A DNA stretch of 45,879 nt, from the IMG/VR virus record IMGVR_UViG_2541047916_000008; one strand, given 5' to 3'. Below are positions 1-45,879 of this stretch, one piece after another (positions within the stretch are counted from its first letter, which is position 1; each line of letters starts with the position of its first letter). The translations under genes were made by a program, and so were the position numbers. The notes beneath the pieces are model-generated. The model had not been told where the DNA came from and ran no database searches. It saw only the letters and a list, made by a program, of their open reading frames with translations. The DNA is from a virus. Taxonomy: Duplodnaviria; Heunggongvirae; Uroviricota; Caudoviricetes.

Positions 1-435
1 ATGCATCTAGAAGTCTCTATTAATCCAGAAACTAGAGCTGAATTTTTTGATGAAGTTTTTCTCAAATTCCCGGAGCTAGAGTCTTCTATCATTGATGATT
101 TCAAGAGATACAAAGCAACCGGTGAGCTTCCGCATTATTTCGGTAGGGACGTTGCGTATACTCAGCCTTATGGTGCTTTTCGGGCTGGGTTGATGCATAT
201 CCATCTTTGTCTACCGCCAAACAAGTTTCCCGAGAAACTTCCACAACCGGATAGGGTCTGCAAGAAAGGTGATCCTGATAATGATGCTTGTCTTGTGTAT
301 GTCCAAGGTGAGCTTTATGAGAATAAATATTCACTCATTGCTATTATGTATCCCGATGCACATGAAAAAGCAAGAAAACATGATGTGATGAGCTATCTGG
401 CGCGAATTGCCCAGAATTATAAAGATGAAAACTAA
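1..435 (+). CDS. YafO-family type II toxin (ribosome-dependent mRNA interferase family); start may be truncated by window edge
   Basis: Track ORF 1..435; motifs FGRD..Y, HIHL, LVYxQG, LIAI..P..H..AR match my recollection of E. coli YafO; cognate antitoxin would lie upstream, outside the window. Confidence 0.6.
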   Translation: MHLEVSINPETRAEFFDEVFLKFPELESSIIDDFKRYKATGELPHYFGRDVAYTQPYGAFRAGLMHIHLCLPPNKFPEKLPQPDRVCKKGDPDNDACLVYVQGELYENKYSLIAIMYPDAHEKARKHDVMSYLARIAQNYKDEN

Positions 436-456
436 CCCGCCGAAGCGGGTTTTTTG
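436..456 (+). terminator. Rho-independent terminator after toxin gene
   Basis: cccgc-cgaa-gcggg hairpin followed by a T-run, immediately after the stop at 435. Confidence 0.6.
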
Positions 457-461
457 TGAGA

Positions 462-761
462 TTAGTTATTTATTTTCCTATTTGTTCTTACCCTCTCCCA
501 TTCAATTCTGCCTTCTTCACGCCGTTTATCTATATATTCAGCAAGATCCTGAATGTTGATGCAGCGCTTTGCTTTCTGTGATGTACCAACACGATAAGTC
601 GGGATCGGCAACTGGCATGCATTTGCTTTCGCTTCTGCTGTGTTAGGGCTCATACCGAAATACTTTTGGCATACAGCTGACAGCTCAATGTTTGGGGTAT
701 TGAATTCAGCCATCAGTAAAAACAAGGTGTTCATAATTTTCTCCATCAAAACCGGCTGCAC
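462..761 (-). CDS. Small phage regulatory protein, PrtN-like (pyocin-activator family) DNA-binding protein; last gene of leftward early operon
   Basis: Track ORF; N-terminal MNTLFLLMAEF... and overall size recall PrtN-family proteins; assignment from memory only. Confidence 0.35.
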   Translation of the reverse strand: MQPVLMEKIMNTLFLLMAEFNTPNIELSAVCQKYFGMSPNTAEAKANACQLPIPTYRVGTSQKAKRCINIQDLAEYIDKRREEGRIEWERVRTNRKINN

Positions 762-770
762 CCGGGAAAA

Positions 771-1346
771 TCATAATTCTGTGCTGGTGGCAGGAATTAA
801 TTTCTGCCAGATAGCGGAAACATATTTTGCCTGATGACGGGCATCAGCCAGGGCGTTGTGCCGTTCGCCATCGAAAGGCATGTCCATTTTGGGGTCGAAT
901 CCGATGGAACGCCCAAGCGTAACGATCGTGCGTACATCGTGGTCATTCCAGTATGCCCACGGGCAGATTTGTCCTGCTCGCTCATAAGCTCCACGTAAAA
1001 TTACGTTGTCGAAGGTGGCTCCGTTACCCCAGACTTTTAAATATTTCGTATTGTCTGCGTGCCGGTTAATGAAATGATTTAGTTCTGAGAGAGCATCGCT
1101 GATCGACAAAGTATCATCAATACAGATTGCAGCTCGTGCTTCAGGGCTTTGTTTCAACCACCACAGGATGGTATCGCCGTCAGGTGTAGCTCCTAGCTTC
1201 ATAGCACTGTCCAGGCTAACAACCGTATAGAATTCTTGTCCGATGTCTCCGGTTTCTGGAGTGAAGAACACCGCGCCAATGGAAACGATCGGTGCATCCT
1301 TATTTTTCCCCATCGTCTCAAGGTCGATCATTAAGTTGTTCATCAC
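771..1346 (-). CDS. DEDDh/DnaQ-like 3'-5' exonuclease
   Basis: Track ORF; N-terminal IDLETMG (exo I motif), H..ALADA near C-terminus (exo III motif); ATGA overlap with upstream gene. Confidence 0.6.
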   Translation of the reverse strand: MMNNLMIDLETMGKNKDAPIVSIGAVFFTPETGDIGQEFYTVVSLDSAMKLGATPDGDTILWWLKQSPEARAAICIDDTLSISDALSELNHFINRHADNTKYLKVWGNGATFDNVILRGAYERAGQICPWAYWNDHDVRTIVTLGRSIGFDPKMDMPFDGERHNALADARHQAKYVSAIWQKLIPATSTEL

Positions 1347-2152
1347 TTCACCTCTTGTGATGGTTTTGCTGCAAAATACTCGATACCTTTATCCCAGATA
1401 GATTTTATGGTCGACCACGTGACTGGCACTTTAATTTCAATACGTCCGCTCCCGTCACAGGTATCGCAATCATCATCGCCAAAGCATTCCAGGCAGCTTA
1501 TAAACGTAGTTTCTGAAAATTCACCGGATAGCGCCCCCTTAGCGCCGTTCTCGGCTGTTAGTCTCTTCGGCACCATAACCCAACCATCCGGAGTTACCGG
1601 AGAGTTGCCAGACAGTGCGTTCTGCAATCGTTCCAGCTTAACGTATTCCTGAACCCTGTTTCCGTCGCACGCCTGAAGCCATTGCACAGCCTTTTGCGCA
1701 TCAGTGTGAAAGGTACAAGTGCGACCGTCATCAAATTGCATTTCGTAGAGGTCAGCAACCTGTTTAAACTGCGTTTGTGGCAACTTGTAAGCCTGGCTTG
1801 CAGGTACGGCACCATAGAGCATGGCAGCTCGGCAGGCGTTCCAGCCTTCATCAAAACCGACTATGCCATTATTTAAAGATGGACGAGCATCTGGCACCAC
1901 CGGCACTGGCTTGGCTATATATAGCGGCTGAACATACCAGCCCTTTGATAACCAACTGTCAGCAATGTTTTTACTCCTAGTTATTGCCGGAATACCTAAG
2001 CCATTGTCTGAATGCAGCCATGCCACCGGATCCTCTTCCAGCGATGCCAGAGCAATTTCATAAGCACGGCGCTCAACATTGTCTCGCACGTCCATGCTGC
2101 TGATTCGTTCTTTGATTTCTTTAATCAGTTCTTTATCGGTAAATGTGGTCAT
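1343..2152 (-). CDS. Hypothetical phage protein with C-terminal Cys-rich (CxxC...CDTCDGSG) zinc-ribbon-like motif
   Basis: Track ORF, translationally coupled on both sides; no family recognised. Confidence 0.45.
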   Translation of the reverse strand: MTTFTDKELIKEIKERISSMDVRDNVERRAYEIALASLEEDPVAWLHSDNGLGIPAITRSKNIADSWLSKGWYVQPLYIAKPVPVVPDARPSLNNGIVGFDEGWNACRAAMLYGAVPASQAYKLPQTQFKQVADLYEMQFDDGRTCTFHTDAQKAVQWLQACDGNRVQEYVKLERLQNALSGNSPVTPDGWVMVPKRLTAENGAKGALSGEFSETTFISCLECFGDDDCDTCDGSGRIEIKVPVTWSTIKSIWDKGIEYFAAKPSQEVK

Positions 2153-2514
2153 TATGCTCCAGCCTCCGGTGCTTTTGGCATTACTGCCCAGTGAGTGATA
2201 TTGACGTTTTCAAGGTCCCCGACCTGAAATGTCCACTGCCATTCTCCGGTTTCTTTTTGCCCCCATGTATACCAGAGAGAACGCCAGCCAATCAGCCAGC
2301 CTTCTCCATTAGCATCAAATAACAGAATACTTTCATTCGCTGGCGGCAGTTCAGCTGACACTGGTATTACTTTGTTTTCCAGTGCTGCACATTTAGCTTC
2401 AAGCGCATCAAATTTACGCACCAGGTACTCAGCATTTGTTTCATTCACTTTCAGATCTCGTGGTACACATTTCCCGCGAAGAAACCCTTCCATTTCGAAA
2501 ACATTCATGCGCAT
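2152..2514 (-). CDS. DUF551-like phage protein (YfdS-like, 120 aa)
   Basis: Track ORF; Trp-rich C-terminal half typical of DUF551; same length and position as yfdS in the CPS-53-type module. Confidence 0.45.
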   Translation of the reverse strand: MRMNVFEMEGFLRGKCVPRDLKVNETNAEYLVRKFDALEAKCAALENKVIPVSAELPPANESILLFDANGEGWLIGWRSLWYTWGQKETGEWQWTFQVGDLENVNITHWAVMPKAPEAGA

Positions 2515-3041
2515 TTGCGTAACTCCGATAACTCGTTAAAACGTTCCATAAACATCCCATAGGCATGGCCTGGCGACAGTGGAATAACTTTGAACATCTC
2601 TGTTGCCGGGATACCTTCCAGTACAGGCCAGAAAGAGCCATCATCAAGCCCGAGATCGCGGCGTTCGGTTGCCAGCATGATGAGATCGGCATATTTCACG
2701 GGCGTGCTCATAACCGGGGGTAACCCGTATTTCTCACGGATTACGGCGTCTATTTTTTCTTCCATCCGTTTATAGTCAGGAAGAAGGCGTTTCAGTGGCG
2801 CGGGGATGTCCTGGCAATACGCTTCTGTTGCATCATGCATTAATGCTTCAAAAGCAAATTCCTGCGGTACCAGCTGGCTGCAAAGCACCGCATGTTGGGC
2901 GACGCTGTAGAAATGTGAAAGATGTCCTGCAAAGCGACAGATATTTGAAAGAGAAACCGCGATATCGTTAATAACGATGTCGTCTTTATTTATCCTGTCA
3001 TAATAAAAATGCTTCCCGGAAAAAGTTTTAATAAATGACAT
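2505..3041 (-). CDS. HD-domain phosphohydrolase (YfdR-like 5'-deoxynucleotidase family)
   Basis: Track ORF 2505..3068; start moved to second Met (MSFIKTF) which has a GGAG RBS 7 nt upstream; HD-type metal-binding motifs (H..H...HD). Confidence 0.55.
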   Translation of the reverse strand: MSFIKTFSGKHFYYDRINKDDIVINDIAVSLSNICRFAGHLSHFYSVAQHAVLCSQLVPQEFAFEALMHDATEAYCQDIPAPLKRLLPDYKRMEEKIDAVIREKYGLPPVMSTPVKYADLIMLATERRDLGLDDGSFWPVLEGIPATEMFKVIPLSPGHAYGMFMERFNELSELRKCA

Positions 3042-3168
3042 TTTGTTCTCCACGTATATGCGCTGCACCGCGCTGAATTCTGGTAAAAGGAAGCCCTCAC
3101 CATCCGGCGATTATTGAGTTAATTACGTTTCCATAAATGCCCCCGCAGGGGCATTTGCAGTAATGAAA

Positions 3169-3993
3169 TCAGGCGGTGAAAGTACCAATAAAGGTTTCTA
3201 CTTTGCTGTCTTTGAATTTCTCAACAAGCAGATCACGAAATTCGTTAGCCATTTCTTCCTGCACTGCTTCCAGCTGAATAATGCGCAGAACCAGTACAGG
3301 ACGATCGCCAGTGATAATGCTGAGGCGTAATTTAAATGGACGTTCTTTCAGACCTTCAAACGGAACGCATTTAAATTCAAATGCCACTGGCATAATATCT
3401 TTGGTCTTCGCTTCGACAGACTCCATCAGGGAGCGTTTGCCGCTGAAGTCATTATCTTCAAAATCAGCGGTCTGGTTTGCTTCAATCGTGATTTTACGGA
3501 CAGCCGCAGCCGCTTTTGTTGCCTGAATAGCGTCACCATTAGCATCAAAGCCCACAAGGTAGTCGGCCCAGTCTTCAATCCATTCTGCCAGTGACTTCTG
3601 GGAGTTACGCTCGCCATTAACAGACAACAGAGCAGAGAACGGTGCTGTCTTTTTCAGTTTGAGAGTGGCGGTGTTATCTGCGTGACCTGGTTCATCAATA
3701 GTACCCAGGTTAATCACACTGACGGCTCGCATATTATCGGCATCGATAAAGCAGCGGGTGCCTTCATCTGCAAGATCTTTAGAATAACGGGTAAAGTCAT
3801 CGATGCTGGCAGTGGAAAGCGCACCACGGAAACGGAAGCGATTTAAATTAAATTTCTCCAGATCATGAATGCGGAAATTCTCAGGCAATGCCACAGCATC
3901 GGCACCAATCTTACTGATAATTTCATTAACACCCTGAGCAGAAATAAGGGCATGGATTTGATTAATTGCGGTTGCGTCTAAGTTCTGAGACAT
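3169..3993 (-). CDS. YfdQ-like (DUF2303) phage protein, 274 aa
   Basis: Track ORF; GAGG RBS upstream of ATG; length and context (next to HD hydrolase and 120-aa genes) match the yfdP-yfdQ-yfdR-yfdS module of E. coli cryptic prophage CPS-53, from memory. Confidence 0.5.
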
Positions 3994-4058
3994 AATAAGT
4001 CCTCACTATATAAAGATATTCAGTGATGAGATAAATAATCGGTTAATTAAGAACGATA

Positions 4059-4421
4059 TTAATGACCTGCTGCGCGGAGTTTTCCGTCAGGTTCACCGGC
4101 AAGAGTCAGTAATTGTCCCTGGTCTTCCTGCAGAATAGTCAGGCGACCACCGCGATTGACATACATCGGCGTTTCGGTGGTGTCTTCTTCGGAAATTTTC
4201 CCGCGGTTAGTCGGGCGAACATATGAGAGTTTGTGTTTGATTTTCACACGGTTCTCATCAAATGGTTCGATTTCCAGGTTGAGCGAGACCTTACCTTTGG
4301 TTTTCGTGTTCATCACACCGGAAGCGACTTCACTGAGAACAGCGCCGATTTTGGTTTCAAATACGCCGCCGTCCAGCTCCCCGATAAATGCCTGCACATC
4401 AGTACTGCGTTCGCTAGCCAT
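4059..4421 (-). CDS. Hypothetical 120-aa early protein (YfdP-like); first gene of leftward operon
   Basis: Track ORF 4059..4652 trimmed to internal Met (MASERST) preceded by GAGGAG RBS; upstream part of track ORF overlaps RNA hairpins and looks non-coding. Confidence 0.5.
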   Translation of the reverse strand: MASERSTDVQAFIGELDGGVFETKIGAVLSEVASGVMNTKTKGKVSLNLEIEPFDENRVKIKHKLSYVRPTNRGKISEEDTTETPMYVNRGGRLTILQEDQGQLLTLAGEPDGKLRAAGH

Positions 4422-4469
4422 TTTGCTGCTCCTCATCATATCGACCCTGCAAGGTCGGTTGGTTTCTCC

Positions 4470-4558
4470 ACAAAACAGAGAAGAACACCTGCGGTGACTG
4501 CCGCCCGGATGGATTGGGTTATGAGCCCGTCGTCCGGTGATGCTCTTCTCTGTTTTGT
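4470..4558. repeat. Perfect 15-bp inverted repeat (acaaaacagagaaga / tcttctctgttttgt) separated by about 59 nt in the leader of the leftward operon
   Basis: Read directly from sequence; lies 50-130 nt upstream of the first early gene start. Confidence 0.6.
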
Positions 4559-4604
4559 AAAAAGAGCGGTACCAGCCGGAAGCAAGTGTACAAACTGGTA
4601 CCGC
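4557..4604 (-). terminator. Candidate intrinsic terminator in early-left leader (tL-like)
   Basis: 10-bp GC-rich stem gcggtaccag/ctggtaccgc with 19-nt loop; on the minus-strand transcript it is followed by UCUUUUU. Confidence 0.4.
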
Positions 4605-5029
4605 CAAAGCAGTGGCTGTTGTGGTGGGGTTGTCACTCAGGCGTATGGTCAACCTGACAATCCGGTGTCCTCAACGGGGAAAGAGTAACCCCGCCATACT
4701 TACCGCCGCGCCATTTCGCGGATTACCACAACGCTGAGAGCACTTAGCCAGTTACGGCACCACACTTTGTCGCGGTTCCATAAATGCCCTCATCGTTGCA
4801 CCCTGGTCTCTTCCCAGGCGTCAAACCGGATCGCCACGCTGGTTAGGCGTCTTATCAGCATCCTCATTGACTTGCACATTCCGGCTACCTGGTTTGTTTG
4901 CCCGAGCAAGGAGTGGATTGTCCCCTTTAACGTCCCCAGACCGCTAACGACGCATGTGCCATACGCCGTGTTACAACCAAATTTTGTTAGTACCTTGTTT
5001 GTAGGTCTGGAGAGAAAGATAAAATGAAG

Positions 5030-5067
5030 TTGCGCATTATGCAAGTGTTTTATTGCGAGATAAGCAA
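5030..5067. promoter_or_regulatory. OL-like operator pair (two 15-bp TTGCG-N6-GCAA sites) with presumed leftward promoter
   Basis: ttgcgcattatgcaa (5030-5044) and ttgcgagataagcaa (5053-5067), centres about 23 bp apart, just downstream of the repressor gene terminator. Confidence 0.5.
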
Positions 5068-5079
5068 TTTGGTGGGTAA

Positions 5080-5101
5080 TGAAAAGCCACCTTCTGGTGG
5101 C
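5080..5101 (-). terminator. Terminator of repressor gene
   Basis: gccacc-ttct-ggtggc hairpin; A-run on plus strand gives a U-run after the stem on the minus transcript; about 25 nt past the cI-like stop. Confidence 0.55.
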
Positions 5102-5123
5102 TAATTGATGTTGAGGTAGGGGG

Positions 5124-5816
5124 TTAATTGTGTCGCTTAAGGGTCTGTGACTGACTGATTAAGACCTTTCCAAAGACCATAAACCGGTGTTCGTTTTCGC
5201 TGGTAATTCCCCATTCGCGGTAAATCTGATTATCAGAAATTACCAGCAGTTTATCAGGTATCATTTGCAGTCGTTTGACGTAAATTTTATCATCAAAACC
5301 AAATACATATATACCATCCCCATCAAACTGATTGATACTGATATCAACGAAGATGAGATCTCCTGGCTCAATGGTTGGACACATACTGTCCCCACGAACG
5401 TTGATAACTTTAATGTGATTTGCTGGTCGTCCACCAAACATCGATACAGCATTATCAGTTCTGTATTCAATGGCATGAATCACATCAATGACATCACCGC
5501 CCTGGATAAGGCCATTTCCCGCACTGGCACTGACATCCAGCATTTCAATACGGAATACATCCTTCACCTGCGCAACATCCTCACTAATACTGTTTTTACA
5601 TACAGTATTACTTTTGAGGTCTGAGGTAAAGAGATCAGCAATATCAACACCTAAGCTCCTGGCAATATTACTCAGGGCTTGTTCAGTGAATTGTTTCTGC
5701 TTACCTGTTTCGAGGCGCGAGATATTCGCCGCATCCACTCCTATTGCTTCAGCGAGATCGGCGATTTTCATGTTCTTCGCCTGGCGAAGTTGTCTGACTC
5801 GATTTCCTATGTTCAT
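5124..5816 (-). CDS. CI-like prophage repressor (HTH_XRE N-terminal domain plus S24 LexA-like autopeptidase C-terminal domain)
   Basis: Track ORF; HTH motif IADLAEAIGVDAANISRLETG; C-terminal G-DSM...K motif of S24 peptidases; divergent from cro-like gene. Confidence 0.8.
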   Translation of the reverse strand: MNIGNRVRQLRQAKNMKIADLAEAIGVDAANISRLETGKQKQFTEQALSNIARSLGVDIADLFTSDLKSNTVCKNSISEDVAQVKDVFRIEMLDVSASAGNGLIQGGDVIDVIHAIEYRTDNAVSMFGGRPANHIKVINVRGDSMCPTIEPGDLIFVDISINQFDGDGIYVFGFDDKIYVKRLQMIPDKLLVISDNQIYREWGITSENEHRFMVFGKVLISQSQTLKRHN

Positions 5817-5836
5817 GCGTTTATTACATTTCTTTA

Positions 5837-5878
5837 TTGCGCGTTAAGCAAATCAACTTGCGCAAAATATTTGCGTGA
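5837..5878. promoter_or_regulatory. OR-like operator region between repressor and cro
   Basis: ttgcgcgttaagcaa (5837-5851) matches the TTGCG-N6-GCAA motif seen at OL; further TTGCG half-sites at 5858 and 5871. Confidence 0.45.
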
Positions 5879-5913
5879 AATAATATGCTCATCACGCAAT
5901 ATGTGGAGGTTAT

Positions 5914-6174
5914 ATGCAATCACCATTACGGAATGTGCGTAAGGCGCACGGATTTACTTTGCAGCATGTTGCTGCGGGCGTTCAGGTCAATCCAGCGACG
6001 CTGAGTCGTATTGAAAGACTGGAACAAATTCCATCTATCGATCTTGCAGAACGTCTGGCCAATTTTTTTAAGGGTGAAATCAGCGAAATGCAGATTCTTT
6101 ATCCGGCACGTTTTCAATCTAGCCAAAACCAGAATGGGTTTAAACCACAGGAACAGGAGGTAAGCCGTGGGTAA
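5914..6174 (+). CDS. Cro-like HTH regulator
   Basis: Track ORF; GGAGG RBS; HTH FTLQHVAAGVQVNPATLSRIE; divergent from repressor. Confidence 0.65.
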   Translation: MQSPLRNVRKAHGFTLQHVAAGVQVNPATLSRIERLEQIPSIDLAERLANFFKGEISEMQILYPARFQSSQNQNGFKPQEQEVSRG

Positions 6175-6718
6175 GCATCATTGGAAAGTGGAAAAACAAC
6201 CTGAGTGGTACGTGAAAGCTGTCAGAAAAACTATCGCGGCATTGCCTGGGGGTTACGCTGAAGCTGCTGACTGGCTGGATGTAACAGAGAACGCTTTATT
6301 CAACCGCCTTCGTGCAGATGGCGATCAGATTTTCCCGCTGGGATGGGCAATGGTTTTACAGCGCGCGGCTGGCACTCACTACATTGCGGATGCTGTCGCA
6401 CAGTCTGCTGGTGGGGTGTTCGTATCGCTTCCTGAAATTGAGGAAGTAGAGAACGCCGATATAAACCAGCGCCTGCTGGAAGTCATCGAACAGATCGGGA
6501 ATTACTCAAAGCAGATTCGTTCGGCAATCGAAGATGGGGTCGTGGAGCCACACGAGCAGACAGCAATTAATGATGAGTTGTATCTGTCAATTTCGAAGCT
6601 CCAGGAGCATGCAGCACTGGTCTACAAAATCTTCTGCGCTCCAGAAAAGAGTGACGCCCGCGAGTGTGCAGCTCCGGGCGTCGTGGCGTTTTGTGTCTGT
6701 GGAGAAACTAACGCATGA
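6167..6718 (+). CDS. CII-like phage regulatory protein (CP76-type family), tentative
   Basis: Track ORF immediately after cro-like gene; size (about 180 aa) and position fit enterobacterial CII/CP76-family proteins; family assignment from memory. Confidence 0.4.
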   Translation: MGKHHWKVEKQPEWYVKAVRKTIAALPGGYAEAADWLDVTENALFNRLRADGDQIFPLGWAMVLQRAAGTHYIADAVAQSAGGVFVSLPEIEEVENADINQRLLEVIEQIGNYSKQIRSAIEDGVVEPHEQTAINDELYLSISKLQEHAALVYKIFCAPEKSDARECAAPGVVAFCVCGETNA

Positions 6719-6863
6719 ACAGTTTAACGGCAAATAACCGTTTGTCGCAACAGCTGGTGGTCAGTGTCGCTGAACACCTGTTGTTACGGTATGAATGCAG
6801 ATTACCAAATCACCTGGCTGTAAGTAACCACAGAGAACTTTACCTGACTGTGGGGGGCGAGTT

Positions 6864-7043
6864 GTGCAGGAACTTAACCGCTGGTTTCGTGACGGAAGAG
6901 GGCTTTATGTCCATGTTATTCGTTGGGAGCCAGAAACACAGCGCGTTATCTATCTTCGCAAAGACTACCCGCATGAGTGCTTTAGTCCTTTGTGGAAATT
7001 CAGGCATGATTTTGTTGAGTGTGAAGGACCACCAGCACATTGA
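6864..7043 (+). CDS. Small hypothetical ORF (59 aa, GTG start) not in the 60-aa track
   Basis: Own translation of the frame offset from the track ORF: VQELNRWFRDGRGLYVHVIRWEPETQRVIYLRKDYPHECFSPLWKFRHDFVECEGPPAH; G-rich RBS-like run upstream; terminator about 90 bp downstream. Confidence 0.3.
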   Translation: MQELNRWFRDGRGLYVHVIRWEPETQRVIYLRKDYPHECFSPLWKFRHDFVECEGPPAH

Positions 7044-7128
7044 TTCTGCCATTCCGGGACGTTACACTGTTCAGGCACCTTATAAAGCGGGTGCCGGGCG
7101 TGGAAACCCGGAATTCACCAAAGCGCAC

Positions 7129-7151
7129 AACCGCGCTCTTGCGGTTTTTTT
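7129..7151 (+). terminator. Rho-independent terminator inside the apparent N-terminal extension of the Rha ORF
   Basis: aaccgc-gctctt-gcggtt hairpin followed by T7. Confidence 0.55.
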
Positions 7152-7320
7152 GTGTAATGAGCAGCATTACGCCCAAATTATGGTGGGGCGTGCAGGGCCA
7201 ACTTCGGTTGGGCCGGGTTCTTTGGTGACCGGTATTTCCACCCCTGTACGTCTCACCACCAATAAGGTCGTGGAAAGCCTTGGTGGTGAGTTATTAAAAA
7301 TCACCAAAGAGGCTGCCATC

Positions 7321-7866
7321 ATGGCTACGATCCCAACCCTCACTCAACCTGAAATTGCCATCGTTGATGGTCAGGCTGTTACTTCATCCCTGGCTGTTGC
7401 CAACTTCTTCTCCAAACGTCATGACGATGTACTGAAAAAGATCCGCACGCTTGAATGCTCTGCATCATTCACTGCCCGCAATTTTTCGGTGAGTGATTAC
7501 ACCGATTGCACAGGCCGCAAACTACCTTGCTATCAAATAACCCGCGACGGCTTTGCGTTTCTTGCTATGGGGTTCACGGGTAAACGTGCTGCCCAGTTCA
7601 AAGAGGCATACATCAATGCCTTTAACCAGATGGAGAAACAGCTTTCAAATCCCTCTGTACTGAGCGACGTTGCACATAACGCCAGCGTTCTCTATTCCTA
7701 CATTTCATCAATTCATCAGGTCTGGCTGCAGCAGCTTTATCCTATGTTGGCAAAAGCCGAATCTCCGCTGGCTGTTAGCTTGTATGACTATATTAATGAT
7801 GCTTCGGCACTGGCCTGCCTCATAAATTTGTCGCTGAACCCTTCAGAGGTAAGGGGGCGCAAATGA
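7321..7866 (+). CDS. Rha-family phage regulatory protein
   Basis: Track ORF 6715..7866 trimmed to Met at 7321 (AGAGG RBS); N-terminal Phage_pRha-like segment (VDGQAVTSSLAVANFFSKRHDDVLKKIR). Confidence 0.6.
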   Translation: MATIPTLTQPEIAIVDGQAVTSSLAVANFFSKRHDDVLKKIRTLECSASFTARNFSVSDYTDCTGRKLPCYQITRDGFAFLAMGFTGKRAAQFKEAYINAFNQMEKQLSNPSVLSDVAHNASVLYSYISSIHQVWLQQLYPMLAKAESPLAVSLYDYINDASALACLINLSLNPSEVRGRK

Positions 7867-8087
7867 TCCGGAATATTTTCAAACGGTTTACCAATCAGAC
7901 TTTCCGTTGTCCTCGTCCTGGTCAGTGGTACACCACGCCTGCAGGGCATGTTCTACGTGTCAGCCTGGTTGACCGTGAATGTCAGAAGGTGATTTGTGAA
8001 CCGCTGGGCCGTAATTACCGCATCAGTATGCCGCTTATAGCCTTTTGCTCCGGAAAAAACATGAAGCATCTCGGAGGTGCAGCATGA
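7863..8087 (+). CDS. Small hypothetical protein (74 aa)
   Basis: Track ORF with ATGA overlaps on both sides (translational coupling). Confidence 0.35.
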   Translation: MIRNIFKRFTNQTFRCPRPGQWYTTPAGHVLRVSLVDRECQKVICEPLGRNYRISMPLIAFCSGKNMKHLGGAA

Positions 8088-8902
8088 GTATGGAGCTGAT
8101 GGTTAAAGCGATGAAAATTCGAGTGGGTAATCCATTGCGAAAACTGGTTCTGATCAAGCTGGCTGATAACGCCAGCGATCAGGGTGAGTGCTGGCCCAGC
8201 TACCAGCATATTGCTGACCAGTGCGAGATTAGCAAACGTTCTGTGATGAATCATATTGCGGCTCTTTGTGATTCCGGACTGGTAAAAAAAGTCACCCGGA
8301 AAGGTGAAAAAGGTAACTCAAGTAATATCTATCTCCTTCATCTTGATGGTGCAGGAGATTCACTAGGGGGTAGTGCAAATAATTCACTATCTGGTGCAGC
8401 AAATTCACCAGGTAGTGCAGGAGTTGCACCAGGGGGTGGTGCAGGAGATTCACCCAGAACCAGTCACTCTTTTGAACCAGTCAAAGAACCAGTCAATGAA
8501 CCAATAGCTGTTGGTGCATCTGCTGATGAGTCTGTGCGAGTTCGTTCAAACCGACCGGAATACTCTCCGGAGTTTGAGCAGGCATGGCTGGCATACCCCA
8601 AACGTGCTGGTGGCAATTCAAAATCTGCAGCCTTCAAAGCCTGGAAAGCCCGTTTGAATGAGGGGGTAAACCCCGAAACCATGCTGGAAGGTGTGAAACG
8701 CTATGCGGGCTGGGTATCTGCGATGGGTAACAGCGGCACACAATTTGTGAAACAGGCTGTCACGTTCTTTGGTCCGGATCGTCATTTCGAAGAATCCTGG
8801 GAAGTTCCTGCGGTATCTGCAGCCAGACGTGAGGATCCGTACTTCAAAGCCAGTTACGACAACGTGGACTACAGCCAGATCCCGGCAGGATTCAGGGGGT
8901 GA
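8084..8902 (+). CDS. Replication initiator (O-like; N-terminal winged-helix/HTH, Gly/Ser-rich linker)
   Basis: Track ORF 8045..8902 trimmed to ATG overlapping upstream stop; HTH-like segment YQHIADQCEISKRSVMNHIAAL; iteron-like DNA repeats embedded in the linker-coding part. Confidence 0.5.
   Translation: MSMELMVKAMKIRVGNPLRKLVLIKLADNASDQGECWPSYQHIADQCEISKRSVMNHIAALCDSGLVKKVTRKGEKGNSSNIYLLHLDGAGDSLGGSANNSLSGAANSPGSAGVAPGGGAGDSPRTSHSFEPVKEPVNEPIAVGASADESVRVRSNRPEYSPEFEQAWLAYPKRAGGNSKSAAFKAWKARLNEGVNPETMLEGVKRYAGWVSAMGNSGTQFVKQAVTFFGPDRHFEESWEVPAVSAARREDPYFKASYDNVDYSQIPAGFRG
8348..8510. repeat. Iteron-like direct repeats (putative ori) inside the replication initiator gene
   Basis: Five copies of GGT(G/A)GTGCA(G/A)GAGATTCAC-like units at about 8348, 8368, 8392, 8411, 8436, then three to four GAACCAGTCA units at 8456-8507. 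Confidence 0.45.
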
Positions 8903-8904
8903 TC

Positions 8905-9393
8905 ATGAGTCTTTTGAATGAAGTTCAGAAATTCATTGAAGCCCATCCGGGGTGTACTTCCGGAGACATTGCGGATGCTTTTGCAGGTTACTCACGGCAG
9001 CGCGTTCTGCAGTCAGCAAGCAAGTTACGTCAGAGTGGGCGTGTGGCTCACCGTTGTGAAGGAGATACACGCAGACATTTCCCGCGCCTGACTGAGAGAG
9101 CGCAGGAGCCGGAACCACAACCAGTTCGTGAAACCAGACCTGTGCGCAATTTCTATGTCGGCACTAACGATCCCCGGGTGATTTTGTGCCTGACCCGCCA
9201 GGCTGAAGAACTGGAGTCAAGGGGCTTATACCGTCGTGCTGCAACCGTGTGGATGGCGGCATTCCGTGAAAGCCACTCCCAGCCAGAACGAAACAATTTT
9301 CTGACGCGTCGTGAGCGGTGCTTACGGAAAAGCAGCAAGCGCGCTGCATCGGGTGAAGAGTGGTATCTGTCAGGGAATTACGTGGGGGCTTAA
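8905..9393 (+). CDS. Putative transcriptional regulator (C-terminal half resembles PerC-family activators), tentative
   Basis: Track ORF 8899..9393; segment LTRQAEELESRGLYRRAATVWMAAF resembles PerC-type proteins from memory. Confidence 0.3.
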   Translation: MSLLNEVQKFIEAHPGCTSGDIADAFAGYSRQRVLQSASKLRQSGRVAHRCEGDTRRHFPRLTERAQEPEPQPVRETRPVRNFYVGTNDPRVILCLTRQAEELESRGLYRRAATVWMAAFRESHSQPERNNFLTRRERCLRKSSKRAASGEEWYLSGNYVGA

Positions 9394-10046
9394 TGAGTAA
9401 TAAATATTGCCAGGCGCTGGTGGAACTGCGGAACAAACCAGCCCATGAACTGAAGGAAGTGGGCGATCAGTGGCGCACGCCGGACAACATTTTCTGGGGA
9501 ATTAACACCCTGTTTGGCCCGTTTGTTCTGGATCTGTTCACTGACGGTGATAACGCCAAATGTGCTGCGTATTACACGGCGGAAGACAACGCGCTGGCGC
9601 ATGACTGGTCAGAACGTCTTGCGGAGCTTAAAGGGGCTGCCTTTGGTAATCCCCCATACAGCCGCGCCAGTCAGCATGAGGGGCAATACATCACCGGCAT
9701 GCGTTACATCATGAAACATGCCAGTGCCATGCGTGATAAGGGTGGGCGCTATGTTTTCCTGATCAAAGCTGCCACCAGCGAAGTGTGGTGGCCGGAAGAT
9801 GCAGACCATATTGCTTTTATTCGCGGGCGTATTGGTTTTGAACTGCCTGCCTGGTTTATCCCGAAGGATGAGAAGCAGGTGCCGACAGGCGCTTTCTTCG
9901 CTGGTGCTATTGCTGTTTTCGACAAGACCTGGAAGGGACCGGCAATCAGCTACATCGGGCGCGATGAACTTGAGGCATGTGGTGAGGCGTTTTTGGCGCA
10001 GGTTCGCCAGCAGGCAGAAAAACTTGTCAGGGAGATGGCGGCATGA
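9393..10046 (+). CDS. Phage Dam-like N6-adenine DNA methyltransferase
   Basis: Track ORF 9360..10046 trimmed to ATG overlapping upstream stop; NPPY catalytic motif (FGNPPYS). Confidence 0.65.
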   Translation: MSNKYCQALVELRNKPAHELKEVGDQWRTPDNIFWGINTLFGPFVLDLFTDGDNAKCAAYYTAEDNALAHDWSERLAELKGAAFGNPPYSRASQHEGQYITGMRYIMKHASAMRDKGGRYVFLIKAATSEVWWPEDADHIAFIRGRIGFELPAWFIPKDEKQVPTGAFFAGAIAVFDKTWKGPAISYIGRDELEACGEAFLAQVRQQAEKLVREMAA

Positions 10047-10369
10047 CGACGTTAACTCAATGCCAGCAGCAGGTGCTGGATATGCTGATTTCTTACCAGC
10101 AAGAGCGTGGCTTTCCGCCAACCAATCAGGAGGTGGCAACCATGCTGGGATACCGTTCAGTGAATGCAGCGGTGGAGCATCTTCGCGCACTGGAGAAAAA
10201 AGGCGTCATCACGATAAAGCGTGGCGTGGCCCGGGGGATAACGCTTCATACCGCAGTGAAGGACGACGACAGCGAAGCGGTCGGTATCATCCGCGCACTG
10301 CTTGCCGGTGAGGAGAACGCCAGGCTGCGTGCAGCCCACTGGTTACATGAGAGGGGCCTGAAAGTATGA
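10043..10369 (+). CDS. LexA-like N-terminal DNA-binding domain protein (no S24 peptidase domain)
   Basis: Sequence parallels LexA residues 1-70 (Q..QVLDMI....GFPPT..E.A..LG.RS.NAAVEHL.ALEKKGVI); 108 aa total so the cleavage/dimerisation domain is absent. Confidence 0.55.
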   Translation: MTTLTQCQQQVLDMLISYQQERGFPPTNQEVATMLGYRSVNAAVEHLRALEKKGVITIKRGVARGITLHTAVKDDDSEAVGIIRALLAGEENARLRAAHWLHERGLKV

Positions 10370-10755
10370 AGTTGATCCTGCCTTTCCCGCCCAGTGTGAA
10401 CACGTACTGGCGACACCCCAACAAAGGGGCATTTGCTGGTAAGAGCCTGATAAGCGAGGCGGGGCGAAAATTTCAGAGCGCGGCGTGCGCAGCAATAGTT
10501 GAGCAGTTACGTCGTCTGCCGAAACCAACGTCGGCACCTGCTTCAGTGGAGATCGTGTTGTTTCCTCCGGATAACCGGATCCGCGATCTGGACAACTATA
10601 ACAAGGCGCTGTTTGACGCCCTGACCCACGCGGGTGTGTGGGAAGACGACAGACAGGTGAAAAGAATGCTGGTGGAGTGGGGACCGGTTATCCCGAAAGG
10701 GAAGGTCGAGATCACTATCAGTAAGTATGAGAAACCGGCGGGTGCAGCCGCCTGA
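10366..10755 (+). CDS. rusA: RusA Holliday-junction resolvase
   Basis: Track ORF; RusA motifs (PPSVNTYW, RDLDN, ALFDAL). Confidence 0.75.
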   Translation: MKLILPFPPSVNTYWRHPNKGAFAGKSLISEAGRKFQSAACAAIVEQLRRLPKPTSAPASVEIVLFPPDNRIRDLDNYNKALFDALTHAGVWEDDRQVKRMLVEWGPVIPKGKVEITISKYEKPAGAAA

Positions 10756-10774
10756 TTAAGAGGAGAAACGAAGT

Positions 10775-11584
10775 ATGAATAATCTGATGGTCATTGATGG
10801 TATTGAAGTTCGTCGTGATGCTTATGGGCGTTACAGCCTGAACGATCTGCATCGCGCAGCAGTAGCATCTGGTGCAAATGCCAGAACCAAGGAGCCAGGA
10901 AAGTTTCTTTCCAGCCAACAAACTGTTGAGCTTGTTCATGAATTGACCAACACCCAGAATTTGGGTGTTGACCCGGTGAGTGTGATTCATGGGGGAAATG
11001 AACGGGGAACGTATGTCTGCAAGGAACTGGTGTATGCCTATGCAATGTGGATCAGCCCGTCATTCCATCTGAAGGTGATCCGTACTTTCGACATGGTAAC
11101 CAGCGCACCGGAAAAATTATCCGGACAGGCTGCTGACAAGATGCAGGCTGGTGTGATTCTGCTGGACTTTATGCGCCGGGAATTAAACCTGTCTAACTCT
11201 TCAGTGCTTGGTGCCTGTCAGAAACTCCAGGAGGCTGTTGGCTTACCGAATCTGGCACCGCGCTATGCCATTGATGCTCCTGCTGACGCGCCTGATGGCT
11301 CAAGTCGTCCTACGCTGTCGCTGAGTGCACTGCTGAAACAGTATGGTATCCGCCTTACGGCTAATCAGGCATATCACCAGATGGCGAAGCTGGGGATCGT
11401 TGAACAACGCGAACGATACAGCCGTACCGCGATTAACAACATCAAAAAATTCTGGTCGCTGACAGCGAAAGGTTGCATGTTCGGCAAGAACATCACCAGT
11501 CCCGCAAATCCGCGCGAGACGCAGCCGCATTTCTTCGAATCCCGATTCCCTGAGCTGTTAAAGCTGCTCGATACCGTTCATTGA
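10775..11584 (+). CDS. KilA-N domain protein (antirepressor-like)
   Basis: Track ORF; N-terminal KilA-N-type region (YSLNDLHRA ... YVCKELVYAYAMWISPSFHLKVI). Confidence 0.5.
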   Translation: MNNLMVIDGIEVRRDAYGRYSLNDLHRAAVASGANARTKEPGKFLSSQQTVELVHELTNTQNLGVDPVSVIHGGNERGTYVCKELVYAYAMWISPSFHLKVIRTFDMVTSAPEKLSGQAADKMQAGVILLDFMRRELNLSNSSVLGACQKLQEAVGLPNLAPRYAIDAPADAPDGSSRPTLSLSALLKQYGIRLTANQAYHQMAKLGIVEQRERYSRTAINNIKKFWSLTAKGCMFGKNITSPANPRETQPHFFESRFPELLKLLDTVH

Positions 11585-11585
11585 G

Positions 11586-12581
11586 GTGACCGTGAGAGCA
11601 CTACTGACCCCTGAAATTGCCCCGCGTATGGGGATCGTATTGTTCAGGCCAGGTTCAGAGCTGATGCCCCTGTTTATGCAGGGGCGTGTCCTGCTGGAGC
11701 CTGAGCCGGAACGTTATTCATCTTTCGCCAGTGGTGTCGTTCCGGCGGCATCACAACCGCTGGCGGATGATCCTGCCGTTCGGGCCGTGTTCCGCAATGA
11801 GGAAGTGATCCGTCGTGCTGGTGGCGTGGAATGTCTTGAAAGCTGGTTACTTCGTGAAAAAGGCTGCCAGTGGCCTCATTCCGACTGGCACAGCGAGAAC
11901 ATGACAACAATGCGACACGCGCCGGGCGCAATCCGTCTGTGCTGGCACTGCGATAACCAGCTGCGCGATCAGTTCACGGAACGGCTGGAATCAATGGCAA
12001 CGGATAACTGTGCCCGCTGGGTGTTGTCTGTTGTGCGTCGGGATCTCGGTTTTGATGATAGTCACGTTGTGACAATGCCGGAACTGTGCTGGTGGCTGAT
12101 TCGTAATGACCTGGCGGATGCCTTACCGGAAAGTGCAGCCCGTAAGGCACTGAGATTACCGAAGCCTGTTGTGCCGTCTGTCACCCGGGAAAGTGACCTT
12201 GTGCCTTCGGTTCCTGCCACCAGCATCATCCAGGATAAGGCGAAAAAGGTGCTGGCGCTGAAAGTGGATCCGGAGTCGCCGGAGTCTTTTATGTTACGCC
12301 CAAAACGTCGCCGCTGGGTTAATGAAAAGTACACACGCTGGGTTAAGACACAGCCGTGTGCATGTTGTGGAAAGCCTGCTGATGATCCCCACCACCTGAT
12401 AGGCCACGGTCAGGGGGGAATGGGTACAAAAGCGCATGACCTCTTTGTGTTGCCTTTGTGCAGAAAGCATCACGACGAGCTGCATGCGGATACCGTGGCA
12501 TTTGAAGAGAAGTATGGCTCCCAGCTGGAGCTGATATTTCGTTTTATCGATCGTGCGCTGGCAATTGGCGTGCTGGCCTGA
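11586..12581 (+). CDS. DUF968-family phage protein with C-terminal Cys/His (HNH-like) motif
   Basis: Track ORF (GTG start; alternative GTG at 11592); C-terminal CACCGK...HHLIGHGQ...CRKHHDELH. Confidence 0.45.
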
Positions 12582-12598
12582 TTTTGTGGAGAACGTTG

Positions 12599-12964
12599 AT
12601 GCGTGATATTCAAATGGTTCTTGAACGTTGGGGGGCATGGGTGGCAAATAATCACGAGGATGTCACCTGGTCGTCTATTGCTGCAGGATTTAAAGGACTA
12701 ATCCCTTCAAAAGTAAAATCCCGCCCGCAATGTTGTGACGATGATGCGATGATCATTTGTGGGTGCATGGCTCGCCTGAAAAAGAACAACAGCGATTTGC
12801 ACGATTTATTAGTGGATTATTATGTAGGTGGTATGACGTTTATGGCGCTTGCCCGTAAACATGGGCGTTCTGATTGCTGGGTTGGGCGTTTATTGCAAAA
12901 GGCTGAAGGTGTAGTTGATGGCATGTTAATGATGTTAGAAATTGAGCTAGAGATGGATCGTTAG
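12599..12964 (+). CDS. Late-gene antiterminator Q (QuuD-like)
   Basis: Track ORF 12584..12964 trimmed to ATG ([14 protein letters not shown]); near-identical in recollection to DLP12 QuuD-type antiterminators. Confidence 0.75.
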
Positions 12965-13004
12965 AAGACCTCTTATTGAGGGGGTAATTGAATCAGTTTA
13001 ATGT

Positions 13005-13037
13005 GTGGGGAGTCGATTTATTCTCCCCATTTTATTT
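13005..13037 (+). terminator. Hairpin plus T-rich tract downstream of Q
   Basis: ggggag-N10-ctcccc followed by attttattt. Confidence 0.35.
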
Positions 13038-13048
13038 AATTAATTTAC

Positions 13049-13495
13049 TTAAGGTTTTAATTCATCAAGACGTTGTTGGATAGTGTTTTTGCTTGCGTTG
13101 TCTGTTATAGCCATTTGTTGTACTTGCCCCATTGCCATTTGAGTTTCCATCCACATATCGGCCCACACTTTTGTATCGTTATTAACTTGAGCGATAGTAA
13201 ATCTGACTTTTGATACCGGGGTTGTTGAATAGGCATTGCCGATTAACATTTGTCCAAAAACAGCAGACCCGCCTTCCAGTTCTTTACCACATATAACACT
13301 GCTGTTATCAGCGTTGTAAATTATCAACCCTCTACTATTGCAGTAATTCACAAGGGCATCTTTGACTTTATCTTTTGTCGTATTTTGATAAACCCCCTCA
13401 GGTTTTCCTGATTGAGTTTTTTTTATCAATGGTACGGAAGAAGTACAACCTGAAATGATAGTTGCGCTAAGTAATAGTACAGTCATTTTATTCAT
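13049..13495 (-). CDS. Lipoprotein of unknown function (moron, AT-rich, opposite strand to late operon)
   Basis: Track ORF; signal peptide with lipobox LLSATIISGC; locally AT-rich; sits between terminator-like hairpins. Confidence 0.5.
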   Translation of the reverse strand: MNKMTVLLLSATIISGCTSSVPLIKKTQSGKPEGVYQNTTKDKVKDALVNYCNSRGLIIYNADNSSVICGKELEGGSAVFGQMLIGNAYSTTPVSKVRFTIAQVNNDTKVWADMWMETQMAMGQVQQMAITDNASKNTIQQRLDELKP

Positions 13496-13560
13496 GTTTC
13501 TTATCCATTGTTAAGGGCATACCTACACAATTATTTTTATTGGAGATGAATAATCAACCG

Positions 13561-13588
13561 TTTACAATCGTAAAAAATCAAATATGCT
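13561..13588 (+). promoter_or_regulatory. Candidate late promoter PR' (TTTACA-N16-TATGCT)
   Basis: Sigma70-like -35/-10 with 16-bp spacer, about 30 bp upstream of a short hairpin/T7 terminator, resembling the PR'-tR' arrangement on which Q acts. Confidence 0.3.
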
Positions 13589-13620
13589 GTTAAGAGTGGT
13601 TACTTCGCCACACAACTTAA

Positions 13621-13646
13621 ACCCGCCGCTGAGCGGTTTTTTTGTA
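13621..13646 (+). terminator. Candidate tR' terminator
   Basis: cccgccgc-tgag-gcgg short GC hairpin followed by T7. Confidence 0.45.
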
Positions 13647-13741
13647 CCTGTAAACTTGGTGCAGTACAGTAAACACGCTGGTGGTCGTGAATACTGACCT
13701 TTTATCTTGCTGGCTTTTTAGACAAGAGTTATTGGTATGTC

Positions 13742-13969
13742 ATGTTAACCAGAAGGGAAAAAGACATGCTAAAACAGCAAGATATGACAGAAACCGCCGC
13801 CGCAGTCCTTCATTTCTTACCTGCTGACAAGTGGGTAACGCCACGCATGATGACGAGAACTACCGGAGTAAGCGAAGCCCGGTGCCAGTTAATACTGACT
13901 CAGTTAGTTCTGGCGGGTCTGGCGAAGGATAACGGCGGGTACGGGAATAAATTCAGACGCTGCCAGTAA
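13742..13969 (+). CDS. Small hypothetical protein (75 aa), possibly DNA-binding
   Basis: Track ORF upstream of the late-region methyltransferase; no family recognised. Confidence 0.35.
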   Translation: MLTRREKDMLKQQDMTETAAAVLHFLPADKWVTPRMMTRTTGVSEARCQLILTQLVLAGLAKDNGGYGNKFRRCQ

Positions 13970-14119
13970 TGGCGGTTTCCTGCTGTGAAAATGGGCGGCT
14001 GGTGGGTGTTGGTAGCACCTGCCAGCCATTCGCTCATGCCTACTGGTCACAAGCGAACCACGGCCCACTGCTTTAGCGCAAAAGCAGAGTGAGCCTACCA
14101 GAGTTACGCTTACTGATCC

Positions 14120-15172
14120 ATGAAAAATACTGTAAAAATAAACAGTGTTGATTTAATCAACGCTGATTGCCTGCATTTTATTCAGTCCCTGCCTGATGAT
14201 TCCATTGACCTGATTGTTACCGATCCGCCTTACTTCAAGGTGAAACCCAACGGCTGGGACAATCAGTGGAAAGGGGACGAAGATTACCTTAAGTGGCTGG
14301 ACCACTGTCTGGCCCAGTTCTGGCGGGTGTTGAAACCTGCCGGAAGCCTTTACCTGTTCTGTGGGCATCGCCTGGCATCTGATATTGAGATCATGATGCG
14401 TGAACGTTTCAACGTGCTTAACCATATCATCTGGGCGAAGCCGTCCGGACGTTGGAATGGGTGTAATAAAGAAAGTCTGCGCGCATATTTTCCTGCCACA
14501 GAGCGCGTTCTGTTTGCTGAACATTACCAGGGGCCATATCGCGGCAAAAGTGACGGCTATGCGGCAAAAGAAAGGGAACTCAAACAGCACATAATGGCAC
14601 CGCTGATATCGTATTTCAGGGATGCTCGTGCCGAACTGGGTATAACGGCAAAACAGATTGCCGAAGCCACTGGTAAGAAAAATATGGTTTCCCACTGGTT
14701 TGGTGCCAGTCAGTGGCAGTTGCCGAATGAGGCTGACTACCGGAAGTTGCAGGCACTGTTTTCCCGTATAGCGGCAGAGAAGTTTCAGGAAAAACAACTG
14801 GAACAACCACACCACCAGCTGGTGGCATCTTATGATTCACTGAATCGCAAATATTATGAATTGCTGGATGAGTTTAAAACTCTCCGGCGCTATTTCTCCG
14901 TATCAGTTTCCGTGCCTTATACCGACGTCTGGATGCATAAACCCGTTCAGTTCTACCCGGGGAAACATCCGTGTGAGAAACCGGCGGATATGCTCAGGCA
15001 AATAATCAATGCCAGTAGTCGACCAGGTGATCTGGTTGCTGATTTTTTTATGGGCTCCGGTTCCACAATAAAAGCAGCAATGGCGCTGGGGCGTCGGGCC
15101 TTAGGTGTTGAGCTTGAGTCAGAGCGGTTTAACCAGACAGTGAAAGAGATAAACGAGCTGGTGGGGAAATAA
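14120..15172 (+). CDS. DNA methyltransferase, beta-class N6A/N4C type (DPPY motif IV N-terminal, FxGSG motif I C-terminal); no adjacent restriction gene
   Basis: Track ORF; [10 protein letters not shown] near N-terminus and DFFMGSGST near C-terminus. Confidence 0.7.
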
Positions 15173-15239
15173 TCTGGTGGCCACGTCAGGTGGCCTTTTT
15201 ATTTCCATTACACAGCACCCGCATCTGCGAGGTGGGGTT

Positions 15240-15455
15240 ATGAAATCCATGGATAAGTTAACAACGGGTGTCGCCTATGGCACCTCAGCAGGTAGTGCCG
15301 GGTACTGGTTTTTACAGTTGCTCGATAAAGTCACGCCCTCACAGTGGGCGGCAATAGGTGTGCTGGGTAGTCTGGTATTTGGCTTGCTGACGTATCTGAC
15401 AAACCTTTATTTCAAGATTAAAGAAGACAAGCGTAAGGCTGCACGGGGAGAGTAA
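15240..15455 (+). CDS. Phage-21-type class II holin (pinholin S21-like) with dual-start motif MKSM
   Basis: Track ORF 15177..15455 trimmed to Met at 15240 (GAGGTGGGG RBS); 71 aa; close match in recollection to S21 ([14 protein letters not shown]...[12 protein letters not shown]...[19 protein letters not shown]). Confidence 0.7.
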
Positions 15456-15459
15456 TTCA

Positions 15460-15810
15460 ATGACTCAAAACTATGAACTGATTGTGAAAGGGATCCGCAA
15501 TTTTGAGAATAAAGTTACGGTAACTGTAGCGTTACGGGACAAAAAACGCTTTGACGGTGAAATTTTTGACCTGGACATCTCGCTGGACCGTGTTGAAGGT
15601 GCCGCGCTGGAGTTTTATGAGGCAGCAGCCAGAAGGAGCATCAGACAGGTCTTCCTGGATGTTGCTGCCGGGTTATGTGAAGGGGATGAGCAGTCGCCGG
15701 AAAAGCGCCCCGTAATTTTAGATGCGCAGAATGTGTGGATAACCTACAAAGGAAAGCTACCAGGAAGAATTACTGGTTCTCTGAAGACTCCTCCGGAATC
15801 ACAACCTTAA
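15460..15810 (+). CDS. Hypothetical soluble acidic protein (116 aa) inserted between holin and endolysin
   Basis: Track ORF; RBS GAGAG; 4 bp after holin stop and 63 bp before endolysin start; no TM segment; no family recognised. Confidence 0.45.
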   Translation: MTQNYELIVKGIRNFENKVTVTVALRDKKRFDGEIFDLDISLDRVEGAALEFYEAAARRSIRQVFLDVAAGLCEGDEQSPEKRPVILDAQNVWITYKGKLPGRITGSLKTPPESQP

Positions 15811-15873
15811 GTCACTGACCGGAACAGATAAACCTGTCCGTGGGCAGAAACCGATAAATCCTGATAAATATCC

Positions 15874-16407
15874 ATGAACGCAAAAATCAGATACGGCCTG
15901 TCGGCTGCCGTTCTGGCGCTGATTGCTGCAGGCTCGTCTGCTCCTCAAATACTTGACCAGTTTCTGGATGAAAAAGAGGGTAACCACACTACGGCATACC
16001 GCGATGGTTCCGGTATATGGACCATCTGTCGTGGTGCCACAATGGTGGATGGTAAGCCCGTCATACCGGGAATGAAGCTGTCGAAGGAAAAATGCGACCA
16101 GGTTAACGCTATTGAACGTGATAAGGCGCTGGCATGGGTGGAGCGCAATATTAAAGTACCACTGACCGAACCACAGAAAGCGGGTATAGCGTCATTTTGT
16201 CCCTATAACATTGGCCCCGGTAAGTGTTTCCCGTCGACGTTTTATAAGCGGCTGAATGCCGGTGATCGTAAGAGTGCATGCGAGGCGATTCGCTGGTGGA
16301 TAAAAGATGGTGGGCGCGATTGCCGCATACGTTCAAATAACTGCTATGGACAGGTTATTCGTCGTGACCAGGAAAGCGCATTAGCCTGTTGGGGGATAGA
16401 TCAGTGA
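15874..16407 (+). CDS. SAR endolysin (GH24 T4-lysozyme-like with N-terminal signal-anchor-release segment)
   Basis: Track ORF; N-terminal hydrophobic [17 protein letters not shown]; catalytic E...D...T spacing ([16 protein letters not shown]). Confidence 0.75.
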
Positions 16408-16871
16408 GCAGAGTTGCCGCGATTATTTATGCTCTGGTTATCTGCATCATCGTCTGCCTGTCGTGGGCGGTCAATCATTACCGTGATAACGCCATCGCCT
16501 ACAAAGAACAGCGTGATAAAAAAGTCAGTGAGCTGAAGCAGGCGACCGCCACCATTACTGACATGCAGCAACGCCAGCGTGCTGCTGATGTACTCGATGC
16601 TAAATACACGAAGGAGTTGGCTGATGCGAAAGCTGAAAATGATGCTCTTCGGCGCAAGCTTGATAATGGTGGTCGGGTGCTCGTCAAAGGAAAATGCTCT
16701 GTGCCATCCTCAGCCGAAACCTCCAGCGCCTCCGGCATGGGCAATGATGCCACCGTCGAACTCTCTCCAGTTGCTGGACGAAACGTTCTCGGTATCCGGG
16801 ACGGAATCATCAGAGACCAGACAGCACTGAGAACGCTTCAGGAATATATCAGGACGCAATGCCTTCGATGA
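16404..16871 (+). CDS. Rz-like i-spanin
   Basis: Track ORF 16389..16871; GTG at 16404 overlaps endolysin stop; N-terminal TM segment then coiled-coil-like region. Confidence 0.6.
16624..16830 (+). CDS. Rz1-like o-spanin lipoprotein embedded in Rz in the +1 frame
   Basis: Track ORF 16579..16830 trimmed to Met with AAGGAG RBS; lipobox MVVGC; Pro-rich mature region. Confidence 0.55.
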
Positions 16872-17044
16872 TAGCGATAATTTTACTCATCATCCTTCAC
16901 ATCTGGCTCTGTAGACAGGGTGGTGATCACTTCTGGAGTGAATCCAGATTAAACATCTCATTGCTGATGCTTGAAGTTGAGCATCTGGCGCGCGGTAAGG
17001 GGCTGCGTTGAAATAAGAGCCAGTCATTACAAATACCAGGATTT

Positions 17045-17070
17045 AGCCTCGTATTCGCGGGGCTTTTTAT
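17045..17070 (+). terminator. Hairpin/T-run terminator downstream of lysis genes
   Basis: 7-bp stem agcctcg...cgggggct followed by ttttat. Confidence 0.4.
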
Positions 17071-17494
17071 TGCCATTACAAAAGCCACTCCCTACAGAGT
17101 GGCTTTGATAATGGCTTATACCCTACACGGGATAACTTAACTGATATCCCTTTTAACGGATAAAGGTATTCAAGCCTGACACATCATGCGCTGTATCGTC
17201 GCCGTATTCCCGTATTAACAGAGACCGTAGCCCGACGGGGAACTCCTTCTGCGAGAGTGTGCGGGAATAATCAAAAACGATGCACACCGGGTTTTTACCG
17301 CGTTTATGGTTCGCGGGTTTGTCCCTCATGCTCGCCAGTCCTGTGCGGGGGTGGAAGAAACAGGATACTCACACAGATTCTTGTGGGCACGATGCTATTC
17401 CTTTCTGGATTATCCCGATGCCATTCATGCAAGGCGCTGTATCAGACGTTCGTCATGGCTGTCAGGCTGACGGGTCCTCCCGGTGGGGTGGCCT

Positions 17495-17525
17495 GCCACG
17501 GGGCGGGAGCGTCGCGGAAAAAGGC
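17495..17525. other. Candidate cosN region (lambda-like cohesive-end site)
   Basis: GC-rich GGGGCGGGAGCGTCGCGG followed by A/T-rich tract, about 170-190 bp upstream of terminase small subunit; resembles lambda cos (GGGCGGCGACCT...) from memory. Confidence 0.3.
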
Positions 17526-17686
17526 TAGTTTTTGCATTTTTATCGGCCACCATCATCTTTGCATCTTATTGATTATTAATGGTTATTTGTTTTTTGCATG
17601 TCGAATTGAGTGTTTTTTGTTCGACATCGAACGCGTTTTCTTAAAGTTGTTCGCACGATGCATGTTTAAAGCTCTCCGGAGGAAAT

Positions 17687-18178
17687 ATGGATCATGAGTT
17701 GAAAAACCTGGTGCTGAATATTAATCAACTGGCGGCTTTATCTGGTCTGCACCGCCAGACTGTCGTGGCAAGACTGAAAAACATTCGTCCCGCTGGTGGA
17801 CATGACAAACTCAAGCTATACCGGTTGACCGATATTCTGACTGAATTTATGGGGTTACCACCGCCGGTTGCTGAGGGCGAAATGGATCCACATGAACGCA
17901 AAGCCTGGTATCAGTCTGAACGTGAGCGTCTTAAGTTCGAACAGGAAACGGCACAACTCATTCCGGCCAGTGATGTCAGACGGGAGTTTGCCATCTGGGC
18001 AAAAGCGGTCGTGCAGGTGCTGGAGACATTACCGGATATTCTGGAACGTGACTGCGGTCTGCAGCCTGCCGCTGTGAGCCGTGTTCAGTCCATTATTGAT
18101 GATCTGCGCGATCAGATAGCCCTGCGGGTGACCGAAGCAGGTGCGGATGATGAGGAGGAATTACAGCAGGAGGAGTAA
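17687..18178 (+). CDS. Terminase small subunit (Nu1-like)
   Basis: Track ORF; GGAGG RBS; N-terminal HTH (LNINQLAALSGLHRQTV); directly precedes large terminase. Confidence 0.65.
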   Translation: MDHELKNLVLNINQLAALSGLHRQTVVARLKNIRPAGGHDKLKLYRLTDILTEFMGLPPPVAEGEMDPHERKAWYQSERERLKFEQETAQLIPASDVRREFAIWAKAVVQVLETLPDILERDCGLQPAAVSRVQSIIDDLRDQIALRVTEAGADDEEELQQEE

Positions 18179-20280
18179 TGCTGAATCAGGAAACCGCAAA
18201 GGCAGCACGAACCGATTCAGGTTATATCCTTCGCGCACCGAGACGAATGCGGGTTGCTGATGCCGTTGCTCAGTATATGCGGGTGCCCATGGGGGCAGGG
18301 AACTCAGTCCCGTGGGATCCGCTGGTGGCACCGTATGTTATTGAGCCGATGAACTGCCTGGCCTCGCGTGAATACGACGCAGTGATATTTGTTGGCCCGG
18401 CACGAACCGGCAAGACTATCGGCCTGATTGACGGCTGGGTGATTTACAACGTGATTTGCGATCCTGCTGATATGCTGATCATTCAGATGACGGAGGAAAA
18501 AGCCCGCGAACACTCCAAAAAACGACTCGCCAGAACGTTTCGCGTCAGCCCGGAAGTGGTCAGTCGCCTGAGTCCGAACAAAAATGACAACAACGTTTAT
18601 GACAGAACATTCCTTGCTGGTAACTACCTGAAAATCGGCTGGCCGTCAGTCAATATCATGTCCTCATCAGATTATAAATGCGTCGCGCTGACGGATTATG
18701 ACCGTTTTCCGGAAGATATTGATGGCGAGGGGGATGCTTTCTCTCTTGCCTCAAAACGTACCACCACATTTATGTCCAGTGGTATGACGCTGGTGGAGAG
18801 TTCCCCCGGCAGGGATGTGAAGGATGTGAAATGGCGACGGACTTCACCGCATGAGGCTCCACCAACCACGGGGATCCTGTCGCTCTATAACCGTGGTGAT
18901 CGCCGTCGCTGGTACTGGCCCTGTCCACACTGTGGTGAGTATTTTCAGCCCTGCGGCGATGTGGTTGCTGGTTTCCGTGATATTGCCGATCCCGTGCTGG
19001 CAAGTGAGGCGGCTTATATTCAGTGTCCTTCCTGTTCAGGACGGATTATGCCTGAACAAAAACGTGAGCTGAACGGACGTGGGGTCTGGTTGCGGGATGG
19101 TGAATCCATCAATGCGGATGGCAGTCGTTATGGTGATCCCCGACGCTCACGTATTGCGTCATTCTGGATGGAGGGTCCGGCAGCTGCTTACCAGACACTC
19201 TCGCAACTCGTTTACAAACTGCTTACTGCAGAACAGGAATACGAGACAACCGGAAGTGAAGAAACACTCAAGACGGTTATCAATACCGACTGGGGATTAC
19301 CTTATCTTCCCCGCGCCAGCATGGAGCAACGAAAAAGTGAACTGCTTGAGCAGCGGGCAGAGCCAGTTCCTTCCCGCAGTGTGCCGGATGGCGTTAATTT
19401 CCTTGTGGCGACAGTGGATGTGCAGGCGGGACGTCATCGCCGTTTTGTGGTTCAGGTAACGGGCTATGGCAGCCGTGGCGAACGCTGGATTATTGATCGT
19501 TACAACATCACGCAGTCATTGCGCGGTGACAGTGACGGGGAGAGCCAGCGAATTGATCCGGCCAGCTATCCGGAAGACTGGGATGTCCTGCTGACGGATG
19601 TTTTTCATAAAAGCTGGCCGCTGGCCTCCGATCCTTCTCAACAAATGCGACTGATGGCAATGGCGGTGGACTCCGGCGGTGAAGACGGGGTCACTGATAA
19701 TGCCTATAAATTCTGGCGTCGTTGCCGTCGTGATGGCCTTGGTAAACGTATTTACCTGTTTAAGGGCGACAGCATCCGGCGCGCAAAACTGATCACCCGT
19801 ACATTCCCTGATAACACCGGACGAACGGGCCGACGGGCGCAGGCCGCAGGTGATGTGCCGCTCTGGCTTCTTCAGACGGATGCACTGAAAGACCGGGTGA
19901 ATAACGCGTTATGGCGTGACTCGCCAGGTCCCGGCTATGTGCATTTCCCTGACTGGCTGGGGAGCTGGTTTTACGACGAACTGACGTATGAAGAGCGGAG
20001 CAGTGACGGGAAATGGAGTAAGCCGGGTCGCGGTGCCAACGAAGCTTTTGACCTGATGGTGTATGCCGAGGCTCTGGTCATTCTGCATGGATACGAAAAG
20101 ATCCGCTGGCCGGATGCACCGGAGTGGGCGAGCCGGGAAACCTGGCTGGAGTGTGTCCAGGACAGTACCGAACCGTCATCCTCACCGGAACCGGTATCCA
20201 CGCCTGTTAAAAAACAAAAACGGAAGAAAACAGTAACTGACGATGTTAACCCCTGGCTGACTTCCGGAGGATGGTTATGA
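18178..20280 (+). CDS. Terminase large subunit (lambda gpA family)
   Basis: Track ORF, 700 aa; Walker A-like VGPARTGKT; CPHC...CPSC zinc motif; size and position. Confidence 0.85.
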   Translation: MLNQETAKAARTDSGYILRAPRRMRVADAVAQYMRVPMGAGNSVPWDPLVAPYVIEPMNCLASREYDAVIFVGPARTGKTIGLIDGWVIYNVICDPADMLIIQMTEEKAREHSKKRLARTFRVSPEVVSRLSPNKNDNNVYDRTFLAGNYLKIGWPSVNIMSSSDYKCVALTDYDRFPEDIDGEGDAFSLASKRTTTFMSSGMTLVESSPGRDVKDVKWRRTSPHEAPPTTGILSLYNRGDRRRWYWPCPHCGEYFQPCGDVVAGFRDIADPVLASEAAYIQCPSCSGRIMPEQKRELNGRGVWLRDGESINADGSRYGDPRRSRIASFWMEGPAAAYQTLSQLVYKLLTAEQEYETTGSEETLKTVINTDWGLPYLPRASMEQRKSELLEQRAEPVPSRSVPDGVNFLVATVDVQAGRHRRFVVQVTGYGSRGERWIIDRYNITQSLRGDSDGESQRIDPASYPEDWDVLLTDVFHKSWPLASDPSQQMRLMAMAVDSGGEDGVTDNAYKFWRRCRRDGLGKRIYLFKGDSIRRAKLITRTFPDNTGRTGRRAQAAGDVPLWLLQTDALKDRVNNALWRDSPGPGYVHFPDWLGSWFYDELTYEERSSDGKWSKPGRGANEAFDLMVYAEALVILHGYEKIRWPDAPEWASRETWLECVQDSTEPSSSPEPVSTPVKKQKRKKTVTDDVNPWLTSGGWL

Positions 20281-20489
20281 ACCAGAATGATATCGAAGCC
20301 ATGATTCAGCGTTATATGGAAGCTGAAATGGCGGTGCTGGACGGAAAATCCGTCACCTTTAATGGTCAGCAGATGACCATGGAAAACTTATCTGAGATCC
20401 GGCAGGGACGGCAGGAGTGGGAGCGCCGCCTTGCGGCTCTGATTACACGACGACGGGGGCATCCCGGGTACCGGCTGGCGAGGTTCTGA
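20271..20489 (+). CDS. gpW-like head-tail joining protein
   Basis: Track ORF, about 70 aa, between terminase and portal, overlapping both. Confidence 0.55.
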   Translation: MVMNQNDIEAMIQRYMEAEMAVLDGKSVTFNGQQMTMENLSEIRQGRQEWERRLAALITRRRGHPGYRLARF

Positions 20490-21997
20490 TGGCAATTCTT
20501 GATGATGTGATTGGCGTTTTTTCACCTGGATGGAAAGCGGCAAGGCTGCGTTCCCGTGCGGTGATCCAGGCTTATGAAGCCGTAAAAACGACGCGGACAC
20601 ACAAAGCCCGACGGGAGAACCGAACTGCCGACCAGCTAAGCCAGTACGGGGCCGTGTCGTTACGTGAGCAGGCCCGTTACCTTGATAACAACCACGATCT
20701 GGTTATTGGTGTATTTGACAAGCTGGAAGAACGGGTGGTGGGGAAAAACGGGATTATTGTCGAGCCACATCCGGTATTACGCAATGGGGCCATTGCCCGT
20801 GATCTGGCAGCGGAGATTCGCACCCGATGGAGTGAATGGTCTGTCAGCCCGGAAGTCACCGGGCAGTTTACCCGTCCGATGCTGGAACGTCTGATGCTGC
20901 GTACCTGGCTGCGCGATGGTGAGGTGTTTGCCCAGATGGTTTCCGGGCGCATAAACAGCCTGACGCCTTCTGCCGGTGTTCATTTCTGGCTGGAGGCGCT
21001 CGAGCCAGACTTTATTCCCATGACCAGTGATGAGAGCAACAGGCTGAATCAGGGCGTGTTTGTTGATGACTGGGGGCGTCCCGAAAAATATCTGGTGTAT
21101 AAAAGCCGTCCCGTATCCGGACGGCAGATGGAAACCAAAGAAGTGGATGCAGAGCGAATGCTGCATCTTAAATTTGTTCGCCGTCTGCACCAGATACGCG
21201 GGACGTCTTTGTTGTCCGGTGTGCTGATCCGCCTCAGTGCCCTGAAAGATTATGAAGATTATGAGCTGACTGCAGCAAGGATCGCCGCTGCTCTGGGGAT
21301 GTACATCCGCAAAGGCGACGGGCAGAGCTATGAACCGGATGGTAATGGCAGCAAGGATAAGGAACGCGAGCTTACCATTCAGCCAGGCATTATTTACGAC
21401 GATCTGAAACCCGGCGAAGAAATCGGAATGGTGAAGTCGGATCGCCCCAATCCTAACCTTGAAACTTTTCGTAATGGTCAGTTGCGTGCCGTGGCGGCGG
21501 GCAGTCGTCTGAGTTTTTCCAGTACAGCGCGCAACTATAACGGCACTTACAGCGCCCAGCGTCAGGAGCTGGTTGAATCTACTGATGGCTACCTGATCCT
21601 GCAGGACTGGTTTATTGGTGCCGTCACCCGCCCGATGTATCGTGCCTGGCTGAAACAGGCTGTGGCATCCGGTGTTATCAGGCTACCCCGCGATCTTGAC
21701 CGTTCTTCACTGTATACCGCGGTGTATTCCGGACCAGTGATGCCGTGGATTGACCCTGTTAAGGAGGCTGAGGCCTGGAAAATCCAGATTCGTGGTGGAG
21801 CGGCGACAGAATCAGACTGGGTACGTGCTGGTGGTCGTAATCCGGATGATGTCAAACGTCGGCGCAAGGCCGAAATTGATGAAAACCGCAAGCTGGATCT
21901 GGTATTTGATACCGATCCGGCCAGTGATAAAGGAGGCAGCAGTGCCGCAACGAAACGACAGGAGCCGCAGCACACCGACGACCAGTCCGAAGAATAA
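20489..21997 (+). CDS. Portal protein (lambda gpB family)
   Basis: Track ORF 20417..21997 trimmed to ATG overlapping W stop; size about 500 aa and position. Confidence 0.75.
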   Translation: MAILDDVIGVFSPGWKAARLRSRAVIQAYEAVKTTRTHKARRENRTADQLSQYGAVSLREQARYLDNNHDLVIGVFDKLEERVVGKNGIIVEPHPVLRNGAIARDLAAEIRTRWSEWSVSPEVTGQFTRPMLERLMLRTWLRDGEVFAQMVSGRINSLTPSAGVHFWLEALEPDFIPMTSDESNRLNQGVFVDDWGRPEKYLVYKSRPVSGRQMETKEVDAERMLHLKFVRRLHQIRGTSLLSGVLIRLSALKDYEDYELTAARIAAALGMYIRKGDGQSYEPDGNGSKDKERELTIQPGIIYDDLKPGEEIGMVKSDRPNPNLETFRNGQLRAVAAGSRLSFSSTARNYNGTYSAQRQELVESTDGYLILQDWFIGAVTRPMYRAWLKQAVASGVIRLPRDLDRSSLYTAVYSGPVMPWIDPVKEAEAWKIQIRGGAATESDWVRAGGRNPDDVKRRRKAEIDENRKLDLVFDTDPASDKGGSSAATKRQEPQHTDDQSEE

Positions 21998-22010
21998 TTC
22001 CTGGTTCAGG

Positions 22011-23969
22011 ATGCAGGCTGGTCACCAGAGTGACGCGGATATTTATATTTATGACGAGATTGGTTTCTGGGGTGTTACAGCGAAGCAGTTTATCAGTGAT
22101 CTGAATGCACTGGGCGATATCACCCACATTAATCTCCATATCAATTCACCGGGTGGCGATGTCTTTGAAGGCATCGCCATTTTTAATGCGCTGAAAACAC
22201 ATGGTGCGTCCATTACCGTTTATGTCGACGGTGTGGCGGCGTCAATGGCGTCGGTCATTGCGATGGTGGGAAACCCGGTCATTATGCCGGAAAACACCTT
22301 CATGATGATTCATAAACCATTTGGCTTTACGGGCGGTGATGCGGAGGACATGCGCACCTATGCCGACCTGCTCGATAAGGTTGAGGCGGTTCTGTTACCC
22401 GCTTATGCACAGAAAACCGGGAAAACCACCGATGAAATTGCTGCCATGCTGGCGGATGAGACCTGGATGTCCGGTGCCGAATGTCTGGCACATGGATTTG
22501 CTGATCAGGTGACGCCAGCCGTTAAGGCAATGGCATGTATTCAGTCAAAACGTACAGAGGAATTTAAAAAGATGCCGGAATCCATTCGAAACATGATTAC
22601 TCCGCCACGCAACAGTGCTCCACGCGTACAGGATGATGAACCTGCAGCCTCCCGGACGCCAGTGCAGGCAGCAGCACCCGTGGTGGATGAAAACAGTATC
22701 CGTGCGCAGGTACTGGCAGAGCAAAAAGCGCGTGTAAACGGTATTAATGATCTGTTTGCCATGTTTGGCGGGCGTTATCAGACGCTGCAGGCTCAGTGTC
22801 TTGCCGATCCTGAATGTTCGCTGGAGCAGGCCCGCGAAAAGCTGTTGAACGAGATGGGGCGCGAGTCCACGCCATCCAATAAAAATACACCGGCTCATAT
22901 TTATGCCGGTAACGGTAATTTTGTGGGGGACGGGATCCGCCAGGCGCTGATGGCGCGTGCCGGATTTGAAAAAACCGAACGTGATAATGTCTACAACGGG
23001 ATGACCCTGCGTGAATATGCCCGTATGTCACTGACTGAACGGGGTATTGGGGTTTCCAGTTATAACCCGATGCAGATGGTCGGTGCGGCGTTCACACACA
23101 GTACGTCTGACTTCGGTAATATTCTGCTGGATGTTGCGAACAAAGCCATTCTGCAGGGCTGGGAAGATGCTCCTGAAACCTATGAACAGTGGACGCGGAA
23201 AGGTCAGTTGTCTGATTTTAAAATTGCCCATCGTGTGGGTATGGGGGGCTTCAGTGCTCTGCGTCAGGTGCGTGAAGGGGCGGAATATAAATACGTCACC
23301 ACCGGAGATAAACAGGCCACTATTGCACTGGCGACCTATGGCGAGCTGTTCAGTATCACCCGTCAGGCCATTATCAATGATGATCTGAATATGCTGACCG
23401 ATGTCCCGATGAAACTGGGCCGTGCGGCGAAATCCACTATTGCCGATCTGGTTTATGCCATTCTGACGTCTAACCCGAAAATCTCCACAGATAATGTAAG
23501 TCTGTTCGATAAAGCGAAACATGCAAACGTACTGGAGAGCGCTGCAATGGACGTGGCATCGCTGGATAAAGCCCGCCAGTTGATGCGCGTTCAGAAAGAG
23601 GGGGAGCGTCATCTGAATATTCGTCCTGCGTTCGTACTGGTACCGACGGCGATGGAGTCTGTTGCTAACCAGGTCATTCGCTCCTCAAGTGTCAAGGGGG
23701 CTGACATTAACGCCGGTATTATTAACCCGGTGAAAGATTTTGCGACCGTTATTGCAGAGCCTCGTCTTGATGATAACAGCCAGACCACCTTCTACCTGGC
23801 TGCGTCAAAAGGCTCCGATACGATTGAAGTGGCTTATCTCAACGGTGTGGATACGCCATATATTGATCAGATGGAGGGCTTCAGTGTGGATGGCGTGACA
23901 ACGAAAGTGCGTATTGACGCCGGTGTCGCGCCAGTTGATCACCGCGGTCTGGTGAAATGTACGGCGTAA
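22011..23969 (+). CDS. ClpP-like prohead protease fused to HK97-fold major capsid protein
   Basis: Track ORF 21750..23969 trimmed to Met just after portal stop; N-terminal ClpP/S14-like region (INSPGG...GVAASMASVIA); long C-terminal capsid-like domain. Confidence 0.65.
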   Translation: MQAGHQSDADIYIYDEIGFWGVTAKQFISDLNALGDITHINLHINSPGGDVFEGIAIFNALKTHGASITVYVDGVAASMASVIAMVGNPVIMPENTFMMIHKPFGFTGGDAEDMRTYADLLDKVEAVLLPAYAQKTGKTTDEIAAMLADETWMSGAECLAHGFADQVTPAVKAMACIQSKRTEEFKKMPESIRNMITPPRNSAPRVQDDEPAASRTPVQAAAPVVDENSIRAQVLAEQKARVNGINDLFAMFGGRYQTLQAQCLADPECSLEQAREKLLNEMGRESTPSNKNTPAHIYAGNGNFVGDGIRQALMARAGFEKTERDNVYNGMTLREYARMSLTERGIGVSSYNPMQMVGAAFTHSTSDFGNILLDVANKAILQGWEDAPETYEQWTRKGQLSDFKIAHRVGMGGFSALRQVREGAEYKYVTTGDKQATIALATYGELFSITRQAIINDDLNMLTDVPMKLGRAAKSTIADLVYAILTSNPKISTDNVSLFDKAKHANVLESAAMDVASLDKARQLMRVQKEGERHLNIRPAFVLVPTAMESVANQVIRSSSVKGADINAGIINPVKDFATVIAEPRLDDNSQTTFYLAASKGSDTIEVAYLNGVDTPYIDQMEGFSVDGVTTKVRIDAGVAPVDHRGLVKCTA

Positions 23970-23990
23970 ACGTCGCAGATAACAACTCTG

Positions 23991-24012
23991 ATGGCCCGTA
24001 AGGGCTTTTTTT
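23991..24012 (+). terminator. Terminator-like hairpin after capsid gene
   Basis: gccc-gtaa-gggc followed by T7. Confidence 0.5.
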
Positions 24013-24055
24013 GTACCTGAAATCAGCCCCTGAACGGGGCTGTGCGGAGACAGTT

Positions 24056-24379
24056 ATGGCAAAGAATTTTGTAGAAGAAGGAAAAACGGTGGCGATTGTT
24101 GCCAGTGCAGCCATCAGCAGCGGAGATCTGGTGCAGGTGGGTGATGTTTTTGCGGTGGCGCTGACCGATATTCCACAGGGTGAAACAGGCGACGGCATGA
24201 CCGAAGGTGTGTTTATGCTGCCTAAGCTGAAAACGGATGATATGAAAACGGGTAAGAAGGTTTATCTGAAGTCCGGAAAAGTTCAGCTGACTAACAGCGG
24301 CTCTGATCCGCTGGTCGGGGTTGTCTGGGCAGATGCCGGAACCAGTGCAGAAGAAGTGCCGGTAAAACTCAATGTCTGA
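24056..24379 (+). CDS. Putative head decoration/completion protein (DUF2190-like), tentative
   Basis: Track ORF 24011..24379 trimmed to Met (MAKNFVEEG); position directly after capsid. Confidence 0.35.
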   Translation: MAKNFVEEGKTVAIVASAAISSGDLVQVGDVFAVALTDIPQGETGDGMTEGVFMLPKLKTDDMKTGKKVYLKSGKVQLTNSGSDPLVGVVWADAGTSAEEVPVKLNV

Positions 24380-24647
24380 TCCCTTTTCCCGGCTGGCAGC
24401 GCGTATGGATGCGATCACGGTCAGAAAGATGGGAAAGACAGCCTCGATTAATGATGTCGATATGACTGTGATCCCGGGAGAAACACTGGCAGAGCTGAAT
24501 GCTCTGTCCGGACCTGCGGTCTCTCTGGTGGTGTTTTCTTCGGGATACCGCCCACGGCGCGGGGATCGCGTTGTTTATGACGGACAACAATGGACGGTCA
24601 CACGGCATGAACGCTTTAACGGTAAACCAATGATCTTTATTGAGTAA
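24372..24647 (+). CDS. FII-like head-tail joining protein
   Basis: Track ORF; position and RRGD-containing pattern similar to lambda FII. Confidence 0.45.
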   Translation: MSDPFSRLAARMDAITVRKMGKTASINDVDMTVIPGETLAELNALSGPAVSLVVFSSGYRPRRGDRVVYDGQQWTVTRHERFNGKPMIFIE

Positions 24648-24658
24648 AGAGGTGTGGG

Positions 24659-25249
24659 ATGAAGGGGCTTGAGAATGCCATCCGCAATCTGAACAGCCTT
24701 GATACCCGTATGGTGCCACAGGCCAGCGCATGGGCGATAAACCGTGTGGCACAGAAAGCGGTCTCGGTTGCCACCCGGAAGGTTGCCGGGAATACCGTTG
24801 CGGGAGATAACCAGGTGAAAGGGATCCCCCTGAAACTGGTACGTCAGCGTGTCCGGGTGTTTAAAGCCAGTCCGTCAGGAAAAATGACGGCCAGGATCCG
24901 CGTTAACCGGGGCAATCTGCCCGCCATCAAACTGAACACAACACGGCGGCGTGCTGGTGAAGGACTGAGAGTGGGAAAATACTTTTTCCGGGGGGCATTT
25001 GTTCAGCAACTGGCGAATGGCCGCTGGCATGTTCTGAGGCGTCTTCCTGAAGCGCGTTTTGCAACAGGGCATGACCATCAGGGCAGGCCAAGAAAAAATC
25101 GTCTTCCTGTGGAGGTAGTGAAAATCCCGCTGTCCGGACCGCTGACACAGGCATTTGAAGATGCCCGCGACCGCATCATTGCTGCGGAAATGCCGAAACA
25201 GCTGGGGTATGCACTGAAACAACAACTGAGATTATGGCTGACCCGATGA
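24659..25249 (+). CDS. Z: Minor tail protein Z-like
   Basis: Track ORF; strong match in recollection to lambda Z (MxIKGLE...AINRVA...NGRWHV...VVKIP...LGYAL). Confidence 0.7.
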   Translation: MKGLENAIRNLNSLDTRMVPQASAWAINRVAQKAVSVATRKVAGNTVAGDNQVKGIPLKLVRQRVRVFKASPSGKMTARIRVNRGNLPAIKLNTTRRRAGEGLRVGKYFFRGAFVQQLANGRWHVLRRLPEARFATGHDHQGRPRKNRLPVEVVKIPLSGPLTQAFEDARDRIIAAEMPKQLGYALKQQLRLWLTR

Positions 25250-25647
25250 ACCGACATACACAAATCCGCCAGGTCGTACTGGCACGCCTTCGGGAACAGT
25301 GTGGAGACAGCGCCACGTTTTTTGACGGGCTTCCGGCATTTATTGATGCGCAGGAACTGCCTGCCGTGGCGGTGTGGCTGAGTGATGCTCAGTACACCGG
25401 AAAAATGACGGATGAAGATGACTGGCAGGCTGTTCTGCATATTGCTGTCTTCATCCGGGCACAGGCACCGGATTCAGAGCTGGATATGTGGATGGAGAGC
25501 ACCATTTTCCCGGCCCTGAATGATGTACCGGCACTTTCCGGACTCATCGACACCCTGATCCCACTCGGTTTTAACTATCAACGTGATAATGAGATGGCCA
25601 CCTGGGCGATGGCGGAAATCACGTACCAGATCACGTACACGAATTAA
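25234..25647 (+). CDS. U: Tail terminator U-like
   Basis: Track ORF; matches lambda U pattern (ATFFDG.PA..D....PAVAV.L....YTG...D.....A.LHI.VF..AQ.PDSELD.WMES). Confidence 0.7.
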   Translation: MADPMNRHTQIRQVVLARLREQCGDSATFFDGLPAFIDAQELPAVAVWLSDAQYTGKMTDEDDWQAVLHIAVFIRAQAPDSELDMWMESTIFPALNDVPALSGLIDTLIPLGFNYQRDNEMATWAMAEITYQITYTN

Positions 25648-25657
25648 GGAGGTGGTA

Positions 25658-26401
25658 ATGACCACACCAAATCCACTGGCAAAGACGAAAGGTGCGGGGA
25701 CGACGTTCTGGATGTATACCGGCAACGGCGATGCGTTTGCGAACCCTTTGTCGGACACTGACTGGCTGCGTCTTGCGATGGTGAAGGATCTGCAACCTGG
25801 CGAAATGACCGCTGATGCAGAAGATGACACTTATCTCGATGATGAAGATGCAGACTGGAAAACGACAACCCAGGGGCAGAAATCCGTTGGTGATACTTCG
25901 GCGACGCTGGCCTGGCGTCCGGGTGACAGCGGGCAGAAAAAACTGGTTCAGTTGTTCGACTCCGGTGAAGTCTGCGCGTTTCGTATCAAATATCCCAACG
26001 GCACTGTTGATGTTTTCCGTGGCTGGCTGAGCTCACTGGGTAAAACCATTGCCTCAAAAGACGTGATGACCCGCACTGTGAAAATCAGCGGTGTGGGGCG
26101 TCCGTATCTGGCAGAGGAAGGCACTGAAACCGTGAGCGTTACCGGGCTGACAGTATCACCGGCGTCTGCCAGTGTAAAAGTGGGAGCAACCACCACGCTG
26201 ACCTTTACAGTAAAACCTGACGGAGCCAGTGACAAAGCGATCAGTGTGCATTCGTCAGATCCACAGACTGCCACGGTTACCCTGAACGGACTTGTGGCCA
26301 CGGTAAAAGGCGTGAAGCAGGGCAGTGTCAGCATTGTGGGCATGACCGCTGACGGGAATTTTGTGGCTGTGACTGCGGTGACTGTCAGCGCAGCAGGTTA
26401 A
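25658..26401 (+). CDS. V: Major tail protein V-like with C-terminal Ig-like domain
   Basis: Track ORF 25583..26401 trimmed to Met after AGGAGG RBS; close to lambda V (KGAGTT.W.Y.G.GD..ANPLSD.DW.RLA.VKDL.PGE.TA). Confidence 0.8.
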   Translation: MTTPNPLAKTKGAGTTFWMYTGNGDAFANPLSDTDWLRLAMVKDLQPGEMTADAEDDTYLDDEDADWKTTTQGQKSVGDTSATLAWRPGDSGQKKLVQLFDSGEVCAFRIKYPNGTVDVFRGWLSSLGKTIASKDVMTRTVKISGVGRPYLAEEGTETVSVTGLTVSPASASVKVGATTTLTFTVKPDGASDKAISVHSSDPQTATVTLNGLVATVKGVKQGSVSIVGMTADGNFVAVTAVTVSAAG

Positions 26402-26458
26402 CAGGACGATACTCATCATTTGCCCCGGTTATGCGGGGCTTTTTTGCAGGTGGAGAAC

Positions 26459-26848
26459 ATGATGTTTCTGAAACAGGACACGTTTAATTATGAAAAACAG
26501 TCCGTGGTGCTCAGTGAGCTGTCCGGGCTGCAGAGAATTGAATATCTGACGTTTGTTCAGCAGCGAACGGCAAAGTTTGATGCCGGGGAGGGAGAACTGC
26601 CGGAGGCTGAACGACAGATTGCTTTTCTGCGGATGGGGATGGATATCAATGCCTGGCTGGTTTCCCGCTCACTGTGGAATGCGGATCAGTCTAAGGATGT
26701 AGAGACGCTTTGCGCATCCGTTATTACAACATGGTCGTATGATGCCCTGGGTGCGGGGGCGGAGATGGTTCTGTCGCTGAGCGGTATGGGGGCCATTGAT
26801 AATGCCGTGGATGATGAGCATGAGGCGCTGACGCCGGAAAAGTCCTGA
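26459..26848 (+). CDS. G: Tail assembly chaperone G
   Basis: Track ORF 26420..26848 trimmed to MMFLK (GGTGGAG RBS); similar to lambda G N-terminus. Confidence 0.7.
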   Translation: MMFLKQDTFNYEKQSVVLSELSGLQRIEYLTFVQQRTAKFDAGEGELPEAERQIAFLRMGMDINAWLVSRSLWNADQSKDVETLCASVITTWSYDALGAGAEMVLSLSGMGAIDNAVDDEHEALTPEKS

Positions 26849-26856
26849 CGCGGGAA

Positions 26857-27186
26857 ATGCAGTTTGTCATGCGGCTTGCCCGGGAGTTCCGGCGGGCAGA
26901 CTGGCGGCGGATGCTGTCGGAAATGTCGGCCACTGAGCTTGGTGAGTGGGGCGATTATTTCCGGATGCAGAGCTTCAGTGATGTGTGGATGGATGCGCAG
27001 TTTGCCTCGCTGAAGGCATTGATCGTGAGAATGGTGTCCGGCAGCAGTGATGCTGCGGTGGCTGATTTCAGCCTTTTACCGGAAGAGAACGGGATACCGG
27101 AGCGAACGGACGAAGAACTGATGCATCTTGGGGAAGGTATTTCCGGAGGTGTGCGTTATGGACCAGATAGCCAACCTGGTCATTGA
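26857..27186 (+). CDS. T: T-segment of G-T tail assembly chaperone (expressed by -1 frameshift from G)
   Basis: Track ORF in the -1 frame relative to G and open back across the G stop; slippery-like ccg-gaa-aag near 26837-26843. Confidence 0.5.
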   Translation: MQFVMRLAREFRRADWRRMLSEMSATELGEWGDYFRMQSFSDVWMDAQFASLKALIVRMVSGSSDAAVADFSLLPEENGIPERTDEELMHLGEGISGGVRYGPDSQPGH

Positions 27187-30100
27187 TTTGGGGATTGATG
27201 CGGCAGAGTTTAAAAATGAAATTCCCCGTATCAAAAACCTTCTGAATGGTGCAGTCAGCGATGCAGAACGGTCTTCTGCCCGTATGCAGCGTTTTATGGA
27301 GCGTCAGACTCAGGCCGCCCGGCAGACAACGCAGGCAGCTTCTTCGGCTGCAACAGCCGCATCCGTCCATGCGCAGACGGTGGAGAAGAACGCACAGGCT
27401 CATGAACGCATGGCCCGCGAGGTGGAGAAAACCCGCCAGCGCATGGAGGCACTGAGCCAGAAAATGCGCGAGGAACAGGCGCAGGCCATGGCTCTGGCGG
27501 AGGCTCAGGATAAAGCGGCTGCTGCGTTTTATCGTCAGATTGACAGTGTGAAACAGGCCAGTGCGGGGCTGCAGGAATTACAGCGTATTCAGCAGCAGAT
27601 CCGACAGGCCAGAAACAGTGGCGGGATTGGTCAGCAGGATTATCTGGCGCTGATTTCTGAGGTTACTGCGAAAACCCGTGTTCTTACACAGGCTGAGGAA
27701 GAGGCTACCCGACAGAAAGTGGCGTTTATCCGTCAGCTTAAAGAGCAGGCAACCCGCCTGAATCTTTCATCTTCTGAGTTGCTTCGTGCTAAGGCAGCCC
27801 AGCTGGGGGTAAGCAGTGCTGCAGAAGTGTATATCCGCAAAATGGAGCAGGCAGGAAAAGCCACGCATTCGCTGGGTCTGAAAAGTGCAGCAGCCCGCCA
27901 GGAGATAGGCGTTCTGATAGGTGAACTGGCCCGCGGCAATTTAGGGGCGCTGAGGGGATCCGGGATAACGCTGGCTAACCGTGCCGGATGGATAGACACA
28001 CTAATGTCACAGAAAGGCATGATGCTTGGCGGGGTTATTGGCGGTATTGCCGCGGCCGTCTATGGTCTGGGTAAAGCCTGGTATGACGGTCAGAAGGAGG
28101 GGGAAGAATTTAACCGCCAGTTGTCGCTGACGGGGCATTATGCCGGAGTCACTGCCGGGCAGCTGTGGACGCTCAGTCGTGCTATTTCCGGGAATGGTAT
28201 CACGCAACATGCTGCAGCCGGTGCGCTGGCTCAGGTGGTGGGGAGTGGTGCATTTCGTGGAAACGATATCGGTATGGTGGCGAGAGCTGCCGCACAGATG
28301 GAGCGATCGGTTGGCCAGTCGGTCAGCGATACCATAAATCAGTTTAAGCGGCTGAAGGATGATCCTGTAAATGCCGCGAAGGCTCTGGACAATGAGCTGC
28401 ATTTTCTTACTGCCACTCAGCTTGAGCAGATACGCGTCCTTGGGGAGCAGGGGCGGTCCAGTGATGCTGCACGGATAGCCATGTCTGCACTGGCAGAGGA
28501 AACCGGTCGGCGTACTGCGGATATTGATAATAACCTCAATGCGCTTGGCAGTACGCTGAAGTATCTGTCTGATTTGTGGAGTCGTTTCTGGGATGCGGCC
28601 ATGAATATTGGTCGTGAAGACTCGCTGGATGAACAGATTGCCGCTTTACAGGAGAAAGTGTCGCGGGCGAAAAGACTCCCCTGGACGGCATCATCTTCTC
28701 AGGTTGAATACGATCAGCAGCGTCTTAACGATCTTCAGGAGAAAAAACGCCAGAAGGATTTGCAGGATGCAAAAGAGCAGGCAGAGCGGAATTATCAGGA
28801 GCAACAGAAACGCCGTAATGCTGAAAATGCTGCACTGAACCGGATGAATGAAACGGAAGCTGCACGACATCAGCGTGAAATTGCGCGTATTAATGCCATG
28901 CAGTACGCCGATCAGGCTGTCAGGGATGCGGCGATACAACGTGAAAATGAACGTTACGAGAAAGCCCTGGCATCCGGTAAGAAAAAAACACGCGAAACCC
29001 GTAATGATGAGGCCACCCGGTTATTGCTGCAGTACAGTCAGCAACAGGCACAGGTGGAAGGACAGATTGCTGCTGCAAGACAGTCAGCAGGCATTGCCAC
29101 TGAAAAGATGACAGAAGCGCATAAACAGCTTCTGGCTCTGCAGCAGCGCATCAGCGATCTGGACGGGAAAAAACTGACGGCAGATGAAAAGAGTGTGCTG
29201 GCCCGTAAAGATGAACTGATTCAGGCACTGACGCTGCTGGATGTAAAACAGCAGGAGCTTCAGAAACAGACGGCACTCAACGATCTGAAGAAAAAAACAA
29301 TTCAGCTGACCAGTCAACTGGCTGAAGAAGAGCGCGCTCAGCGTCAGCAACATGACCTGGATATCGCCACGGTTGGTATGGGTGATCAGCAGCGGCAGCG
29401 ATATCAGGTACAACTGAGTCTTCGCCAGAAATACCAGCAACAGCTGGAGCAGTTGAGGCGGGATAGTGAGCAGAAAGGGACATATAACACGGATGACTAC
29501 AGAAAGGCCGAGCAGGCGCTGACGGAGAGTCTGAACCGACAACTGAATGAGAATCGCCGTTACTGGCAACAGCTTGAAATTGCTCAGGGTAACTGGAAAA
29601 ACGGAGTCCTGCGTGCACTCCAGAATGTCACTGAGAATGCGGATAACACAGCCGGGACAGTGGAACAGTTGTTCACGTCTGCGTTCAGTAGCATGAGTGA
29701 CTGGCTGGCGACATTCTGTACTACAGGCAAACTCAATTTCAAATCTTTTACTTCTTCTGTGCTGTCAGATATGTCCAGAATCATGGCTCAGATAGCTTTA
29801 ATGAAAGCGGTAAAAGGCATTGCTTCCGCGCTGCCTTTTGATTTTGTAGCCAATGCTGATGGCGGTGTTTATCAGTCGGCTGATTTGAGTCGCTACAGTG
29901 GCACGGTGGTTAACCGTCCGACGTTTTTTGCTTTTGCAAAAGGCGCGGGTGTGATGGGGGAAGCTGGACCTGAAGCCATTCTGCCACTGCGTCGTGGTGC
30001 TGACGGTAAGCTGGGGGTTGTGGCGGATATTGGTGGTTCAGGTATGGCGATGTTTGCCCCGCAGTACAACATCGAGATCAATAACGATGGCACGAACGGG

Positions 30101-30214
30101 CAGATAGGTCCGGCTGCCCTGAAGGTGGTTTATGATCTCGGGAAAAAAGCGGCAGCGGACTTTATGCAACAGCAGGCCCGTGATGGTGGTCGGTTAAGTG
30201 GAGCATATCGGTAA
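27158..30214 (+). CDS. H: Tail tape-measure protein H-like
   Basis: Track ORF 27128..30214; N- and C-terminal segments (LVIDL..DAA.F; INNDGTNGQIGPAALK.VYD) match lambda H from memory; long coiled-coil middle. Confidence 0.8.
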   Translation: MDQIANLVIDLGIDAAEFKNEIPRIKNLLNGAVSDAERSSARMQRFMERQTQAARQTTQAASSAATAASVHAQTVEKNAQAHERMAREVEKTRQRMEALSQKMREEQAQAMALAEAQDKAAAAFYRQIDSVKQASAGLQELQRIQQQIRQARNSGGIGQQDYLALISEVTAKTRVLTQAEEEATRQKVAFIRQLKEQATRLNLSSSELLRAKAAQLGVSSAAEVYIRKMEQAGKATHSLGLKSAAARQEIGVLIGELARGNLGALRGSGITLANRAGWIDTLMSQKGMMLGGVIGGIAAAVYGLGKAWYDGQKEGEEFNRQLSLTGHYAGVTAGQLWTLSRAISGNGITQHAAAGALAQVVGSGAFRGNDIGMVARAAAQMERSVGQSVSDTINQFKRLKDDPVNAAKALDNELHFLTATQLEQIRVLGEQGRSSDAARIAMSALAEETGRRTADIDNNLNALGSTLKYLSDLWSRFWDAAMNIGREDSLDEQIAALQEKVSRAKRLPWTASSSQVEYDQQRLNDLQEKKRQKDLQDAKEQAERNYQEQQKRRNAENAALNRMNETEAARHQREIARINAMQYADQAVRDAAIQRENERYEKALASGKKKTRETRNDEATRLLLQYSQQQAQVEGQIAAARQSAGIATEKMTEAHKQLLALQQRISDLDGKKLTADEKSVLARKDELIQALTLLDVKQQELQKQTALNDLKKKTIQLTSQLAEEERAQRQQHDLDIATVGMGDQQRQRYQVQLSLRQKYQQQLEQLRRDSEQKGTYNTDDYRKAEQALTESLNRQLNENRRYWQQLEIAQGNWKNGVLRALQNVTENADNTAGTVEQLFTSAFSSMSDWLATFCTTGKLNFKSFTSSVLSDMSRIMAQIALMKAVKGIASALPFDFVANADGGVYQSADLSRYSGTVVNRPTFFAFAKGAGVMGEAGPEAILPLRRGADGKLGVVADIGGSGMAMFAPQYNIEINNDGTNGQIGPAALKVVYDLGKKAAADFMQQQARDGGRLSGAYR

Positions 30215-30543
30215 TGGAGACGTTTCACTGGAAAGTGCGCCCGGATATGAATGTGGTATCAGAGCCGAAAGTGGTGACAGTGAAGCTGGGCGATGGTTAT
30301 GAACAGCGTCGTGCGGCGGGACTGAATAACCAGTTGTCGACTTACAGCGTGACGATACGTGTTCGTAAATGTGAACACCCATCTTTAAAAGCCTTTCTGG
30401 AACGGCACGGTGGCGTCCGCGCATTTCAGTGGACGCCACCTTATGACTGGAAGCCGATCAGGGTGGTTTGTCGTAAATGGTCGGCAAGCGTGGGGGCGCT
30501 GTGGGTAACCATAACGGCAGATTTTGAACAGGTCGTGGCATAG
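30214..30543 (+). CDS. M: Minor tail protein M
   Basis: Track ORF, 109 aa; close to lambda M. Confidence 0.8.
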   Translation: METFHWKVRPDMNVVSEPKVVTVKLGDGYEQRRAAGLNNQLSTYSVTIRVRKCEHPSLKAFLERHGGVRAFQWTPPYDWKPIRVVCRKWSASVGALWVTITADFEQVVA

Positions 30544-30552
30544 GAGGCCCTG

Positions 30553-31251
30553 ATGCAGGATATTCCACAGGAAACACATCATGAGACGACACGCCTCACT
30601 CAGTCAGCCCAGGTGGTGCTCTGGGAAATCGATCTGACAGAGGTCGGTGGTGAACGTTATTTTTTCTGTAATGAGCAGAACGAAAAAGGTGAGCCGGTCA
30701 CCTGGCAGGGGCGGCAGTATCAGGCATACCCCATTCAGGGGACAGGATTTGAACTGAACGGCAAGGGCAGTGCTGCCCGTCCGACACTGACGGTTTCTAA
30801 CCTGCACGGTATGGTCACCGGTATGGCGGAAGATCTGCAGAGTCTGGTCGGCGGAACGGTGGTCCGGCGTAAGGTTTACGCCCGTTTTCTGGATGCGGTG
30901 AACTTCGTCAACGGAAACAGTGATGCCGACCCGGAGCAGGAGGTGATCAGCAGCTGGCGCATCGAGCAGTGCAGTGAACTGAGTGCGGTCAGTGCTTCTT
31001 TTGTACTGTCCACGCCGACGGAAACGGATGGTGCTGTTTTTCCGGGGCGCATCATGCTGGCCAACACCTGCACCTGGACCTATCGCGGTGATGAGTGCGG
31101 TTATAGCGGTCCGGCGGTCGCGGATGAATATGACCAGCCGACGTCCGATATCACGAAGGATAAATGCAGCAAATGCCTGAGCGGCTGTAAGTTTCGCAAT
31201 AACGTCGGCAACTTTGGCGGCTTCCTTTCCATTAACAAACTTTCGCAGTAA
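30553..31251 (+). CDS. L: Minor tail protein L
   Basis: Track ORF, 232 aa; C-terminal Cys cluster (CSKCLSGCKF). Confidence 0.8.
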   Translation: MQDIPQETHHETTRLTQSAQVVLWEIDLTEVGGERYFFCNEQNEKGEPVTWQGRQYQAYPIQGTGFELNGKGSAARPTLTVSNLHGMVTGMAEDLQSLVGGTVVRRKVYARFLDAVNFVNGNSDADPEQEVISSWRIEQCSELSAVSASFVLSTPTETDGAVFPGRIMLANTCTWTYRGDECGYSGPAVADEYDQPTSDITKDKCSKCLSGCKFRNNVGNFGGFLSINKLSQ

Positions 31252-31256
31252 ATCCC

Positions 31257-32000
31257 ATGACAGAGACAGAATCAGCGATTCTGGCGCACGCCCTGCGATG
31301 TGCGCCAGCGGAGTCGTGCGGCTTCGTGGTGAGAGCGCCGGAGGGGGAAAGATATTTTCCCTGCGTGAATATTTCCGGTGAGCCGGAGGATTATTTCCGG
31401 ATGGCTCCGGAGGACTGGCTGCAGGCAGAGATGCAGGGTGAGATTGTGGCACTGGTCCACAGTCATCCCGGTGGTCTGCCCTGGCTGAGTGAGGCTGACC
31501 GGCGGCTGCAGGTGCAGAGTGATTTGCCGTGGTGGCTGGTCTGCCGGGGGGCGATTCACAAGTTCCGCTGTGTGCCACATCTTACCGGGCGTCGCTTTGA
31601 GCACGGGGTGACGGACTGTTACACGCTGTTCCGGGATGCTTATCATCTGGCGGGGATTGAGATGCCGGATTTTCATCGCGGGGATGACTGGTGGCGTAAC
31701 GGTCAGAATCTCTATCTTGGCAATATGGAGGCGACTGGTTTTTACCGTGTCGCACTGACAGAGGCGCAGCCTGGCGACGTGCTGCTGTGCTGCTTTGGTT
31801 CATCGGTGCCGAATCATGCCGCAATTTACTGCGGCGACGGCGAGCTGCTGCACCATATTCCTGAACAACTGAGTAAACGAGAGAGGTATACCGACAAATG
31901 GCAGCGACGCACACACTCCCTCTGGCGTCACCGGGAATGGCACGCATCTGCCTTTACGGGGATTTACAACGATTTGGCCGCCGCATCGACCTTCGTGTGA
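31257..32000 (+). CDS. K: Tail assembly protein K (MPN/JAMM plus NlpC/P60-like)
   Basis: Track ORF; JAMM-like HSHP motif; C-terminal NlpC/P60-like Cys/His. Confidence 0.75.
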   Translation: MTETESAILAHALRCAPAESCGFVVRAPEGERYFPCVNISGEPEDYFRMAPEDWLQAEMQGEIVALVHSHPGGLPWLSEADRRLQVQSDLPWWLVCRGAIHKFRCVPHLTGRRFEHGVTDCYTLFRDAYHLAGIEMPDFHRGDDWWRNGQNLYLGNMEATGFYRVALTEAQPGDVLLCCFGSSVPNHAAIYCGDGELLHHIPEQLSKRERYTDKWQRRTHSLWRHREWHASAFTGIYNDLAAASTFV

Positions 32001-32545
32001 AAACGGGGGCTGAAGCCATCCGGGCGCTGGCCACGCAGCTTCCGTCGTTTCGCCAGAAACTGAATGAGGGCTGGTATCAGGTGCGCATTGCCGGGCGTGA
32101 TGCAGGCGAAAATGAATTATCTGCCCGTCTTAATGAGCCGCTGGAAAATGGTGCCGTGATTCACATCGTGCCGCGTATGGCGGGAGCTAAAAGTGGCGGT
32201 GTGTTTCAGGTGGTGCTGGGGGCGGCGCTGATTGCGGTGGCATGGTGGAACCCTGTGGGCTGGCTGGGTGCTGCGGCTGTATCGGGCATGTATGCGGCAG
32301 GGGCCGGTATGATTCTGGGTGGTGTGGCCCAGATGCTGGCACCGAAAGCCAGGACGCCCACGGCAGCCAGTACAGATAACGGCAAACAGAACACCTATTT
32401 CTCCTCACTGGATAACATGGTTGCTCAGGGCAATGTTCTGCCTGTTCTGTACGGTGAAATGCGTGTGGGGTCGCGGGTGGTTTCTCAGGAGATCAGCACG
32501 GCAGACGAAGGTGACGGTGGTCAGGTTGTGGTGATTGGTCGCTGA
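31898..32545 (+). CDS. I: Tail assembly protein I
   Basis: Track ORF overlapping K 3' end as in lambda; hydrophobic Gly/Ala-rich middle; true start may be internal Met at about 31937. Confidence 0.65.
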   Translation: MAATHTLPLASPGMARICLYGDLQRFGRRIDLRVKTGAEAIRALATQLPSFRQKLNEGWYQVRIAGRDAGENELSARLNEPLENGAVIHIVPRMAGAKSGGVFQVVLGAALIAVAWWNPVGWLGAAAVSGMYAAGAGMILGGVAQMLAPKARTPTAASTDNGKQNTYFSSLDNMVAQGNVLPVLYGEMRVGSRVVSQEISTADEGDGGQVVVIGR

Positions 32546-32605
32546 TGCAAAATGTTTTATGTGAAACCGCCTGCGGGCGGTTTTGTCGTTTATGGAGCAT
32601 GACGA

Positions 32606-33793
32606 ATGGGTAAAGGCAGCAGTAAGGGGCATACCCCGCGCGAAGCGAAGGACAACCTGAAGTCCACGCAGTTGCTGAGTGTGATCGATGCCATCAGCGA
32701 AGGGCCGGTTGAAGGTCCGGTGGATGGGTTAAAAAGCGTGCTGCTGAACAGTACGCCGGTGCTGGACAGTGAGGGGAATACCAATATCTCCGGTGTCACG
32801 GTGGTGTTCCGGGCAGGTGAGCAGGAGCAGACACCGCCGGAGGGGTTTGAATCCTCCGGCTCCGAGACGGTGCTGGGTACGGAAGTGAAATATGACACGC
32901 CGATCACCCGGACCATCACGTCGGCAAACATCGACCGTCTGCGCTTTACCTTCGGTGTACAGGCACTGGTGGAAACCACCTCAAAGGGAGACAGGAATCC
33001 GTCGGAAGTTCGCCTGCTGGTTCAGATACAGCGTAACGGTGGCTGGGTGACGGAAAAAGACATCACCATTAAGGGCAAAACCACCTCGCAGTATCTGGCC
33101 TCGGTGGTGGTGGATAACCTGCCTCCGCGCCCGTTCAATATCCGGATGCGCAGGATGACACCGGACAGCACCACAGACCAGCTGCAGAACAAAACGCTCT
33201 GGTCGTCATACACCGAAATCATCGATGTGAAACAGTGCTACCCGAACACGGCACTGGTCGGCGTGCAGGTGGATTCGGAGCAGTTCGGCAGCCAGCAGGT
33301 GAGCCGTAATTATCATCTGCGCGGGCGTATTCTGCAGGTGCCGTCGAATTATAACCCGCAGACGCGGCAATACAGCGGTATCTGGGACGGAACGTTAAAA
33401 CCAGCATACAGCAACAACATGGCCTGGTGTCTGTGGGATATGCTGACCCACCCGCGCTACGGCATGGGGAAACGTCTTGGTGCGGCGGATGTGGACAAAT
33501 GGGCGCTGTATGTCATCGGCCAGTACTGCGACCAGTCAGTGCCGGACGGCTTTGGCGGCACGGAGCCGCGCATCACCTGTAATGCGTACCTGACCACACA
33601 GCGCAAGGCGTGGGATGTGCTCAGTGATTTCTGCTCGGCGATGCGCTGTATGCCGGTATGGAACGGGCAGACGCTGACGTTCGTGCAGGACCGACAGTCG
33701 GATAAGGTGTGGACCTATAACCGCAGTAATGTGGTGATGCCGGATGATGGCGCGCCGTTCCGCTACAGCTTCAGCGCCCTGAAGGACCGCCTA
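32606..33793 (+). pseudogene. J: Tail tip/host-specificity gene J, N-terminal fragment (interrupted by IS insertion)
   Basis: Near-identical in recollection to lambda J residues 1 to about 395 (MGKGSSKGHTPREAKDNLK...FRYSFSALKDR), then reading frame leaves J after Arg codon 33788-33790. Confidence 0.8.
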
Positions 33794-33884
33794 TGAGACG
33801 ACAATAACTCAGTCCGCCTGGCGCCGATTATTCTGGCCGGTTTTGTAACCTGAGTGTCATTTACATGATCCAACAGGAAATGGC

Positions 33885-35384
33885 GTGACGCTCAATACTT
33901 CTCAGGTCAGTTACTATATGACTCAGCGTAAGAAAGGTATAACTCAGCATATCTCGGCCATGAAGGCTGGTATCTCAGTCCGTTCTGGTCGTCGGATCGA
34001 AAAAGGAGAGTGGGCAAAAAACAGTGTTCGGCACTGGCGCACACGCAAAGATCCTCTGGAAGCTGTGTGGGACAGCATGCTTGTTCCTCTGTTGAAAGAG
34101 AGGCCGGCTCTGACACCAACAACTCTGCTGGAGATGCTACAGGATAAATATCCCGGCCAGTACCCCAACAGCCTTCGAAGAACAATGCAACGGCGGGTCC
34201 GCGAATGGAAGCTACAGTATGGTGCAGAGCAGGAGGTCATGTTCCGCCAGCGACATCAGCCCGGTCTGCGAGGTCTGTCGGACTTTACTGAACTGAAAGG
34301 TGTAGTTGTCACCATCGCCGGTAAGTTGTTGGCGCATAAGTTGTATCACTTCCGTCTGGAATGGAGCCACTGGAGCTGGATGCGGGTTGTGCTGGGTGGT
34401 GAGAGCTTCTCTGCTCTGGCTGAAGGTCTGCAGGAAGCCCTCGGACAACTGGGCGGAGTGCCGGTAGAACATAAAACGGACAGCCTGAGGGCAGCATGGA
34501 AACAACAGGGCGAAGATGGACGCCGCGAGCTGACTGAGCGTTATGCTGCTCTCTGTCAGCACTACGGAATGCAGGGCGTACACAATAATGCCGGTCGGGG
34601 CCACGAAAATGGCTCGGTTGAAAGTGCCCACGGACATCTGAAAAGGCGTATCTGTCAGGCGCTGATACTGCGGGGCAGTAACGACTTCAGCACCATAGAA
34701 GAATATCAGGCCTTCATCACTCAGCAGGTTATGCGGCACAACCGTAACAATCAGGATCTGGTCAAGGAAGAACGTCTTCATCTGAAACCGCTGCCGCTTC
34801 GTCGCAGTGCTGACTATGATGAGCTGACTGTGAGGGTTAGCCGCAGCAGTACCATCAATGTGAAGCACGTCGTCTACAGCGTACCTTCCCGGCTTGTAGG
34901 TCAACTGTTACGGGTCCGGTTATGGGACGATCGTCTGAGCTGTTACGTTGGCAGCAGCGAGGTCATGAGCTGCCCACGTGTCAGACCAGAAAAAGGGAAG
35001 ACGCGGGCCCGTCGTATCGACTTCCGACATGTGATCGACAGTCTGGCAAAAAAGCCCGGTGCGTTCTGCCATGCAACGCTGAGAAATGACATCCTGCCAG
35101 ACGATGAATGGCGGAGGCTGTGGCGTCGCTTATGTAATCATCTGGAACCCGACATGGCAGGCAGGCTGATGGTACATGCTCTGAAACTGGCTGCAGGATA
35201 CGACGATATCTCAGTCGTGGCAAAAGGTATGGAGCAGATGCTGAATACCCCGGGAAACGTGGATCTGCACCGGCTGATGCGCTTCCTGGGTATAAAGGAA
35301 AAGGCGTTGCCGGTAGTCAATGTGAAACAGCATAACCTGAGCAGTTATGAGCAACTACTGCGTGGCAAGGGAGGTTCGCAGTGA
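33885..35384 (+). CDS. istA: IS21-family transposase IstA
   Basis: Track ORF, 499 aa, N-terminal HTH and DDE-type integrase core typical of IstA; GTGA overlap with istB. Confidence 0.75.
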   Translation: MTLNTSQVSYYMTQRKKGITQHISAMKAGISVRSGRRIEKGEWAKNSVRHWRTRKDPLEAVWDSMLVPLLKERPALTPTTLLEMLQDKYPGQYPNSLRRTMQRRVREWKLQYGAEQEVMFRQRHQPGLRGLSDFTELKGVVVTIAGKLLAHKLYHFRLEWSHWSWMRVVLGGESFSALAEGLQEALGQLGGVPVEHKTDSLRAAWKQQGEDGRRELTERYAALCQHYGMQGVHNNAGRGHENGSVESAHGHLKRRICQALILRGSNDFSTIEEYQAFITQQVMRHNRNNQDLVKEERLHLKPLPLRRSADYDELTVRVSRSSTINVKHVVYSVPSRLVGQLLRVRLWDDRLSCYVGSSEVMSCPRVRPEKGKTRARRIDFRHVIDSLAKKPGAFCHATLRNDILPDDEWRRLWRRLCNHLEPDMAGRLMVHALKLAAGYDDISVVAKGMEQMLNTPGNVDLHRLMRFLGIKEKALPVVNVKQHNLSSYEQLLRGKGGSQ

Positions 35385-36136
35385 GCAATATCCATCACCT
35401 TGAACGCAGCCTGCGTAAACTACGCCTGACACGAGTTGGAGCTGAATGGCACGCTCTGGAAAAACGAGCACTGGCAGAAGGCTGGACACCATCGCGCTAT
35501 CTTCTGACGCTATGCAATGAAGAACTCCTGTGGCGCGAGAGTGAAAAACTGCGTCGTTATAAAAAGGAGGCCCGGTTGCCAGTTGCCAAAACGCTAAGCG
35601 AATACGACTTCAGTCAGGTGCCGGAACTGAATGGAGCTCAGTTCCGGCAACTCTGTGAAACGACAGACTGGGTTGATGCAGGAGAAAACGTTCTGCTGTT
35701 CGGAGCCAGCGGGTTGGGGAAAAGCCATCTGGCGGCAGCGATCGTGGATGGCGTAGTAGGCCAGGGCTACCGGGCCCGGTTCTACAGCGCAGGAGAGTTG
35801 TTGCAGGAACTACGTAAAGCCAGAGCGCAGTTGAAACTGAATGAGCTGCTACTGAAACTGGATCGCTACCGGGTGATAGTGGTGGATGATCTTGGCTATG
35901 TCAAACGCGACAGCGCCGAAACGGGAGTACTGTTCGAGTTAATAGCGCATCGCTATGAACGTGGGAGCCTGGTGATAACCAGTAACCATCCGTTCAGCAT
36001 GTGGGGCAGCATCTTCGTGGATGAGACTATGGCGGTGGCGGCGGCAGACCGGCTGATCCATCACGGATATATGTTCGAACTGAAAGGTGAAAGCTACAGG
36101 AAAAAGACAGCGAAGGCAGTAACAAGCGCGACTTGA
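35381..36136 (+). CDS. istB: IS21-family helper ATPase IstB
   Basis: Track ORF, 251 aa; Walker A GASGLGKSH and Walker B VIVVDDLG. Confidence 0.8.
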   Translation: MSNIHHLERSLRKLRLTRVGAEWHALEKRALAEGWTPSRYLLTLCNEELLWRESEKLRRYKKEARLPVAKTLSEYDFSQVPELNGAQFRQLCETTDWVDAGENVLLFGASGLGKSHLAAAIVDGVVGQGYRARFYSAGELLQELRKARAQLKLNELLLKLDRYRVIVVDDLGYVKRDSAETGVLFELIAHRYERGSLVITSNHPFSMWGSIFVDETMAVAAADRLIHHGYMFELKGESYRKKTAKAVTSAT

Positions 36137-36203
36137 TGTCGCACTGAAGGGTGCGGCCAGTATAGTTGGCGCGAGTCGGCAAAACTAGTTGACGTCTAAT
36201 AAC

Positions 36204-38501
36204 CGCCATAATGCCGTTGAGGTGAACTGGATTGACCCGAACAACGGCTGGGAGACGGCGACAGAGCTTGTTGAAGATACGCAGGCCATTGCCCGTTACG
36301 GTCGTAATGTTACGAAGATGGATGCCTTTGGCTGTACCAGCCGGGGGCAGGCACACCGCGCCGGGCTGTGGCTGATTAAAACGGAGCTGCTGGAGACGCA
36401 GACCGTGGATTTCAGCGTCGGCGCAGAAGGGCTTCGCCATGTACCGGGCGATGTTATTGAAATCTGCGATGATGACTATGCCGGTATCAGCACCGGTGGT
36501 CGTGTGCTGGCGGTGAACAGCCAGACCCGGACGCTGACGCTCGACCGTGAAATCACGCTGCCATCCTCCGGTACCACGCTGATAAGCCTGGTTGACGGAA
36601 GTGGCAATCCGGTCAGCGTGGAGGTTCAGTCCGTCACCGACGGCGTGAAGGTAAAAGTGAGCCGTGTTCCTGAGGGTGTTGCTGAATACAGCGTATGGGG
36701 GCTGAAGCTGCCGACGCTGCGCCAGCGCCTGTTCCGCTGCGTGAGTATCCGTGAGAACGACGACGGCACGTATGCCATCACCGCCGTGCAGCATGTGCCG
36801 GAAAAAGAGGCCATCGTGGATAACGGGGCGCACTTTGACGGCGAACAGAGTGGCACGGTGAATGGTGTCACGCCGCCAGCGGTGCAGCACCTGACCGCAG
36901 AAGTCACTGCAGACAGCGGGGAATATCAGGTGCTGGCGCGATGGGACACACCGAAGGTGGTGAAGGGCGTGAGCTTCCTGCTTCGCCTGACCGTGGCAGC
37001 GGATGACGGCAGTGAGCGGCTGGTCAGCACGGCCCGGACGACGGAAACCACATACCGCTTCACGCAACTGGCGCTGGGAAACTACAGGCTGACAGTCCGG
37101 GCGGCAAATGCCTGGGGGCAGCAGGGCGATCCGGCATCGGTATCGTTCCGTATTGCCGCACCGGCAGCGCCGTCGCGGATTGAGCTGACGCCGGGCTATT
37201 TTCAGATAACCGCCACGCCCCATCTTGCCGTTTATGATCCGACGGTACAGTTTGAGTTCTGGTTCTCGGAAAAGCGGATTGCAGATATCAGGCAGGTTGA
37301 AACCACAGCACGCTATCTTGGCACGGCGCTGTACTGGATAGCCGCCAGTATCAATATCAAACCGGGCCATGATTATTATTTTTACATTCGCAGTGTGAAC
37401 ACCGTTGGCAAATCGGCATTTGTGGAGGCTGTTGGCCAGCCGAGTGATGATGCATCCGGCTATCTGGATTTTTTCAAAGGAGAGATAGGGAAAACCCATC
37501 TGGCTCAGGAGTTGTGGACGCAGATTGATAACGGTCAGCTTGCGCCTGACCTGGCTGAAATCAGGACGTCCATTACGGATGTCAGCAATGAAATCACGCA
37601 GACCGTCAATAAGAAACTGGAAGACCAGAGTGCAGCGATCCAGCAGATACAGAAGGTTCAGGTTGATACAAATAATAACCTGAACAGCATGTGGGCTGTG
37701 AAGCTGCAGCAGATGCAGGACGGACGCCTTTATATCGCGGGTATTGGTGCCGGTGTTGAGAATACCCCTGACGGTATGCAGAGTCAGGTGCTGCTGGCGG
37801 CGGACAGGATTGCGATGGTTAATCCTGCGAATGGCAACACAAAGCCGATGTTTGTTGGTCAGGGCGATCAGATATTTATGAATGAAGTGTTCCTGAAATA
37901 TCTGACGGCTCCCACCATTACCAGCGGCGGTAATCCTCCGGCATTTTCCCTGACACCGGACGGGCGGCTGACGGCGAAAAATGCCGATATCAGCGGTAAC
38001 GTGAATGCGAACTCCGGGACGCTCAACAACGTCACGATTAACGAGAACTGCCGGGTTCTGGGAAAACTGTCCGCGAACCAGATTGAAGGCGATCTCGTTA
38101 AAACAGTGGGCAAAGCTTTCCCCCGGGACTCCCGTGCACCGGAACGGTGGCCATCAGGGACCATTACCGTCAGGATTTATGACGATCAGCCGTTTGACCG
38201 GCAGATTGTTATTCCGGCGGTGGCATTCAGCGGCGCTAAACATGAGAGAGAGCATACTGATATTTACTCCTCATGCCGTCTGATAGTGCGGAAAAACGGT
38301 GCTGAAATTTATAACCGTACCGCGCTGGATAATACGCTGATTTACAGTGGCGTTATTGATATGCCTGCCGGTCACGGTCACATGACGCTGGAGTTTTCGG
38401 TGTCAGCATGGCTGGTAAATGACTGGTATCCCACAGCAAGTATCAGCGATTTGCTGGTTGTGGTGATGAAGAAAGCCACCGCAGGCATCAGTATCAGCTG
38501 A
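36204..38501 (+). pseudogene. J: Tail tip gene J, C-terminal fragment (resumes after IS)
   Basis: Track ORF 36189..38501; from codon at 36207 ([16 protein letters not shown]...) matches lambda J continuation; extreme C-terminus differs from lambda J (different receptor-binding region). Confidence 0.8.
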
Positions 38502-38568
38502 ATTTTATAACCCCAATACGGGCGTCAGAAATGACGCCTTTTTTATTGCAGAAAAGCGAGAGGTAATT

Positions 38569-39168
38569 ATGCGTAAATTATGTGCTGTTATTCTGTCCGC
38601 AGTAGTCTGGCTGGTTGCCGCTGGTACGCCAGCGAGCGCAGCAGAGCATCAGTCCACACTAAGCGCCGGGTATCTTCAGACCCATACTGATATGCCAGGC
38701 AGCGATGACCTGAAGGGCATTAACGTGAAATACCGTTATGAATTTACGGACACGCTGGGGCTGGTGACGTCATTCAGCTATGCAGGAGACAAGAATCGCC
38801 AGCTTACCCGTTACAGCGATACCCGCAGGCATGAAGATTCCGTTCGTAACCGCTGGTTCAGCGTGATGGCGGGGCCATCTGTACGCGTGAATGAATGGTT
38901 CAGTGCTTATGCGATGGCAGGTGTGGCTTACAGCCGTGTTTCGACGTTCTCCGGGGATTATCTCCGCGTAACTGACAACAAGGGGAAAACGCACGATGTG
39001 CTGACCGGAAGTGATGACGATCGCCACAGCAACACGTCTCTGGCGTGGGGAGCTGGCGTGCAGTTTAACCCGACCGAATCCGTGGCCATTGATATTGCTT
39101 ATGAAGGTTCCGGCAGTGGCGACTGGCGTACTGACGGTTTCATCGTGGGTGTCGGTTATAAATTCTGA
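38569..39168 (+). CDS. lom: Lom-like outer membrane protein (Ail/Lom/OmpX family)
   Basis: Track ORF; signal peptide; close to lambda Lom across the length. Confidence 0.8.
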
Positions 39169-39194
39169 TTAGCCAGGTAACACAGTGTTATTAC

Positions 39195-39222
39195 AGCCCG
39201 CCGGTTCAGGCGGGCTTTTTTG
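39195..39222 (+). terminator. Terminator after lom
   Basis: agcccgcc-ggttcagg-cgggct hairpin followed by T6. Confidence 0.55.
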
Positions 39223-39232
39223 TGGAGTGGAT

Positions 39233-41590
39233 ATGGCAGCAGTAAAAATCTCAGGTGTGCTGAAAGATGGTGCGGGAAAACCAATACAGAACTGCACTAT
39301 TCAACTGAAGGCAAAGCGTAACAGCACCACGGTACTGGTGAACACGGTGGCCTCTGAAAATCCGGATGAAGCCGGGCGTTACAGCATGGATGTTGAGTAT
39401 GGCCAGTACAGCGTCACCCTGCTGGTTGAAGGTTTTCCGCCTTCACATGCCGGGACCATTACCGTCTATGAAGGCTCCAGACCCGGTACGCTGAATGATT
39501 TTCTCGGTGCCATGACGGAAGATGACGTCATGCCGGAGGCATTGCGTCGTTTTGAGGCAATGGTGGAAGAAGCGGCACGCAACGCCGAAGCCGCCTCTCA
39601 GAGCGCAGCGGCGGCAAAGAAATCCGAAACGGCTGCGGCATCATCGAAGAACGCGGCGAAAACCTCAGAAACGAATGCAGCTAACAGCGCACAGGCGGCA
39701 GCGGCCTCGCAGACTGCATCGGCAAACTCCGCGACAGCAGCCAAAAAATCAGAAACCAACGCGAAAAATAGCGAGACAGCCGCAAAGACGAGCGAAACCA
39801 ACGCAAAGTCCAGCCAGACGGCAGCGAAAACCAGCGAAACGAATGCCAAAGCCAGTGAAACTGCGGCGAAAAATAGCCAGAATGCAGCAGCCGAAAGCGA
39901 GAGTGCGGCAGCTGGTTCTGCGACTTCAGCAGCTGGATCAGCAACTGCTGCGGCTAACAGCCAGAAAGCAGCGAAGACGAGCGAAACTAACGCAAAGTCC
40001 AGCCAGACGGCAGCGAAGACCAGCGAAACGAATGCCAAAGCCAGCGAAACTGCGGCGAAAAACAGTCAGGATGCAGCAGCCCAAAGCGAGAGTGCTGCAG
40101 CTGGTTCTGCAACAGCTGCAGCTAATAGCCAAAAAGCTGCAAAAACCAGTGAAACTAACGCAAAGACGAGTGAAACAAAAGCAGCAGCCAGCGAGACAGA
40201 AGCAACGTCAGCCGCAACAAGAGCAGAGAATGCAGCCCGGATTGCAGAAGATGCCGCTGATCCTGCTTCTGTCCCTCCGCTTCCTGATATCTGGCTACCC
40301 TTGAATGATTCTCTGGAAGCGATAACAGGGTATGCCCCGGGCTATAAAACAATAACCATCGGCAGTGATGAAATAACAATGCCTGTTAATGGCATATGCC
40401 AATTTAGCCGGGCTTCATCTGCAACGTATATTGATAAGTCCGGGCATATTACCGTGGCAGGGAATAACGTTCCTCGTTTTGAAAAATATGGTTTGCTGAT
40501 AGAGAATCAGCGAACAAACATGTTCGTAAATAGTTTTAATCCTGATGCCTGGAATAAAAGCGGTGGTATATCTGTAACATCATCAACAGATGAATTTGAG
40601 TTTAAATATGGACGTTTCACGGTAGGAAGCGATATAGCAGGAACGACAACAGGGAGAAATATATGCACAGTTGCTGGTAACAAAGGCATAGATGTGACTG
40701 GCGATGATCAGTACAGTAAAGGTCCGTATGTTACCGCGTCATTCAGGGTAAGAAGTGATCTCAATGTTCGCGCACGTATCCGTTTTGAACGGTATAACTC
40801 GGAAGGATACACCTTCCTTTGCGACGCCTATTTGTCATTACAGACCCATGAACTACAAATTACTGGTGGCAATGCCCAGCTATTAACAGCAAACTTTGAA
40901 ATCGATCCTGGTAGTGGATGGATATACTTTCAGGCAACACTGAAATGTCTGCCAGAATGGGGAATGGTTGGTACGCAGCTGCAAATTGCAGCCGACAGAG
41001 CTGTGGGGTCTTTTGCAACAGGTGACTGGATAGAAGTAACCACCCCGCAATTCGAGTATGGTGCTTGTGCAACTTCCTTCATCATAACGACAACAGAGCC
41101 AGCGACTCGTGCATCAGATTTATGTAAATTTCCGCTGATGAAAAATATGTATACCATGCCTTTTACGTTCATGGTGGAAGTCCATAAAAACTGGTTTATT
41201 TCTCATAATGCTGCACCGCGTGTCATTGATTCAGAAAATCACCAGTCCGGAGGCCCATTTATTATGGGGTTTGGTTCTTCTGGAACTATTAGTCAGGACG
41301 GTTATTCGTATTGCGATATAGGCGGGGCTAACCGACGTGTATATGAATCATGCGGAGTAAGGGATCTCGTTATGGGATTCAGGGTTAAGGCTGACGGCAT
41401 GACATGCTCATTTGCAAATAAGCATATAAGCACTGAAACAAAAACAGTATGGAAATATATTCGTGAAGCAGCCGTGATTCGTATCGGGGGGCAAACGACG
41501 ACAGGATTACGACACCTTAATGGTCATATAAAAAACCTCCGTTTCTGGAACAGAGCATTGTCAGATACGCAGCTTAAGGAATACGTATAA
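39233..41590 (+). CDS. stf: Side tail fibre protein (Stf-like N-terminus, Ala/Ser/Thr-rich repeat region, C-terminal lectin-like domain)
   Basis: Track ORF 39185..41590 trimmed to MAAVKISGVLKDGAGKP (matches lambda Stf N-terminus); C-terminus ends with NLRFWNRALSDTQL, a LamG/ConA-like signature from memory. Confidence 0.75.
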   Translation: MAAVKISGVLKDGAGKPIQNCTIQLKAKRNSTTVLVNTVASENPDEAGRYSMDVEYGQYSVTLLVEGFPPSHAGTITVYEGSRPGTLNDFLGAMTEDDVMPEALRRFEAMVEEAARNAEAASQSAAAAKKSETAAASSKNAAKTSETNAANSAQAAAASQTASANSATAAKKSETNAKNSETAAKTSETNAKSSQTAAKTSETNAKASETAAKNSQNAAAESESAAAGSATSAAGSATAAANSQKAAKTSETNAKSSQTAAKTSETNAKASETAAKNSQDAAAQSESAAAGSATAAANSQKAAKTSETNAKTSETKAAASETEATSAATRAENAARIAEDAADPASVPPLPDIWLPLNDSLEAITGYAPGYKTITIGSDEITMPVNGICQFSRASSATYIDKSGHITVAGNNVPRFEKYGLLIENQRTNMFVNSFNPDAWNKSGGISVTSSTDEFEFKYGRFTVGSDIAGTTTGRNICTVAGNKGIDVTGDDQYSKGPYVTASFRVRSDLNVRARIRFERYNSEGYTFLCDAYLSLQTHELQITGGNAQLLTANFEIDPGSGWIYFQATLKCLPEWGMVGTQLQIAADRAVGSFATGDWIEVTTPQFEYGACATSFIITTTEPATRASDLCKFPLMKNMYTMPFTFMVEVHKNWFISHNAAPRVIDSENHQSGGPFIMGFGSSGTISQDGYSYCDIGGANRRVYESCGVRDLVMGFRVKADGMTCSFANKHISTETKTVWKYIREAAVIRIGGQTTTGLRHLNGHIKNLRFWNRALSDTQLKEYV
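39785..40145. repeat. Tandem duplication (about 170-190 bp units, roughly 90 percent identical) inside stf
   Basis: aagacgagcgaaac(c/t)aacgcaaagtccagccagacggcagcgaa(a/g)accagcgaaacgaatgccaaagccag... occurs twice in tandem (starts about 39785 and 39974); wider low-complexity zone 39590-40230. Confidence 0.7.
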
Positions 41591-41859
41591 TGCGGGATAT
41601 AACATTACGATTCGATAACAGAGAACAGTTTAACGCAATTGTATATGACAGTGGCCTGTTCAGTCTTGAAGAAGAAAACGGGGTTCTTGTTGATGTTATT
41701 GGCTGCATTATCGATTACGAGGAGCCAGAAAACGAAAGATGTACAGGCATTGATCGCGGTGGTTTTTTCGTAAACATGAGGATTGTTGATAGCAGTAAAA
41801 ACATATCTTCTTTAATGCCTTTCATTACGACAGATCAGCATGTAAGGACATGGGCTTAA
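41590..41859 (+). CDS. Small hypothetical protein (89 aa), AT-rich
   Basis: Track ORF immediately after stf stop. Confidence 0.35.
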   Translation: MRDITLRFDNREQFNAIVYDSGLFSLEEENGVLVDVIGCIIDYEEPENERCTGIDRGGFFVNMRIVDSSKNISSLMPFITTDQHVRTWA

Positions 41860-41871
41860 TGGAGTAAGACA

Positions 41872-42555
41872 ATGGTTACAAAAACAGTAATTCCGGGAGA
41901 CATCACCACGCTAAAGGGAGATATTTCCTCAATTAACGGAAAAGTATCAACGCTTCAGACTGAGATGACCAGTGCAAAGCAGGATATCAGCTCCAGATAC
42001 ACAAAAACTGAAGTTGATAATAAGCTGAAAAACAAACTGGAAGTGAATGCTCTCGAAAGCGGTAATTATGGTGGAGATTTTTACCCGCTGACTGGCCGCG
42101 AAGCGTTTTATTTATGGGGGTTGGGCACGACTACTGCGGCGGCAAACCTTTATCTTAATCCTGACCCTGCAATTTCGTCTGTACTGCGGTCAACATCGTC
42201 TATCCGCTATAAACATTCAGTAGAGACGATAGATTCAGAGCACGCCGATGTCATTTTCAGGATGCGCCCTGTGTGGTACAGGTCGCAATGCGAAAATGAC
42301 AGGCGTGACTGGGGGTTCTACGGATTGATTGCCGAGGAAGTAGGAGAAATTGCCCCTCAGTTTGTACACTGGCGACCAGCTAACGAAGATGATGCTCCTG
42401 AAGCTATTTCCAGCAATGGCCTTGTTGCCGAAGGTGTAATGTACGAACGTCTGGTTGTTCCACTGATTCACCATATCCAGAAGCTGACAGAAAGAGTTGA
42501 TGAACTTGAGTCAGAATTAAAGTTGTTATTAACTTCCCGAAGCGATATCGGATAA
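41872..42555 (+). CDS. Tail-fibre-associated protein with C-terminal peptidase-S74-like intramolecular chaperone domain
   Basis: Track ORF; C-terminal pattern SSIRYKHSV...PVWY...GLIAEEV...Y..L.VPLIHHIQKL..R..ELE fits the S74 chaperone consensus as I recall it; N-terminal coiled-coil-like 90 aa. Confidence 0.45.
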   Translation: MVTKTVIPGDITTLKGDISSINGKVSTLQTEMTSAKQDISSRYTKTEVDNKLKNKLEVNALESGNYGGDFYPLTGREAFYLWGLGTTTAAANLYLNPDPAISSVLRSTSSIRYKHSVETIDSEHADVIFRMRPVWYRSQCENDRRDWGFYGLIAEEVGEIAPQFVHWRPANEDDAPEAISSNGLVAEGVMYERLVVPLIHHIQKLTERVDELESELKLLLTSRSDIG

Positions 42556-42558
42556 AGG

Positions 42559-42852
42559 ATGAAAATGGATATAACACCTTTCCTTCATGCACTTTGTGCT
42601 GTGGCTGCGCAGGTACTGGTTGGTCTTTTTACCGGAAACTGGGCTTACGGGGCGATAGCCGGTTGTACATTCTTCATTGCGCGGGAACACACCCAGGCAG
42701 AATATCGCTGGATTGAAATGTTCGGGCATGGCAAGCGTATGAATATGCCGTGGTGGGGCGGTTTTGATCCACGTGCATGGGATGTGGCAAGCCTGATGGA
42801 TTTTGCTGTGCCGGTGGTGGCGTGTCTGCTGATCTGGATGTTGATCCGTTAA
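42559..42852 (+). CDS. Small membrane protein (two predicted TM helices), unknown function
   Basis: Track ORF; hydrophobic segments at both ends. Confidence 0.4.
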   Translation: MKMDITPFLHALCAVAAQVLVGLFTGNWAYGAIAGCTFFIAREHTQAEYRWIEMFGHGKRMNMPWWGGFDPRAWDVASLMDFAVPVVACLLIWMLIR

Positions 42853-42867
42853 ATATAAAAAGTAAAA

Positions 42868-42902
42868 AGCCGCAGTAACTTGTCATGATAGGATACTGCG
42901 GC
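42868..42902 (-). terminator. Terminator of dinI-like gene (may act bidirectionally)
   Basis: agccgcagta ... tactgcggct stem; A-rich tract on plus strand gives a U-run after the hairpin on the minus transcript. Confidence 0.45.
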
Positions 42903-42969
42903 TGGCTGGTTAACTTTCGATAGTGCGAGTATTGAATGATTTCCAGCCGTTACCGATTTTACGTGTTAA

Positions 42970-43218
42970 TTAGTGAACAAACCACTCGTCAGCAGACTCC
43001 CAGGTATCTTTCAGAGTTTCCTGAACAAAAGTTTTAGCTGAATCTTTATCGGCGGTGCGCGTAACAGAAAGGCCATCGTTGCTGGTGGCTTTTACGATCA
43101 CCTCTACATCGTCATAACGTTTACTGATGCGTCGGGTTAATTCTTCCTTTAACGCATCCACAGCACCGGTTGGCATTTTAGTCATTTTTTCTTTGGCTAT
43201 GCAGATTTCAATACGCAT
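42970..43218 (-). CDS. DinI-family DNA-damage-inducible protein
   Basis: Track ORF, 82 aa; MRIEI.IAK...P.GA.DAL..EL..RI......E.........LSV......D......[12 protein letters not shown] matches DinI. Confidence 0.7.
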
Positions 43219-43231
43219 AAAAGTCCCTCTA

Positions 43232-43279
43232 TACTGTGTTTGTATACAGTGTTATTTTTGACTGTATGGATAAACAGTG
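43232..43279. promoter_or_regulatory. Two tandem LexA (SOS) boxes upstream of dinI-like gene
   Basis: tACTGTgtttgtatACAGtg (43232-43251) and gACTGTatggataaACAGtg (43260-43279); both CTGT-N8-ACAG. Confidence 0.65.
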
Positions 43280-44377
43280 TCAAGAGGTCTTATTTCTGCT
43301 CTTTTGGAGCTCTTCAAAACGATTATGTAAAGATTTCGGATACAGTTCGGTATATACCTGCCATAGCACGTTTAATGAACGATGCCCTGTAACTTGGGCG
43401 ACTTCCTCAATACTAAAACCAGCCTCAAATAAGCGACTTGCCCCTTCTCTACGCAAATCATGGTATCGCAGATCTTTAATACCTAATTTGCTTCTTACCC
43501 TCTGAAATCCCGCAGTAACAGAAGTGCTGTTATATGGAAAAATGAATTCCGATTTTTGGGGCTGTCGTTGGACGATATCCCAGGCTTCCCCAAGCAAGGC
43601 TACTTTCATGTGGTTGCCTTCCTTTTTGCGTGGATCTTTCCTGTCTCTTACGAGTATAGATTTTTGTTCCTGGTCGAGATCTTCCCATCGTAACCGGCAT
43701 ACTTCTCCGATTCGCATACAGGACCACACAGAAAATTTGAGGATATCAACGAACGGAATTTTTGAGCATTTATGTGTAGATCGTTGTTGAAGACCTTCAA
43801 TGAGCATGTCCAGTTCATCAGATGCCGGTCTACGATTACGACGGTTTGATTTACCAATCAAACCAAGTTTAAGTAGATATGGACGAGCACTTTTCGCCGG
43901 GTTTGATGTGTAATTAATTCCGTATACAGGTTTGGCCGCATCCAGAACACTGCCAAGATAACTAACATCGTGGCTGACTGTTGCTGGACCTGCACCAGCG
44001 TTGTTTCTTAGCCTACAATGTTCAATTACGTCATTTTCTGTCAGTTCGGATAGTTTGATCGCGGAGATGTCACTATCCATAAGCAGTTCCAGCACATATC
44101 TTTTAGTACGACCTGCTTTACCTCCGGCATTTGGGTCATTTAAATATTTGTGTAGTAAGTCACGGACTGTAAGTCCGTCAACTGCATTTGATGATGGAAT
44201 GCCATATAGATCTAATTCCATCACTTTCTGTGTACCCCATGTTTTGGCATGGGCATGTTTAGGGAATGTTTTGCTTTCCCTGTAAGTGATAACACCTTTT
44301 TCTTTGATAATCACATTACAGCGATAGCGTGGTGTGCCATCGGATTTTAGTCGTTTCTCTATGTTATAGTACGCCAT
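43280..44377 (-). CDS. Tyrosine recombinase (phage integrase), divergent from dusA
   Basis: Track ORF, 365 aa; C-terminal R...HDLR...Y catalytic pattern (RYHDLRREGASR ... LWQVYTELY); AT-rich. Confidence 0.8.
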   Translation of the reverse strand: MAYYNIEKRLKSDGTPRYRCNVIIKEKGVITYRESKTFPKHAHAKTWGTQKVMELDLYGIPSSNAVDGLTVRDLLHKYLNDPNAGGKAGRTKRYVLELLMDSDISAIKLSELTENDVIEHCRLRNNAGAGPATVSHDVSYLGSVLDAAKPVYGINYTSNPAKSARPYLLKLGLIGKSNRRNRRPASDELDMLIEGLQQRSTHKCSKIPFVDILKFSVWSCMRIGEVCRLRWEDLDQEQKSILVRDRKDPRKKEGNHMKVALLGEAWDIVQRQPQKSEFIFPYNSTSVTAGFQRVRSKLGIKDLRYHDLRREGASRLFEAGFSIEEVAQVTGHRSLNVLWQVYTELYPKSLHNRFEELQKSRNKTS

Positions 44378-44395
44378 TACACGACCTCGTTATTT

Positions 44396-44432
44396 CGGGT
44401 TCCCATAAATCGTGGGAACCTGTGCGGGAACC
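44396..44432. promoter_or_regulatory. GGGAACC repeat cluster (one inverted pair plus one direct copy) between integrase and dusA; candidate integrase/att-associated or promoter element
   Basis: ggttccca-taaatcg-tgggaacc palindrome (44398-44420) then cgggaacc (44425-44432). Confidence 0.35.
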
Positions 44433-44465
44433 TAACGCGAGAAAAATAGCCTGAAATGTTCAAAA

Positions 44466-45503
44466 ATGCACGATAATCCTGAAACACAGAAAACTAATCA
44501 AACCAGCGCGATGCCTGAGAAAACTGGCGCTTACGGGAGTTCTCGGTTTAGCATTGCTCCTATGCTTGACTGGACGGACAGACATTGCCGTTATTTCCTG
44601 CGTCTGCTTTCCCGCAATACGTTGCTGTATACCGAAATGGTGACCACAGGGGCGATTATTCACGGTAAAGGTGATTACCTGGCGTACAGTGAAGAAGAAC
44701 ATCCGGTAGCGTTGCAACTCGGGGGTAGCGATCCGGCGGCGCTGGCACAGTGTGCGAAGCTGGCAGAAGCGCGCGGATATGATGAGATCAACCTGAATGT
44801 CGGCTGCCCGTCTGACCGGGTGCAGAACGGCATGTTTGGTGCGTGTCTGATGGGTAATGCGCAGCTGGTTGCCGACTGCGTGAAAGCGATGCGCGATGTG
44901 GTGTCGATTCCGGTGACGGTGAAAACGCGTATTGGCATCGATGATCAGGACAGCTATGAATTTCTCTGCGATTTCATCAACACCGTTTCCGGCAAAGGTG
45001 AGTGTGAGATGTTCATCATCCACGCACGTAAAGCCTGGCTTTCTGGGTTAAGTCCGAAAGAAAACCGTGAGATCCCGCCGCTCGATTATCCGCGTGTGTA
45101 TCAACTGAAGCGTGACTTTCCGCATCTGACGATGTCGATTAACGGTGGTATCAAGTCGCTGGAAGAAGCTAAAGCGCATTTGCAACATATGGATGGCGTG
45201 ATGGTCGGGCGCGAGGCGTATCAGAATCCGGGGATTCTGGCGGCGGTAGACCGAGAGATTTTTGGTTCCTCGGATACCGATGCCGATCCGGTGGCGGTAG
45301 TGCGCGCCATGTATCCGTACATTGAGCGTGAACTCAGCCAGGGTACGTATCTCGGCCATATTACCCGGCATATGCTGGGCTTGTTCCAGGGTATTCCTGG
45401 CGCGCGGCAGTGGCGGCGTTATTTAAGTGAAAATGCCCATAAAGCGGGTGCAGACATTAATGTGCTGGAACACGCGCTCAAACTGGTGGCGGATAAGCGT
45501 TAA
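44466..45503 (+). CDS. dusA: tRNA-dihydrouridine synthase A
   Basis: Track ORF, 345 aa; DusA-type TIM-barrel flavoenzyme sequence (NLNVGCPS, catalytic Cys, FMN-binding motifs); followed by pspG as in E. coli. Confidence 0.9.
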
Positions 45504-45636
45504 CTTTTCACCAAAAAGTAGTCAAATTCACCACGCCCTGCGCACCGTCGCGGGGTGTTTTGCTGTTAAATCAACAGATTATTTTTGGCATGATTCTTGT
45601 AATGCCAGCAAGAGATTTCATATTTGGGAGAGCATC

Positions 45637-45879
45637 ATGCTGGAACTACTTTTTGTAATTGGCTTTTTTGTCATGCTGATGGTCACCGGTGTTTCGTTGC
45701 TGGGTATTATCGCCGCGCTGATTGTGGCGACGGCCTTTATGTTCCTCGGCGGTATGCTGGCATTGATGATTAAGTTGCTGCCGTGGCTGCTGTTGGCGGT
45801 TGCGGTGGTGTGGGTGATCAGGGCAATTAAAGCACCAAAAGTGCCGAAATATCAGCGTTATGACCGCTGGCGTTACTAA
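45637..45879 (+). CDS. pspG: Phage shock protein G
   Basis: Track ORF 45427..45879 trimmed to Met at 45637 (MLELLFVIGFFVMLMVTGVSLLG...); small two-TM membrane protein. Confidence 0.75.
   Translation: MLELLFVIGFFVMLMVTGVSLLGIIAALIVATAFMFLGGMLALMIKLLPWLLLAVAVVWVIRAIKAPKVPKYQRYDRWRY

Follow-up and report, generated by a model that had tools for sequence, protein, structure and literature searches.

A DinI-like gene behind two predicted LexA boxes at the end of a dusA-integrating prophage

Prophage dinI homologues under LexA control have already been published for the Gifsy prophages, in which these genes are LexA-regulated and damage-induced (PMC3121763; PMC8072944, Merida-Floriano et al. 2021). 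Prophage dinI homologues have been tested in a single published case, in Gifsy-1 and Gifsy-3, which use antirepressors and not repressor cleavage for their induction; the non-polar deletion of the genes left this induction unaffected (PMC3121763). The biochemistry of DinI is two-sided. The protein stabilises RecA filaments and uses the same RecA groove elements as lambda CI (PMC9926225), and the inhibition of coprotease activity upon DinI overproduction is reported at second hand (Yasuda 1998, cited in PMC10575684). SOS promoters with several operators have also been described. In Salmonella, the LexA boxes of lexA are located 6 and 27 nt from the ATG, and those of recN 8, 26, and 48 nt from the ATG (PMC8072944).

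In the present study, we analysed a DinI-like gene with its flanking signals (the cassette) in a 45,879-nt stretch of viral DNA (the window). The cassette is real but ordinary because approximately one in three complete E. coli genomes (1,687 of 5,426; 31%) carries it as an annotated feature. Up to seven copies are present per genome; many defective prophages retain the cassette, and Stx phages also carry it. The only twist in comparison with the published prophage homologues is the presence of two operators of moderate strength; 71 of 78 other phage DinI homologues have one strong box. The searchable literature on the cassette and on "DinI-like" phage genes contained annotations and associations only, and no expression or ChIP data for the cassette.

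The DinI-like gene and its transcription unit

The cassette lies at the end of the prophage and runs antisense to the tail-fibre genes. Its features and those of its upstream neighbourhood are as follows.

42855..42903, minus strand: predicted intrinsic terminator of the cassette, with a GC-rich stem of 10 bp (42903-42894 with 42877-42868) and then UUUUUACUUUUU
42970..43218, minus strand: gene for the DinI-like protein of 82 aa, from the ORF list; ATG start (43218-43216), TAA stop, product beginning MRIE
43224..43229, minus strand: Shine-Dalgarno sequence GAGGGA, 5 nt before the ATG, read from the sequence and kept in related loci
43232..43251, unstranded: predicted proximal LexA box (box 1), core CTGT-N8-ACAG at 43234-43249, heterology index (HI) 7.53, spanning the expected transcription start
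43254..43259, minus strand: -10 hexamer AAAAAT from the promoter scan, within the 8-bp gap between the LexA boxes
43260..43279, unstranded: predicted distal LexA box (box 2), core CTGT-N8-ACAG at 43262-43277, HI 8.54, filling the -35/-10 spacer
43278..43283, minus strand: -35 hexamer TTGACA from the promoter scan, containing the integrase stop TGA (43282-43280)
43280..44377, minus strand: tyrosine integrase of the dusA-integrating prophage (Pfam Phage_integrase, E=7.5e-21), the upstream neighbour on the same strand
44466-45503: dusA, following the integrase

The product of the gene almost certainly belongs to the DinI family, as judged from profile and sequence comparisons. The Pfam DinI profile (PF06183) matched the ORF over its whole length (positions 1-63 of 63) with 70.9 bits against a cut-off of 24.2 (E=1.1e-19), and PHROG 189 ("RecA filament binding protein DinI") matched it with E=5.7e-31, although only positions 71-149 of the 151 in this profile were covered. 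The protein is a small single-domain protein with the size typical of the family (82 aa; approximately 80 aa in the family). It is 46% identical to E. coli K-12 DinI (BLASTP) and aligned with the solved DinI structures PDB 1GHH/7YWA over residues 1-81 (phmmer, E=3.7e-13). The Pfam match and this identity bear out the original prediction of a dinI-like gene. However, the protein did not reach the NCBIfam DinI equivalog NF007893 (73 bits against a cut-off of 111). Since this score is below the equivalog level, the protein is a paralogue of E. coli DinI, in line with the RefSeq name of its relatives ("DinI-like family protein"), and its function may have diverged.

E. coli DinI contacts RecA through a hydrophobic pocket (L13, L21, W71, W77, and F78) and an acidic patch (E24, E69, and D76) (Gao et al. 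2023, PMC9926225). The corresponding residues in the window protein are M15, L23, W73, W79, and F80 for the pocket and E26, D71, and E78 for the patch; five of these eight contacts are identical and three are conservatively replaced. On the basis of its sequence, the protein probably acts on RecA*.

The predicted sigma-70 promoter, TTGACA-18-AAAAAT, had 10 of 12 matches in the promoter scan, with a weak -10 (4/6) and an 18-bp spacer, and a promoter is annotated at the equivalent place in the GenBank record of Enterobacteria phage mEp460. Two alternative promoters, ATAACA-16-TATAGA and TTTATC-17-TACTGT, were both weaker, and the former would also take the Shine-Dalgarno sequence out of the transcript. 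The RNA fold of the terminator had an energy of -30.1 kcal/mol (z = -3.55 against shuffles), and the convergent ORF at 42559-42852 probably shares this terminator. The ORF list and sequence reading revealed no second ORF in the approximately 65 nt between the stop codon (42970) and the stem (42903). Since the hairpin terminator follows the gene, the gene is predicted to be monocistronic.

No terminator was found on reading the sequence between the integrase and the cassette, and nothing convincing as attL or a 5' fragment of dusA was found in the first 4 kb of the window. The upstream flank varies among copies of the cassette: int in the window and in mEp460, IS1 in L048, and ssrA in O157:H7. 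In the copies with another upstream flank, the homology starts at the -35 (CTTGA). These differing flanks indicate that the cassette is an autonomous accessory unit (moron) with its own predicted promoter and terminator. The proximity to the integrase that was initially pointed out is present in the window; however, it is incidental, the same cassette and boxes being found with other upstream flanks.

Two LexA boxes over the predicted promoter

In agreement with the original prediction, two CTGT-N8-ACAG sites are present 28 bp apart upstream of the dinI-like start. The 20-mer of box 1 is TACTGTGTTTGTATACAGTG on the plus strand (CACTGTATACAAACACAGTA in gene orientation) and that of box 2 is GACTGTATGGATAAACAGTG (CACTGTTTATCCATACAGTC in gene orientation). 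The spacing of 28 bp is measured from start to start and leaves the 8-bp gap, so that the boxes bracket the -10 of the predicted promoter. Box 1 ends 13 nt from the ATG. The last base of the distal 20-mer, 43279, is one position away from the integrase stop, which the box abuts as described at the outset.

Both sites were scored on the HI scale, on which a perfect consensus is 0. The matrix consisted of symmetric penalties recovered by non-negative regression from 140 sequence/HI pairs in the PSOSP supplement (PMC12527982), with a maximum error of 4e-5; positions 3-5 and 16-18 (CTG/CAG) were not estimable from this set, and both boxes have CTG/CAG. The HI values in PMC11228462 stem from another table (Courcelle 2001) and are not comparable with the recovered matrix. 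The proven operators of lexA (6.40 and 8.32) and uvrD (8.80) provide reference points on this scale, and the LexA-binding cluster in the PSOSP table reaches approximately 13.6 (PMC12527982). The scores of the two boxes are within the LexA-binding range, as anticipated, and comparable to those of SOS boxes proven in E. coli (lexA, uvrA, and uvrD). However, the description of the boxes as "consensus" was overstated: the core is consensus, mismatches are present in the centre and flanks, and both sites fall short of the full consensus. On these scores, both are predicted operators of moderate strength.

The window contained five CTGT-N8-ACAG matches against 0.68 expected, and at least five were found in 0 of 100 shuffles. 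Four sites had an HI of 9 or lower, whereas 300 first-order Markov simulations gave an expectation of 0.013 such sites. The match at 6818 was ruled out as a LexA box (HI 16.6).

The promoter, both boxes, and the gene were found together in all 55 related viral contigs. Box 1 was kept in 55/55 of these loci with an HI of 5.2-7.5, and box 2 in 55/55 with an HI of 4.9-8.3; the window variant of box 2 (8.54) was the weakest seen. The cassette and its boxes were also present in O157:H7 prophages and in the FORC_028 copies. In a frameshifted pseudogene copy, the boxes were decaying (box 1, HI 12.2). We consider the DinI-like gene very likely to be LexA-repressed, judging from these sites. The SOS control originally proposed is supported by boxes that lie over a predicted sigma-70 promoter and are kept in every relative examined, whereas we only infer that this control is "tight". 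The operator centres are 28 bp apart (approximately 2.7 helical turns) and, thus, on different helix faces. Because of this arrangement, the cooperative binding of LexA to the two boxes is not assured.

Possible roles of the DinI-like protein

Two further features of the window need to be considered with regard to the role of the protein.

5124..5816, minus strand: CI-type prophage repressor (HTH families and Pfam Peptidase_S24, E=6e-19)
6715-7866: antirepressor-type module with an isrK/C4 RNA and a Rha/Ash ORF

The counterparts of the repressor are annotated cI in PhiR40_1, mEp460, and SfII. We presume that it is a RecA*-dependent cleavage substrate whose processing the DinI-like protein could modulate, and its S24 autocleavage domain provides the protein with a potential target. 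The reading that we favour, with moderate confidence, is that of a moron: an autonomous prophage cassette, inducible by the SOS response, whose DinI-family product would bind RecA filaments and may temper repressor cleavage. In the lysogen, host LexA dimers on both operators, over the spacer and the transcription start, would occlude the promoter. Upon DNA damage, RecA* would trigger LexA autocleavage, and the promoter would fire to yield a short monocistronic mRNA ending at the hairpin. The DinI-like protein would then use its hydrophobic pocket and acidic patch to dock in the RecA-ssDNA filament groove, stabilising the filaments and competing with other proteins that bind there.

Among the substrates of RecA*, LexA is a good one, and CI-type repressors and UmuD are poorer. 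Given this difference, the likeliest net effect of extra DinI-like protein would be to temper or delay the processing of CI and UmuD while SOS stays on. Tempered CI cleavage would raise the damage threshold for the induction of the prophage itself and of co-resident lambdoid prophages. The sequence analysis shows the gene family, the operators, the layout of promoter and terminator, the conservation, and the modularity of the cassette; we infer that LexA binds in vivo, that the protein binds RecA, and in which direction the effect goes. Structural considerations make an effect on the cleavage of the repressor plausible; that the protein measurably tempers this cleavage is a tentative proposal about which we are more doubtful than confident. 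The host carries its own SOS-induced dinI, and the prophage copy may be redundant with it.

The alternative with the best claim to attention, although we consider it unlikely, is that the cassette is a moron benefiting the host. The DinI-like protein would either restrict the processing of UmuD and SOS mutagenesis or, through more stable RecA filaments, aid repair and survival when the lysogen meets DNA damage or quinolones; it would have no meaningful role in the prophage switch. The layout is typical of a moron (own promoter, own terminator, location at the end of the prophage antisense to late genes), and many defective prophages retain copies, with a maximum of seven per genome. Moreover, a DinI-like gene is among the horizontally acquired genes associated with the evolution of quinolone resistance (PMC10575684), and the Gifsy dinI deletions leave induction unchanged (PMC3121763). 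However, an SOS-inducible DinI is already encoded by the host, and a benefit to the host is compatible with an effect on induction, the two not being mutually exclusive.

The protein might instead promote induction, with stabilised RecA* filaments prolonging the SOS signal and favouring CI cleavage in a positive feedback, which we consider distinctly improbable. DinI lengthens and stabilises RecA filaments and reportedly assists filament formation early in SOS (PMC9926225), and the filament-binding residues are conserved in the window protein. However, DinI occupies groove elements that CI needs and, thus, should compete with CI; the inhibition of the coprotease by overproduced DinI, as relayed in PMC10575684 from Yasuda 1998, also argues against this possibility.

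A very improbable alternative is that the gene constitutes all or part of an antirepressor system under LexA control, similar to Tum of coliphage 186 or Gifsy dinI-gfoA, and inactivates the repressor by binding. LexA-controlled DinI-like sequences are linked to antirepressors in 186, PSP3, Fels-2, and Gifsy (PMC3121763), and the partial coverage of PHROG 189 (positions 71-149 of 151) would also speak for this reading. The anatomy of the cassette largely refutes this reading: there is no second ORF in the short interval before the terminator stem, the activity in PSP3 resides in the non-DinI half (PMC3121763), a repressor with an S24 domain needs no antirepressor for SOS induction, and the window has a separate antirepressor-type module at 6715-7866. 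The proposal that the LexA sites serve the integrase, for example as a roadblock ending int transcripts, or are chance matches has next to no probability. In its favour, the distal box abuts the int stop and no int-dinI terminator is present. However, it is refuted for practical purposes: the same two boxes accompany the gene without int upstream, bracket the -10 of the dinI promoter, and are kept in 55/55 loci, and 0.013 sites are expected by chance per window.

LexA boxes were also observed elsewhere in this phage group. All 99 distinct cI sequences in a set of relatives collected with a divergent query placed first had a predicted box inside the linker-coding part of cI. This box is kept at the DNA level throughout the repressor family and possibly lies over an internal promoter, TTTACn-17-TACTGT. 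A predicted LexA operator is also conserved over codons 3-9 of the late-region DNA methylase. The cI-internal box is more intriguing than the DinI-like cassette itself. We speculate, as an outside possibility, that the cassette is one arm of a multi-point LexA wiring (dinI-like promoter, cI, and methylase), through which the phage would read the LexA level directly and not only through RecA*-driven CI cleavage, with the DinI-like protein as a dedicated brake on CI-type cleavage. If so, this brake would act on the CI-type repressors of its own or rival prophages and, thus, constitute an SOS timer setting the induction threshold.

At present, the cassette is of little importance; it extends the SOS regulon of prophage-rich E. 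coli by one member with good in-silico support. The present results document a two-operator promoter for a very common cassette, unlike other dinI genes. If the proposed tempering of RecA*-dependent repressor cleavage occurs, the copy number of the cassette could affect the antibiotic induction of Stx and lambdoid prophages, which would be medically relevant.

Comparison with known systems

The closest counterpart of the cassette is in Enterobacteria phage mEp460 (JQ182728), in which mEp460_021, annotated DinI-like, is the same cassette beside the same integrase. Equivalents are present in PhiR40_1, phiSTEC1575-Stx2k, cdtI, 2H10, and many Stx phages. The cassettes of mEp460 and these equivalents, at 94-99.8% nucleotide identity, show essentially no difference from that in the window; the LexA boxes are unannotated in their GenBank records.

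Similar to the window gene, dinI of E. coli K-12 (b1061) is monocistronic, with a LexA box near the start codon, a downstream terminator, and shared RecA-contact residues. The proteins are also of similar length (81 aa in K-12 and 82 aa in the window). However, K-12 dinI is a core gene with a single box, ACCTGTATAAATAACCAGTA (HI 6.24), whereas the window gene belongs to a prophage and has two boxes.

The Gifsy dinI genes share with the window gene a prophage-borne DinI homologue behind a LexA box, and their SOS induction is experimental. In contrast to the window gene, they have a single strong box with an HI of 3.9-5.3, located 19 nt from the ATG, and are the first in an operon with an antirepressor (gfoA/gftA) and irsA, a partner that the window gene lacks. 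They are located beside replication genes, whereas the window cassette is at the prophage end, and the Gifsy repressors are uncleaved, whereas the repressor of the window prophage has Peptidase_S24.

Tum of coliphage 186, which is split in PSP3 and Fels-2, is likewise LexA-controlled and has a DinI-like sequence (PMC3121763). However, Tum is a protein of 146 aa in which an antirepressor half is fused to a DinI-like half, whereas the window gene encodes the DinI-like domain alone. With respect to the promoter, lexA and recN resemble the window cassette in having more than one LexA box at one promoter. Their boxes are spaced by 18-22 bp, whereas those of the window cassette are spaced by 28 bp and bracket the -10.

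The DinI-like gene and its promoter

The dinI-like gene of the original prediction was recovered as an 82-codon ORF (42970-43218, minus strand) whose protein starts with MRIE. Its DinI-like identity was also supported: the protein matched the whole Pfam DinI profile (E=1e-19), PHROG 189 ("RecA filament binding protein DinI"), and the solved E. coli DinI structures 1GHH and 7YWA (E=3.7e-13), and is 46% identical to E. coli DinI. In the RecA-DinI cryo-EM structure, RecA F203 enters a hydrophobic DinI pocket (L13, L21, W71, W77, and F78), and an acidic DinI patch (E24, E69, and D76) faces RecA K232, R243, and K245 (PMC9926225). The equivalents in the window protein are M15, L23, W73, W79, and F80 for the pocket and E26, D71, and E78 for the patch. 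Since the protein missed the NCBI DinI equivalog cut-off (73 bits vs 111), it is considered a paralogue of DinI.

As predicted, two tandem CTGT-N8-ACAG sites (43234-43249 and 43262-43277), spaced 28 bp, lie upstream of this ORF, and the distal 20-mer (43260-43279) ends one base short of the integrase stop codon (43282-43280). The window contains five CTGT-N8-ACAG matches vs 0.68 expected. The features are as follows, the promoter elements in the orientation of the gene.

43283-43278, minus strand: -35 element TTGACA, which includes the integrase stop codon
43279-43260: box 2, the distal LexA box, occupying the promoter spacer
43259-43254, minus strand: -10 element AAAAAT
43251-43232: box 1, the proximal LexA box, two bases past the -10 element and over the expected start site
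43229-43224, minus strand: Shine-Dalgarno sequence GAGGGA
43218, minus strand: start codon ATG
43280-44377, minus strand: tyrosine integrase gene
44466-45503: dusA, after the integrase gene

A promoter scan predicted TTGACA-18-AAAAAT with 10/12 matches, and the GenBank record of mEp460 annotates a promoter at the equivalent place. Because the -10 element occupies the 8-bp gap between the operators, LexA on either box should exclude RNA polymerase. A terminator is predicted at 42903-42855, approximately 65 nt past the dinI-like stop codon, and consists of a 10-bp GC-rich hairpin (-30.1 kcal/mol, z = -3.55) followed by a U-run. No ORF fits into the ~65 nt between the stop codon and hairpin, and the gene is, therefore, predicted to be monocistronic. 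On the strand opposite the dinI 3' end and its terminator, RefSeq annotates related genomes with an 81-nt pseudogene fragment named "capsid protein" (4044-4124 of the related locus L002, corresponding to approximately 42893-42973 of the window, plus strand); this annotation is probably spurious.

Since dusA follows the integrase gene, the window represents an mEp460-type lambdoid prophage inserted at dusA. The 88 nt between the integrase and dusA starts (44377 and 44466; intervening 44378-44465) are the spacing that a dusA-specific integrase would be expected to show. A search of the window's first 4 kb (1-4000) for an attL repeat or a displaced 5' fragment of dusA was negative, although a fragment of this kind is annotated in the related prophage of AR_0085.

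Strength and conservation of the two operators

The boxes were scored by the heterology index (HI), in which a perfect consensus is 0 and higher values are weaker. E. coli candidate boxes with HI values were taken from the supplement of PMC12527982. HI is additive over positions; therefore, the penalty matrix was recoverable by non-negative least squares on 140 sequence/HI pairs, and the recovered matrix was symmetric and fitted exactly (maximum error 4e-5). Box 1 scored 7.53 and box 2 8.54. These values fall among those tabulated for the lexA operators (6.40 and 8.32), uvrA (6.98), and uvrD (8.80), and the cluster matching experimentally bound sites extends to HI ~13.6 (PMC12527982). The boxes are thus predicted to be good, but ordinary SOS boxes: the scores lie in the SOS-box range, while the description "consensus" did not hold. 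Four sites with HI ≤9 occur in the window vs 0.013 per window in simulations that matched its composition.

The 551-bp region shares 99.8% identity with "DinI-like family protein" and integrase loci of many E. coli genomes, and also matches phages PhiR40_1, mEp460, and phiSTEC1575-Stx2k. The gene and promoter were present at ≥80% coverage in 1,687/5,426 complete E. coli genomes, and single genomes carry as many as seven copies. Both boxes were kept in every IMG/VR locus whose sequence extends into the upstream region (55/55; HI 5.2-7.5 for box 1 and 4.9-8.3 for box 2), and the weakest box 2 variant is that of the window. In a frameshifted copy of the cassette, box 1 had decayed (HI 12.2). In copies flanked upstream by something other than the integrase gene (IS1 in the related locus L048; ssrA in O157:H7 and FORC_028), homology starts at CTTGA of the -35 element. 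Together with its promoter, both operators, and terminator, the gene therefore appears to behave as an autonomous moron, and its position beside the integrase gene is incidental. Boxes that serve the integrase, or that arose by chance, were rejected by these conservation and context data.

A second scan retrieved 78 phage homologues of DinI that are more distantly related (49-56% identity to K-12 DinI). Exactly one box was found in 71, mostly strong (HI 0.95-6.8) and 14-22 nt from the start codon, and none in seven. Six boxless homologues (L096, L108, L110, L140, L148, and L162) have a TTG start or lie directly behind another ORF; upstream of the seventh (L146) the sequence is unrelated. In some of the six, the C-terminus of the upstream ORF also looks DinI-like (e.g., ...DQWLISDN and ...ADQWLVIDI), which may reflect Tum-like genes in tandem or split form.

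Other LexA boxes and possible regulatory modules

The site TACTGTTTTTACATACAGTA (HI 3.31, 5588-5607), which is the window's strongest LexA box, lies inside the cI-like ORF (5124-5816, minus strand) at nt 210-229, in the interdomain linker between HTH and S24. A box with HI ≤9 occurred at exactly the same position in 99/99 distinct family sequences, which reach down to ~69% amino-acid identity and include mEp460, SfII, ST64B, Flotzy, Klebsiella phages, and IMG/VR loci (retrieved loci L165-L168 and L169-L328). Across 29 non-redundant sequences, TACTGTAT and CAGT were invariant, while the encoded residues varied (TV[CYHF][KEINL][NSYHDT]S) and the flanking linker was hypervariable; third-codon positions carried 1.90 bits within the box vs 0.87 over the 69 codons before it. 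This pattern shows conservation of the nucleotide sequence itself and indicates selection for a LexA site inside cI. The box overlaps a possible sense promoter, TTTACn-17-TACTGT. Our literature search found no report of a LexA box inside cI.

Another box, TACTGTAAAAATAAACAGTG (HI 6.84, 14128-14147), covers codons 3-9 of an N6/N4 DNA methyltransferase gene (14120-15172, plus strand). It was kept at the same place in 74-83% identical homologues (HI 5.5-7.8; 1720a-02 5.5, phiP27 7.8, and Hafnia phage yong2 6.1; loci L003, at 16528, and L332-L335), and a 66% identical Klebsiella phage homologue has a weaker box at the matching place (HI 10.7). No predicted sigma-70 promoter directly precedes this gene.

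Rfam matches above the gathering score were obtained for two RNAs inside the mechanical ORF 6715-7866, preceding a Rha/Ash-type domain reading frame.

7075-7151, plus strand: isrK Hfq-binding RNA (67 bits)
7176-7263, plus strand: C4 antisense RNA (83.6 bits)

This locus resembles an antirepressor module of the P1/P7 ImmI type, under RNA control and next to a cleavable CI, and the 383-aa ORF is, therefore, probably not one gene. An extended, highly repetitive stretch rich in Ala, Ser, Thr, and Glu (AAKTSETNAK-type repeats) lies within the side tail-fibre ORF (39185-41590, plus strand). In the related AR_0085 genome, this gene is annotated as a pseudogene in two pieces, which suggests variation driven by the repeats or a problem of assembly.

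Proposed action and comparison with known dinI genes

The prophage repressor (5124-5816, minus strand) has HTH and Peptidase_S24 domains, and induction is thus expected to proceed via autocleavage stimulated by activated RecA filaments (RecA*). In the best-supported reading, LexA cleavage would switch the cassette on and the DinI-like product would then sit on RecA* filaments. We tentatively consider tempered processing of CI and UmuD to be the most likely consequence. A purely host-directed benefit is a less probable alternative, and filament stabilisation that favours induction is distinctly improbable; a product without measurable effect is a further rival. A Tum- or Gifsy-type antirepressor role was rejected because there is no partner ORF and the repressor is cleavable; moreover, the antirepressor activity of PSP3 lies outside its DinI-like half.

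LexA repression of prophage dinI homologues was demonstrated experimentally in Gifsy prophages (PMC3121763) and confirmed genome-wide in Salmonella (PMC8072944). The window's very gene is already annotated in mEp460 and RefSeq; our literature search found no paper describing the LexA boxes of the cassette or testing its function. We propose the cassette as an in-silico-supported addition to LexA-controlled prophage dinI homologues, with a variant operator layout, the sole structural novelty identified in it. A single box precedes K-12 dinI (HI 6.24) and likewise the Gifsy homologues (HI 3.9-5.3), whereas the window cassette has two (HI 7.53 and 8.54). Since K-12, Gifsy, and 71/78 phage homologues have one box, two moderate operators bracketing the -10 element appear to be a peculiarity of this cassette lineage.

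Follow-up and report, generated by a model that had tools for sequence, protein, structure and literature searches.

Organisation of the int-dusA locus

The DNA analysed, a stretch of 45,879 bp referred to below as the window, carries near its right end an integrase gene (int) and the tRNA-modification gene dusA, transcribed divergently. The positions of these genes and of the associated features are given in Table 1. As proposed in the initial annotation, the ORF coordinates place the two starts 88 bp apart, a distance that holds if dusA starts at its first in-frame ATG (44466); with the second ATG (M16, 44511), the gap would be 133 bp.

Table 1. Features of the prophage and of its right junction in dusA
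Feature	Position	Strand	Remarks
PrtN-family gene, candidate RDF (rdfN)	462..734	-	Opposite prophage end; Pfam PF11112 PyocinActivator, E 3.3e-24
IS21-family element (IstA + IstB)	~33797-36188		Interrupts gpJ
DinI-like gene, last cargo gene before int	42970..43218	-	Pfam DinI, E 1.1e-19; same order in mEp460
Integrase ORF (int)	43280..44377	-	365 aa; Pfam Phage_integrase PF00589, E 7.5e-21, residues 189-346
int-dusA spacer, outer P arm of attP, phage-borne	44378..44465	.	88 bp; contiguous in free phage mEp460
Heptamer GGGAACC, inverted, offset -164	44398..44404	-	Candidate arm-type Int site
Heptamer GGGAACC, offset -148	44414..44420	+	Candidate arm-type Int site
Heptamer GGGAACC, offset -136	44426..44432	+	Candidate arm-type Int site
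dusA ORF	44466..45503	+	345 aa; Pfam Dus, E 7.7e-105, residues 30-340
Phage-derived replacement dusA 5' end, codons 1-32	44466..44561	+	In mEp460 virion DNA; absent from strain 1439 attB
attR core ATGCTTGA	44562..44569	.	dusA codons M33-L34-D35; crossover region
Host-derived rest of dusA	44570..45503	+	From 44553 on, ~98.6% identity to dusA of prophage-free E. coli

The spacer, which lies upstream of int, must carry the replacement promoter of dusA. A standard promoter and terminator scan of positions 43100-44700 gave no sigma-70 promoter match inside the spacer. A relaxed scan returned weak candidates only, which were not relied on: TTGATT-N17-GATTAT on the minus strand (44501-44473) and GAGAAA-N17-AAAAAT on the plus strand (44439-44467). 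The positions of the int and dusA promoters are presumed ones.

As a whole, the element has the gene order of a lambdoid prophage: attL, a hypothetical gene, a YafO toxin, PrtN, exonuclease, repressor/cro, Q and lysis genes, followed by terminase, head, tail, J, lom, tail fibres, DinI, int and attR. Its DinI-int-attP module shares 95-99.9% DNA identity with those of mEp460, PhiR40_1, PhiR55_1, phiSTEC1575-Stx2k, SKA5, Lys8385Vzw and 1720a-02, the free phage mEp460 being 98% identical and the Stx2d phage 1720a-02 95% identical. As for the PrtN-family gene, its homologue in mEp460 is annotated as an excisionase.

The window copy has undamaged int and rdfN genes, attR core and heptamers. The IS21-family insertion in its gpJ is absent from the near-identical prophage of E. 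coli CU39ES-1. Judged from its sequence, this copy is probably still able to excise. It is probably unable to form infectious particles, because gpJ is split by the inserted element.

The crossover lies inside dusA

Four types of attachment site were compared. The window itself provided attR, and the free phage mEp460 provided attP. As attL falls beyond the window, the near-identical prophages of E. coli E138 and CU39ES-1 were used for the left junction. The empty site of E. coli strain 1439, with zur, 155 bp and a 331-aa dusA, served as attB. The only block identical in all four sites is ATGCT(T/C)GA, which reads ATGCTTGA in the window vs. ATGCTCGA in mEp460. To the left of this core, attR has phage sequence and attL host sequence, and to its right the situation is reversed. 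The suggestion that the prophage is integrated at the 5' region of dusA is thus supported by the comparison of attP, attR, attL and attB, which puts the crossover inside the gene.

The core falls just outside the coordinates given in the initial annotation. The sequence 44380-44520, of which a direct repeat had been expected at the other prophage end, is not repeated there as such; what the two ends share is only the core within about 24 semi-conserved bp. This stretch common to attR and attL is ATTGCyCCkATGCTTGAywGGAyG, with 19 of the 24 positions alike and the 8-bp core identical. In mEp460, the attP core is centred on a perfect dyad, TCCTAT-GCTCG-ATAGGA, and a weaker dyad, CCAAT-GCTCG-ACTGG, is found in attB.

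When aligned with prophage-free dusA, the loci do not share sequence left of the core: the empty site of strain 1439 is identical to the window only from ATGCTTGA rightwards. At the phage level, mEp460 virion DNA holds the equivalent of window positions 42960-44566 uninterrupted and then continues with TAGGATGTACCGTTTTTGAAAAAC..., exactly as at the lysogen attL. Because the free phage carries 42960-44566 in one piece, the spacer and dusA codons 1-32 are phage DNA. This segment, 44378-44561, amounts to 184 bp (the 88-bp spacer plus 32 codons), and the earlier idea that the first dusA codons could be phage-derived proved correct, the number of such codons being 17 if M16 is the real start. Concerning annotation, the prophage boundary is to be set within the core, and annotated dusA codons 1-32 are to be assigned to the phage.

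By the coordinates of locus L003, the attL of the window prophage is situated about 760 bp left of position 1, where the predicted order would be the dusA 5' remnant, ATGCTTGA, TAGGATGTACC... and GGGAGCC-TATT-GGGAACC. The dusA part of the window is matched by 5426 of the 5426 complete E. coli genomes, and the integrase side is also matched by 742 of them. The module is therefore present in about 14% of these genomes, and Stx-converting phages are among its carriers.

The integrase belongs to the dusA-associated integrases

Integrases found next to dusA were defined as dusA-associated integrases (DAIs) by Farrugia et al. 2015, with mEp460, BcepIL02, BcepMigl, DC1, AH2 and H66 as phage members (PMC4482086). 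E. coli is over-represented among them, prophages account for about half of the members known, a PrtN homologue is present in 60 of 94 islands, and the DAIs were placed nearest to Rci (PMC4482086). The window integrase shares 98.6% identity with the mEp460 enzyme and 100% with that of PhiR40_1; with the integrases of BcepIL02, BcepMigl, DC1, AH2 and H66, identity is 34-36% across no less than 93% of the window protein. This comparison covered the six phages named in PMC4482086.

The RHRH tetrad and the tyrosine nucleophile are present, R222, H306, R309, H332 and Y342 being invariant or nearly so among 52 homologues. The other DAI traits were also found: int lies divergently beside the 5' end of dusA, the dusA ORF is intact with a full Dus domain, semi-conserved att repeats occur at the element ends (the published repeat being ~21 bp), and a PrtN/RdfN-type RDF stands across attP, a trait that is frequent, not universal, in DAIs. 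The window integrase is hence a DAI. Its match to all six named phages bears out the assignment of this prophage to the class that supplies a replacement dusA 5' end.

The AlphaFold model of the integrase (mean pLDDT 86) has three domains: three strands and a helix at the N-terminus (residues 1-58, pLDDT ~90), a helical core-binding domain and the catalytic domain. In a structure search, the model matched the Tn1549, lambda, Xer and Cre recombinases. Full-length lambda Int (1z1g_A) aligned over all 365 columns and the truncated 75-356 chains over about 290. With the isolated N-terminal domain (pLDDT 88), fold searches gave non-specific matches only, and neither Pfam nor NCBIfam detected a domain there. 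The PDB sequence search and NCBIfam returned only generic Xer-type/integrase matches below family cut-offs.

Relation to known dusA elements and other phages

The system to which the window element belongs is already known, and the main finding adds nothing new to it: the locus is a further example of a phage module that has been described well before. Phage 1720a-02 uses a 7-base core inside a 21-bp motif to insert itself about 100 bp into dusA, carries a 184-bp phage 'dusA-prime' segment, and shows Int-dependent excision and attP formation, as established by sequencing and int deletion (Balasubramanian et al. 2019, PMC6328086). The 184 bp of 'dusA-prime' correspond to the 184 bp of window positions 44378-44561. 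The mEp460 group as a whole has the same lambdoid order, with PrtN and exonuclease at one end and tail fibre, DinI and int at the other, and integrases at 98.6-100% identity. The window copy differs from it by the IS21-family insertion in gpJ and by its left-end cargo, a YafO-family toxin.

Compared with the DAI family at large, the window element has the same divergent integrase, replaced dusA 5' end, att repeats, RHRH/Y residues and PrtN homologue, and nothing essential differs. In this family, the replaced 5' end supplies strand beta-1 of the Dus barrel (PMC4482086). In a Vibrio dusA element, the part of the RDF was shown to be played by a PrtN homologue (Durand et al. 2021, PMC8409611). 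IMEVchUSA3 and the other Vibrio dusA islands (PMC8409611) share the target and the int / attP / rdfN arrangement, although these islands are IncC-mobilisable with rdfN under AcaCD control, whereas the window element is a lambdoid prophage with rdfN in the leftward early region.

More distant parallels exist outside the DAIs. Phage 21 and e14 integrate at icd. As in these elements and in SXT, located at prfC (cited in PMC8409611), the insertion lies in a coding gene and a surrogate end keeps the gene functional; however, the icd phages replace the 3' end and the window element the 5' end, and both targets and integrase families differ.

A heptamer array with fixed offsets

The motif GGGAACC occurs exactly three times in the window, all inside 44398-44432. 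The initial annotation had reported a GGGAACC palindrome plus a direct copy in the spacer: the three copies are there, but the motif itself is no palindrome. The arrangement consists of an inverted pair, GGTTCCC, 9 nt and GGGAACC, with the direct copy 5 nt further. Together with two heptamers on the P' side, the attP of this phage type thus possesses five repeated sites, on both arms and distinct from the core sequence. Equivalent arrays were found in other DAI phages (Table 2).

Table 2. Heptamers on the two attP arms, with offsets counted from the first base of the core (inv, inverted) and Int identity given relative to the window integrase
Element	Int identity	Heptamer	P arm	P' arm
mEp460/window	98.6-100%	GGGARCC	-164 (inv), -148, -136	+51, +62
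Yersinia YeP1	68%	GGGGTGC	-163 (inv), -148, -136	+50, +61
Morganella IME1369_02	68%	GGTGTCC	-162 (inv), -148, -136	+50 (GGGGTGC), +61
Pseudoalteromonas C5a	54%	GGGTGAC	-148, -137	+92 (inv)
Marinobacter AS1	36%	GGAGCAC	-189 (inv), -167 (inv), -148, -137	+71, +82

The -148 offset is the same to the base in mEp460, YeP1, IME1369_02, C5a and AS1, whose heptamers all differ in sequence. A heptamer at -136 or -137 is present in all five lineages. Four of them also have an inverted one between -162 and -167, none being found on the P arm of the C5a attP examined. The DNA between the sites has diverged while layout and offsets recur. At loci for which only attR was available, the three copies change together: GCACCCC / GGGGTGC / GGGGTGC in L005, GTACACC / GGTGTCC / GGTGTAC in L037, and GGTyCCC / GGGAGCC / GGGAACC in L070 and L074. 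In L007, with an integrase 99.4% identical, matching changes are seen on both sides of the inverted pair (GGGTCCCC / GGGGACC). A scan of viral contigs was uninformative on such covariation, all but one of its 80 loci being 98-100% identical, and in the second E. coli DAI type (CAVP773) attL, hence the P' arm, is destroyed by an IS5-family insertion.

A fixed geometry combined with a lineage-specific heptamer sequence points to arm-type integrase sites, and on this comparison of sequences the heptamers are likely to be such sites, to which, we infer, the N-terminal domain of Int binds. Lambda Int has its arm sites (P1, P2 and P'1-P'3) on both attP arms. The likeness would extend to the short repeats at fixed distances from the core and, in the model, to the extra N-terminal sheet-plus-helix domain, a possible counterpart of lambda Int residues 1-64. 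The window integrase nevertheless belongs to another family (~17% identity), its attP is upstream of int, between int and the RDF, instead of downstream as in lambda, and its target, unlike that of lambda, is a protein-coding 5' end rebuilt by the phage. The main texts of the dusA literature searched make no mention of the five-heptamer array.

The most serious alternative, which we regard as unlikely, is that the heptamers bind something other than the N-terminal domain of Int, namely the PrtN-type RDF, a host bending protein, or a regulator for which they form an int/dusA operator. The P-arm heptamers are indeed 20-55 bp upstream of the int start codon, in the only room for the replacement dusA promoter; the fold search with the N-terminal domain was non-specific; and Int and RDF are co-inherited, so that covariation with the integrase type cannot tell the two proteins apart. 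Yet sites on both attP arms follow the pattern of the lambda Int arm sites, and an offset fixed to the base at -148 ties them to recombination geometry and not to promoter positions. A host factor, moreover, would keep one specificity per host, whereas elements of E. coli use GGGAACC (window) or GGGGTGC (L005).

It is far less probable still that the cluster is a chance or neutral repeat without function. The total of three GGGAACC copies falls below the 5.45 expected from shuffling and shows no excess over chance, but all three fall within 35 bp, for which the chance is ~3 x (35/45879)^2 = ~2e-6 (an estimate assuming random placement); two more related heptamers occur on the other attP arm, and the layout recurs at the same offsets with other heptamers at integrase identities down to 36%.

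The region is read, with a probability of about 0.9, as the attR end of a lambdoid prophage of the mEp460 type with a DAI integrase, the GGGAACC repeats being most likely arm-type Int sites.

A model for integration and excision

In the proposed mechanism, the circular phage carries beside int a 184-bp surrogate of the dusA start, made of the 88-bp upstream region and 32 codons. Dus codons 33-35 of the host gene present the same sequence as the phage core, ATGCT(C/T)GA; Int would recombine the two, and integration would fuse the host dusA body in frame to the phage promoter and N-terminus, leaving the original 5' end at attL. Of the five putative arm-type sites, three would be on the P arm and two on the P' arm, the latter ending up at attL once the phage is integrated; the heptamers would be read by the beta3-alpha domain at the Int N-terminus to build the recombination complex. 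Excision is predicted to require both Int and the PrtN-family RDF from the other prophage end. That it would yield a circle and restore wild-type dusA, as in other DAI elements, is supported indirectly by free phage genomes with the predicted attP and by the Int-dependent excision of 1720a-02. The heptamers may also give Int a feedback on its own expression, because they sit between int and the likely int promoter region. If confirmed, the five-site attP architecture would aid DAI-based integration vectors and the prediction of element boundaries.

Short and long dusA starts in the Enterobacteriaceae

DusA N-termini were compared among 80 Enterobacteriaceae species. A short form, M[SPL][SP]E.Q..[FY]PA[HY]RFSIAPMLD, is the common one; E. 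albertii, Citrobacter, Enterobacter and Klebsiella have it, as does E. coli strain 1439. Beside a DAI integrase, in the window and in loci L003, L005, L007, L037, L070 and L074, the N-terminus takes the long form MH.N.E....Q.S..PE......RFS[IV]APMLD, which adjoins a decayed int in L066. It also exists without a detectable integrase gene in E. coli of the K-12 type, in two Kosakonia species and in Silvania. The first ATG (M1) is kept in all long forms; M16, which aligns with the native short start, is absent in L005. Among the 5426 complete E. coli genomes, 1123 dusA 5' ends are of the short native form and 4303 of the K-12 type, which together account for all of them.

K-12-type loci match the window only from position 44463, with ~80-90% identity. 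They retain about 25 nt resembling the first int codons and have a decayed spacer without heptamers. On these sequence features, the K-12-type dusA start is best read as the fossil attR of an old DAI element, because of the int 5' remnant, the decayed, heptamer-free spacer and a 5' coding part 80-85% identical to that of living elements. The zur-dusA region of these loci (yjbL/yjbM, DUF2713) may be leftover cargo. Such a fossil is not mentioned in the literature searched. The reverse direction, in which the phage would have copied a K-12-type host 5' end, was rejected: the outgroup genera have the short form, and K-12 retains the int 5' remnant.

That the dusA 5' end of the window is native and att lies elsewhere, e.g. 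left of int, which the initial annotation had named as the outcome against its own reading, has a practically negligible probability: the similar 345-aa DusA of prophage-free K-12-type genomes, matching from their 5' end, is all that speaks for it, and it is refuted by the free phage genomes, which contain the window-type 5' end, by the empty site of strain 1439, which diverges exactly at the core, by the second, different dusA 5' remnant that lysogens retain at attL, by the short N-terminus of seventy-odd other Enterobacteriaceae, and by the K-12-type locus itself, whose int remnant marks it as a probable fossil attR.

The probable fossil origin of the K-12 dusA 5' end and the conserved five-site attP architecture are the additions made here, modest and testable. 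The combined proposal, in which DAI integrases, described until now as Rci-like recombinases with a 21-bp att repeat, are heterobivalent like those of lambda and Tn916, with five arm sites at fixed offsets and co-evolving heptamers, and the dusA start of K-12 and of ~79% of E. coli is a domesticated fossil attR, is given somewhat better than an even chance. DusA of K-12 is an active enzyme, so a phage-type N-terminus is compatible with function. If the K-12 start is a phage scar, the meaning of 'native' changes in comparisons of dusA expression or N-terminus before and after insertion, and the 'identical length, 61% identity' noted in PMC8409611 would be explained. The DusA of biochemical work would, in that case, already have a phage-derived N-terminus.

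Dispersal and age of dusA occupation

In K-12-type E. coli, both the 5' end of dusA and the long N-terminus of DusA appear to be a fossil attR left by an old element with a dusA-associated integrase (DAI); farther upstream, this locus still retains some 25 nt from the start of int. The dusA 5' ends of living elements are 80-85% identical to that of K-12. As a whole, 4303 of the 5426 complete E. coli genomes carry the K-12-type 5' end, the remaining 1123 having the short native form, and a short DusA N-terminus is found in about 70 further Enterobacteriaceae species.

The dusA of E. coli CAVP773 is occupied by a second type of DAI, which shows 69.5% identity and has GGGGTGC as its heptamer. The element is a 9.5-kb remnant full of IS elements, in a K-12-type background, and its attL is interrupted by an IS5-family element located in what remains of the old K-12-type 5' end. 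This lineage has therefore seen more than one occupation of dusA.

Features of the window and of the compared loci (offsets from the first base of the core)
Feature	Location	Remarks
YafO-family toxin gene and 179-aa hypothetical gene upstream of it	window 1-435; L003 (related E. coli prophage locus) 1605-2595	
IS21-family element	window 33797-36188	contains IstA and IstB
IstA	window 33885..35384	in IS21-family element
IstB	window 35381..36136	in IS21-family element
Side tail-fibre ORF	window 39185-41590	801 aa; 'AAKTSETNAKSS'-type repeats
K-12-type empty dusA locus, E. coli	L001 2480-2607	homologous to window 44350-44569
GGCAATTCAA, three tandem copies	L170 (Pseudoalteromonas phage C5a attP) 1939-1968	offsets -113 to -91

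dusA starts and attP repeats

Two in-frame start candidates for dusA are present at window 44466-44511, neither of them preceded by an obvious Shine-Dalgarno sequence. The first ATG, inside AAAATGCAC, is kept in all phage-type 5' ends, while the second (M16), aligned with the native start, is absent from the L005 (CAVP773) and YeP1 types.

Concerning C5a, the repeat triplet sits on the core side of the arm heptamers, before the core, and its copies could be sites for a recombination directionality factor (RDF) or a bending protein; no counterpart of these tandem repeats was found in enterobacterial attP sites.

Cargo, boundaries and gene disruptions

The YafO-family toxin and 179-aa hypothetical genes, placed from attL to the candidate RDF gene rdfN, are cargo lying directly on the P' arm, where mEp460 has other genes in place of this pair. 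The window probably corresponds to a predicted provirus, with a left boundary about 760 bp inside attL and a right boundary 1.3 kb into host dusA and pspG.

The tail-tip gene J is cut in two by the IS21-family element (window 32606..33796 and 36189..38501), whereas gpJ is intact in the related prophage of strain CU39ES-1; particle formation is probably defective in the window copy. As for the side tail-fibre ORF, its near-tandem repeats are long and rich in alanine. Since the CU39ES-1 homologue is annotated as two partial pseudogenes, this region differs among copies.
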